Assembly (NCBI RefSeq): GCF_036321535.1
Contig: NC_087436.1
Coordinates: 53,508,001 to 53,572,000 of the forward strand
Source of the DNA: Camelus dromedarius
Taxonomy: Eukaryota
DNA: 64,000 nt
Direction: 5' to 3'
Both the position numbers and the translations under genes were made by a program. The notes beneath the pieces are model-generated. The model was given only the letters and a program-made list of their open reading frames with translations. It searched no databases and had not been told where the DNA came from. Of this stretch, positions 1 through 64,000 are shown piece by piece. Every line of letters starts with the position of its first letter. The first letter of the stretch is position 1.

Positions 1-354
1 GAGATGGCAAAGTATTTCCAGAGGCATTGTAACCACTACATTCACGTGGAACAACAAAGGAACCTCTGAGAAAATGATCTAGTCTCCCATAAACAAGTCC
101 TATTTTACTTGGATGTTTTTATGCAGTGGTAGTCATAGCATACATAATTTCTCTTTCCATATTGCCACACAATCTTCAGACTAATAATTTTTAAATAGTT
201 GCATACAATAGAATTTATAGAATGTACTATAATTTTATTGGCATGTCTATTATTGAAAATTCAAAATAAGTTCCCTCAATTACAAAAAAAATTACAATCA
301 ATAATACATGCCTATAAATTTTCCTTTATTCAACGACACACTACTGTATTTCTC

Positions 355-590
355 ACAGCAGTATAAATAGTCAAGAGCATAAAGAAGCAGATTGTGTTGA
401 CTGAAAATGCCAACTCCGTTACTTACAGGCTGTGTAACACTGGGCAACTGAACCTCTCTCTGCCTCAATTTCCTTATCTAAAAGATGGAGATGAGTAGCA
501 TCCACCACATGGAGTTGCTGGGGAGACTGAGTTAGTAAAAGCAGCATGTAAAAGAGCACCTGGCCTACAGGAAGCGTTCACACTGCTATC
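355..590 (+). mobile_element. MIR SINE
   Basis: MIR core ctgtgt..ctgggcaa..aacctctctctgcctcaatttccttatctaaaagatggagatg. Confidence 0.7.
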
Positions 591-605
591 AGTGCATACT
601 ATATA

Positions 606-950
606 CAGCAGAGCCCAAACAATGCAGGGGCGGGGGGCAGGGGGGCGGTTAGGGACACTGACCCCCTGGGCAGTCAAAAATCCACATAAAATTTGCCTCC
701 CTCAAAACTTCACTAATACCCTACTGTTGACCAGAAGCCTTACCAACAACAGAAACAAGTCAGTTAACGTATTTTTTATGTTATATGTAGTATATACTGT
801 ATTCTTACAATAAAGTAAGCTAGAGAAATTATTTTAAAAATTGCAAGGAAGAGAAAATATATTTACAGTACATACATGTATTTACTGAAAAAAAATCCAC
901 ATATAAGTGGACCCATGTAGTTCAAACCTGTGTTGTTCAAGGATCAACTG
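606..950. mobile_element. TcMar-Tigger non-autonomous DNA transposon (Tigger2a/MER28-like)
   Basis: Right end GTTGTTCAAGGATCAACTG|TA, degenerate left end TA|CAG; internal sequence typical of Tigger2 derivatives. Confidence 0.8.
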
Positions 951-1715
951 TATTTTATAAAATATAGAACTGTATTTTATAAAATATGGAACATTCCAAA
1001 AATCAGGATTTATAAAACTCCAAATAAAAAAAATTTTTAACATTTTTAAAGCTCAAGACACACTGTCAAATTTCCTTTCAAAAGGATTGTCCCAATTTAC
1101 AATAACACCACGTTTAAAAAAAAAAAAAAAAAGGACCAATTTCACATAGGCAATGGACATAAACACCGAACTTACGGCTTGCATCTGTTTGACTACCACG
1201 GCAGGTTTAACTAGTTTTCCATGTGATTTACTAACTAGTTATTGCTCTCCTATTATGAACAACCTAATCATATCAAGTGTAAACTCATCTACTACAGTGG
1301 TTTAAGGTCTCTCCTTGGTGGACATGCAATCTTTATTTAAAAAGTATCCCTCTATCATATTTACTACAAATATGTATCTGGTCTATTTACAGCCTTGGTA
1401 TTGTAGATACAAAAGGGAACTTTCTCTACTAAAGTAGTTTCAAAAGTAATATTCTTTCTTATTTCAGAATACTTGATGCATGTGGTGGCATGATTTACTT
1501 AAAGCACTAATAATATTATTCCTCTTATAAAAGCTCAACTAAAATGTTATGAAATGTGAGGTTTCAAGCTTACCTCAGACCTCAATATCATAGATACTTA
1601 AAAATGGGAATAATGACTACTGAATATTTTCTATATTTGAACCAAAATAAAAATCTGCTTTCAAATTAGCTTGACCAAGTGTAGCTATTCAGAACTTATG
1701 TGTACTTAACTTTTA

Positions 1716-1862
<147 letters not shown>

Positions 1863-2778
1863 TTAAAAAAAACAAACAAACACTTCATACATTCAAGAAA
1901 TGAAACAAACAGGAATGAGTACCCTTTGCACTACCTTAGATCTTGTGGGATACTGATAAAATGAATCTCACCTTGAATATTATAATCCTGAATTTTCATT
2001 TTACAACCATTACCCACCAATAAATGTGTATGTATGTATGTGTGTAAATATATAAATAAAATTGGACTAATTAGCAAACAGCTCAATAAGTAAGCCTGAC
2101 CAATTTCTATGTGAAAATGTACACCCTAAGTAATCTAAACTGATCAACTGATGAAGGCTGAGTACCCTCACATTTCTTTCATGAGGAAGGGGAGGGAGGG
2201 AAAAGACTTTCCTCAAAGAATCACAGCAAAGAAGTGACAGAAATATAAATTTCCCCAAATTATCAAAGAAAACTACTTTTAAACAATGAATAAAATCACT
2301 TTTAAACACTGAATAAAAACTTTAAGGACTACATCTAAATAAACAACATAATGTAACAATTATTTTTCCTTAGAAAAATATAAACATATGATTTCACTTA
2401 ATAAGTTCCAGCCACTACACTATCATATTTCACAGGTATTTCACAGCAGGAGCTTTAGCTTAACTTTATATAAACCTTAAACTTTACCCTATGTTATGAT
2501 GACTCATGAAAATAAAATGACAAAATACCATAAAAACCTCGTTCTTTAAAAAAAAAAAAAAAGGCAGGGTAAAGGAAATAAACTGTCAACTAAATATATA
2601 TTACCTGCCATATTAATTTTCAAATAAGCTACTTAAGTAGAAAACAATTACTGCATAAAATTACATTCTAACAAAAGTTTAATGAAAAGTATGGCTAGTT
2701 ACAGTCTTATAATGTAACATTTGCTACCTTTGTTAAGTAAATGAGTAAATCATTGACTTCATGTCTCATAACTGCTTA

Positions 2779-2958
<180 letters not shown>

Positions 2959-3339
2959 TCAGCATAAGTATCTCTCTGATGATAATAATAATAGTCAAGT
3001 CTCATTATTTCACACAATGGTTATTTCCTAATATGGGTGGGTCTGGGTCAGATTTCTTTTTTAAAATATTTTCAGCATGAAATTTGCTAAAACTGAAGAA
3101 AGGAAGAATTCTAAAGAACAAATTTCAGATTTGTTAGAAGTCAGTCAAGATGGAGTACTTATTATTTTGACAGGCAGTGTGCTAATAATAATAAGGTCAG
3201 TTCAGTGATTCACATTTAAGTAGTACCATACAATTTACAGCTGCTTTCAAGATCATCATATCATAAAGCAACAATACACCAACAACTGATGAATTAATTA
3301 CATGCATTTTTTCTTTTTAAACTGGAACTCAAGACAGTG

Positions 3340-5460
3340 TTAAAATATATAGTATACCATGACTTGAGTGAGATTCATATTGGAAAGGCAAGGATAGTCT
3401 AATAGTAACAAATCTATTACTATAACTCATCATAGCCATAGATAAAAGAGGAAAAAATAAATGATCATCTAGAAAGATAATTCTTATAATGTGGCCAGCT
3501 ACCACCTTTACATGATAAATATAAATCTCAAGCCAAGAACCAACATCATGGAATGCCCACTATCAGCACTAGAATTTTTAGCACTGTTCTGACAGTACTA
3601 GCAGATTTATTAAACAAGGGAAAGAAATAAGACATACAAAATTACAAAATTACAAGGAAAAGGACAAAATCCTTGTCAATTTCAGATACAATTACATGTC
3701 ACTAGAACAAGGGAAAACCTGGTGAATGACTAGAAATAAGAATTCAGCAAGTTGGCAGATTATAAAAATCAATAACCTTCCCATATACAAACAATAAGCT
3801 AGAAAATACAGAGGATGCTATTCACAAAAATAAAGTATCCAGGAATAAACTTGGTAACATTAAGACCTAATCAAGGAAATTTTAAAACACACTGAAAGAC
3901 ATAAAAGAAGACTTAAATAAAATGGAAAAACATACTCTGTTATTGGACAGGAAGACTCAATACTGTAAAGGTGTCAATTCTTTCAAAATTAGTCTATAAA
4001 TTTAATACTATCCCAATAAAAAGTGGTAACAGGACATTTTTGGGAACGAGACAAGCTGATTTCAAATTTCACATGGAAAAACAAACATGCAAGAATAGCC
4101 AGGAAAATTCTGAAAAAGAGGAAAGGTGGGGGCAACAAGGCCTACCAAATATTAAAACAATTATATAGCTACAATAATTAAGAGTTTGGCAATGGCACAT
4201 GATTAGACACATGGGTTAACGAAACAGAACAGAATCCAAAACTAGATCCAAAGACTTGTGATAATTTAATATAATGATATAGGTTGCATTTTTAAATCAG
4301 TAAGAAAAAGACTGCTTTTTGTTTGTTTGTTTATTTGTTTGTTTTTAAAGTAACTAGTGATGTGACAACCAGATATTCTTCTGGGAAAAAACAAAAGTTG
4401 CATCCCTACTTAACTCCTAATAATAAACAAGTTTCAGATAGATCAAAAATGTTATTACATACAAAAAGAGTGAAACCATAAAAACAGTAGAAGAAAATAT
4501 GGGAAAATACTTTTATAATCTCTGAACTAAAAAAGGTCCTTCTAAGTCATAGATACCTTAAAGGAAAACACTGATAAATTTTATTACAGAAGAATGTTGA
4601 AAATCTGTCACCAATGTAATGCTATAAACAAAGACAAAATGTAAATGTCGGACTGGGGAAAAATCCATTTACAGCACATACATCAAGAGATTATCTTCCT
4701 TAATATAGAAAGAACACCTATAAGTCAGTATGGAAAAAAATCAGTAATCTAACTGGGGAAAAAAGGCTAAATATATGAATAGACAGTTCAAAAGGAAAGA
4801 AAATACAAATAATTTTTAACATATAAAGAGACGCTCAACTTTACTCACAGTTTAAAAATGCAAATTAAAATAACTACAAAATACCACTTTTCATCTTTCA
4901 GATTAGCACAGATCATAAAACTTGGTAAAATGCTGTGCTGGGGAAAATACAGGAAAAGAGACTCCCATATGTTTTTAATGGGAGTAACAACTGGCAAAAT
5001 CTTTGACATCTGCAGTATCTCTCAAAATAAAAAATGCACATATCCTTTGATCCAGTTGTTTCACTTTAGGCAACTAACCTACAGAAACACTCACAGAAAG
5101 AGGTAATTACAAGAACAGTTACTACAGTCAAACTGGTAGAAGTAAAACCAGGAAATAATCTAAACATACATTAGTAGGAGTCTGGTTTAATAAATTATGA
5201 CACATCCACATAATGGAATATTTCAGTCATAAAAAAAAAGAAAATATTTTATATACGCTTATGTGGAATATTTACAATACAATACAACAAGGTGAAAAGG
5301 TGTGTAGTTTGTTCATTCCGTGTATAACTAAATGGGAGCGTGTTAATGTGGGTACACACAACAAATATCTCTGGAAAATTCTGCAAGAAATCATTAATAG
5401 TAATTACTTCCACGGAACAGTACTTACTTTTCACTGTGTAACATTTTATCCTATTTAAAA
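3340..5460 (+). mobile_element. Old degraded L1 (ORF2 and 3' part, L1M-type)
   Basis: A-rich; ORF2-like peptides (SILSKLVYKFNTIPIK, MQIKITTKYHF) in several frames. Confidence 0.8.
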
Positions 5461-6308
5461 CTTACCTTATCTATGTACTTCTTAAACATAAAATTTAAAA
5501 CTGCATTCAAGAATATTAAACACAGAATAATGAAATTACACACCCTCTACAGCATTCTATCATTCAGACTTCTCCTTCAATTTATCTGAAACAGTGGACT
5601 TAAACTAAATTTTAAAATTATATTCATAAGAGCTTAATATGGTTCCCTACTTCTTAGTGAAAAAAGCAAAGGTAGTTTAGCTTAGTAGATTAAACCATCT
5701 GTGACATGAAAAATCAATAATCTCACATAATCCAACTTAAACCTGTGCTGCAAATTACCCATCTTCTCTATGTGTCTCACTATCAACTCTAAGTAGAGAA
5801 GACAAGAGAATCCACCTCCGGAGTGCTGAAAGTATTAAACGGAGTAACACATGTAAAGAACATGGCACAGTGCCTGACACAGGTATGAAAAAATAAGCCT
5901 CAGTTACAGAAGCATCATCATCACCATTACTACAGTCATCATCCTCATTCCTACTACTTCTATTACTGCTACAGTCCAGAGTCTTTAGTTAGGCCTTCAT
6001 TCCAGGCCTCTACCACCTGTTTTCATCTTGACAAATATTATTTAGGAGAACATATTAAAATCAAAACTTATTTAAAATCTGGAATTTGATATAACAATAC
6101 AAAATGCAATAATATTATGTTGAATGTAGCTTTTAATAGCTACATAAACAATGTTTCAGAATTGATTATATTTTAATGGGAGGAGAGAATCTTTAATTCT
6201 CTCAAATGTTCTACTATGTCTTTAAAAAAGTATATTTACACTTACTAGAGATGCAGCACTAAAATTTTTCTCCTAAAAAAGCACTCCTTTCCCTTCCAGT
6301 AGTCATCA

Positions 6309-6413
<105 letters not shown>

Positions 6414-7341
6414 CTAAAAATATCAAAGGGGGTAGTTAGAACTGATTCAATTATGAAAGTAGCTTTCATTATTAAAATTTACTAACTAAATAAAAGTGAA
6501 GGAAAAAACACCAAAGGAAAAAAAAGTTCATTCATTTCATTTAAACAGAAAAAAGTTTTAACTGACTTCTTAAATACCACAACGTATCTATTTCACGAAG
6601 ATCTAGCTTGACTGTTCTAGTGCTAATGCCACCCCCTTTCCTAGGATACAAAAGAACCAGGGAGAGTGACCAAGGCCGTTAAGGATTTCAGATTACACAC
6701 AGACAAGGAAGATGCCCATGTCATTCCAAACAATCTGGTGAGCCAAAAACAGTAATAATATCTCAAATATACACCAATATGTTCCTGATCATAATTATCT
6801 CTGGGAGCTATGGCTAAAGAAACTTTATGTTTTTGATGTATTTCCAAACTTTAAAAATGAAAGACGTATTATTCCTTTTATAAAAACAAAACATCAGTAA
6901 AAAAATTTTTAAATATTTAAGGATGACAAATAAATTTCAAGTCAATCCCTATGTTAAGACTCTGAAGTCAGTCTGCCAAGAACACAGAAAGAAGCAGGAG
7001 TGGCGGAAAAGCCGTATCTAAATTTAGGCAAATAGCACAGTAAAAAATTTCAGGAAAGTAGGAATATGCACTACCATTACGCCAGCCTAGAAATATCTAT
7101 TCTAGCTCATTCTTTTTTAGAAATTAAGTAAGTCTTAATCCTTCATCTAAAATTTTTTCTACTGTATCCATGACTGCCAATTCTCCCTTACTAACTTCCA
7201 AATAATGTACCATAAAAGCTAAAAACCTAGAATGTAAACTTAATCCTTAATATAATTCATAATTAAATTACAAGTATCATTTTTAAGAAACCGAAAATTC
7301 TGAAAACTGGTTTTTAAAAATGTTAAATTTTTATTACCTTA

Positions 7342-7503
<162 letters not shown>

Positions 7504-9154
7504 TCAAGCCTCTAAACAGCAGCACGCTTTTAACTATCAGTGTTTGGAAACCAAGCCAACGAGCCCAGGCACAAAATCCAGCAAACTACCCCCCAGCCTA
7601 AATCGCCAAAGCCACTGCTTTCTTGCTATGTCCACAGCCCTACGACTCCTCGAAGACCTAAGTGTCTGGGGAGAAAAAGCCCAGTCGAAACATATTCTCG
7701 GCTTTTCCACAATGTCGGACAGAAACAGCTCGTAGTCAAACTCCTTTTCTCAGGGAAATGCTAAACACGTCCTCCGTACAATGTCAACTTATAAAAAGCC
7801 TGTTTTTTAAAATATAAAATCTGAACCTAGGCAAAACTTCCCACTAAGAGCAGATACTACAAATGCATTTTGTGCTCTTACTAAAAGAACAGATCCTAAA
7901 TAATCCCAAAGCAAATTTAAAGTAAAAAAAAAGCCTCACTTAGCTGATGAGTAACTTTCAAGTCAATAGTTTATGCTGCTTTGAAAATTTTATGAGTATC
8001 ATTTGCCTTTTCTCAGGAAGGGGATAATAGAAGGAAGTAGGAAAGAAAGATAAGGGAACAGCCAATAGAAAGTTACTGCAAATTTATTAGAAAAATTAAG
8101 AATCAAACACACACCCTACTATCAGGTTAGTTAGTTAATATATAATGTTATATTTACTGAAATGCACCTAAAAATCTTTTTCACACAGAACAGAACCTCA
8201 GTGGTGTCTAATGTCAGCACACTGATGGCCTCTCTTATCACAAACTAAAAACTACTAAGACTTCAAATAGCAGAAAGTCAAATCCCTCTGTCCCAAGTAG
8301 CAGCCTATACACCTCCCGATGCATATCAATCCTTTCCTGATTACTGTCACGCTATTATAGGTTTTAAAGGTCAGACTTCAAATAATTTTGGCAATATACA
8401 AGAAAAATAAAAGAAAAAAATTTCTCCCTTTTAAGCAATCTATTTAAGACACAAAATGGGGAGAATAGATGAAGCCATATCATGTTAAGCTAAAGAGGAA
8501 CGGTGAAATGAGTGAAGGCGGTCAAAAGGTACAAAATTCATCATATGATAAATATGTTCTGGGGATATAGTATCCAGCATAGTGACTGAAGTAAACAACA
8601 ACAACAACAACAACAAAACAATCTAGTCTAATTTCCTCATTTTACAGATGAGGAAACTGAGGCAGTATATGGTTCACATGCTCAGAGAAATGTGGAAATG
8701 CTAGTTCCCAGTTCAGGACTCTCTCCACAGAGCATGTGGTCGGTCAGTTTGGGACTGAAAGGCCCTTGAGGTGCAACTGACAAGAATGTAAAAATGCAGC
8801 CAATCCATCCACATTATTCTGGAAGAGAATACAATTACAACATTACATATAAAGTAAAGGAACAGAAAAGAATAAAAAATAAGAATAGAAAAGGAAAAGA
8901 GAGGCTCTAGTATGCTACTGAATTTTAGATATCTTTCTCCCCTATGAAGTTCAAGAAAGCCTCTGTGAATGTTAATATCAATAGGAAAACTATTTCCATC
9001 CCAGGACAAAGATGGACTCTTCATTGCCACTAGGGTCAAACACACAGAAAATAGTTCAAAATGCAGGCCAACTGATACCTGATTTAGCTATGACTATATC
9101 AGGTGCTTTTGTATGAATTATGAACCTCAAGAATAATTCTCACCTGTGATGGAG

Positions 9155-9301
9155 AAAGGGAGGGTGTATAGCTCAGTGGTAGAGTGCGTGCTTAGTACAC
9201 ATGAGGTCCTGGGTTCAATCCCCAGTACCTCCACTTAAAAAGAAATAAATCTAATTACCTCCCCTGCACCCCCAAATAACAAAAACAGAAAGAAAAAAAC
9301 T
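9155..9301 (+). mobile_element. Vic-1-type tRNA-Ala-derived SINE
   Basis: A box TAGCTCAGTGG, B box GGTTCAATCC, A-rich tail; TSD ataattctcacctg (9133-9146) / ataattttcacctg (9302-9315). Confidence 0.9.
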
Positions 9302-9665
9302 ATAATTTTCACCTGAAACACAGGACAGAATAGCAATCAAGATGCAAGACTTTTGGCTTTATCACACTCCTAAGGAGGGTCCAGGGGAAAGGAAGGATGT
9401 AAAACCTTTTAAAGCTTCCTGCCAATCTGGATTCCAAACCTTCTACCGTCTGTTTTCAAAAGAGAATTGAAAGCAAACCTCCAACAAAACCTAAAAGCTA
9501 TGTAGACAAGTAAGAATGAAATATGGCAAGTTCTCTTCTAATCTCTTGGTATAACCTATTTCAGGAAATTTACAATTCCAAAGTAAGTTAGTTTACATTT
9601 TAGGATCAATTTGATCTAACCTTAGGTCCTAGACACATAATAGATACTTAATAAATATGAACTGG

Positions 9666-9791
9666 GTAATCTATAATGAAAAAGAACATGAAAACAAATA
9701 TATGTATGTGTACGTATGACTGAAACATTATGTTGTACACCCGAAATTCACACAACATTGTAAACTGACTATACTACAATTAAAAAAAAAA
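9666..9791 (+). mobile_element. Severely 5'-truncated young L1 3' end
   Basis: L1 terminus ..cacaacattgtaaactgactatactacaatt plus poly(A). Confidence 0.8.
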
Positions 9792-10769
9792 ATGAATTGG
9801 ACTGGGGGTTGGAACAAAACTGCATACTAACTGGTCTTTTTCAAAAGACTGTGAAAGCACAGGATAGCATAAATCAACACCTTTAAGCTGTCTTTCAAAC
9901 ATCACAATGCAATAGAGCCAGGTGAGCTGCAAGTAGTGTCAAAGAGTATGTGATTTGTGCAAGGTCAGGCCCCAAGTACATCACCCACTTCTTTCAGATT
10001 CTGTGCAGGCCACCACCCCCAGCCAGCTGATACCAAACAACTGCACATATCTAAGCTTCTCCCAGGACAGAATTTTCTGATCACAATTCTGACTCAGTTC
10101 CCCTGGAGATGATTATTAAATGATTGTTGAGCACTTACCATGCACTGTACACATGCTAAGCACTTTACATGGATTTGTTTATTTAACCCTCACAACAAAC
10201 CTATGATTTCAACATTTTGGAGGTGAGGCTTAAAGTAAGTAATACATGCTCACAAAGCTGGCTGGGACCAGTTCTGAAATATCACCTAATACCTTCAATT
10301 CCTTCCCTCTGCAATCTAAAAATCAAGCACACAAGTTCGGAGGAGTAGAATAAAAAGTATTATTTAGAGGTTTGTTGGGGTTTTTTTTTTAATGGAGTTT
10401 TTACATCACATTTTTGGCTAGTCAAAAGATATTTGTCAAACGCTTCCACCTTTTACTTTAGGAAAATGGAAGACAAAGAAACACATTGAACATTATCAGC
10501 GACATATTTAAAAAGTATACAATTTATAGTATTGAGATGTTAAGTGCTACAACTTTTACAGATCTGACTAAAAGTAAGCACTACTATGTATACTCTGGCA
10601 GCAGACACATGTGGGAAACAGGCACTTAAGCATCACTATTAACATGCCTTTAGGGGCTTTACAATCTAACTGGGCTTCTTTACTTTGACACATAAAACAT
10701 AAATTTTGCCCTTGAGTCATTTAACTCACACTTGAAATTTTCCTAAGTCCTGATTAGCTTCTGCAATCA

Positions 10770-10980
10770 AGAAAACTCCAGGTCCTGGTGGTTTCACTGG
10801 GTTGAATCCTACTAAACATTTACAGAGGAAATGACACTAATTCTACGCAACCTCTTCCAGCAAATGGAAGAGGAAAACATTTCCCATTCTATTAGCCCAG
10901 GATTATTCTAATGCCAAAACCAGTCAAAGACATTAAAAGCAAATTACAGACCAATAGCCCAAATGAACATAAATCTAAAT
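10770..10980 (+). mobile_element. L1 ORF2 fragment
   Basis: ccaggtcctggtggtttcactgg..ctcttccagcaaatggaagagg..ccaaaaccagtcaaagacatt, the region preceding the RT domain. Confidence 0.7.
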
Positions 10981-12872
10981 CAGTCATCTTTAATTAGAGA
11001 TCAGTACACATTACGCTTAAAAAGAAGAAAAAGCCTGAGAATATCATCTTCATAATACGAACCGCTTGCTATGTTATCTCACTATTAATTCTTGGAGTAA
11101 AGTGCTATCTTTTAAGATGCCCTGGTTCCTTCCCAGTCCAACATTCCTTTCCTCTAATTCCTTTCCCAACACTCTTCTCAGCTCTGGAGATCACACACGA
11201 TTCCCTCCTCTGCGACTGTCGTCCACAGTGGTGCAGTCGAGGTCAATTTATCAGTGGGGATGTGAAAGACACAGGCTGGCAAGCTGAGGGCTGTCTCTAT
11301 TCAACACAGCCCAAAGGGAACAAGAACATTAGGCGCACCCACTGCTGGAATCATCCCACAAGATCCAAAAGGGCACAATCTGAAAGATGGAACCATACTT
11401 CTAAATACTAGAATGGTAAGTAAAAACATTAACAGTCCAATGCAGTAATAATCATGCTCTTTTTACTTAGGGAAGGTCAGCTGTTTAATTCTCTTGCAGT
11501 GTAAGTCATAATGAAATAGCTCTACCCTTAGAAATCCAACAGTGAATAAACAATAAACACTTCAACGAGTTAGCAGACGCTCGGAGTAGAGACCCCATTC
11601 TAAGCTCTTTTAATAACATACTGTTTTACCTCAATCCTTCACTTCCCTGTGCTTTAACTTTCTGGGTATAAAATGTTAATCACTGGCTCAGAGAGCTCTA
11701 AAAATACCTAACACATTGGATATACAGTATTCAAAGTATGTGTGAATAAAGTTAAATGGCATTATTTAAATCTACCTTTATACTTTGATTTGAGGCTAAT
11801 AAATTCTGTCATTTATGCTTTTACAAACTCATTTATTCACAATCATTCCTCCTCATCTCTAACCACATTTCCTCCCACAATAGCCTAGCGTTTCCATTAA
11901 ATGTCGACTTCACTTTATACAGCCACAGAATATATGTCTTCTTTAATTTTTATTTCCTTTTCCTTCAAATGGTGGTTAAACTGACCTCAGTGAGATTTTT
12001 AAGGTACAGATACACATAAAACAATCTACCAAACTTTATTAAGTTGGCAAATTCCTTAAAAATATAAAGTAAATGAATAAAAAAATACCAAGATCAGTAA
12101 GTTGAAAAAGAAACCTTATACCAAGAACCATGTGCTATCAGCCAAGCCTTCATCCACTGGGATGGCAATGTTATAAGAACAGAATGCCCTTGGCAATTTT
12201 CAGGTAACTATGACGAGCTGTCCTGAACTAGCCACACCAGTGGCGTGAATTTACAGGATGAGTCACCAGAGCAGGAAAGGCCATTCGAATCGGCGATAGA
12301 TCAGTGTGGCTGACAGCAACAGCTAAGAAGCAGCCAACAGTTTATGGTGTCTCACCAGGTAACTTCAAAAAGAAAATTAAACATTAGACTGCAAGTAATA
12401 ACATCAAAACACCAAAGAAAAAAAAACAGTGATAACAATTTTGAGTTAGACAAAGCAATTTAAACTGAAACTAAACAAAAAAAAAAAAAAAAAAAGGATT
12501 TCTGATTAAATAAAGCCAGATCTCTTACGTGGCCCTGACTATAACCTGCAAACACTTCTAACAAAAGAAAGAGGGTGCCAGGCGCCAAAAGATTAGGACA
12601 ATCTCAGGTATTGCTCAAGTCAGATCCAACTATTGCAGCAACCATCTCATGTTTTCATGCTGCAAATGTGACACAAGATTAACAAAGATACTACTCAGCC
12701 ATATTTTATTTACATGATTACACACCACAAAGAATAAAAAATGTCTGAACTCTAACTTTCGGGATTATACTGTCAGAACATTTAAATATACACTTTCAGA
12801 ACTGGAAGAATTACTGTCTTCTACACAAAGCCACTTCTAAGACAAATGGTATAGGTGTGTGATTTTACTTAC

Positions 12873-12924
12873 TCGCTTTCTTATGTAGTAACTTGTGAGT
12901 AGCCCAACTTCCTTTAAAACATTC
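12873..12924 (-). CDS. METAP1: METAP1 coding exon 2 (ECFKGSWATHKLLHKKA + 1 nt)
   Basis: 52 nt; acceptor ttcttttag|GAA, donor GCGA|gtaagt; continues exon 1 in frame. Confidence 0.97.
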
Positions 12925-14105
12925 CTAAAAGAACAAACATGAAAATTAATGTCAGGCCTTCCTTAATTAGAAACATTTTACGGAATGTTGTATGTAAGAG
13001 TCATTGAAAACTCTGCTTGCAAAAATCAACATCCATAATTTCATTATGTTAAATATTTGGAAAAGCTTAATAAATGATACAACCTATTTTAAAATTCATT
13101 CCAAAAAGCAACCTAAACTTCAGATTACACACTTCAAATAAGCAAAAAAAAAAATTAGTCTATATTATAAATAGCAGTCACAGTTATATTTCAATTTTAC
13201 GAAGTATTTGAAAAGAATCCTGAACCAAGGAAGCAACCACACACTCAAGAGAAAAAACAAGGTAAATTTTGCAGATTCTTCCATGATTTACAGTAGTTCG
13301 ACTCCTAGTTAGTCATGCCCACTTTGTTTACTACGTGCTGACAAGCCCTACCAGGCTGAACTATAAGCTCCAAGAGGGAAGGGATTGTATCACGTTCACC
13401 TCTCTATCCCCAGAGCCAAGCAGAGTGCCTGGCAAGCAGTGGAGTTTCAGTAGCTGCATATTGATCATAATGGATAAATAATTAGAAAGACTAGACTTTT
13501 CACTTAGGAAAGTACGTTCATGTGACGTACTTCAGTACTGAATTGAGAAAATGAATTCAAACAGTAAACTGAATCAAGTGATGAACTTAATAAGAAAACT
13601 GAATTCAACCACAGATTTTATTTCTGCTTTGATTTTAATAGTCTTTCCTTCAAAGAATTTAAAATTACTCAAATAAATCATTACAAATACTAAGAAATTT
13701 CACAAATTTCTACAAATGTTTTGACTTTGCAAACACAAAAAAATTTGCATTTTTTTTTCACAGATAGGAACGCTAAGGAAAAAAAATAAAAGGAAAAAAA
13801 TCCCTAGGACTATGTGGTCAAAGTCCATCACACCAGTGATGCTAAAGCCGCTCTCCCTGCATCCATCACCCGAGGGCCTGGGAGAGGCTGGTCTCTCCCT
13901 CCCAGGCCCATATGCACCACCTCCCCTGTACCCGCTTCACATCTTCCACACACAGCAACAGCTGAGTCAAGCATCCCAGCTCATACCCATCACCTCCCAG
14001 TACCACCTCAAATGACTTCAGTGTATAAAAAGGTATCTGCAACATCAAAGATTTTTCAGTTTTGAAGATAAAACTGAGCTCAGTCTTTTGGGGAGAGTGG
14101 GAGAT

Positions 14106-14578
14106 ATGGTAGGCAGAATTACGGCACCTGAAGATGTCCATGTCCTGATCCTCAGGACCTGTGAATATGGTAATTTACAACTACAGTAAAGGGGAATTAA
14201 AGCTGCTTATCAGCTGACTTTGAGAGGAGAGATTATCCTGCTTCATCCAGATGAGACTAATGTAATCACAGGGTCCTTAAAAGGTGAGAGAGGAAGGCAG
14301 AGGAGTCAGAGAAAGATGTAATGATGGAAGCAGAGTCAGAGAGATGTCACATTACTGGCTTTCAAGAGGGAGGAAGGGAGCCACCAGCCAAGGAACTGCC
14401 TGAAAGGGGCAAAGAGAAGATTCTCCTAGAGCCTCCAGAGAGGAATGCTGACCTGCCAACACCTGACCTTAGCCTGAGCCCTGTGTCAGACATAGAGAAC
14501 CGTGAGATAAAAAAAAATGTGTGTTGTTCTAAGCCATCAAGTTTGCAATAATTTGTTGTGGCAGCCACAGAAAACAGA
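14106..14578 (+). mobile_element. MaLR solo LTR (MLT1D/E-like)
   Basis: Starts tatggtaggcagaatt..gatgtccatgtcctgatcc; ends aagccatcaagtttgcaataatttgttgtggcagccacagaaaac. Confidence 0.8.
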
Positions 14579-15497
14579 GGGAATACAGGAGGGAAAATAG
14601 AGTTATTCCCATCTGTTATCACTGCAAAAACCACTCACAACTGGCACAAATACCGGCTCCTCTCAACCCCAGAGTCACAGGAAATTGGTAGAAAAACAAA
14701 TGTTTCTTTTCTATGATTTTGCCATGAGAGGATTTTTATGACTAATCGAAAGTCCCAAGAACTAAATTGGGAATAAGTAATTCCTTCAGTATTAACCTTT
14801 CACAGAATAAGAAAAGTCAATGTTGAACTATAATACGACAATCATAATAACTATAAATTACCATTCACTTAATATGTGCACTATACACTTGTATCTCATT
14901 TCATCCTCACAACCTCCCCCCCGCAAGACAGATGGCACTGTCCCTATTTTACAAACGACAAATCAAGCTAGATATTTTGCCTATCACATAACAAAACCAA
15001 ACTTGGCAGAATCAGGACTCAAGCCCAGGATTATGTGACTACAGGTCATGCTTTCTCACTATTTCACAGTATGTGGATGGGTGGATGTTGGGGGTGCACA
15101 CTCAGTTCAAAGCACTGATTTTAGCACCAAACTTGGAACTAGAAAACATGGGTGTGATTAAGCTGTATCATGTACTGGCTACATCTTTATAAATCTTAAT
15201 TTTTATCTCTAAATCTAGACAATGATAATTACTAACCATTTTCATGGATCCTCAGTTGCCCCACCTATAAAATGGGGTTATCTCCAGGAGAAGATCAGAT
15301 AGCAGATTAAAGGAGATAATGTAAATAACATATATGAAAGTAGTTAAAGTATCTAGCACATAGCAAGTACCAATGTATGGGAGCCACTGACAGACATCCC
15401 AATGCTTACTTACCACCATGCCTGGCACTGAGCAGGTTTTCTCAACAGATGTTGGAAAACAAAGGTTACTGTGATCATATACAAAAAAGCCTTCTTC

Positions 15498-15642
15498 GGG
15501 GGGAGGGTATAGCTCAAGTGGTAGAGCGCATGCTTAGCATATATGAGGTCCTGAGTTCAATCCCCAGTACCTCCTCCAAAAATAAATAAATAAATAAAAC
15601 TAATTATCTCCCCCTACCAAAAAAAAGTAAAGCTTTGTGTCT
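15498..15642 (+). mobile_element. Vic-1-type SINE
   Basis: tRNA-Ala head, AAAT tail, TAATTATCTCCCCC extension; TSD-like aaaagccttct / aaaagtcttct. Confidence 0.9.
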
Positions 15643-16189
15643 AAAAGTCTTCTAGTTGTAGATGAAAATGTGAACTGTTCTCATCACTTTCTAGGACAGA
15701 CTGCAAGCTCCCTGCTCCACAGTCATTCTCCCCTTTCCTTAACAGCCACAGAACTCATCTGGAGGAGACTTGTGATGTCCCAGCTAAAACACTTCCAGCC
15801 ACCTTGATGGTGGCCATGTGGCCATCTGGCCAACAAAATGTAAGCCCTGTTGTTGGATGGGGCTTCTGGAAAGCTTCTGAGCAAAGCAGCACCTATTTCC
15901 TACTATGCCCTTTCCCTGCTCCAAACCCCGACATGTCACCTGAAGTGAAGCCCCAATCTTGTGACCACAAGGCGACAGGCACACCCCAAGAAGCTCAGGT
16001 CCCTAATGACTTTGTGGAGCTGCTATTCCAGTCTCAACATGTATACTCTCAGCCTCCTCATCATAGAAAAAATAAGAGAGACATTATTAAAAAAAAAAAA
16101 CTGCATGTCTTTAGTTTTTATAAGAGTACTGGTTAGAAACTGCACTGAATTATGAGGTACAAAAACTCAAAAACAGTGGGAGTTCATAA

Positions 16190-16385
16190 TAGGGAAATTA
16201 TCCTGGATTGTCTAGATTGGCCTTAAATGCCATCATTTAGAGCCTCTGGAGGAAGCAAGGCTATCACCTTGATTTAGGCTCAATGAAACTGATTTTGGGC
16301 TTCTGGCCTCCAGAAATGTAAATGGATACCTTTTAAGCCACTCAGTTTGGGGGACTGGTTATGGCAGCCACAGGAAACTAACACA
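16190..16385 (+). mobile_element. MaLR LTR fragment (MLT1-like)
   Basis: gggaaattatcctggatt..ttctggcctccagaa..aagccactcagtttgggggactggttatggcagccacaggaaactaacaca. Confidence 0.7.
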
Positions 16386-17299
16386 GCAACTGGCAAGACA
16401 TCAGGGCACACCAGAAAAATGAGTCCAATCACTACACTGAAACAGGGTGAGAGACTGATTAATTACAATCCTTCCAAAGCTTTATCCACTTACATGTACT
16501 TATTTATGGAGTCAACTCTGAAATTATTCACTGTAATTTTTAAATGGGGTAACCAAAGGCACACGACTTACTTTAAGAAACCTAACCTCCGTCAGCAATT
16601 TCAACCTCTTCTCTTCCTCCCCTCTCCAAACTATTCTTCCTTATGGGTATGATTGGCAAAAGTGGCGAGACAGACTGGAGCTTACTCATTTTCCTCCTTC
16701 CAGTCCAGCCTACAGCAGAGATGTCCATGCAGGAAGACTGTCAGCAAGGAAAAGGGCATGGATGGAAGGAAGAGAGTGAAGAGCAGGTCGGAGAACCCCA
16801 ATTTGAGCCAGCCAGGCCCAGAGGCAGAACCCCAGCATGGGACATGTGAGGCGCACGCAGCTCTTCATCACTGCCAGGCCTTAACTGCAGTGTTTCCTTA
16901 ACCCCAGGCACACTATCGTCATTCCAGTTATGCTTGGTACAACTTTCAATTCATTTTTATTATGCCAGTTTAGAATAAATCAACTGAACGCCTGCTAACG
17001 AGAGCTGAGAATGGCTCAAGTGGCTTACACGACTCCTAGGTACTGACAGAGTCAGTACCCCAGCACCGCTGTGAACAGTCTTCCCTGAAAACACTGAAGG
17101 CAGATCCGGGGCCCTGCACGCAACATCCCCCCACAGCCCCATCCAAAATCCTAAACTGCTCCAAGCACCAGCATAGTCCACACCCTCAGCCTAGCTATCC
17201 CTTTTCCTGCCATCACTGAAATCAGGACATAAAGAAGCAGAAGACTATGAAAAAAGTAAATATATATATACAAAAAAGTAAAAATATATATATATATAT

Positions 17300-18300
17300 C
17301 AGCAACAATACAGAGACTTCTGGACAGAACGGGGTTAACACAGATGAACTTTTAGATACTCCTTGACTTTACAAGGCTATGATTCTATTTTATAAGTAAT
17401 TATGGAAGAGATTATAAGTTCTTATAAAATTTTCTAAATGACAGTAGAAATGAATATTTCAATATAAAGTTAGGAAAATCTCCCCCAAAAGTAGAGCAAA
17501 GTGACAAAAAATTTTAAAATAAAGAGATGGTATTTTGAAACAATGGATTAAACCAAGTCTAAAAGCTGAATCATAAAGTTTCAGAAAGCAAATAGAGAGG
17601 ACAGATCAAAGAACTTAAAGTTTTCCATAACTGAAAAACAGTAGTTGCCAGACTGAAAAGAGTCCCCAAAGGACAAAAATCAACTTGCCCAAGGCATACA
17701 ATACGAAAGTTCATAATACTGGGAACAAAAGAGAAATCCAATAAGCTTCCAGAGAAATGGGAGGGAGACAGTATGCAAAGGATTATGAATCCCAAAGGTA
17801 TCAGACTTTTCAACAACACTGAGAGCTAAAAGAAAATGGAGCAGTAACATAAAAACTCTGAGAAAACAATTTCTGAACTAGAATTCTATACCTGCCAAAC
17901 TGGAAATGAAGTATCAGTACATATAAAGACATTTTCAGATATGCAGAATCCTAAAAATCTCTCTCTCATACAATCTTTCTCAAGAAGCTACTGGAGGAGA
18001 TATTACATAAGACGTGAGAATAAACCAAGGAAGAGAAAGGTGTGATACAGACGAGACAGAGACGTAAAGAGACGCCTGAAGAGCGATGTAAGGGTGGGTG
18101 CTATGAAGCAAGCCAAGGGGGCAAGTTTTGGCTGGAGAATTCCAAAAGACACATTTCCAGGATAAAACTCATTAAATGCCACATGTCTTTAAAAGTATTG
18201 AGAGTTCTATACAATTATGGAAGAGTTTGGGAATCAATCAGTAAATGACGTAAGGAAACTGTGATGAGAACAGGAAATAGGAAAGAGGGAAGGAGAGTTA
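17300..18300 (+). mobile_element. Ancient L1/HAL1 ORF1-like remnant
   Basis: ccagactgaaaagagtccc..atcagacttttcaacaacactgagagctaaaagaaaatggagc..tagaattctatacctgccaaact. Confidence 0.6.
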
Positions 18301-18962
18301 AAAGTTAAAAGCACTGGACTAGGTATGCGAAATAATTTAAATAACCAAAAATTATCTCAATTATAGACATTTTACCTTTGTGACTTTGAGACAATAAACA
18401 TAAATTCAATCAAGAAACATAATTGTGAGTTAAGATTCCATACGACAAAATTTTTTTAAAACATATATACCCATTGCTAAATAAACTCCTTTTAAGAAGT
18501 TTAAATATGATTAAATTAGCTTCCAAAAAAACAAGTTAATGTTAAAAGAAAAACACAGAATTTTAAAACTAGGAGAAATTGACAATTTTCTAGAAGACGA
18601 AATTTGCCAAGCAGCCAGTCTCCCACTCAACAGCAACTCGACTGTCATATATCTTATGTAATTGATAATTTTTTTAACGCTACTATATTAATGTAACCCA
18701 ACACAGATAGCAGTTTTTAAAATGAATTTTACATTCTACAGACAATGTAATAATCTAAAATGCTTGCTCAGGAACATATATATCTTGTATGTCCAGATAT
18801 TCAAATGCAATTTGAGACTGGAAAGTGAACATCTTTAATGTTTAATGATACCATCTAGGTTGAGTATTCATTTCACTGTATCAATTCCTGTAGTATGATA
18901 CTTAACTTTTTTAGATCTCTGAATCCTTTGAGAATCTTGGGAATGTAATCATTCCCCTCCAC

Positions 18963-18979
18963 GGGGGGGGGGGGGGGGG
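18963..18979. repeat. Poly-G run (17 nt)
   Basis: Direct read. Confidence 0.9.
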
Positions 18980-19406
18980 AACATATCCATGCACATATAA
19001 ACATGTGCATATAATTCTATTCATTCATTCATTCATACAAATACAGAGTGCAAATTAAGACCACAACACTGTGCTATATGTTGGGCATTCAGCAGTGAAC
19101 AATATAAGCCCATTCCACACAAATATTATACGGCTAATTACACAATTAACTACACAGTTTAAGTCATAAGGGCAAAAAAATAAATACAATGCTATGAGGA
19201 GAGGTAAAGACACAGGCAAGGGTCAGATCATGTTAAAGATTCTGGTCTAATGACAAGAGAAAGCCATTAAAGGGTTTTAAATGAAGGAACAGCTTGATAA
19301 AGACTTGAGTTCATGGCATCCCTGATCTCTACCCACAAACCCAAAATGAAAACTCCGTTAATACACAGGATAGTCTTGAAGAACTGCATAAAACTGATTT
19401 TTAATA

Positions 19407-20398
19407 CAAGCAGTTCTTGCTTTGCATAGTAGTGGGGAACCATAAAAACCACCATACAAGCTGTTACCATAAAAAGCAGTCTTCATAATCAACAAGGAAA
19501 ATTACAATTGTTTCATGACGTTTAAAACTTTTTGTCAAAACATTAAAAACTCTCTTACTCTTAGGTTATACAGAAAATTGGGGGGGGGTAAAAACTAGTA
19601 TTTGTTTAGTATACTGTAATTTAAAACATTAGAAATATTGAAAATTAAGGTATTTTATTTCTTTGTTTAAAAATTTACCAAGACTACTTTGAACACGTGT
19701 GCCGCTTCTCACTGGATAGCTTAGAAAACAGAGTGAGCATCTTTTTTTAGGCTCGGCAAATTGTCATTACTCCTTCCTCGGTCTGGAACAGCTTCCAAAT
19801 TTTATCCTTTGAACTTTTAATATCTCTGGGAATTCTTTCAATGTAAAGTTTTTTGTTGGTGTCACTTCCCCTGCGACACCATCATTCTTTCCATCAAAGC
19901 CATCTTCCTCTTTTATGTCAACAGGTCTGTCTCTGAGTTCCTCTGGTTGCATGCCTAGAGTTTCCAGAATGGTGGGCAATGTCAACAGCATTCCCATTGT
20001 CAGCTATTTCTCCTACAACTCCATTTATGCTCTATTTAGATTGCACTTCCAGCATTATCTAGCATTTCTTTCCTGCACTTTCATCTTTGTTATTCAATTA
20101 CCCACTTTTGTAAAATGTCACCTAAATTTATCACTGGGAAACAAGAAAGCAATGCCATTAGGCTCTGCTGTCTGCAAGAGACCTGAGGGGCAGTTGCACA
20201 GTGACCAATTGCTGACAGGCTTTGAAAGAAGTGGAGGGATTGGTTATGATCAGGATGCACACCTGTGATTTATATAGGGCTGAAGAGCTAGCAGTAAAGT
20301 CTGTACTTCATGTCATTTGTGTTGTTGGGAGACTGGTTTTCACTGATTTGCAGTAACTAAATGCATGCATATCAAAACTGCAAAATAAGATCTGCCTT
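19407..20398 (-). mobile_element. TcMar-Tigger DNA transposon with decayed transposase C-terminal segment
   Basis: Imperfect inverted ends TA|CAAGCAGTTCTTGCTTTGCA and TGCAAAATAAGATCTGCCTT|TA; minus-strand peptide ETLGMQPEEL..EVTPTKNFTLKE resembles a Tigger/pogo acidic tail. Confidence 0.7.
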
Positions 20399-21399
20399 TA
20401 TATAGTTGGCAACCTGATACAACCTATTTATAAAACTTTTCTAAATAGGTTATGTGAACAAAATACTTCTGCATAACCCAGCATCTTTTTTTACCCTCAC
20501 AGAAGCTGACGCATATTTCCTTAAATAAAATATCTCTATCCCAACTGATTCATTTAGAGAACACAGAAGTTTACATACCAGTTTAAATCAAGAAAGGGAG
20601 GGGGAATGAACCATCAGAGAAGAGAGGTAAAAGCATTTAAAATGTGACAAAAAATTAGTATTTTCACCTAATTTTTAATACCAAAAAAAAATCACTGCTT
20701 ATTTGCTACTAAGGATAATTCATAATTTATAAAGGGTTTCTACGTAGGGACAACTCAAAACTCCCATGGCTTTCTAAAACATTCAAACTCAAAATTAAAT
20801 TAAGGGCAATAGCAAAATCATGGACTTTGAAGTCAGACCTGCATCCCAGCTTGGTCACTTCCTAGCAGTAAGACACAGGAAAAAAATCTTAGTATCTCTA
20901 AGTACCACTTTCCTCAACTGTAGCGTAGGGAAAACAACCATGTAAAATGTATGGTCAATAATAAGTACTCAAATCTAATTATTAACAATTTTATTATTTT
21001 TGAAAGAAATTTACATTTTAAATTTTAAAAGACAATGCACTCAAATATCATTAACATGTGTGTCAAACCTGTCCTGAATTATTAGCTTATGAAAACTTAA
21101 TGGCGACTATGCAGCTAGGGATTACTGTGGGCTTTGTAGCTTACTAGCATCACTGCCCCAGAATCCACACATTGTGGGAGAGGGTGCAAGAATTGGGAAG
21201 AACCTAAAGTTTAAACACACCCTCCAGCCAAAACAGACTATCACAGGCCACTGGCTCACGGTGAGCACAATCTGTGACCAATGCTTGGCCAAATTCTAAG
21301 CTATGAAGACACAAAGGCAAACCTTAGGAAGCCAGGCTTTAAAAAAAAAAAAAAAAAAATAACTAAAAAAAATTGAGCAGAGACATCAGTAGTCAGACT

Positions 21400-23620
21400 G
21401 CTACGGGGACAAAAGTCACAGATTCACACATCTAGTCCAACTATAAAATCTGAACAGAATGTATGAAGCAGCCATTTGAGGACTCTGAAAAGTAAAAGTA
21501 GCAGGCAGACTGGGGAAGGCCAAAAAGTGACACATCACTGAACTGGTGATGAGTTTACCATCTCCCAACCCCAAATCACCAGGAGCAACATGGAAGCGAC
21601 CACCAGGGCACAAACATAGAGCAGTCCCCAAGTCCTCTAATTCTGTCTTAAGGAACAGGAAAAGGAACTCCTAGTGCTCAGAGCACAACATTCACCTTCT
21701 TTTTTCTTTTCTGTCCTGTCCCAACCCCAGACTCCAAGTGAACCTGAGATGCCAACCCACAACATGAGCTTGTAGAAGCCAAAGCTGTAAGGAAGAGGCA
21801 TCTCCTCTCTGATCAGTAAAGCTGTGGTCTGGAGATGATGGGGCCAAAGCCCATTATTTTCTCTTCTGTCCTCCTGTCATCTGGCTCAGACACAGGCATA
21901 GTCATAAAGTGTGCAGCAAAGCAGGTAACTAAGACCACAGCTTTCTGGCCAGAGGACCAAAAGTACCAGGAAGGAGCTCCAGAAAGTGACCCTGTCAAGC
22001 TGTTCATGACACAAATGACTGATGCTTGTGAGAACAGAACTTGTGAGAACAGAACACCGTCCAGGTCTCAGGAACAGATCTGAATAGCACTGAGAAGGTT
22101 TTGAAAACTGAACTGACGCTGACAAAGAAGGCAGGGTAGAATTTACAGGTTGAATCTAACCAGATTAACTGCCTGTTAAAACAAAAATATCAATAGTTTC
22201 CATAATATTTAAACAACACTCAAGATCTCATAATGTAATATTCAAAATCTCCAGGATACAATCTAAAATTTTTCAGCATATAAAGAACCAAGACAACTTC
22301 AACTCACAAGGGAAGTGAATCAACAGACTCCAATGCTAAGATGACACCAAACTTGGCATAACTGACACAGACTTTAAACCAGCTATTATTAAAATGCTCC
22401 AACAAGCAACCAAGAACACTCTTAAACCAAAGGAAAAAAAAGAAAATCTTCAAAAAGGAAAGAATATATACAGAGAAACCAAATAAAAATTTTAAAACTG
22501 AAAAATACGTAAGTCAAAATAAAAAACTAATTGGACGTACTCAATAGTATAATGGAGATGACAAAGGAAAGATTCAGTGACGTAAAAGACCAAAAGAAAT
22601 TAACCCACTAGAACACAGAAAAGATTTTTTAAAAAAGTGAACAGAGCCTCAGGACCTATACGACAACAACAAAGAAAATTAATTACTAAGGGTAATGAGG
22701 AAAATCACATAATGAATTTTTTAAAAGGTCAATTAACTAAGATGATATAACAGTCTAAACTGTATATATCTAACAACAGAGCTTCAAAATACATGAAACA
22801 GAAAACAGAAGTGCAAGGAGAAAGAGAAAAATCCACAATACAGTTGGAAAGAAAAATCAACATCCACTCATGATTTAAAAAAACTCTCATTAAACAAGGA
22901 GAATTTCCTCAACTTGATAAAGATCATCTACAAAAAGTCTACATTTTATATCATATTTAATGTGAAAGACACAATGATTTTCCCTAAGATCAAGAACCAG
23001 ACAAGGATGTCATATTTCAACATCACACTAGAAGTCTTACAATGCAATAAGGCAAGAAAAACATAAGATGCGTACAGACCAGAAAAGAAGAAATAAAACT
23101 GTCCCCATTCAAAGCTGACATAATTATCTATATTAAAATACCGAGGGAAAAAACTTCCAGACTAAAATATCAGTTTAGCAAGGTCACAAACACAAGGTCA
23201 ACACAGAAAAACCCACCAAATTTCTACATACTAGCCACGTGCTAATTGGAAAATTACACAAACTAATACCATTTACAATTACTAAATTGTGACCCAGTTT
23301 AAAAAAATAGTTCAAGTTTAACAAAACACATACAAGAGCTGGATGCTGAAAACAAAGAAACCATGATAAAAGAAATCAAGTAAAATCAAAATAGAGAGAG
23401 ATCCTGTGCTCAGGGATTAGAAGACTAAATATAGGAAAGATGTCAATTCTTCCCAAATCCATTTATAAGCTTCAAGAAATTCCAGTCAAAATCCGAAAAG
23501 GACTTCTTTTTTAACATAGAAAAGGATGATTCCAAAATTTATATGAAAAGGCAAACAAACTAGCTAAAACAATTTTGAAAAAGAATAAACTTGAAGGAAT
23601 CTTACACTGTTTCTATTTCT
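21400..23620 (+). mobile_element. Old L1 with 5' region, ORF1 and deleted ORF2 remnants
   Basis: ORF1-like gactttaaaccagctattattaaaatgctcc, agtgaacagagcctcaggacc; ORF2-like ttccctaagatcaagaaccagacaaggatgtc, gatgtcaattcttcccaaa. Confidence 0.75.
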
Positions 23621-23960
23621 ATTCTTAAAATAATATTATGAACTGGTGTTGAATCTTATCAAATACATTTTAAGCATCTATAGAAGCAATTTTTTGTAGA
23701 GATATAAATCACTGTAAGTATGTTAATTCTCTTACCAGTAATAATTTTTTCTTTATTAGACACTATAATAAACCATGTTATCAAGAATATTTCTTATTGA
23801 ATTCTGTTGAATAATACACTGATTAAGAGATGTACCATGTACCTTGAAAACTCCCTAGGATACACAGCAAACTGTTAAAAGCAATCATAGAGAACTAGAG
23901 ATAAATTTGGGGAGAAGGTATCCATAACTTTAAATTCTACAACTAACATGAACTATCTTT

Positions 23961-24050
23961 GTTGTTGTTGTTGTTAATGGAGGTTCTGGGGATCGAACCC
24001 AGGACCTCGTGCACGCTAAGCATGCACTCTACCACTGGGCTATACCCTCC
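23961..24050 (-). mobile_element. Vic-1-type SINE, short form (tRNA-Ala-AGC-like body + (AAC)n tail)
   Basis: Reverse complement GGAGGGTATAGCCCAGTGGTAGAGTGCATGCTTAGCGTGCACGAGGTCCTGGGTTCGATCCCCAGAACCTCCA. Confidence 0.9.
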
Positions 24051-25729
24051 AAATTATCCTTTTTAATAAACAAAAAAATAATATTACTATAATAAAACAA
24101 TTTCTAAGATTTTTTTAGAATTAAATAAAACACGTACACAGAAAAATACTCAGTATCAAAACTACGCTGAATAGAATTTAACCATCCTGATGCATCAGCA
24201 GCTCCCAGAAAGGACTTTACATAAACAGAATGATTTTATTAACTTTAAACTGTACTACTGAAAAGTTTCAAATGCTAAGCAAGTCATTCCACTAGGTTAC
24301 TAGTCCTTCATGCTGGTAAAATGCAATCTGTAAATAATGAAAATAAGCAAACCTTGCCAGCATATTATACAGCAAGATTTTTTAACCCCTCCTGGAGGGT
24401 TACAAGCAAGTCAAGTCCTTTCTCCCTCATTTTCAAGTAAAGAAAACAAAATAAAACAAAAACTACCTACTTACTGAAGACCTAGTAGACATAAGGTAGA
24501 GGAAGGAATACAGTGACATTAAAAAGTTCAGGAAAATGTCATTTTAAGAAGATACAACAAGCCTAGTTTGTAAGTTCCAAAGATACTGAGACTAGCAAAC
24601 ACACTGCCACACTGTAGTTCCACAACTCTAACACCTGGTTGTTTTTATCTTAAAACTTTCAATAAATAGGTTTAACAGTTGCTAAAATGAATCAATTAAT
24701 ATTAAATGACTACTCAATATACAAAAAGCATTCCTGAATTTGAAAGTACCTATTTTGGGTCCAAACTAAGGTATTCCATGTAAAACTGCTATTTAATAGC
24801 TTCTACTATTATTGAGATATATATATACCTATATATATCTAACTCTAAAGTAACACCAGAATTATTTCTACAACTAAGGGATATAAAATACAAAACTGCC
24901 ACACATATGTGGTTTTAATTAGAAACAAATGCTTTATAACCCTAGAAAGGAAAATATTTTCCCTAAATGTTATTTTTCAAGGAAATTTTCCATGAAATAC
25001 ATAGCAAGATGCAGCAGTCAGGGGATGATACACCAGAGAAGATAAAGGAAAACCCCGGAAGATGTGAAATGATGCCCTCCCCATTCTCCCCGCCCCCCCC
25101 CCAAAAAACAGAGATAGAGATCAACTAATCCATGTTGGAGAGGTCAGAAGACTGTAGAAGAGAATCTTCAAGAACATGAAACCAAGTGGTAGAACACCAA
25201 GTATGTTTAAATATAGTAAGAAAAGGCTTACAAAAATCAAAGGAAGGGTTGGGGTAATTAAAGTACAAAAAACTAAGTAAAGGAGTCACACAGGAAAGGA
25301 AAAGTGACCATAAAGTAATCAATTGATAGTAACTCCTAACACCAACATAGTGCCTAGTGGGTGCTAGTCTCCATTCTAATCACTTTACACATGTTAACTC
25401 CTAACGACCCCATGAGGAAGGTACTACTTACACAGTACTCATTTTACAGATGCAAAAAGCTGAGACATGCAGAAGTTAAATGACTTCCCCAAGGTCACAA
25501 AGCTATTAAGTGGCAAGCAGACTACAAGACTCTGCAGTCAAAATTGCTTACAAGTCAGAAGACAGGCATATGGCAGATGAGAGTGTAATAACTAACCCCT
25601 CCTCCTTCATTCCAGGAAGCCCAGAGAGAAGGCCTAAAACCACACTCAAAACAATATAATCATGTTCTTTAGAGACAGAGAATTCAATACCAAAATAATT
25701 TGTTTTAAATGGTGAAAGATTAAATAACT

Positions 25730-25984
25730 TCTGTGGATATAATGTACAACATGATGACTATAGTTAACAACACTGTTTTGACTATTTGAAAGTTGCTTAA
25801 GAGTAAATCTTAAAAAGTTCTCACCACAAAGGGAAAAAATTGTAACTATGTGAGGTGATGGATGTTAACTAAACTTGTGGTGACCATTTCACAATATACT
25901 GTATCTAATCATTATGTCGTTTTCCTTAAACTTATATAAAACTTATATATATGTCAATTATTTCTCAATAAAACTGGGGGAAAA
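25730..25984 (+). mobile_element. L1MA-type 3' end
   Basis: gtacaacatgatgactatagttaacaacactg..tgtaactatgtgaggtgatggatgttaac..tctcaataaaactgg. Confidence 0.75.
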
Positions 25985-26625
25985 TGTTGAAAGAAATACC
26001 TAGTATAGGGTGTAAGGATTATAGAATATTTTGACTCTAAGCCATGTGCATTTCTTTTAAAGAATCCAAGCCATATTTTAAAAATAATAATTAGTATAAT
26101 CTCTAAAATGTACTGTGTATATATATTAAGGTTCCTTTTCCACAGCCAGTATTTTAAGTTGAACACTATTTTCCAGCTGCATGAAGACTCCACCCAAAAG
26201 ACAAATTTTCTCATTCTGAGTTAAGGCACCTTGTCACTTGAAGAGGAGATTATACCAATTAATACAACATTAAGGCAATGTATTTATACTTTGCTGCGCA
26301 CAGTGCGAATGGACAAGTTACTCTTTGCCCCACAACTAAGTAGCCCCCACAGTGGCCAAAACACACATCCCACCTCTTTCAGTCTCTTCCATGGGGGACA
26401 TCACCTTATGGTGGACAGAGTGGCATCAAGAAAAATGATCATTTTTTTTTTCCACATCAAACTCATACCGTTCCTAATGTTGTCGTCAGTGACCACCTCT
26501 TACTGTGAGTAAGTCTACACATTCACCATTACCTGTTGATTGCTCCTAGTTTTTCCACTCAGAAGGTAATGTTATTTACAATATGGCAACATCCAGAAAC
26601 CCAAACATCAAATCTTCCTGAATTT

Positions 26626-26762
26626 TTTTTTCTTTTGCAGGGGTAGAGGGGGATTAGGTTTACTTACTTATTTATCTTTTTGATGGAGGTACCTGGGATT
26701 GAACCCAGGACCTCGAGCATGCTAGCTAGGCATGCATTCTACCACTGACCTACACCCTCCCC
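26626..26762 (-). mobile_element. Vic-1-type SINE
   Basis: Perfect TSD tcaaatcttcctgaattt at 26608-26625 and 26763-26780. Confidence 0.92.
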
Positions 26763-27501
26763 TCAAATCTTCCTGAATTTTAAATAAACAAAAACTTTTC
26801 GATTCTAACTGCAAATGCTTGCCATCTGGAGTGTATCTCAGTAGGTTCGAAAAGTTTTTCCTTTTACTCCTACTGACCACAGTACTCTTGTAAAAAGAAA
26901 TCTAGAGCAATCTTCTGTACTTAAAACAGAAAAAAAGGGCTGCTCTGACTCAGACAGGAGCAGGGACCAATTCCTGTGACCAATTCTATACATATCTTAC
27001 CTTTCAAAGCAATTAAGCTTAAATAATCAGATGCTCTCCTCTCCTCCAGTCAAACCTTACCTTCTTTCAAGAGTTTAGAAGATGACAATAACGAATTTTA
27101 AATACTACCTTCTTTGTAAAACTATTCCTGTTCCACAGTGGGAAATGACACTTGTTCTAATAAACCTTCTAGCAATTACTGCCTCTACTATTCACTTTAT
27201 CTATTTCATTGTGATCTCTCCTATTGATTCAATTTTCTGGTAAATTCTGAACAAACTAAAAGCAATATAAATTTTTTTTAAAGGAACCATATTTTAAAAG
27301 CCTTCTCCTTTGTCACTTCATGGTAGAAAGAGTACGAGGCCTAAGATAACGTGTAAAGGCCAACATCTAAGTATTGGTACACACCTTAAGTTAAGGTACA
27401 TACCTTAAGTATTCATGGAAAATTGTTTTCTATTTATACCTATTCTGAAAAGTCACACACTATGGAGCAGTTACCAAGATTTAAAAATAACCCCCCCTTA
27501 A

Positions 27502-27634
27502 AGTAAACCTATAATGCAAAAGAATATGAAAACAAATATACGTATGTATATATATGACTGAACTATTATGCTGTACATGAAAAATTGACACATTTTAAAC
27601 TGACTATACTTCAATAAAAAAATAAATAAATAAA
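27502..27634 (+). mobile_element. Truncated young L1 3' end
   Basis: cctataatgcaaaagaatatgaaaac..actgactatacttcaataaaaa. Confidence 0.8.
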
Positions 27635-28736
27635 TTATAATCCCTTTTGATTCTACTTCAGCAAAAAACACTTTCAACAAGATTATGAATGTCCCCCTAG
27701 AAAAGCAGAACATGCTTTACATTTTTCAGACTATTTGGTATTCTCAAGAAGCTTACAGTACACAGATTGACTCTATACCACATCAATTCTTCTCCCAACC
27801 ATATTCAATGTAGCCATCATCAGCATTCTGAAATTCATCACAGTCACTGAAAAGTAGCTGTTCAAATAAATAAACTGCCTTGTATTTTCCTCACAGGATT
27901 TCAGACTGCATTATACTCGGTTCATGAAACTTACATCAAATCCCAGCTTTTTAATAAGAGGACTAACAGGATTATACTCATTAAATAAAGTGAGGAACTG
28001 TTTCATGAAACAGCTTACTTAGCCAAAGGATTGTATTTTAAAATATCTGGAAATTCGAGTAAATCAAGGAACCAAAATACTCATAATAAACACCTCTCAC
28101 CTACAGAAAGACACCTACCTACCTCTTACTTGCTGAGGCCATGAAGCAAGTCTTCAAAAATCACTGATGGCATCAGGAACATTCTTGTATATCCATCTGA
28201 ATGGTGTTCCTTCCCTGGACCACAATCTCTTTCTTTTTCTTCTCCCATTCATTTCCCGACTAGGACTACTCAAAACCCTGAGTGACTTCTTATTCTCCAC
28301 ACACTGAAGAATCAACCCCTGACTCTGACCTGGGCAATCTTCCCCTCCTTATCTCTGAAAAATGTACCAACGACCTGACTAGACTGAGAGTCCCCCAGAG
28401 AACACAACACTCTCCTTTCCCTTGCATGACCTGGTGTAGCTGCTCCTGACACTCACCTTTCCCTCTGTGTCGTCAGGTCTATGACAAATGCTATCTTCTC
28501 CACAGTATCCACCCCACACCCCACCCCACGCCTAATGGGGCACATGTACTCACTGATACTCCTTTGAGAGCACTCTGTCTCACTGCCCTGCTCTTCACCT
28601 ACTTAAGTGCCAAAGCACTGTCTATTGATTACCACCCACAACTAGTAGGTAAAGCCTGAGTTTTCACCCCAGGAGAACATACTTTTTTCTTTAGCACCAA
28701 CAGATATCTTATCAGTTTTAAGGGCTGACATGGGGT

Positions 28737-28816
28737 AGCGTGGTTCTCAGTACTGAATACATACTAGAATCACCTGGAAAGCGTCTCTTTAAAAATACTC
28801 AAGCTGTTCTCCACCT
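28737..28816. mobile_element. MER5A-like hAT-Charlie fragment
   Basis: agcgtggttctcag..tagaatcacctggaaagc..ttaaaaatact. Confidence 0.55.
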
Positions 28817-28912
28817 CAAATTAAGTAGAATGGTGGTTTTCAGGGCAAGGAGGGAGCAAAGGAGAGTTGTTTAATGGGTAGTTTCAGTTTTGCAAGATTA
28901 AAAAAAGCTCTG

Positions 28913-29500
28913 ACACCTGCACCCCAATGTTCATAGCAGCACTATTTACAATAGCCAAAACATGGAAACAGCCTAAATGTCCATCAACAGGTGACTGGAT
29001 AAAGAAGATGTGGTATATTTATACAATGGAACACTACTCAGCCATAAAAACCGACAACATAAGGGTGCCATTTGCAGCAACATGGATGCTCCTGGAGAAT
29101 GTCATTCTAAGTGAAGTAAGCCAGAAAGAGAAAGAAAAATACCATATGAGATCGCTCATATGTGGAATCTAAGAAACAAAAACAAAAACAAACAAACAAA
29201 CAAACAAAAACAAAGCGTAAATACAGGACAGAAATAGACTCATAGACAGAGAATACAGACTTGTGGTTGCCAGGGGGGTGGAGGGTGGGAAGGGATAGAC
29301 TGGGATTTCAAAATTGTAGAATAGATAAACAAGATTACACTGTATATCACAGGGAAATATACACAAAATGTTATGATAACTCACAGAGAAAAAATGTGAC
29401 AATGAGTGTGTATATGTCCATGAATGACTGAAAAATTGTGCTGAACACTGGAATTTGACATGACATTGTAAAATGATTATAAATCAATAAAAAATGTTAA
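28913..29500 (+). mobile_element. Young 5'-truncated L1 (ORF2 C-terminus + 3'UTR) nested in an older L1MB-like 3' end
   Basis: Open ORF2 end MFIAALFTIAKTWKQPKCPS..LICGI; TSD aaaaaagctctg / aaaaaagttctg; host element resumes at about 29513. Confidence 0.92.
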
Positions 29501-29923
29501 AAAAAAGTTCTGGAGATATGTCCTACAACAATGTAAATATAATAAACACTACTGAACTGTACCCTTAAAAATGTTTAAGACGGTAATGTCTCTGTGTTTT
29601 TTACCATAATAAGAAAGAAGAAATTCATTTTTTAAGAAATAAGTTACAAAACTGTATAGCTGTATATAATACAGAGCAATGATCCCATTTCTGTTTTGAA
29701 AAGATAAAAACAGCTAGTAATTCAAAGTGTACCACATACCAAGGCACTAATTTAGGCACTCCCTATGTATTAATGCTGTTAACCCTCACAACTCTTTAAG
29801 AGGTAGGTACTATTACTTCCCATTTTACAGTTGAGAAAACTGAAGCACAGAGAGATTAATTAACATGTAAAAAAAACCCACAGCTAATTAGCAGCAAAGA
29901 CAAGTTTTAAGCGAAGGCCCTTT

Positions 29924-30143
29924 TGAAACAAATTGGTGGTTACCAGTGGGGAAGGGGAGGAGGCCATACAGGGGTGGAGGAGAGGGAGGTACAAACAACT
30001 GGGTGTACGACTGGCTCAAGGATGTACTGTAAAATACAGGGAATATAGCCAGTATTTTGTAATAACTGTTAAGTGGAAAGTAACCTTAAAAAATTGTATT
30101 TAAAGTAAAAAAAAAACAAAAAACAGAAAAAATTTAAAAAATA
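29924..30143 (+). mobile_element. Truncated L1 3' end inserted into a MIR
   Basis: gtggttaccagtggggaagggg..cagggaatatagccagtattttgtaataact; flanked by aggccctttt / aggccctttc. Confidence 0.75.
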
Positions 30144-30959
30144 AATGCAGGCCCTTTCGAGACAGTATCCATGCTCTTAACCTTTATGCAATACATACAT
30201 AAAAATCGGAAAAGATAATAAACTGTTAACATTCTCTTAGGATATCATCATAACAGTTTTCATTTTATACACGTCTGTTTTAAATTTATGCAAAGAGTAT
30301 ATACTGCTTTTTATAATGAAAAACAAATGGAGATATTTACATTTTGAAAAAACACACTCAATGGAACGGCAAGATCTCTCTCCCTACTAACAATCATTTT
30401 ATTTCATTATATTTCTGCACTCACACTTTTAACCACCGTAAAGCTAGTCTACTTGCTGTTACACACGTGCCTCAGCTTGCTTCCATTTCTATAAACACAT
30501 CCTTCCCCTGGAGAGAATGTCCTTCCCTTCATTCAACCTAATACACACCTTTTTTTTTTTTTTTCAATTTATCCAAATCCGGTTCTTCACTTGCCTCCTT
30601 CAGGAGACCTCGCAGGACCTGTCCTTACCTACACAACTTTTCAACTATTTACCATGCTGCTTTGAACAACTGCCCTTAGGAGGTTTTCTTTGTGTCCTCC
30701 ACAGAGCCATCAGCAAAGTTTCTCCTCTCCCAGAGGCAAGGACAGTCCAGTGGCATGGAGCATACTGCACACGCAGAGCTCGATTTCTAAAGACATTCCT
30801 CCCAGAAACACGGGCTCCTTTGGAGACAGGATGGATTCCAGATCTGGGATAAGGAAATGACAAGGTAAATCTGATTTGTCTTGGGCCGAGAATCTAGAAA
30901 AGACTAATGGAGGAGGGTCAAAAGGATACAGAAGCCACTTCAAAGGTGGTATTGTGTAT

Positions 30960-32030
30960 GCTTAAACCACGAGGAGAAAGACTGCTGAAGAAATGCATAT
31001 TCTCAGAGTGCCAGAGCATCACCCTACAGATGACGTGGCAGTAACTGCAAAGTGAAAAATGTATGTTTACAATAGTGAGCTGGTAGCAACCTCTTTAACC
31101 AAGTGTTCAAATCTAGGAGCGGGACAACCAGGCATTCTATACCTCCTGATGTGATTTAATACGAAGTACACAGCATCATCTATGAGTCTTGTCAAGTGAA
31201 TCTTGACAGAACCTAGTTAGGCCTTTGGGCCTGATTCTGGCTTACAGAACAGACAGGTGATAAAAGAACAACTTAAAGACACTATGAGGAAACAATCAGA
31301 TAATCAAGAACAACGTGGATATTCTACAAGACAACTGACTAGTCTCTTCAAAAAGTCAACATCATGACAATAAAGATGAAAGAACTGTTCCAAATTAAAA
31401 GAGACTAAGAAACATAACAAATCAAATGCTATGTGTGAGCTTTGATAGGATCCTGACTTTAAAAAATAAAAAAACTTAACCATTGAAGATGCTCAGGCAC
31501 AGGGAACTATATTCAATACCTTGTAGTAATCTACAATGAAAAAGAATGTGAAAACAAATATATATTTGTATATGTATGCTTGAACCATTAGGCTGTAGAC
31601 CAGAAACTGACACAACACTGTAAACTGACTATACTTCAATAAAAAAAAAAATTTTTTTTAATCAGTCTTCCAACCTCTGGAAAGAAAAACAGTGCTCAGG
31701 AGGTAACTGAGAAATCTGAATAGGACTGACTATTAGATGATATTAGGGAATTCTTGTCAATATTCTTACATGTAATCATGGTATTGTAGTTAAAAATGTC
31801 CCTGTGGTTAGAAGATGCATGCTGAATATTAACAGGTGTGGTGTCATGTCATCTGTGACTTATTCTCAAATGTTTCAACAAATATATTTATACAAATGCA
31901 ATACACACAAGCACACATAAATAAAGCATTTAGCAAAATATTAATATTAATGTAAGTGTTGGGTATACAGCAGTTACAAGATTTTTTAAATTTTTCTATA
32001 GATTTGAAAATTTCCACAATAAAAAGCTAG
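30960..32030 (+). mobile_element. Old L1MC/ME-type 3'UTR interrupted by a young L1 3' end (31498-31692)
   Basis: ttaaccaagtgttcaaa..cctcctgatgtgat..aaaagagactaagaaacataaca; insert flanked by tgctcagg direct repeats. Confidence 0.7.
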
Positions 32031-32219
32031 GGAAACTCAGTAAAGTTCTAAAATAATTAAGTGGAAAAAAATTCCTCCTCTATAACTTTCACTTAGCACC
32101 TCCTTGTCATTTAAATGTTTTTTTAAAGTACTTCCTGTCCATACAAGTAACCATAAGTCCCTTGAGAACAGTTAAATTTCTGCAGGTTTACAGATATGAA
32201 AATAGTCCAATGAATGTTG

Positions 32220-32940
32220 TTATTCATAAGTAACACATCAGACCAGATCGGCAAAAATCAAAATGTCTATTAATATCAAGTTTTAGTTAGGATATGGAAC
32301 AACATAAAGTTTCTCATGATGGGAGTATAAAAGCACAAATTGAAAAAAATATGGCACCATCAAAACAGAGCTGAACACATATATATCCTATGACCCAAGA
32401 ATTTTTCTCCTAGGTGTATACCCAAGAGAAACTCACAACAGGTGCCAAGGGTTAGGTACAAGAATGTTTAGAGTAGCACTGTTTATAATAGCAAAACCTT
32501 GGAACAACCAAAATTTTCATCAACAAATGGATGAATAAACATGCATTAATTCATCAGAACACCATACAGCAATGAAAATGAACTGGAGCAACATGCAACA
32601 TAGATGAATCTCAAGAACATAATGTTAAACAAAGAAAGCAAGTTGCAGGAGAATACTTGCAGTGATTTCATTTATTAAAATTTCAAAAACATCAGGGGGA
32701 GGGTATAGCTCAGTGGTAGAGGATATGCTTAGCATGCACAAGGTCCTGGGTTCAATTTCCAGTACCTTCATTAAAAAAAAAAAAGAAGGAAAAAGGAAAA
32801 ATATCAAAACTAAGGAATCAAACATATGAAAAAGCAAATGAATGATAAACACAAAATTCAGAATAGAGAGTACCTTCTGATTTTTTACTTGTTTTACTAA
32901 TAATGTTCTTCTTAATAATTTAGGTGGTAGTACGGAGGCA
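32220..32940 (+). mobile_element. Old L1 (ORF2 end / 3' region)
   Basis: atatcctatgacccaaga..ctcctaggtgtatacccaagagaaa..gcactgtttataatagcaaaac. Confidence 0.7.
32695..32796 (+). mobile_element. Vic-1-type SINE, short form, nested in old L1
   Basis: tRNA-Ala head + poly(A); TSD aaaaacatca / aaaaatatca. Confidence 0.88.
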
Positions 32941-35900
32941 TTTACTACATCATGTTCCTTTAGATCCACATTTTGTTGAACCATTCATCCATCCATGGAT
33001 ATTTAGATTGTTTCCACAACTTTGCTATTGTGAACAGTGCACAAAATGAAAACTCATTTCCAATGAATAATTGAAGAGAAATTTCAGAAGGTCCCCCTCC
33101 CAGGTTCAACTATAGCTGCTGAATACACACATGAAAGGCAGACCTAGCCTAAAGGGTGCGTTGAATTGTTCTTTATTCAAAGGCAGATCCAAGACTGATA
33201 CTAATCAAAGGAATCAAAATAAGAAGATTTATAATTGTTGAGCCCAGCACTACCTGCCCAAGCACGAATACGCAAATGCTTCATGTTAAACCTGTGAGGT
33301 CAAAAGAAGTTCAAGATCAAGCAGAAAGGATAATTATATTTATATCTGGCTACATTAAAACTTTAAAATGGAGAGAATCCCAATGGTTGTTGCTGTATAG
33401 AGTATTCCTGCCTACATTACATCTACTAAATGGGTTTGCTATTAATACCAAAGACAATTCCTCATTAATAAGGAGGGAGCTACCATGCCACTGCTTCTCC
33501 CTCCTGACATGTAGAGCTAAGTATGTGCTTAGCAATGGGCTTATGTGTCTGTCACTCCTACCAAATTAAAATTTACTAATTTTGCAAGCATGTCAAACCC
33601 GAAGAAGACTTACCCTCCTCCAAATAAAAAAATGACTAAAACTTTTACCACAAACTATATGAACAGTGTAAAACCACATCTATTTGTAATAGCCCTTCAA
33701 TCTCTAAAAAAGTAATTCAGACCTAAAGACTTGTTCCAATTTTTGATTATCTACCTACCAACCAAATGATGCTTGCTTTGTATAAGTTCTACTGGAACAC
33801 ATAATTCATGACAAAACCCCAACATAGGCATTTATAATACAAGCATGTCAATAAAAAGACATCTCTCTTTATCACCAGAAGGTCCTCTAACAACAACATA
33901 TTGACTACACTGTGAGAACTATTAGCAGCTTGGGATGGTTCAATTCTGTGTTCATGTAACAGTCCAACCATTATTCTATACTCCCAAGTAAATCAAAATG
34001 ATTTAAATTCTACAAGAACATTTTTTGAAGAGCAGTTAAACGGCAGCTAAAAAACAGAAAAAAAAACTAAATTCAACTACACAGGAGTAAATAAAGGACA
34101 GTACATCTCTCACATAGTATATTATTCAGCTATTACGAAGGATAATACAAATGTAGCTGTAACAGACATTGTCAATACTTTGGTTAAGACATAAAAGTGG
34201 GCAAAATCCCTAAGATTATGTATATTATCATGCCATTTTGATAAAAACACATACAAGTAAATGCACATAAATGTATGTAAGAATATATCAATATATTCGT
34301 AAGACTATCCATCAAAAAACTCACAGAAATTATCACTGGGTAACTTTTTACCTGTATTTTCTAATTTTTCAACAATAAATAAAAAATTTTTTAACAAAAA
34401 AAATCACAACCTCTCTAGACCTTCATCCTATCTTTTTGTTTTTATAAACAAAAAGCTAAGACAGCTGTACCCAAACACCTAACAGCAATATCCAGGGGTA
34501 GCATGAGGTAATGTGAGGAATTTAAAGAAAGTCCCTAGAAACAAAAAGTATAGTATGGTAATACCTCCATTGATTATGAAGAAGAGTTCCAGAAACACTC
34601 TGCATTGTCAGGAAGTTTGTTACTAAAGGAGAAAGAGTTTTAGAGGGCAGGGCTGCATTTCACAGATGCTACGCGCTAGAAGGACAATTCATTCCTCACT
34701 TACAGCTCCAACCTACCAGATGCCCACCCGCTCACTTTCTCCCTGAAGACCCAGTCAGTCATCTTACACTGCCACTGCTTCTTTGAAAGAACCTGTTGCC
34801 AAGAATTTGTTCCAAATGTTCATAAACAAACGACGCTTCTCCTTAGACATTTTTAAACTTTCCTTACTACTGTAACAGTACTAGACATAAGGCTATATGC
34901 ATAATACAACTATTTACTGAACACTGTGTAAGGCACTTATTTACCTTCGCCTCAAGTCCATGAAGAGGGTGCACCATTAGCCCTTTCTTACAAAATTGAA
35001 GATGACTTTCCCAAGAACGTGGTAGCAAAAATTTTATGCCCAGGTCAGACTCCAAACTCAGTTACGCTATACTACCTTTTAAGTTCTCGTGCCTTTTAAA
35101 GGGTTGCGAATCACTCAGGTCCTTCTCAGTAGGATCCTTTAACTGAAGACAAGATAGTATCTGCCCTGGGGTGTTCACTAAGGGCTGAAATGCTCTTTGC
35201 TTTTCATTCCCAGGCCTATTGACCTTTTTCCCCTTTTTACTTTCCTTTAAGGAACTGAGTGCCTACTGTGTACAAGGCACTTAAAGAAATACAAATGAGT
35301 ACAGCACAGCCTCCATCCTCCAAAAACTCTAACAAACTCCTAGGGACTAGGAATAAATTACTAAACTACTACTAAAACTAGTGAAGTGAACTACCATTAA
35401 GTAAGTTGGACACAACTATAAAGAAACACCATCAAGTGTCAGGAACTCCTGAAAAGCTCAATTTCAAGTGGAATGGGTTTTACTCATTTAAAGGACCAAT
35501 ATTTTTCTTAAGCATCTTAAATAAAAATATTTCTAACTTCTTAAGCATAAAACACAATGTAACAATTTAAAAAGCTAACACTGACTAAATTTATTGCTGT
35601 GCTAAGTGTTTTACACTTAATATTTAGTCTTCACCAAAACCTTGGCATTGGTACTATTCACAGCACCATTTTAAAAGGCTGTAACAAAAAACATGTTATT
35701 TGCCCAAAGTCACACAGCTAGTAAGTGATGGAGTTGGGATTCAAATGCAGCAGTCTACCCCTCTATTCCTCCTTTTGATACATTGATTCAAATGTTTATC
35801 GACCACCTACTACATACAGAGCATTGTGCTGAGAAATGATGATAGAGCAATGAACAAGATAGCTTATTCATGATCCTCACCTTCTGATTAAAAGACAGAT

Positions 35901-36809
35901 AAACAAGAATAAAAATGAGATAATTACAGATTGTATAAAATGTTATAAAGGAAGTAAACAAGGTGATGACAGGGTAACTGGGAAAGGCTTACTTTTGTTA
36001 TGGCCTCTCATAGTTTTGTTCTCAGTTTGTTTCCAAAGACAAGCTGGCCAGACAGCCAGGCTGGGGACCAGAGGAGCAAGGAGAAGAGAAAAGACAGACC
36101 ACTGCTACCGAAGAAGATCCGAGAAGCGGCAAGAAGTCCTAGTTTCAAAAAAAAAAAGTCCTAGTTTCATCACAAATGTGAAAATTGGCTTAGAAAAGTT
36201 AGCGATTGATCAGTCTCAAGTTGGGACTGAAAGAGTAAGTGTGATTTCAGAAGACAGGTGGCATTTGGGGTGAAGGAAAGAGTATAAATACAGCCTCTAG
36301 TTAGAGCAAGAAGATAAAGCTGGACTCAAAAAAGGTGCCCTGACTACAGTGCTAGAATCCTGTAAGCAATGGTAACTCCATTTGTTATGGGTGGGGAATA
36401 AGCACAGACTGTGCTCTGCTAGGAGAAAAATAACTTCTGTAGAAAAGGTTTTGTTCCTTTGGTTTTTGTGGGTGTTTATTCACAAGGTGGAGAACTACAG
36501 TAGGGAAATGAATTAAAAGACCACTACACCTAACTTGGTGAGAAATTTTAAAAATCCACTACAGGAGGTAGTAATAGGAATGAAGAGACACAGCTTCAAG
36601 AGCCGGTCAGCAGGATATGTTTGACCACAGGTACAGCAATGGTACCAGAAATATACCTGCAAAATCCAACATGAAATACCTCCCATCCCACCGTACTGAA
36701 TCAACCCTGCATATCATCACAAATATGTTGGCATTTTTCCACAAACCCCAATGAGCCAATGTTCTTTCTACTGAATAATACTATGCCTAAGAGAATACTA
36801 CCTATCCTT

Positions 36810-37037
36810 GCAGGCACTATGTAGAACAGTATGAAGGGTACTTAAAAAACTAGAAATAACATTACCATATGATCCAGCAATCAATGCTCTGGGCATATAT
36901 CCAGAGAAAACTAATTTGAAAAGGCATATGTACCCCAATGTTCATAGCAGCACTATTTACAATAGCTAAGACATAGAAGCAAACTCAATGTCCATCAACA
37001 GGTAACTGGATAAAATTATGGTATGTATATGTATGTG

Positions 37038-37078
<41 letters not shown>

Positions 37079-37531
37079 TATGGAATATTACTCAGCCATT
37101 AAAAGGAATAAAATAATGCCATTTGCAGCAACATGGATGGACCTGGAGATTATTATATTAAGTGAAGTAAATCAGACAGAAAGACAAATATCATATGATA
37201 TCACTTATATATGAAATCTAAAAAAATGATACAAATAAACTTATTTACAAAACACACATAGAAAACAAACTTATGGTTATCAAAGGGGGAGGGAGGGATA
37301 AATTAGGAGTTTGGGATTAACATATACACACTATTATATATAAAATAGATAATCAACAAGGTCCTACTGTATAGCACAAGGAACTATAGTTAATATCTTA
37401 TAATAACCTATAATGGAACAAATCTGAAAAGAATATATTTATTTATATATATGTATGTATAACTGAATCACTTTGCTGTGCACCTGAAACTAACACAACA
37501 TTGTAAATCAACTATACATCAATTTAAAAAA
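36810..37531 (+). mobile_element. 5'-truncated L1 (ORF2 end + 3'UTR) with internal (CA)n
   Basis: Peptide MEYYSAIKRNKIMPFAATWMDLEIIILSEV; TSD aagagaatactacctatcctt / aagagaatttcacctatcctt. Confidence 0.9.
37041..37077. repeat. (AC)~18 microsatellite
   Basis: Direct read. Confidence 0.95.
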
Positions 37532-38829
37532 AAGAGAATTTCACCTATCCTTAATGAATGATTTCAGATCATCTCTTATAAATCTCAACAGATAAGTGTA
37601 CATATTAACTCTTTCAGCATTACAAATGCCAACTAATTTTAAAGACAAAGTAAAATATAAACCACATTATTCTCTCAAATGGTACACAATTTCCAAAAGC
37701 AAACTAGTGAGTTTTTTAAAGTCCAGGTCCCACATAGGCCTGAACAAATAAGAATTTGAAAATTATTTTAAAGAAACAAAAGGACTCAGGCCAGGTTTAG
37801 CATGTTGAGTAGTTCCAATGCTATTCTTAGAACTAACAACACTTCTTCATGTGCAACTTTTTCCAAATGATACTAACAAGGTCAAGGATCACATCCTATC
37901 TGAAAACAAGACCTGTATAACGTAGCTATGATCTCTTACAATGGCTTATCTACAAGTGTTGGACCTTAAGGATTTTACTTATATGTAATTTTACATATAT
38001 CTCTATGAGTACACGTTTTATATTTGAAATATTTATATTTTTTATTGTTTTTATGAAACAGTGCTACACTATATGGTTGGCCTCCAAAAAAATGCCTTGT
38101 TTAACCAGCATTTCACATTCATTGGCTAATTTGGGCCTCAGGACAATCTTACGAAATATGTAAGTAGAAGTATCATCTTCCCCTCTATACAGTGGTGGGA
38201 CTGGAGCTCAGAAAGATTAAGTAACTTGACTAGTTCGAGACCTCCCAGTAACTGGCAAGGTCAGGGTCCCGACCAGGCCTTCCGATTCTCTGTTCCAGCT
38301 CTCCTCCCCGCAGGACACTACCAATTTAGCAGTTGAATATTCATGTGTCTCTTCAACAAGCCTGGACTGTAACTGAAAGCCAAACCACTGCCGCCGGGCC
38401 AATACTCTCAGCGTGGAAACGCAAGCGGAACACTAGCACTCTTCAGTAAACATAAACAAGAGCACACGTTTCAGTCCGGACCCCATTGAATGCTGGCTTT
38501 GCTCCACCACACAAAACTTACTAAATTACACTATGGCCTTAAAGCATAACCCTTAACAGAACTGTCTTTTTCAATAGGTCGGAAATTCAGTAAATCAGAA
38601 GAGGTGACTCATACCATTAACTTACAGTTTTGCAAATTAACAATTCTGGATGCCAAAGGAAAAGAATGAATTACACAAACCCCTTTCCATCTCCAACCCC
38701 AAAGTTGCTTAAGTGTCAAAGCGCAGCAATAAAACCTAGAGACAGAGGTGGGGCTGAAGCTAACATTCTTCCTCCCTACGACTTCCATCGTCCCAGGCAA
38801 CTCACTCCTCAAAGCCCAGCAGGTCTCTT

Positions 38830-39960
<1,131 letters not shown>

Positions 39961-40329
39961 AAAAGCAAAGTAATTCCCTTTTGAAAGTTCTATTTCTCTC
40001 TGATAGTATCTACCCTGAGGCCTAAGGACCACTGCTCATTCACAAAAAAAGAAGCCAGGGAACTGTCAAGAGGTGGGCTGGGATTTGTGTCCGCCCTCTC
40101 GCCTTTGTGCCCGTTTTTTTTTTACCCACACCTCTCTCCATTCACAGTGTACAGCTGTAGTGATGGTAACGCAACTGCTAGATATTCAATACGAACAATA
40201 ATTTTTTGTATTATCCCAGTTGATTGTTTAAGGGATAAATAGGGGAGAATTGTATTGATCATGAAATGTTGGAGTTGAAAGGCGCCTTAGAGGTACATAT
40301 ATAAAATATTTTTTGACAAAAATTGGACC

Positions 40330-40860
40330 ATACTATGCAGAGTATTTAGTTACTTGTTTTCTTCAGGTATATTGTGAACTTACTTTATTGTCATCAAATA
40401 TACTTTTACCACATAATTATAATGTTTGCATAATATTCTACTGTATCAATAATTTACTGAGCCAAATTCACTAATAATAGATATTTAGGGGTTTTTTTAA
40501 TTGTTGTATATTATAAACAAGTCTTCTGTGAATATACCTTTTTTGTTCGAACTTTACACAAATCCTTATTTACTTAGGATGTATTCTTAAAGGTGAAATT
40601 GCTCCATCAAAGGGTTATCACTGTTTATTTTTCATACAGTTTGCCAAATTTTTCTTCAGGAAATGTGTACAAACTTACACTCTGGTCAGAACTATATTAG
40701 AGATCTTATTTTCTGAGATTTACTAGTGCTAGATATTATCTATTTTAATGCTTTTCATTTTGATAAATGGAAAATTGTAATTTTTATTAGATTATAATAA
40801 GGCTGAACATTTTTCTATGATTACAGCATTTGTATTTCTTCTTTTATGTGTTTATTTGTT
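40330..40860 (-). mobile_element. Ancient L1ME-type remnant, antisense
   Basis: T-rich; gcataatattcta..gtgaaattgct..ttgccaaatt..aaacttacactc..ggctgaacatttttc. Confidence 0.6.
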
Positions 40861-42599
40861 AAAACTTCTTTTTTGCACAACAATACTAAAATAAGAGTCA
40901 AGGCACAAGTTGGCCACGATACCATCACTTAAACACATCAGTGTTTCATCTGTCCTTGTTACCTTCAATCCTTATCCACGTGCATACTAAATATTTACAT
41001 ATTTGTAGTTATCGATAGAATATTTTATTTTCCATTTTCACATAGCACTATGCCATGGATTACTCTTAGATTTAGGGAAAACAGTAAGTCCTATTCCTTT
41101 TCTATATGATAGCTCTTTATATATCTGATACTGTCCTGTCTTATAGTTTGTCACTCCTTACAATATTCCCTTGTGTTTTATAGTATGATTAGATCCCTTG
41201 CAATCTTTGTCCATCTACTTGAGGAATTCCAGTTTGTTGACCCCTGGTGGATTGTGTCCAGGACTGAGCTAATTAAATAGAGGAACAAGAATTTCTGAAA
41301 ACTCTAGTTTAAAAGACCCTCAGGGTTCTTCTCAAGCACGAGGAGGCTGGAAACTCTCCTACTCTTGCTGACCATCTGCTCTGGAGGCTGCTGCTTCCTA
41401 TCAGCTTCAGGAAAGCAGTGCTGCGGGGCAGTTAAGAGCACAGATGTTGCATTAAGATAGGCACACCTGAGTCAGAACCTCTGCCTCCAAACCCCTTCCC
41501 TTAGTCATGTTTCCATGGGCAACTTGTTTAACCTCATTTTCCATATCTGAAAAATACCAATTAGAGCACCTATCTCATAGAGTTTTGTCATAATTAAATT
41601 GGATAGACTTTGTGAAGTGCTTAAGAGCCCAACAAGTGATACTTATTACCATTATTAGTTAGCCTTGCCATCAGCTTCTCTTTTTTTGGTCTCCTTTATC
41701 CCCACAAGACAAGAAGTTGAGTGAGATAAATTTCCTAAGACTACCTTTCTGGCTGTTCTTAAGATAATCAATTTTTATGCTTTTGTTTAAGCATAAAAAA
41801 AATGACAAAACAAATTTTTACAAAATAACATCAGTCATAGTCCCTGTTTTATTCTCTTCCTTCTGATATTCTAACTCAAAGTCTCCATTGGACATCGGTT
41901 TCTGTTTTAACTCTGGTGGGCAACGTTCAGCCAACCCACTTCCAGGTAGAAGAATGGACTTCAGAGTCTCAGATGAGAATTTGGCATTTTGAAGAGTTCT
42001 TTCGCCCTGAAAGCCCTTGTTTCCCTGGACTTTTGCACAGAGAAAAATACTTTTGAGAAAGTGTGTAAGCACATACCCAAAACCATCATCTGAGCACATG
42101 CCCAAAGCCATCTGTCCAACTAGCTACACTGCTTCAAGTGTCCATGTACAGTTCACACTCAACATGGTCAAAAAGAAACTATTGTCCTCTATTTACCCAC
42201 TTCTGCCACCCCCTTTAAATCTATTTTTTCTCCTGAATTCCCTATATTGTTTAGTGACATCCTTTCTACTCTTTTCTCCCAAGTTAAAAATTAGGCTCCC
42301 TCTTCTTCCCCATGTCCCCACATAAAATTAATCACTCAGTCCTATAGATTTTTATCTTCTAAATATTTGTTTTATATGTTCTCTCTATTCTTTGGCTGCA
42401 GTTTTAGTTTAGGCCACTTTAAGCCTTTGCTTAGACTATTACAGTAGCCTCTTAACTGCCTCTAATCCACTGAATCTAATCCTCACCATCAAATTGATTG
42501 TTCTAAGAGACAAATCTGATAATGCCTTTCCCTATTAACATCCTTCACTAATGTAAGACCTGTAGAGCTGGAGCTAGGGTCAAAGAGGTGACCAGAGAC

Positions 42600-43930
42600 T
42601 ATGGAGTTGGGGCCCATGAAACAGTCAGAGCTAAAGGAGATCTGTGGGACCACTAAGGCCAAAGCTAAGGAGATAATCAAGGATCAGGGGCATGGAACAT
42701 AAAGAAGAAATGAGAAAATAAGTAACTATATTAAGGACATTGTGAGCCAAATTTTTCACTCCCTGAGGAGGGAGTTAGAAATACGGAAAGGCTGAAGGCT
42801 AAAACAAATCATGTGGTACTATATTAGAAATAGAAGTATCAATATGAAGGTTTTGATTGATTGATAGATAACATAGACTCTGCATGTGTGTGTGTGTGCG
42901 CGCACACATATATAAGTAAAGCTAAGAGGATCTAATGGCAATGAGCACTCCTAATTTCCAGATCTTGCTTTCTAAATACCATTCTCCACTGAAAGGAGTC
43001 AGAGCTCCTTGAAGAACTGGCGCATTCTCAGAGCAGGGAAAGTACAAGATAAATCTGGAAAGTCTCATTGTACCAGAACATAAAGTAAAGCTCAAAAATC
43101 ATGGAGATTATAAATAGGACACAGTAGCCAATTTGTAGGAGCTCCCAGGGGCCAAACTGGAGACAATCTAAAGGATAATATCAGAGTATAACCCATTTTT
43201 TTTAATAGTAATCCAGGAGCCCATGCTGATAAAAACACATACACAAGCAAATGAGGGACAGAAGTAAGCACTTCTTTACAAAAGAATGTCAACTAATAAA
43301 TGTAGAAGGAATGATGATGTTAGAAAATCACCATTTAGCAGCCATTTTAGTAATACTTTATTTAGGCAAGAGTTAACCAGTGGAGGTGGGCAGTATAGCT
43401 TAGTGGTAAAGTGTATGCATAGCATGCATGAGGTCCTGGGTTCAATCTCCAGTACAGTCATTAAATAAATAAATAAATAAACCTATTTACCTCTCACCCC
43501 CCAAAAAACAAAACAAAACAAAAAGTCACCAGTGGTTACTAAAACAATTGGGGGAAAGTTTTTTAAGGAACAGGATGTTTACATAGCCTCAGTGTAACTT
43601 CTTACAAAATGTTTATCACTTAAAAAGGCAAAATAGTAATTTCACAGATGAGAAACCTTGCAGACACTTTCTTACCTATGTTACAAAAGTTAAAATCACC
43701 AGTAATAGGACAAATCAACTTTGTGCACCTCCTAATAGGAAACATTGAGAACATAAACGCAAACAGAAGACAATCAACAATGTAATTGACCTATACTCTT
43801 CAAAATGCCAATGTCCCAAAGACAGGGAAAGATTTGAAGAACTATTTCAAATCAGGAGACTAAAGAGACATGGCAATTAAATACAACACTTAAAAATGGG
43901 TTAGACTTTGGACCAAAAGAAAATGTTTTT
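42600..43930 (+). mobile_element. L1MC/MD-type 3'UTR
   Basis: ccagatcttgctttctaaataccattctccactgaaagga..gagctcccaggggccaaactggagacaat; homologous to 49270-50370 in this window. Confidence 0.7.
43384..43520 (+). mobile_element. Vic-1-type SINE nested in L1 3'UTR
   Basis: tRNA-like head, (TAAA)n; TSD-like aagagttaaccagtgg / aaaagtcaccagtgg. Confidence 0.85.
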
Positions 43931-44569
43931 GCTGCAAAGGAAATTGGTTATATTTGATCCTTATATGATCTCTTGGTGAAATTACTATTTCTTCAAGATC
44001 CAGCTCAGATATCTCTTCACCCATTACATTTTTGTTGACTTCCTCAGCTCTAGTTAATCAGTGCCTTCCATTGTGCTACCTGTAAACCAGGTACAAAGTG
44101 CTGTTGTTGCAGTTAGCAATAATTTTAAGTAATATGTGTTAAGAACTTACATATGCTAAGCATATGGTAATATATGTAAGTAAATATAGATACTTATGGG
44201 TTTACTTTTAATCCTCACACGGTACTAGTACTAATCCCATTTTTCTTTCTCTGTCCCAAGGTCACATAATCAGTAGGTGGCTAAGGCTGGACTTGAGTTC
44301 AAATCTGTCTAACTACAGATTCCATGCTCTTGACTTCATTGCCTTTAATCTTTCACCTGTCTCTCCTACTGGACTGTAACTTCCTTGTGATGGAAGAGTT
44401 TATGTCGTAATTTTCTCTCTATTCCCAACCCTTAACCCTCTCACAATGCTTGACATATAATAAGTGCTCGATAAATGTTTTCCTTCTTAAGTTTTTTGTA
44501 AATATGAATTATCTCAAACATTGAAAAAAGAAAAAAGATGTGTATATGTGTTGATTGAAAGAGAGAGAG

Positions 44570-45045
44570 TATCTAATTTATCAGAACCCAGAAAGAAGCA
44601 GATAACGCTCTGAAGCTGGGTAATTTGAGAAGAGTAAAGAGTTTTTAAAAAGGACTATATACTAAGGACAGTGGAAAGTATCTTAGAAAGCCAAAAGCAA
44701 TGGTACAATAACTGACAGCTGTTGTACCAGTTAACAATGGGGCAGCATTTCCATTTCTAGGTCTGAAGGAGTAAGGAAACTGGGCAAATACCGAAACCCA
44801 AAGTGAGCTGGGAGGATAGGGCCTCCTAACAGGAGTTGTGACTTTTGGTTAAGAGACCCTGCCAGCCCAAAGCCACCCAGAAGTCAAGAATCTGGGACCT
44901 ATTCTCTCTCTCCTTCCAATCCTCTTAAAGCTACAAGGATAAAGAGCCCATTAAACCATACAAGTCAGCCTCCCAGGACAGAAGGCCAGCTTGAGAAGGG
45001 TGCAAAATGAATCCCGACAGGCAAATGGGAGATAATCCAGAATAA
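44570..45045. mobile_element. Ancient ERVL/MaLR-type LTR remnant
   Basis: cagaaagaagcagataacgctctgaagctgggtaatttgagaagag..ccatacaagtcagcctcccaggacagaag; recognised by eye only. Confidence 0.4.
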
Positions 45046-45593
45046 TATTGTACCTACTACGTTATCTTAAGAAATCGAATATGGCCAATACAGTTGAAGT
45101 CTTCAGAGCACCTCCCCCAGTCACATCCCGCTACTTCCTCTCCTGCAGTGCTGCCATGGAGATTCTTATTCTTCTTCATGGTATGTTACTTTTAAAATAA
45201 TATTGATAACAGACTTTTTGACAAGGACTAACACTTCCCTTGCTCTGTCATGTTTTTATACTTGAGAAGCATCATGGTATGAACAATGAGTTGGCCGTCA
45301 GAAAACTCTGATCCACGCATGTGTCTAGCTCCTAATCTTTTGTCTTGTGCAAAGCACTTAAAATCTTTGAACTTTTGTTTCCTCATCTGTAGAACATTGT
45401 TACGAAAATCAAATTAGCTAGTACCTATGAAAGCACTTTGTAAACTGTAAAGCACCGTATGAATGTAAATGATTGCTGTTTGTTTGCCTTCCTTCTGTAT
45501 ATAACTTCCTGTGAGAGCAGGAACCTTATCTCTCTTGTTTGTTTGCTGTTGTGTCCCTGGTACCCAGAATGGGGGCTGACACAGAATAGACAA

Positions 45594-46015
45594 TGCATTA
45601 GTATTAATCATGGAAGGCTAACGGCTATGACAGACAATCCCAAAACTCTGAGTGGCTTAAGAAAATCAAAGTTTATATCTCCCTTACATCAGAGTCAGTT
45701 ATAGGTCAGTCAGGGAAGGCCTGCTCTCTCCCTCAGTCAGAGATTTGGGATCCATCTTTTATCTCTACCCCTTCCTAGGTCCCTGGAATCCTTTGGAATC
45801 CTTACCCGAGGATAGGCTGGCACTGGAGCTTTTTTGTGCATGAGATTTAACAGGCCACCCCTAGGAGTGGTGTAATTCACTCTAGCCCAGTGTACTGGCC
45901 AGAAGTCATTCACTGGCCACATCTTACTCAAAGGGATACTAGAAAATGTAGTTTACCTGTGGCCCCAAAATAAGAGAAAATGACTTTGATCAGCATTTAG
46001 CCAGTCATTGCTATG
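45594..46015. mobile_element. Old MLT1 (J/K/L-like) LTR
   Basis: ggctatgacagacaatcccaaaactctgagtggcttaag..aaagtttat..ctggccagaagtcattcactggccacat. Confidence 0.6.
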
Positions 46016-46314
46016 ACTAATAAGACTAATATGCTAAATATTTGTAGAATAAATACATGAAGAAATGAATGAAATATGCACACATGAATGCAGCCTAATA
46101 TCCCCGTCCCCCCTCCCTTTTTTTTTTTAGCTTCTCAGCAATGGCTTAATATTGAACTTGTATCAGCTTAAATGCCTAAAGCCTTTTTACTATGTGTGCT
46201 GTTAAAGACCATTGAGAGCCTAGTAATTTCTCAAGAGTCCCATTTCCCAGAGGTGGGATTTGGAGTGATTGGGTGTCAAATGCTATTGATACCCCATTCC
46301 CAGGCCCATTTTCT

Positions 46315-47804
46315 TTTTTTCTTTTTTTTTTTTAGTTGAAGTATAGTTGATTTACAGTGTTGTATTAGTTTCAGGTATACACAAAGTGATTCAGATAGAT
46401 ATAGATATAAATATAGATATAGATATATTCTTTTCAGATTCTTTTCCATTATAGTTTATTATAAGATTTTGATTATAGTTCCCTGTGCTATACAGTAGGA
46501 CCTTGTTGGTTATCTATTTTATATATTGTATTTTATATCTCTAATTCTAGACCCCTAATTTATCTCCCCCACCTTTCCCCTTTAGTAACTGTAAGTTTAT
46601 TTTCTATGTTTATAAGTCTGTTTCTGCTTTATAAATAAGTTAATTTGTATCATTTTTTATATTCCACATGTGACTAATATCATATGATACTTGTCTTTCT
46701 CTGTCTGACTTTCTTCACTTAGTATGATTATCTCTAGGTCCATCCATGTTGCAAATGATGTTATTTTATTATTTTTATGGTTGAGTAATATTCTATTGTG
46801 TGTGTGTATATATATATAGATATAGATACAGATATAGATATGTGTGTGCACATATATATGTGCGTGTGTGTATATATATATATATTATACACACTACATC
46901 TTTTTCCAATCATCTGTTGATGGACATTTAGGTTGCTTCTATGTCTTGGCTATTGTAAATAGTGCTGCTATGAACATTGAGGTGCATGTATCTTTTTGAA
47001 TTATAGTTTTTTAAAATTTTGTAAAATCATTATTTTTCTTCTTCCAGTTTTATGGAAATATAGTTGACATACAGCACTGTATACTTTTGGTAGGGGAGAG
47101 GGTGGTAATTATATATATTTTTTTAAATTCAGGTACTGGGTATCGAACCTAGGGCCTCCTGCTTGCTAGGCGCACACTCTAACACTGAGCTGTATGGTCC
47201 TCCCTTGAATTATAGTTTTCTCTGGATATATACCAGGAGTGGCATTGCTGGATCATATGGTAAGTCTATTTTTAGTTTTTTAAGGAATACCCCTATTGTT
47301 CTCCATAGTGGCTACACCGATCTACACTCCCACCCACAGTGCAGGAGGGTTCCCTTTTCTCCACATTCTCTCCAGCATTTATTATTTGCAGACTTTTTGA
47401 TGATGGTTATTCTGACTCATGTGATTGTGGTTTTGATTTGCATTTATTTAATAATTATCCATATTGAGCATCTTTTCATGTGCATATTGGCCATATATAT
47501 GTCTTCTTTGGAGAAATGTCTATTTAGGTCTTCCCATTTTTTGATTTTTTTTTTTTAATATTGGGCTATGTGAGCTGTTTGTGTATTTTGGAAATTAAGC
47601 CATTGTCAGTTGCATCATTTGCAAATATTTTCTCCCAGTCCATAGGTTGTCTTTTTGTTTAGCTTATGGTTTCCTTTGCTGTTCAAGAGCTTGTAAGGTC
47701 CCACTTGTTTATTTTTGTTTTTATTTCTTTTGCCTTGGAGACTGACCTAAGAAAACACTGCTACAATTTATGTCGGAGAATGTTTTGCCCTTGTTCTCTT
47801 TCTT
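46315..47804 (-). mobile_element. 5'-truncated L1 of about 1.5 kb, antisense, containing a nested SINE insertion
   Basis: Poly(T) at left; ORF2-end peptide FATWMDLEIIILSEESQTEKDKYHMILVTCGI; TSD aggcccattttct (46302-46314) / agacccattttct (47805-47817). Confidence 0.92.
47011..47204 (-). mobile_element. Vic-1-type SINE fused to an L1 3'-terminal fragment within one TSD pair
   Basis: Perfect 15-bp TSD ttgaattatagtttt at 46996-47010 and 47205-47219. Confidence 0.85.
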
Positions 47805-48183
47805 AGACCCATTTTCTAATGACATCATGGGAGTGTCTACCTTCCTTAGGAATCAGAGCCAGAAGCTCTTTTTCCTGAAACCTTGCTTTCAAAATCTCAC
47901 ATGGGTGGCCTGTAATACGGACCTGCTGGCCAAGTGACTAACCCTTTCCTATCCATTCTGAAGCAACAAGGGCTCCAACTGAGGATTGACATCTTCCCCA
48001 TCTCTGTCTTCTTCACAGATGAGCCCCTCTGAATCAAGTCAATGTTAAAACTTATGAGGTCAGGCCCCAAGAGTGTTGCAGCTTCGACTTTAATTCCTCT
48101 TAGAACACTGCCTCTCACTACCTAACCACCATAGGACAATATGAGAAGTCTAACTACTCTGAGACTTTTGTATAAGAGTCATG

Positions 48184-48185
48184 TT

Positions 48186-48251
<66 letters not shown>
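48184..48251. repeat. (TTTC)17 microsatellite
   Basis: Direct read. Confidence 0.95.
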
Positions 48252-48252
<1 letters not shown>

Positions 48253-48629
48253 CTGGATACTCACATAAAAATTCAGTGCAGGGACATTGTAGATATAAAT
48301 GTGAAAGGTAAAATAATACAGCCTCTAGATAATTGCTTTAGAAAATACCCTCATGACACTGTAGAAAGCAAATGATTTCTTGAACAGGCCATAAAAGCAT
48401 TATTTATTGAAGTCTCCCTTTTTGCCTCTGCTCAGCATGCCATCTTTGTCCCAAATCAAGTGTCCATATGTAAGTGGATTCATGTCTTGACACTATTAAA
48501 TTATATTAGTCTGGTTGGCTATCTCTTGCCTCTATATTGTACTGCCTTAATTACTATACCTTTATGAGTACTGGTATGTAAAAGAGCAAGTCCTGCCAGT
48601 TCTTTTTTCAAGAGATTCAGTCCTTAGTA

Positions 48630-50370
48630 CCAAGTAGGGTGAGGAAAGCATCCATGGGAGGGTGAGTGGAATCAACTAGGACAGAGTGTCAGCATTCAGC
48701 AGTGGTGAAAAAGCAGCCCATGCAGGTGTGGGGATTCATGCGGCTAAGAATAGGGTGTCAGTTCCTAAACAGAGTGTGTAGGGGAGTCTGTGCAAGGAGG
48801 CAGCATGACGCTGGGTGTCAGAGCCTGACATCTCACCTGCTCAGGCTGACACCCGCATTGGACTGCCTCTCGTTGGAGAGTCCCTCTTCATCTTGCTCAT
48901 GCTCTGATACTTGGTATAAAGAGGGTGTCCCCCAAGGGTATGGCCTTGAGTAGGATGTCAGAGGCCCGGCATGGTAACGAGAATATCTCTGCAGAGAGAA
49001 GATCCAGGCTTGAGTGTCCCCACCTGAGTAGGGTGAGAAGGGCATCACCACAGAGGGACAGCCTGGACATCCTTGATTGTGGAGACAAGGGTGCCTGCAC
49101 AGCAGGGCAGCTTGGCATGGAAAGTCAGAGCTTGATACGCATAAGGGGGGCCATACCCTTGGAGGGGCGGACCAACGTGGGGAGTCAGAGCCTGAATGCT
49201 GTGAGAAGGGGGCCCAAGGGGAAGGGGGCAGGGGAGGGCATCAATGGCAATGGAAATTGGTTGTGTATGTTGGATCCATCAAATACATATGTTAAGGATA
49301 ATTGAAGCCAGTTTTCTCTCTGTCAGAAAAGAGAGTAACAAATGTGAAATGATAGAAAACTAAAACAAACCCTGGGGTGTTGAATTAGAGGAATTAGTGT
49401 GAGCTGTGGTTTTCAATATATATGTATGAATGCAGACATAAATATTGATAGTAATGTAAGTATATGTGTGTATATAAACACATTCATTCCCTAACTCTGT
49501 GCACTGGGGAAGCCTAAGACCTGCAGCATACCAATAGCAAGGACCATACATCATGCCCAGATCTTGGCTTCTGTACATCAGTCTCTGCTAAAAAGAACCA
49601 AAATAATGGTAATGATGTAATAGACTATAGCCCATTGAATAAAATAGGAAACAATGAGTCATACTGCTGTAAAATGATGAACGCATAAACTGATAAGGAA
49701 TAGAATATTTACGTGGTTTCAAAATACTTTCCCACAAAATGCTTATTAATTACAAAGGAGGAAGTTAACTTCTGAGCTGCCAAGCCTAGCAGACACCATT
49801 TTTAACAAGCAATCAAAGTAAACACCATGAGCAATAGGTTAAATGGAAATTGTGTTCCATGATTCCAATGAGAAGAATGTAGGATCCAGTGAGAAGGATG
49901 TGTGTCCCTTCCAAAGATGCACAATCTGAATTTGGTCATAAGGGAACATCAGACAAACCCAGATTGAAGAACATTATACCAACAACTACCTAGTAATGGT
50001 GAAAAGAGTTATAGTCATGAAAATAAAGAAAAGACTAAGGAACTATTTTATACTGAGAGAAGCTAAAGAGACATGACAAAAACAACTCATGATTTTGAAA
50101 TGGATCCTTTTGTTCTAAAGGACATGATTTGGACATCTGGAAAACTTGAACAGGGTATGAGGATTAGATGTTAGTAATTATTAGTTGTAGCTTCCTGATT
50201 TTTATGGCATTGTGTGTTTATGTAGGTCCTGGTTGTAGGAAATACACTCTAAAGTATTAAGTGGTGTTGAGACATCAGGTAGGCAATTTACTCTGGTTTA
50301 AGAAAAAATAGTTTTTGTACTGTACTTAAAACTTTTCCCTAAGTTTAAGATTGTTTTCAAGAAATAAAGC
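48630..50370 (+). mobile_element. L1MC/MD-type 3'UTR including a G-rich, roughly 60-nt subrepeat array
   Basis: Recurrent gtcagagcctga..gggtgagaagggcatc units, then gttaaggataattgaagccagttttctc and cccagatcttggcttct. Confidence 0.65.
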
Positions 50371-51765
50371 CTCCTTCAATTAAAAAAAAAAAGAAAGAAA
50401 ACTTCATTCTATGCAAGGTATTTATAAAATAATATTTTATATTTGCTAGTTAATTTTTCTAATGCATAGAATGATACTTTTTTTTTTAATTATAGGCAGA
50501 GCCAGTGCTTAACCTACAAGTATGGCAAAAATTGCCTGATCTATTTTGAGGAAACAGCTTGACCTTGATTCAAATGCTTTAGTTTTAACATGTACCTATT
50601 TTAATTCTACTAGAAAGTGGTTTTTACAATTAATATTAATATTATATGTACTTGTGTATGTTTTTATGTTTATATGTACGCAGAGTAACAAAATAGCAGA
50701 AAGATGGATGACACAAATGCACATTTTAGCCGTGAACCACATAAAACATATCCCTGTGTGCTTACATACAATATTCATGTGTTCATCAGACAAAAGATCT
50801 TGTAAATTGTGTCTCCAATAATGAATCTTACTCACAAAATGAAATAGAATTAGTGGTTTTCTCTAGAAGTCAGTATTTCTTTACTTGTTACTGTAAAGTA
50901 ACTTTTCTGTAATATACTTTTTTAATTTTTAAATAACCAGATTATAATAGGTTGTTTACAATTCTAAGTAATGATATCTTTTTCTTTTTATTAAATTATA
51001 AAGCACTCAATGCATTCTAATATATGCTTTGATTAAATTATGAGTATGAATAACAAAATTTCTGTTGGTCTTGATTTGCCAACATGTATGTGGAATCATG
51101 ATTGGGGGAAATAATTCCCACACTTACCTCACACATAAACACAGAGGCTCTTAAAATATTTTATGACATTTTATGACATTTATATTTAAAATCATTTTAA
51201 ATGGACACAATAAATATTACTTGGTAAATATTTGTTAGTGCTTTTAAGAGGATGATTTTCTCACTTTATAAATAACATCTACTAGAGATAACAAGCCAGA
51301 AAATATAACAAAAACGATTTCTTCTATAAAACCAGTTTTAAAAATACCAACAAGTAGTTTGTTGAGAAATATATTAATTTCAAAAGGAGGAAATTTTAAA
51401 ACCTTTATTGAGAGACTTAAATAAATAGAAAGACAATATTCATATATAGGAAGGCAAACTTTTGTTTTAATGTCAGTTTATCCCAAGTTATTATATAAGT
51501 TTGTTATAATTACAATTAAAATACCAATGAGATATGTTATTGTTTTAATTGCTATTGAAATAACTTTCAATTTTATTTATTTTTTAAAACATACAAGAAT
51601 AGTCACAATATTATTGAAAAGATAATAAATTAAAAGGGAAGCCTAATTCTACCACGTATAAAACAATATGTGGTACCAGTATAATAATATAGTCCCATGG
51701 GACAAAATAATCTAGAAAGCAGAGTGATGGAGTCAGAAAAATAAGAATATCTGAATTCAAATTCT

Positions 51766-51917
51766 TTTTTTTTTTTCTTTCTTTCTTTTAGGGGGTGGGG
51801 GAGTGGGGCGGTGGTAATTAGATTTATTTATTTATTTTTAATGGAGGTACTGGGAATTGAATCCAGGACTTTGGGCATACTAAGCAAGCACTTTACCACT
51901 GAGCTATACCTTCCCCC
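51766..51917 (-). mobile_element. Vic-1-type SINE
   Basis: TSD ctgaattcaaattct (51751-51765) / ctgaattcagattct (51918-51932). Confidence 0.9.
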
Positions 51918-52399
51918 CTGAATTCAGATTCTGATTAATTTTTTTCTAGTTAGTTTCTCCTTGCCTCCGTCCTATGTATGAGAATTTATTCGTATATGAT
52001 GTATAATGAAAGTATTATAAACCAATACAAAAGGGGGAAATGACTGAATAAATAATCTTAGGAAAATTAGGTAGCAATTTAGAAAAAAAATTTTAATGAT
52101 GAATCAAGAGCAAAAATAAAAAATTAAAGGAAATAAAATTAGATAAGAATAACTGAAAGAAATTGGATATTTAGGAAGCCTCTGAAAGATTTTCTAAAAT
52201 TCTGTATTTAGAAATTATTTAAACAGAAGACTAAGTCCAAATTCAACTTTATCATGTATTTATTGAGCACCTGCATATCCTCAGCATTATTATAGAATCT
52301 CAGGATACGTCAGTAAACAACAGATGACATGGGGTTTGTATTCTTGAAGGTTCCAACAAGAATCAAATAAATAGATACCAGAGATAAATAACTGCTTTC

Positions 52400-52815
52400 A
52401 AGAAAAATAAAGAACTGTGTGGTACTGGCTTATAGACAGACTTTTAAATCAGTCCAGATTGATCATCCAGAAATAAACCTATACATTTATTTTCCAAAAA
52501 GTTGGAAACAACAATCTATGATGAATGAATTTTTTAATGTGTTATATCTGTACAATGGGATATTGTTCGGCCATAAAAAGAATGAGGTACTAATATGTGC
52601 TGCAGTGTCAGTGAGCCTCAGAAGTATTGTGCTAAGTGAAAGAAACCAAACACAAAAAGCCACATATTGTATGATTGCATTTATATGAAATGTTCAGAAC
52701 AGGCAAAACCATAGAGACAGAAATTAAATTAATGATTTCCAGGGGACAGAAGGGAGAATGGGGAGTGACAGGGTTTCTTTTTGGGTGATGAAAATGTTTC
52801 GAATTAGTAGTGATA
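52400..52815 (+). mobile_element. L1MB-type ORF2 end / 3' region
   Basis: gccataaaaagaatgaggtact..gctaagtgaaagaaaccaaacacaaaaagccacatattgtatgattgcatttatatgaaatgttcagaacaggcaaa. Confidence 0.75.
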
Positions 52816-53042
52816 GTCTTATTGTTCTTTTGAAAGTGATAATTTTTTTCCCTGTGAATGCTTTAAAGATTTCCCTCTGTCTTCAGTTTTCAGTAGCTTT
52901 GCTATGATGTGCCAGACATAATTTTCTTTGTATTTATCCTGATAGAGTCTAGAGCTTATTGACTCTAATGGCTTGATATGTCAGATTTTGAAAATTCTTA
53001 GTCAATGTCTCTCATTACACATATGTTAAAAAGCGAATTTCA

Positions 53043-54467
53043 AGGCATTCTGTCCAAGAAAGGTTTTAGAGTAATGATGATGAAGGTGTTCAGAGAACTC
53101 AGAAGGAGTATAGATGCACAGGGGAAAGTTTTTAGCAAAGAGTTAGAAAATATACAGAATACCGAAACAAAGTTGAAGAACAGAATTACTAAAAAGAATA
53201 ACACACTAGAAGGAACCAAGAATAGACCAAATAAGGCAGAAGAAGGGATTAGTGAGCCAGAAGATAGATTAGTGGAAATCACTACTGCAGAACAGAAAAA
53301 AGAAAAAAGAATGAAAAGAAATGAGGATAGTTTAAGAGAACTCTGGGATGTGAAGCACACTAATATTCACATTATAGGGGTCCCAGAAAGAGAAGAGAGA
53401 GAAAAAGGGCCTGAGAAAAGATTTGAGGAGATAATAACTGAAAACTTCCCTAACTTGGAAATGGAAACAGTCACTCAAGTCCAGGAAGCACAGAGTTCCA
53501 CACAGGATCTACTCAAGAATACACCGAGGCACATAGTAGTCAAATTGACAAAAATTAAAAATAAGGAGAAAATATTAAAATCAGCAAGAGAAAAGCAACA
53601 AATAGCATACAAGAGAACTCCCATAAAGTTATCAGCTGATTTTTCAGCAGAAACTCTACAGGCCAGAAGGGAGTGGCATGATATGCTTAAAGTGATGAAA
53701 GGGAAAAACTTACAACTAAGAATACTCTATCCATCAAGGCTCTGGTTCAGATTTGATGGAGATATCAAAAGCTTCACAGATAAACAAAAGCTAAAAGAAT
53801 TCAGCACCATCAAACCAGCTTTACAACAAATGTTGAAGGAACTTCTCTAGTCATCAAACTACAAGAAGAGAGATGCATGCACCCCAATGTTTGTGGTGGC
53901 ACTGTTGGCAGTAGCTGGGACATGGAAGCAACTTAGATATCCACTAACAGGTAACTGGATAAAGAAGTTGTGGTGTGGGGTGCTACTCAGCCATGGAGAA
54001 GAGTAAATTGGTGCCATTTGCAGCAGTATGGATGGACCTAGAGATCATCGTGCTAGGTAAGGTAAGCCAGGAAGAGAAGGAAGGGTTCCCTGTGATGTCA
54101 CTTATGTGTGGAATCTGGGGAAAAAAAGTGGAGCGGGGGAGAGGGGGGAAGATTAACTTATTTGCAGGGCAGAGATAGACTCACAGATGTAGAGGACAAG
54201 CGTGGTTACGGGGTGGCAGGGAGGGGTTGGGAATGCAGGATTTGCAGATGCTAACTACTGTGTATAGAATAGATAGGTATCAGGGACCTGCTGTGTAGCG
54301 GGGAATTGTGTTCAAAGTCTTATGGTGGCCTCTAGTGGGAAGGAGTATGAGAGGGAATGTTTCTATATGTATAGGTGAACTACTCTGCTGTACACCAGAA
54401 ACTAACACAACATTGTAAATCGACTATACTTCAAATAAATAAATATATAAATACATAATTTTTTTTC
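53043..54467 (+). mobile_element. L1-derived element: 5'-truncated ORF1 joined to ORF2 C-terminus/3'UTR (HAL1-like architecture); 3' part A>G hypermutated
   Basis: ORF1p features (coiled coil, NIHIIGVPE, IITENFPNL, TPRHIVVKL, LSADFSAETLQARREW, ILYPSRL), stop at 53850; ORF2-end homology from about 53868; A-rich tail; degenerate TSD aaaaagcgaatttca (53028-53042) / aaaaagtacatttca (54468-54482); flanks are an older antisense L1. Confidence 0.9.
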
Positions 54468-57400
54468 AAAAAGTACATTTCAGTGTGTAGCTATATACTC
54501 AGTTTCTTCTCAGAGTCCCATATGGTTTGTAGGCTCTTTTTAACATTTCCTATCCTTTCTCTTCTCTAACTTTCTGTCCGAATACAAGCCAACCCTTCCT
54601 TGTGCTGGGACCCCAAAATGTTATTATTTGGTGCCCTTTTCTTCTGATCTTAAATCATTAAAGAAAATAATTCTATCGCCTGCTAAGAAGGTGTTTATAT
54701 CTGACTGCCTCTACCCCCGGTAAAGAGTCTGCGTGTTTCACTTTATTCACCTGGTCAGCTCATGGAGTCACAGCTTCCTCTGGTCCAAATCTCATTTTTT
54801 CATTCCCGTTTTCTTTGATCTGTGGAATTTGATATGTATTTTATTATTTTACTGCCTCTTTAATGAAGCTATGAGTAGAAGAAAAAAACGCAATGTGGTC
54901 ACTCCGCCATGTTTAACAAGAAGTCATGTGTATAATACTATTCAGTGCTGGCAAGAGTGTCATAAAACAAATCATTCTTATAGATTTCTGATGGCAGTGT
55001 CCTTTTTTAAAAAAGTCTTGAAATCTGATTTCTCTTCTGAGAAGAAAGCCTAAATAAATCATGTAAAATTCAAAATTAAGAATGTTTTCTATGCACAAAG
55101 ATATTCACAGTAGCATACTTAACGAAATTTAAAATTTAAATTGACCTAAATACCTAATGATCTGGTACTAGATAAATAAATCGTGGAGCCTACATTTAAT
55201 AAAAAATTGGACAGTCCTTTACAATTGTTTGTAAAGATATGTATTAATATAGATAAATGCTATTATATTATGTTGACTGAAAAGAACAGAATTCTTTTTT
55301 AATTTACAGAAACAAACACAACTCAAAGCAGAAGCAAAAGTATAGAAGAAACATATCCAAATATGGACAATACTTACCTTTGGATGATAGAACAATGACA
55401 AATAGTTCTCTTCCTCTGCACGTTTCTACTTCCCAGTATGCCTAATGAGTGTGTGCTTTCTTAAAATGAGGGAAATGAAGGGAAGGCTATTTTAAATAGA
55501 AGAAACATTATTTCTTTAATTTACATACTATGCTATTAATAATAATATGAAACCCATGTTATTTGTCCAAAATTTCGTATTTCTTTTTAATTCATTGCAA
55601 GTTTTGGATTTTAGTTTAGTTATAAAGATGGAGCATTTTTCAACATACATTTCTTAAAAATAGTGTTTAAGAAAGAATTCTGGACTCACAAGCGTAACCA
55701 ACTCCTGGCACCACCTTCTCTACATTTCATAGAAAACATGTGTTTCGTTTACAATTCAGCCTCAAAATTAATTGACTCAAATTCTGTGCTAATACAACTA
55801 TAAAATGCAATGCCTCAGATAAATATCAACCAAGCACTACAAAGTTTAATTTGAAATGTGTTCTACATTACAGTCTGGTCTCCCTTAATACTGTTTAACA
55901 AATTAAAACGGCAAGTGGCATCATCTGCTAACCCTCTGAGGCAGCAGGAGATACTGGAGTTGCCTGAATTTATCTCTGCTGACATATTCTACAATGTACT
56001 ACAAGACTGTTCTAAGATTGATTACACATCCAAGTTGAACTAAAAGTGATTTTTTTTTTAAGTGGGTTTAGAGATGTGGTATAAAACAAGCACCATTCTG
56101 GTTTTCTGTTTTGAGTGCTTGTCATAAATCTAAAAGAATTGAAATCATTCTTCAGGGAGGGGTTGGGACAGCTACCCATAAATTGTGGAATCTTTGACAT
56201 ATACGTTAACACCAAAGCCACATTGCAGATTCTGAACTTTATTTCTCACTTGAACGGTGAAAATAATGGTGAAATACAAGCTAACAGGATCTAAAAGAAG
56301 GAAACTGATTACCAAGGAACATAACATTTATATGCAAGGAAATAGCCTTTTATAATCTGTTTATGCTCACAGCAACCCTTTTAGCAAAGAGAGAGCCCCA
56401 GGAAAGAAGCAAGAGGGAGGAAAATTCTTTTGTATCTTTCAATTTGGGCTCAATTTACATAGAATGATTTGTCCTGCTTTCCATTGATGGCACGGGGAAA
56501 GACAACTCCACTACGCCAAATCAGTTTGGAAATGAAAGACAAGCATCTGTTTGTTTTACAGATTGATCAGCTTCTTTTCTGATAGCTCAGCCAAGCTGCT
56601 TACAAGCCTTCCACAGCTGCCATTTTGCGCTGCTTGGTGGTACACTCTCTCACATGAAATGAGTTTCCTGATTTCTGTTGCTTGCTTTCTTAGCAAAATA
56701 GTCCTTTTCTATCAGTGTTTTCCAAGTTACTCTATTTGCATAGCTTTATGAATCTCAAAGGAACACACACCACGTAGCATATAAATTAGGAATTTTATAA
56801 TATCCATTCATAGACCTTGATTTATGTCAGGACTTCCATTCAGCTCTATTCTGGGCATGTCTGAAAGCAGTGCAAGAGGTAAGATCTACAGGGCCTAGCT
56901 GAGAAGGCACAAAGGAGAGGTCAGACATGCTCCCAAGGTCAGAATGTCTTTGTGAGGAAGCCACATCATCCAGCTGTGTGTACAGCTGCTGTTGTGAGAA
57001 TGACCAGTGTAACTGTGTGACGCTACTTAATTAAATGTCTCTTGATAATTCAAAAAGTGTCAGTCTGCAACTTGGGACTGCATAATCTTTCTACTTTGCT
57101 TCATTCCAGCCTCATAGGCATCAAAATGAATAACGCAACTGAATAATGCAATTCAGCCCTCTTTCTTTATCTTACAGATAAACCATATTTCTTTCCAAAC
57201 ACTTGGTACATTTAGGCAAGTTTTTTTTTCAATAATAGCCTACAACCAGAATATTAGTAATGCTAAGGATTCTCAAGTAATTTTATAATCATTAGTTACC
57301 TGTGTCCTGTAATGTATATTATGGTATTTCTTACAAAGATGAATAGGATATGCTTTCAAGGACTCATCTCATTTAAAGCATTGATATTAACTATAAGTAC

Positions 57401-57668
57401 TTGATTTTATAATTTATAAAAACCTAGGAAGACATGGCCATAAAATACTTTTGGAGGGTTCTCTGAAAAGTCTGATATTAGTGAACCTGCTCCTCTAAGG
57501 CTTCCATCCTCTTTTCAAATAAACAAAAGTAGAGGTCCCCAACAAAACCATGTTATGTTCCCAAGAGTCTCAAATATTGAAGGAAAATATTTACCATAAG
57601 ATCTCTTCCGTTCCACTTAGGGAGAAAGCATTTGATGAATTTAGGAAATTATCAAAAGAATCTTTCTA

Positions 57669-57792
57669 GGGGGGAGGGTATAGCTCAGTGGTAGAATGCA
57701 TGCCTAGCTTGCACAAGGTCCTGGGTTCAGTCCCCAGTACCTCCACCAAAAGTAATAAATAAATAGATAAATCTAATTATCTACCCCCCCAA
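57669..57792 (+). mobile_element. Vic-1-type SINE
   Basis: Perfect TSD aaaagaatctttcta at 57654-57668 and 57793-57807. Confidence 0.92.
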
Positions 57793-58125
57793 AAAAGAAT
57801 CTTTCTAACACTGTTAGTGATATTCAAAGACTGAAATGCAATCAGCAATTTAGTAGGGATATTCCTGACTTATTTGAAGAGTTGTATTATCTGTCTCAAC
57901 TCAGAAAATAAAGGAACAGCATCTAATATACAGGGAATTCATAGGATGCAGGCAGAGAGCTCTTGCCTGTGGAATTAGTAAAATAAAGCATTTGTGTTCA
58001 CTCTGTTTAGAGCCTGACTCATGTGTAAAGAATCTTGCCCATGCTGTGCAAGAGTACACCTGTGTTGGCTTAGGAGAGCTGAAGAAGCAGAAGACTGATT
58101 CTGAGGCCAGAGGGCCTTTTGGGAT

Positions 58126-58505
58126 GTATTAGTCGGCTAGGGCTGCCATAATAAAATACCACGGATTGGGTGGCTTAAGCAGCAGTTTATTTTCTCACAG
58201 TTCTGGAGGCTAGAAGTCCAAGATCAAGTTGTCAGCTCATTTGGTTTCTTCTGAGGCCACTTTCCTTGGCTTGTAGATGGCCACCTTCTTGCTGTGTCCA
58301 CACATGGTCATCCCTTGGTCTGTGTTTGTGTCCTAATCTCTCATAAGGATACCAGTCATATTGAATTAGTGCCTGTCCACATGATCTCATTCTACCTTAA
58401 TTACCTCTTTAAAGCCCAATGTCCAATGGAGTCAACATTCTGAGGTACTGGGGTTTAGGACTTCTTATAAAGGAATTTGAGGGGGACACAGTTCAGCACG
58501 TAACA
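58126..58505 (-). mobile_element. MaLR solo LTR (MLT1A/B/C-like)
   Basis: tgtattagtcggctagggctgccataataaaataccac..ctcacagttctggaggctagaagtccaagatcaag..gggggacacagttcagcacgtaaca. Confidence 0.85.
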
Positions 58506-58875
58506 TGCTATCCTGGATCTGTCATAATCTAGATCCAGGAGATGTGGAAGCAGGCCACAGTATTCCCTAATGGATGAGCTTGATTATTCATGTGATGATG
58601 CTAGGAGGTCCAGGGGAAGATGCTCAGCAAACAACTGTATTTGCATATATCGTCACACATTCAAAATAGAAGAGTCAATTTCTGCTGTAATGGATTAATT
58701 TTTCATAAAGATCAGTAAAGAGTTAAAATATTTTATTCCCAGAGCCTTTATCAAAATTGTCTAGGTCATCTCACTTAATATCAGTGTCCAAAGTATTTGT
58801 ATGGTTAGAACATCTCAACCACATATTTATCAACAAATTTACAAGTTTTATTCAAGAAATGGGTGCTTACAGGAT

Positions 58876-59225
58876 GTGTTTGTCAGAATAGGCTAACTGC
58901 TATAACAAACTCCCACACCTCAGCGTGTTAAAGTTTATTTCTCAGCGAACCAGGCACTTTCCATCTTAAATAAGTGGGTTCCAAGGTTTCCATAGAAGGG
59001 GAATAGAACATAAGGAAGGCACTCCAGATTCTAACCTCCTTGACCTGAATGTTAAACCACATCCCTTCTGTTCACACTGGAGAGAGCCAGTCATGTGCTC
59101 CTACTAAGATTCAGAGATGCTAGGAAATACATCCTTGGCTCGGCAGCTGCTTCCCGATAACAACTCTCCACCATGAGCACAGAATTTGAATCCTTGGTAT
59201 TCAGCTAGCCCCCTTTGCTATGCAC
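58876..59225. mobile_element. Old MLT1-like LTR
   Basis: tgtcagaataggctaactgctataacaaactccc..aaagtttatttctc. Confidence 0.55.
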
Positions 59226-59269
59226 AGCAACTCCAACGTAGGTTTCTTTAAATTCAGTTGAATTGGAAA

Positions 59270-59485
59270 TGTAGTGGTTAAAAGCCACACTGCCGACACA
59301 GAACCCCAGCTCTGCTGCTTACTGGCTGTGTGACCTTGGAAATATCACTCACCCCTAACCACTTCAGCTTTCTCAACTGCAAAATGGAAATTTTATTCAG
59401 AGGTTTGAGCAGACTAACTAAAAAGCACTTGGAATAATGCCTGGCCCATAGTCAGCACCCGTAAGTGTTAGCTGTTATTATTATT
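59270..59485 (+). mobile_element. MIR SINE
   Basis: cccagctctgctgcttactggctgtgtgaccttggaaata..tcagctttctcaactgcaaaatgg. Confidence 0.75.
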
Positions 59486-59972
59486 ATCATGAGTCTGTCC
59501 CTACTGCAACCCTGGAACCCACAGCAGAGATGACCCAGGTGGGAGAACTCTGCCCAACACAGGTGGCCATAACTGAATGAACGGGCCAGTATTCTCTCTT
59601 ACAAAGGCTGAGTGTTTAACACACAGAGTAAGTCAGCAGTTTTTTACTGGGATGGAATTCAAAAAGTGAAAAGAACAAAACCAAACAAACACCCAGAGAA
59701 AGGGCAATGATCAGAAACCATGAGACAATAAAAGCCAAGAGTAGTCAGACACCATGAATGGCAAAAGCTAAGAAAGACAATGGAGAGAATGGAGTAGCGG
59801 AGATAGCGGCTACAAAGAGTAGCTGAGTCACCAGAATGGTAGAGGACTGCAGCAGGGACCGGTGGCATCATGAGGACACAATGGCATGAACTGCTAAAAT
59901 CCTGAATGACCTTCCAGATTCATTCCAGTGGGACAAGGGTCTGACTGTAAGACAGATATTTGTCTTCTTTAC

Positions 59973-60743
59973 TGTTTGTTTCCACGTCCTAGCTATTGTA
60001 AATAGTGCTGCTATACACATTGGGATGCATGTATCTTTTTGAGTTAAGGTTCCCTCTGGATATATGCCCAGGAGTGGGATTGCTGGATCATATGGTAAGT
60101 CTATTTTTAGTCTTTTGAGGAATTTCCATCTGTTTTCCATTGTGGCTATACCAAACTACATTCCCACCAACAATGTAGGAGGGTTCCCTTTTCTCTACAG
60201 CCTCTCCAGCATTTATCATTTGTGGACTTTTTCATGATGGCCATTCTGACTGGTGTGAGGTAATACCTCATTGTAGTTTTAATTTGCATTTCTCTGATAA
60301 TTAGCAATATTGAGCATTTTTTCATGTGTCTATTGGCTGTTTATATGTCTTCTTTGAAGAATTGCTTGTTTACGTTTTCTGCCCATTTTTGAATTGGGTT
60401 ATTTGGTCTTTTATTGTCATTCTAAGTGAAGTAAGCCAGAAAGAGAAAAAGAAAAATACTATATAATATCACTTATATGTGGAATCTAAAAAAAAAAAAA
60501 ACAAAACAAAAGACAAATGAACTTATTTACAAAACAGAAACAGACTCACAGACATAGAAATCAAACTTATGGTTACAGGGAGGGGAGTTGGAAGGGATAA
60601 ATTGGGAGTTCAAGATTTACAGATACTAACTAATATATATAAAATAGATAAACAAGTTCATACCGTATAACGCAGGGTATTCAAGATCATATTCAAGATC
60701 TTGTAGTAACATGGTGAAAAAGAATATGAAAATTTTTAAAAAA
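59973..60743. mobile_element. L1 with 5' inversion: antisense ORF2 segment 59973-60412 + sense 3' segment 60413-~60743
   Basis: Minus-strand peptide [39 protein letters not shown]; sense segment begins attgtcattctaagtgaagtaagccag. Confidence 0.88.
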
Positions 60744-61699
60744 GTAATCTTGGTATTTTTCTCTTTTCTGATAATACAAGTATAGTGGCTGTGCATCTCA
60801 GTTCACAGACATAGATGTACAAAAAATGTTCTACATCAGGGTACTACCTGATTCTGAGCCCAACCACCACCTTTCCACCAGATATGTTGAAATTTAACCT
60901 TGTTCATTCTTGAAGCTTGACCCCAGTTTACCGAGGATTGTTCACAGTTCTGGAATCTTATGTAGTGCTTAGTGTGCACAAATACTTTTGCTCTTTCCAC
61001 CACTAAAAGAAAACCAAGGCATCCTTATAGACATTAGCAAGTGCTAACATAGTGACAGAAAGTGCTGTAGAGATGACAGAAACAAACCCACTTCATGCCA
61101 GAGCCAACTGCTTAGTCTAATATATGTAATTAATTATAGACTTGCCAGCTTTCAGGTACTTTGCAGAAATTGTTGCACAAATAATAAATCATTGAAATCC
61201 AGAAACTCAGAATAATTTAGAAAGCTGTCAGTAATTCATAGGACTAAAGAACAAAGAAAATAGAGACTGAATCTATCATGATAGCCTATACAAAGTGACT
61301 AAATTATCTTTGCCTAGAGCAATTTTTTAATCTAAATTAAACAGAATTAAATAAAGAAAGTTTTGAGCTAGTTTCCTTGGGAAATGGCAAAAGCACTTAT
61401 TACAGATTCAAGAACAATTTACCATGAACTAGATAAAAGTTAATTGAAAATCTGATTATAATAAATCATGAATATAATTGATTAAACTCTTATTTCATAC
61501 TGAGTTTACACATTTCTTCCATTTCTGTAGCACTTGTTGCCTATTTTTTTGCTTTTTAATGTCTGTATCATTCTCAGAAAAGCATTTTTTTCATGGTATG
61601 TACTCCAAATAGTGTGATAAATGAAGGAGCAAATGCATGCTCAGCGTGTGTAAAGGAAGGAATATTTCCCTTAAATATTTTGGCCTGCGTTCTTCAGCA

Positions 61700-61935
61700 G
61701 CACGTCAGAGTGCCTGGGAGCACACACTTGAGCCAAACAGCCTGGGTTCACATTCCGACTCTGCATCTGTTAGCAATGTGAACCTGTACAATGCACTTAA
61801 CATCTCCATGCCTCAGTTTCCTCATTTGAAAATGAGAATGATAATAGTGCCTACCTCACAGAGTGTGGTGAGGATTATATGAGATTTCACACGTAAAGTT
61901 CTTGGAACAGTGCCTGACACATGGTAAAGCATAAG
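61700..61935 (+). mobile_element. MIR SINE
   Basis: gcctgggttcacattccgactctgc..gcacttaacatctccatgcctcagtttcctcatttgaaaatgagaatgataatagtgcctacctcacagagt. Confidence 0.8.
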
Positions 61936-62098
61936 TGATTTCTATTCTTATTCCTTTAACTTATGTATGAATACTCCATTTTAAGTAAAAAATAAAATAA
62001 AGGATTTTGAACTTTCAAAATTGTTGGTAATTAATTTATTTTAGGTAAGATAAAGAGTAAACTTTGGGAAATTTTCAGAATAGAAAATGTCATGCTTC

Positions 62099-62389
62099 TC
62101 ACAGACAAAATATGAACTTATGGTTAACAAAGGGGAAGGGGGGAGCACTGTAGGGATAAATTAGGAGTTTGGGATTAGCATTTACAAACTCCTATATACA
62201 AAGTAAAAGAACAAGGTCCTACTGTATAGCACAGGGAACTATATTCAATAGCTTGTAATAACCTATAATGAAATAAATATGAAAAAGAATGCATATGTAT
62301 AACGGAATCACTATCCTGTGCACCAGAAACTCACACAACACTGGAAATCAACTATACTTCAATTTATAAAAAAAAGGGGGGGGGGGGCG
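62099..62389 (+). mobile_element. Truncated L1 3'UTR
   Basis: TSD gaaaatgtcatgcttc / ggaaatgtcatgcttc; standard L1 terminus. Confidence 0.88.
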
Positions 62390-63386
62390 GGAAATGTCAT
62401 GCTTCCTAAAGAGAAAAAGATACCCAGGAGATGTGACCATAAAGTATGAGAATTCTGAGGTTTGGGAGAAATCCTAGTGGCAAGAGATGGTACTGATGGG
62501 CAAGGTGAAAAGCAGAAGTGAGAGGTCCCAGGTCACAAAAGGACTAGAGAAAACCAAAACAAACATTACTAGTGGACACACCACAGGTCTGATCACCATA
62601 TGAACTTCATCTTAAAATATTTCAACACAATCTTTGAGGAACTGATTCCCAAGGCACAGAGCATGAGTGTGCAGAGTGGAGCGTGGTGAAGAGGGGACCC
62701 CAAGAAACAAATGGAAGTTATCTGACACACCTTCCATCCCATTTACTTCCCTCCTATATCACAGATGAACTCTCCACACATCTGTAGAGCCAGGATACTG
62801 GTTAAATAAGTTTTGTTTCATCTAAAAAATGGAATAATTTTCAGTCAATGAAAAGAATGAAGCAGTTCTAAACACAGTATACTTATATGGAGGTGTCTCC
62901 TATAAATATTGTGTGGAAAAAAGTATAATGTGAAAAAAATATACACACTCATGAAAGTATGTTACTATATTATATATACCGCTGTTTATTATATATATTC
63001 AAAAATCTATACACATCCCCAAATGAGTATACCTATACTCAAAAGTAAGTGGTAGTCCAGAGATAAGATTGCTGTAGGTGCTTGCAGGGAACTCATCAGC
63101 TCAACACTAAAGGCTGCAAATTCTCCCATTTCTCTACATTCCTACATTTCTCCCCCCAATATTGGCTACCTCCTAAAGCTTGTTCTCTTGTGGTCACAAG
63201 ATGGCTACAGCCATTTAAGCACTTACATGCACACACAACTTCCAGAAGGAAAAAGACTCTTCTTGAGTTCACTTTCCTAGGAGTGAGGAAATCTTCCTAG
63301 AAGCCCCCTAGTGGATAAGTCTTAATGCCACATTGGCCAGGTTGGCCCAATCCTAAACATAACACTGGAAAATAAATAGCTTAAAC

Positions 63387-63569
63387 CAGTGGTTCTCAAT
63401 CTGGGGTCATTTTGCCCTCCAGTGGGCATTTGGCACTATCTGGAGGCATTTTAGTCACAACTTTGGAGAAGGATGCTACTGGCATCTAGTGGATAGAAGA
63501 AAGGGGCACTGCTAAACATCCTAGAACAAGCTGAACAGCCCTTCACAACCAAGAATTATCTGATCCCAA
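63387..63569. mobile_element. MER20 (hAT-Charlie) DNA transposon, cut by a downstream L1
   Basis: cagtggttctcaatctggggtcattttgccc..gcatttggcactatctggaggcatttt..tgctactggcatctagtggataga..gctaaacatccta. Confidence 0.85.
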
Positions 63570-64000
63570 CCCTTGTGCATGCGCTATTGGTGAGAACGTA
63601 AATAGGTACAGTCAAAATGGAAAACAGGATGGAGGTTCCTCAAAAAATTAAAAATAGATGCAGCAATTCTACTTCTGGATATATGTCTGAAGGAAATAAA
63701 TCACTATGTTGAAAGATATCTGCAGCCCCATGTTGATAGCAGCATTGTTTACAGTAATCAAGACACGGAAACAACTTAAGTGCCCATCAACAGATGAGTG
63801 GGTAAAGATTTTAACAAAAAGAAGGAAATCCTGCCGTTTACAACAACATAGATGGACCTTGGGGGTATTATGCTAAGTGAAATAAAAGAGAAAGACAAAT
63901 TCTGTATGATCTCACTTATATGTAGAATCTAAAACAAACAAACCAAAAAACACCAAAACTCATAGAAAAAGAGGTCCGATTTGTGGTTACTAGAGGTGAG
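63570..64000 (+). mobile_element. L1 ORF2 end / 3' region running off the window
   Basis: atggaggttcctcaaaaaattaaaaataga..cagcaattctacttctgg..atggaccttgggggtattatgctaagtgaaataa. Confidence 0.85.

Follow-up and report, generated by a model that had tools for sequence, protein, structure and literature searches.

Positions 53043-54467 of the window (the whole 64,000-nucleotide stretch of dromedary DNA analysed here) are a single insertion flanked by target-site duplications (TSDs). The inserted copy is a member of an L1 family with an internal deletion that fuses ORF1 straight to the final ~85 codons of ORF2 and the 3'UTR, and the copy itself is 5'-truncated at 53043, full-length members of the family being ~2.55-2.6 kb. 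The features of the locus are as follows.

53028..53042, + strand: 5' copy of the TSD, identical to 54468-54482 at 12 of 15 positions
53043..53850, + strand: L1 ORF1, 5'-truncated, stop codon at 53848-53850, with Pfam matches Tnp_22_trimer, Transposase_22 and Tnp_22_dsRBD
53851..53873, + strand: inter-ORF remnant and ORF1/ORF2-3' deletion junction, placed by the limits of homology to ordinary L1
53868..54374, + strand: A>G hyper-mutated tract, sense strand, ~507 nt, in which 36% of ancestral A are now G
53874..54118, + strand: remnant of the last ~85 codons of L1 ORF2, whose unedited relative L027 resembles human ORF2p
54119..54445, + strand: L1 3'UTR, with 0 A>G from 54375 on
54446..54467, + strand: degenerate A/T-rich tail remnant between the L1 end and the 3' TSD, by direct reading of the sequence
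54468..54482, + strand: 3' copy of the TSD, pairing with 53028-53042

The insertion carries the marks of target-primed L1 retrotransposition, namely a TSD, an A-rich 3' tail, a TT/AAAA-type nick site and 5' truncation. The 12/15 match between the 15-bp TSD copies was reached by 3 of 2000 shuffles when the 5' copy was anchored at the element boundary, and by 93 of 2000 when it was not. L1 homology begins at 53043, adjoining the 5' TSD copy, and a TT just before that copy gives the site TT/AAAA, which we take to be the usual L1 endonuclease site.

The ORF1 reading frame is uninterrupted over 53002-53850. Homology to ordinary L1 ends on the ORF1 side at 53867-53873 in 28 loci and begins on the ORF2 side at 53866-53881, and at least six other copies (L003, L006, L017, L020, L027 and L039) run uninterrupted through the junction. 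Because these six copies are unedited, the junction must be older than the editing event proposed below. A Pfam search with the C-terminal ORF2 piece returned no match; in a PDB sequence search, the unedited relative (L027:1787-2050) aligned with residues 1189-1273 of the 1275 of human ORF2p (E=6e-23). The former ORF2 stop appears, as read from the sequence, to lie at about 54116-54118, and an ORF listing of L004, made to look for an upstream ORF2, gave only a decayed frame. With the ORF1p domains kept, only the ORF2p C-terminus left and a junction common to its copies, the family has the structure of an ORF2-deleted (HAL1-like) L1.

The initial annotation had read the 3' segment of this copy as the genomic fossil of an ADAR hyper-edited RNA, on the strength of three hand-aligned blocks totalling 123 nt, and our recount of these blocks was identical to the original (25 A>G, 5 C>T, 1 T>G, 1 A>C, 0 G>A). 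For the full tract, we took as ancestral the state held by a majority of at least 75% among at least four of the six closest relatives, all of which have the same ORF1/ORF2-3' junction. Tabulated over all 12 substitution classes, the 97 substitutions at 447 scorable sites of 53868-54380 display the one-strand A>G excess that the blocks had suggested: 72 of 200 ancestral A are now G, as against 3 of 100 T that are now C (Fisher p=1e-11), the remainder being nine C>T, four G>A, three A>T, two A>C and four others. ORF1 (53076-53850), by comparison, has 38 substitutions at 703 sites, with 11 G>A and with A>G at only 9 of 312 A (tract versus ORF1, Fisher p=4e-24), and the tail (54381-54445) has three substitutions, none of them A>G among 22 A. 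Changes other than A>G are no more frequent in the tract (25/447 sites) than the ORF1 background (38/703), and the density of A>G is fairly even along its length, from 3/21 to 10/22 per 50 nt.

Controls set this copy apart from its relatives. With each of the six relatives taken in turn as the focal copy, 4-13 of about 190 A had become G, and in a further nine L1 pieces of the window A>G numbered 1-21, amounting to no more than 9%. Against ordinary L1 3' ends, all 13 comparisons agreed, with G in this copy and A in the comparator at 65-79 sites and the reverse at 7-14. The sense-strand G>A clusters typical of APOBEC3 are absent, G>A having occurred at 4 of 83 ancestral G.

Since the changes run from AT to GC and raise the GC content across the tract from about 0.36 to 0.48, they might have arisen in the genome after insertion, through GC-biased gene conversion, transcription-associated asymmetry or conversion by a G-rich donor. 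However, gene conversion is strand-symmetric, while here T>C trails far behind A>G and T>G was seen once. The other substitution classes keep to the ORF1 background rate, the bounds of the tract correspond to a junction internal to the element, and no donor was found, the best paralogue having 70-76% identity. Such post-insertion processes are therefore an exceedingly unlikely source of the tract.

Nor was the G state found elsewhere in the genome. At the 72 sites, A predominates in every one of the 20 comparators, G occupying only 3-11 positions in each, and the best of 39 genomic matches to the tract has 70-76% identity; among these matches and comparators, we found no other genomic copy bearing the G alleles, and the G state is thus ancestral to none of the copies found. 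The closest paralogue, L040 (76% over 260 nt), was considered as a co-edited relative and rejected, with G in common at 3 of 35 covered sites. The alleles do recur in independent genomic DNA from other individuals: in four public DNA runs (four organism labels, three studies), contigs of single-copy depth match the tract with 0-2 differences wherever they span it, some bins of the tract having no low-depth contig; this is evidence from assembled contigs rather than raw reads, and one run may be the assembly's own sample. By a word index, the stretch is present in 20 runs from 10 studies.

The state of ancestral CA dinucleotides also speaks to the age of the G alleles. The 31 in the tract now read CA (21), TG (5), CG (2), TA (2) and CC (1), so that CA>TG makes up 5/9 of the C>T in the tract, and the four C>T said to sit directly 5' of an A>G in the blocks were found there on recount. 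This CA>TG decay marks the G alleles as old genomic DNA. A G-rich state ancestral to a rare L1 subfamily or recombinant, or else an assembly or sequencing artefact, could draw on the G-rich polypurine stretch of mammalian L1 3'UTRs and on the ambiguous alignment within 54118-54150. Yet the mostly-A state of every comparator, the 39 genomic matches all at or below 76%, the reproduction of the tract in contigs of four runs from three studies and the decay just described leave such an origin scarcely credible.

The bases neighbouring the changed adenines offer a further line of evidence. The edited fraction by 5' base is T 21/43, A 37/76, C 7/32 and G 7/44, giving the order T = A > C > G, and the 5' neighbour order of ADAR1 is U = A > C > G. 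Depletion of 5' G, first proposed from the blocks, is real over the whole tract (G versus non-G, p=0.0012). The stricter claim that no changed A follows a G stands within the blocks, where 7/7 GA adenines are intact, and fails over the whole tract, where the seven of 44 given above have changed. On the 3' side, there is no neighbour preference in the tract (T 21/51, A 24/75, C 12/30, G 15/39). Enrichment of 3' G is often reported for ADAR, and here the fraction before G does not differ from the 36% overall (p=0.85). Because classical ADAR1 work is said to have found no 3' preference, we do not regard the missing 3' G enrichment as decisive.

A 5' A/T preference is not specific to ADAR, since DNA polymerase eta has the same preference in its WA hotspot. 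Strand-specific error-prone DNA synthesis at or after integration, for example by a polymerase-eta-like enzyme that places G opposite T at WA motifs while synthesising the second strand or an extended repair patch, would share this preference, and second-strand synthesis during target-primed reverse transcription would put its errors on the sense strand. Several observations nonetheless make it unlikely. First, 36-38% of all A are changed, which to our knowledge is far above any known single-pass polymerase error rate. Second, transversions are frequent in polymerase-eta-type mutation at A; despite the WA bias, this mark of polymerase eta and somatic hypermutation is lacking, transversions making up 5 of 77 changes at A here and 11 of 121 in a second hyper-mutated copy, L056 (A>G:A>T:A>C = 72:3:2 and 110:4:7, respectively). 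Third, once CpG decay is allowed for, A preceded by C is edited clearly more often than A preceded by G, a misfit to a WA-only rule. Finally, the tract stops at the boundary of RNA homology, that is, at the deletion junction, and not at the end of the insert.

This boundary was located by change-point analysis, in which the best interval is 53868-54353, with 71/186 A changed inside versus 10/355 outside. Support extends over 53863-53875 for the start and 54353-54392 for the end, the 3' bound being loosely placed. The start coincides with the deletion junction at 53866-53873; towards the other end, 0/24 ancestral A changed over 54378-54442. Thus the tract is bounded, as had been claimed, with A>G at only 9/312 in the ORF1 part and none in the last ~70 nt, and it lies inside one TSD-flanked retrotransposition event. 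These bounds bear on misincorporation by the L1 reverse transcriptase, in which C placed opposite template A, for instance from a skewed dNTP pool, would give sense-strand A>G only in retrotransposed DNA. Misincorporation would be expected over the whole cDNA, whereas the first ~70 nt copied (54375-54445) and ORF1 were spared to the extent just given; it would need a rate of tens of percent per site, and it leaves the start of the tract at the junction unexplained. We consider it very unlikely.

A motif screen for further copies, crude and very insensitive, yielded a second hyper-mutated L1 3' end in the same genome, L056 (C26:24691875-24692633). Here, 110 of 291 A are now G and 12 of 163 T are now C, and the edited fraction by 5' base is T 37/69, A 51/107, C 13/52 and G 9/53. 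The two copies have 34 G sites in common versus 27.1 expected, about the chance number; their G positions thus differ, which argues for recurrent editing rather than one edited master. A TSD was sought for L056 and is not supported, the best local match (12/13 with one gap) being reached by 334 of 2000 shuffles. The screen also returned a third, shorter copy that is probably hyper-mutated. Other clusters were set aside: that of L085 falls on alternating positions of a (TA)n run and was treated as microsatellite change, those of L084 and L086 are found where homology gives out, and the matches L053, L059, L065 and L088 contain many transversions from partial alignment. For the match L091, no alignment was obtained.

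Taken together, ADAR hyper-editing of an L1 RNA that was then copied into the germline is the best reading of this locus and, in our judgement, probably the correct one. It is supported by the one-strand spectrum, the depletion of 5' G, the bounds, the non-ancestral G alleles, their presence in independent DNA and the recurrence at a second locus. The footprint is that of ADAR in its one-strand A>G excess, on which all 13 ordinary L1 agree, its dense and bounded cluster and its 5' neighbour order, and a conversion of 36-38%, spread rather evenly over the tract, is in keeping with promiscuous editing along a long duplex. The position of the tract inside a TSD-flanked, A-tailed, 5'-truncated insertion with an unedited ORF1 part argues for an RNA intermediate. 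Beyond this, we infer which enzyme acted, that it acted on RNA and what the duplex partner was.

Under this reading, the RNA of the non-autonomous, ORF2-deleted L1 family would have paired, over its ORF2-derived 3' ~0.5 kb, with antisense L1 3' sequence. ADAR would have deaminated about 36-40% of the sense-strand adenosines to inosine, the L1 reverse transcriptase, acting in trans, would have treated inosine as G in the course of target-primed reverse transcription, and the 5'-truncated cDNA would have become fixed in the germline between the 15-bp TSDs. We propose an ordinary L1 3' end as the duplex partner, given that the tract and the homology to ordinary L1 share their starting point. No inverted repeat was found in six family loci beyond palindromes of 23-44 nt in two of them, nor in three family loci extended to 8.3 kb, so the RNA duplex is purely something we infer; a partner acting in trans, or one upstream that 5' truncation had removed, would escape such a search.

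Besides the absent 3' neighbour preference, the non-specific 5' preference, the loosely placed 3' bound and the lack of an inverted repeat, two observations count against the ADAR reading. On the one hand, it does not account for the last ~70 nt of this copy, which are free of A>G; L056 is edited right to its end. On the other hand, a cell-culture study that applied Sanger sequencing to >2.5 kb of L1 reporter RNA detected no edited sites (PMC5224506).

If the ADAR reading holds, its consequences extend beyond this copy. A germline L1 with an ADAR-type footprint, together with a second independent copy, indicates that edited RNA can enter inherited DNA via L1 reverse transcription. ADAR editing is usually treated as an RNA change that leaves the genome untouched, and APOBEC3 is the deaminase known for hyper-mutation fossils in retroelements. 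That the tract begins at the deletion junction of the family also affords a rare, if indirect, glimpse of the pairing partner of an L1 RNA. More tentatively, we suggest as a possibility that sense-antisense L1 duplexes of the germline or early embryo are edited by ADAR, that the inosine-rich RNA is a usable template and that editing has repeatedly been made heritable in this way. Were this so, each event would at one stroke yield an L1 or other retrocopy segment that differs by about 15% from its source, a divergence that could let copies evade homology-based silencing or seed new subfamilies, and mammals would hold a genome-wide class of such copies, of which two to three members are visible here.

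The locus can be compared with several known systems. HAL1 elements are 'half-L1' non-autonomous L1 derivatives, and the family described here, likened to them by structure only, has similarly kept ORF1, lost nearly all of ORF2 and been amplified (at least seven copies with one junction), but differs in keeping the last ~85 ORF2 codons and a normal 3'UTR. ADAR hyper-editing of long dsRNA is known in inverted-repeat SINE and L1 transcripts and in the 'biased hypermutation' of RNA viruses. Our tract resembles it in the one-strand A>G, the tens of percent of A affected in a bounded tract and the depletion of 5' G, under-representation of an upstream G being described as the ADAR signature in one paper (PMC2873906). 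It differs in that the footprint lies in inherited genomic DNA, rather than in an RNA compared with its own DNA, in that the 3' neighbour preference is absent from the tract, and in that the duplex partner is conjectural.

The 'DNA editing' fossils of APOBEC3 are G>A clusters reported from LTR elements, L1 and Alu (PMC4866542, PMC2873906). As here, clustered mismatches of a single type became fixed through germline integration of an edited intermediate and were recognised by setting a copy against its relatives; in contrast, our tract is A>G, not G>A, and its presumed substrate is an RNA template rather than minus-strand cDNA. One of these papers leaves ADAR unmentioned and names A-to-G only as the opposite direction, excluded by its filter (PMC4866542). 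[quoted passage not shown] With copies such as these, that open question becomes a countable genomic signal. Finally, avian leukosis/RAV-1 reports of the 1990s reportedly ascribed A>G hyper-mutated proviruses to the dsRNA adenosine deaminase. The likeness is that ADAR-edited RNA was reverse-transcribed, with inosine becoming G in DNA; those proviruses, however, were exogenous retroviruses in infected cells, whereas the copy described here is a non-LTR L1, inherited in several organisms and made by target-primed reverse transcription.

The window copy (window 53043-54467, plus strand) is a single L1-derived insertion, in which ~20 nt of inter-ORF DNA separate the ORF1 stop from the final ~85 ORF2 codons, with the 3'UTR after these. 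Its ORF1, with three ORF1p Pfam domains (Tnp_22_trimer, Transposase_22 and Tnp_22_dsRBD), and its flanks are as follows:

53043-53850, plus strand: 5'-truncated ORF1, frame still open
53028-53042 and 54468-54482: 15-bp target-site duplication flanking the insertion, 12 of 15 positions matching

Such a match was equalled by three of 2000 shuffles when the 5' copy was anchored at the element boundary, and by 93 of 2000 when it was unanchored. Because the duplication flanks the whole insertion, the unedited ORF1 and the mutated 3' part came in through one retrotransposition event.

Homology to ordinary L1 ends at 53867-53873 on the ORF1 side (28 loci) and starts at 53866-53881 on the ORF2 side, and this ORF1|ORF2 deletion junction is crossed uninterrupted in six other copies (L003, L006, L017, L020, L027 and L039, hereafter the six relatives). 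The host of the window copy is therefore a non-autonomous, ORF2-deleted L1 family, ~2.55-2.6 kb at full length (5' region, ORF1, ~20 nt inter-ORF, last ~85 ORF2 codons, 3'UTR), and since at least seven copies have one junction, the family multiplied in non-autonomous form. In the unedited relative L027, positions 1787-2050 match residues 1189-1273 of the 1275 in human ORF2p (E=6e-23); this ORF2 remnant lies in the same frame as ORF1, downstream of the ORF1 stop. At window 53976, between alignment positions 53975 and 53977, the window copy is without ~13 TATAT-rich nt that all six relatives keep, a small deletion of the ordinary kind at a (TA)n run.

Substitutions were polarized against the six relatives, scoring columns where at least four had a base and at least 75% of these agreed.

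Substitutions in the window copy relative to the six relatives
53868-54380, tract: 447 scorable sites, 97 substitutions; A>G at 72 of 200 A, T>C at 3 of 100 T, C>T 9, G>A 4, A>T 3, A>C 2, four others
53076-53850, ORF1: 703 scorable sites, 38 substitutions; A>G at 9 of 312 A, G>A 11
54381-54445, tail: 52 scorable sites, 3 substitutions; A>G at 0 of 22 A, T>A 2, C>T 1

The A>G excess distinguishes the tract from ORF1 (p=4e-24), and within the tract A>G from T>C (p=1e-11), while divergence of all other classes is no higher in the tract (25/447 sites) than in ORF1 (38/703). When each of the six relatives was taken as the focal copy instead, 4-13 A>G changes were found per ~190 A, and nine other L1 3' pieces in the window carry 1-21, at most 9% of their A. 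In every one of the 13 ordinary L1 3' ends compared, 65-79 sites have A where the window copy has G, and 7-14 have G where it has A. The initial annotation had described a one-strand A>G excess from three blocks; our recount of these was identical (25 A>G, 5 C>T, 1 T>G and 1 A>C, with four C>T immediately 5' of an A>G and all seven GA adenines unchanged), and the excess extends over the full tract. The strand asymmetry (72 A>G versus 3 T>C) contradicts GC-biased gene conversion or transcription-associated asymmetry as its source, as do the tract bounds below, and both explanations fail. An ancestral G-rich L1 subfamily, which the annotation had listed for checking, is excluded: all 20 comparators are mostly A at the 72 sites, with G at only 3-11, and the best of 39 other genomic matches to the window copy has 70-76% identity, so that G is the derived state, peculiar to this copy.

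Fitting two change points by likelihood to the 541 ancestral A sites placed the tract at 53868-54353 (71 of 186 A changed inside, 10 of 355 outside), with support of 53863-53875 for the start and 54353-54392 for the end. The start thus coincides with the deletion junction at 53866-73, and beyond the end none of the 24 ancestral A at 54378-54442 has changed, which, with the 9/312 of ORF1, bears out the bounded tract first described. Misincorporation by reverse transcriptase does not fit these limits, as the whole cDNA should have been affected, yet the first-copied 70 nt and ORF1 are normal.

The changed fraction of ancestral A varies with the 5' base (T 21/43, A 37/76, C 7/32, G 7/44; 5' G versus the others, p=0.0012), with no effect of the 3' neighbour in the tract (T 21/51, A 24/75, C 12/30, G 15/39). 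The claim that no edited A follows a G was thus too strong, although the depletion of 5' G that it implied is real. Five of the nine C>T changes are CA>TG, and of the 31 ancestral CA dinucleotides, 21 are still CA, the others having become TG (5), CG (2), TA (2) and CC (1). This agrees with the proposal that CA turned into CG, with subsequent decay of the resulting CpGs, from which CA>TG changes are expected. This pattern makes the G alleles long-standing genomic DNA. Some CA edits have probably reverted through CG>CA, which would put the true C-context rate above 22%.

The G alleles also recur in other DNA. By a word index, 20 runs from 10 studies, under four organism labels, contain at least half of the stretch's words. 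Four public sequencing runs (X2, X4, X7 and X13; three studies, four labels) were compared as Logan contigs, all at single-copy depth:

X2, 53830-54041: 0 differences
X2, 54012-54411: 1 difference
X4, 53838-53956: 0 differences
X4, 54016-54382: 1 difference
X7, 54016-54412: 2 differences
X13, 54016-54411: 0 differences

These are assembled contigs rather than raw reads, and the sample behind one run may be that of the assembly itself; that they reproduce the tract with 0-2 differences excludes an assembly or sequencing artefact. The sole listed difference inside the tract, at 54347 (A in the window and X13, G in X2, X4 and X7), reflects reversion of an edit or else ordinary variation.

Further cases were sought with two crude IUPAC motifs of a conserved L1 3' block (R at A positions, G required at three), a very insensitive screen that gives no frequency. 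Motif 1 had 422 matches, of which 30 loci were examined, and motif 2 had 15, all examined. Two loci stood out, the remainder being ordinary or uninterpretable:

L056, G000:C26:24690656-24693687 (insert ~G000:C26:24691875-24692633), L1 on the minus strand: 5'-truncated ordinary L1 3' end, ~760 nt
L061, G000:C8:63594804-63597835 (~1400-1780 of the locus): young-looking L1 3' end

In L056, A>G affects 110 of 291 A, against T>C at 12 of 163 T, G>A 10 and C>T 9; the 5' neighbour order is that of the window copy (T 37/69, A 51/107, C 13/52, G 9/53), the changes span the whole insert up to its A tail, last 60 nt included, and the best paralogue again has 70-76% identity. Over 218 common A columns the two copies have 34 G sites in common (three forced by the search motif) versus 27.1 expected (P=0.03). 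As to whether such copies would share G positions, they differ, and with this near-chance overlap they are independent events rather than offspring of one edited master. No target-site duplication is supported for L056, the best local match being equalled by 334 of 2000 shuffles. Its flanks are unusually CpG-rich, and its A tail is interrupted by six consecutive G, which could reflect editing of the poly(A) or have arisen later. L061 is a probable shorter, sparser, partial editing tract: 24 of 95 A changed to G (three forced by the motif) over ~250 nt equivalent to ~54152-54400, and 1 of 133 elsewhere, with T>C at 8 of 167 and a best paralogue of 84% identity. L085 (G000:C7:55805794-55808821) was rejected, its A>G at alternating positions being a microsatellite change from (TA)n to (TG)n, which mimics editing and is a trap for automated A>G cluster screens.

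The neighbour rules of ADAR, an editing plateau of ~50% and the spectrum of polymerase eta serve here as background. We consider it likely, as the initial annotation proposed, that the window tract is an ADAR-type RNA-editing footprint in inherited L1 DNA. The near-exclusive A>G on the RNA-sense strand with 36-38% of A converted, the 5' neighbour order T = A > C > G, the confinement to part of the retrotransposed RNA and the independent recurrence at a second locus together fit a long RNA duplex that ADAR edited promiscuously and whose inosines reverse transcriptase copied as G. Polymerase-eta-like synthesis has a WA bias in common with the tract, but is at odds with a 36% per-site rate, with the scarcity of A>T and A>C (5/77 in the window copy, 11/121 in L056) and with a bound at an RNA-homology junction.

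The ORF2-deleted family has no internal inverted repeat, so under ADAR editing the duplex partner would have been either a separate RNA acting in trans or a more 5' sequence of a longer transcript, removed when the copy was truncated at 53043. Because the start of the tract is also the start of homology to ordinary L1, the evidence suggests that the partner was an ordinary L1 3' end in antisense, L1 fragments being most often of this type. This mechanism leaves the unedited last ~70 nt without explanation. An inverted ordinary L1 3' end also lies ~7 kb upstream (46312-46799 and 47205-47388, minus strand); its spectrum is normal (5 of 197 A changed to G), and it could pair with the edited copy in a long transcript today.

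Retroviral proviruses with A>G hyper-mutation have been reported. Our search of the full-text literature, where subscription journals are mostly outside coverage, turned up no published case of a germline L1, or of any other retrocopy, with an ADAR footprint. According to a 2016 review (PMC4982230), any contribution of ADAR editing to the evolution of Alu subfamilies "has not yet been determined", and a reporter study detected no editing in >2.5 kb of L1 RNA (PMC5224506). We hold with good confidence the reading of an ADAR-type footprint written into inherited L1 DNA, in at least two independent cases in one genome. The nearest known genomic phenomenon is the "DNA editing" (G>A) that APOBEC3 leaves in retroelements (PMC4866542, PMC2873906).
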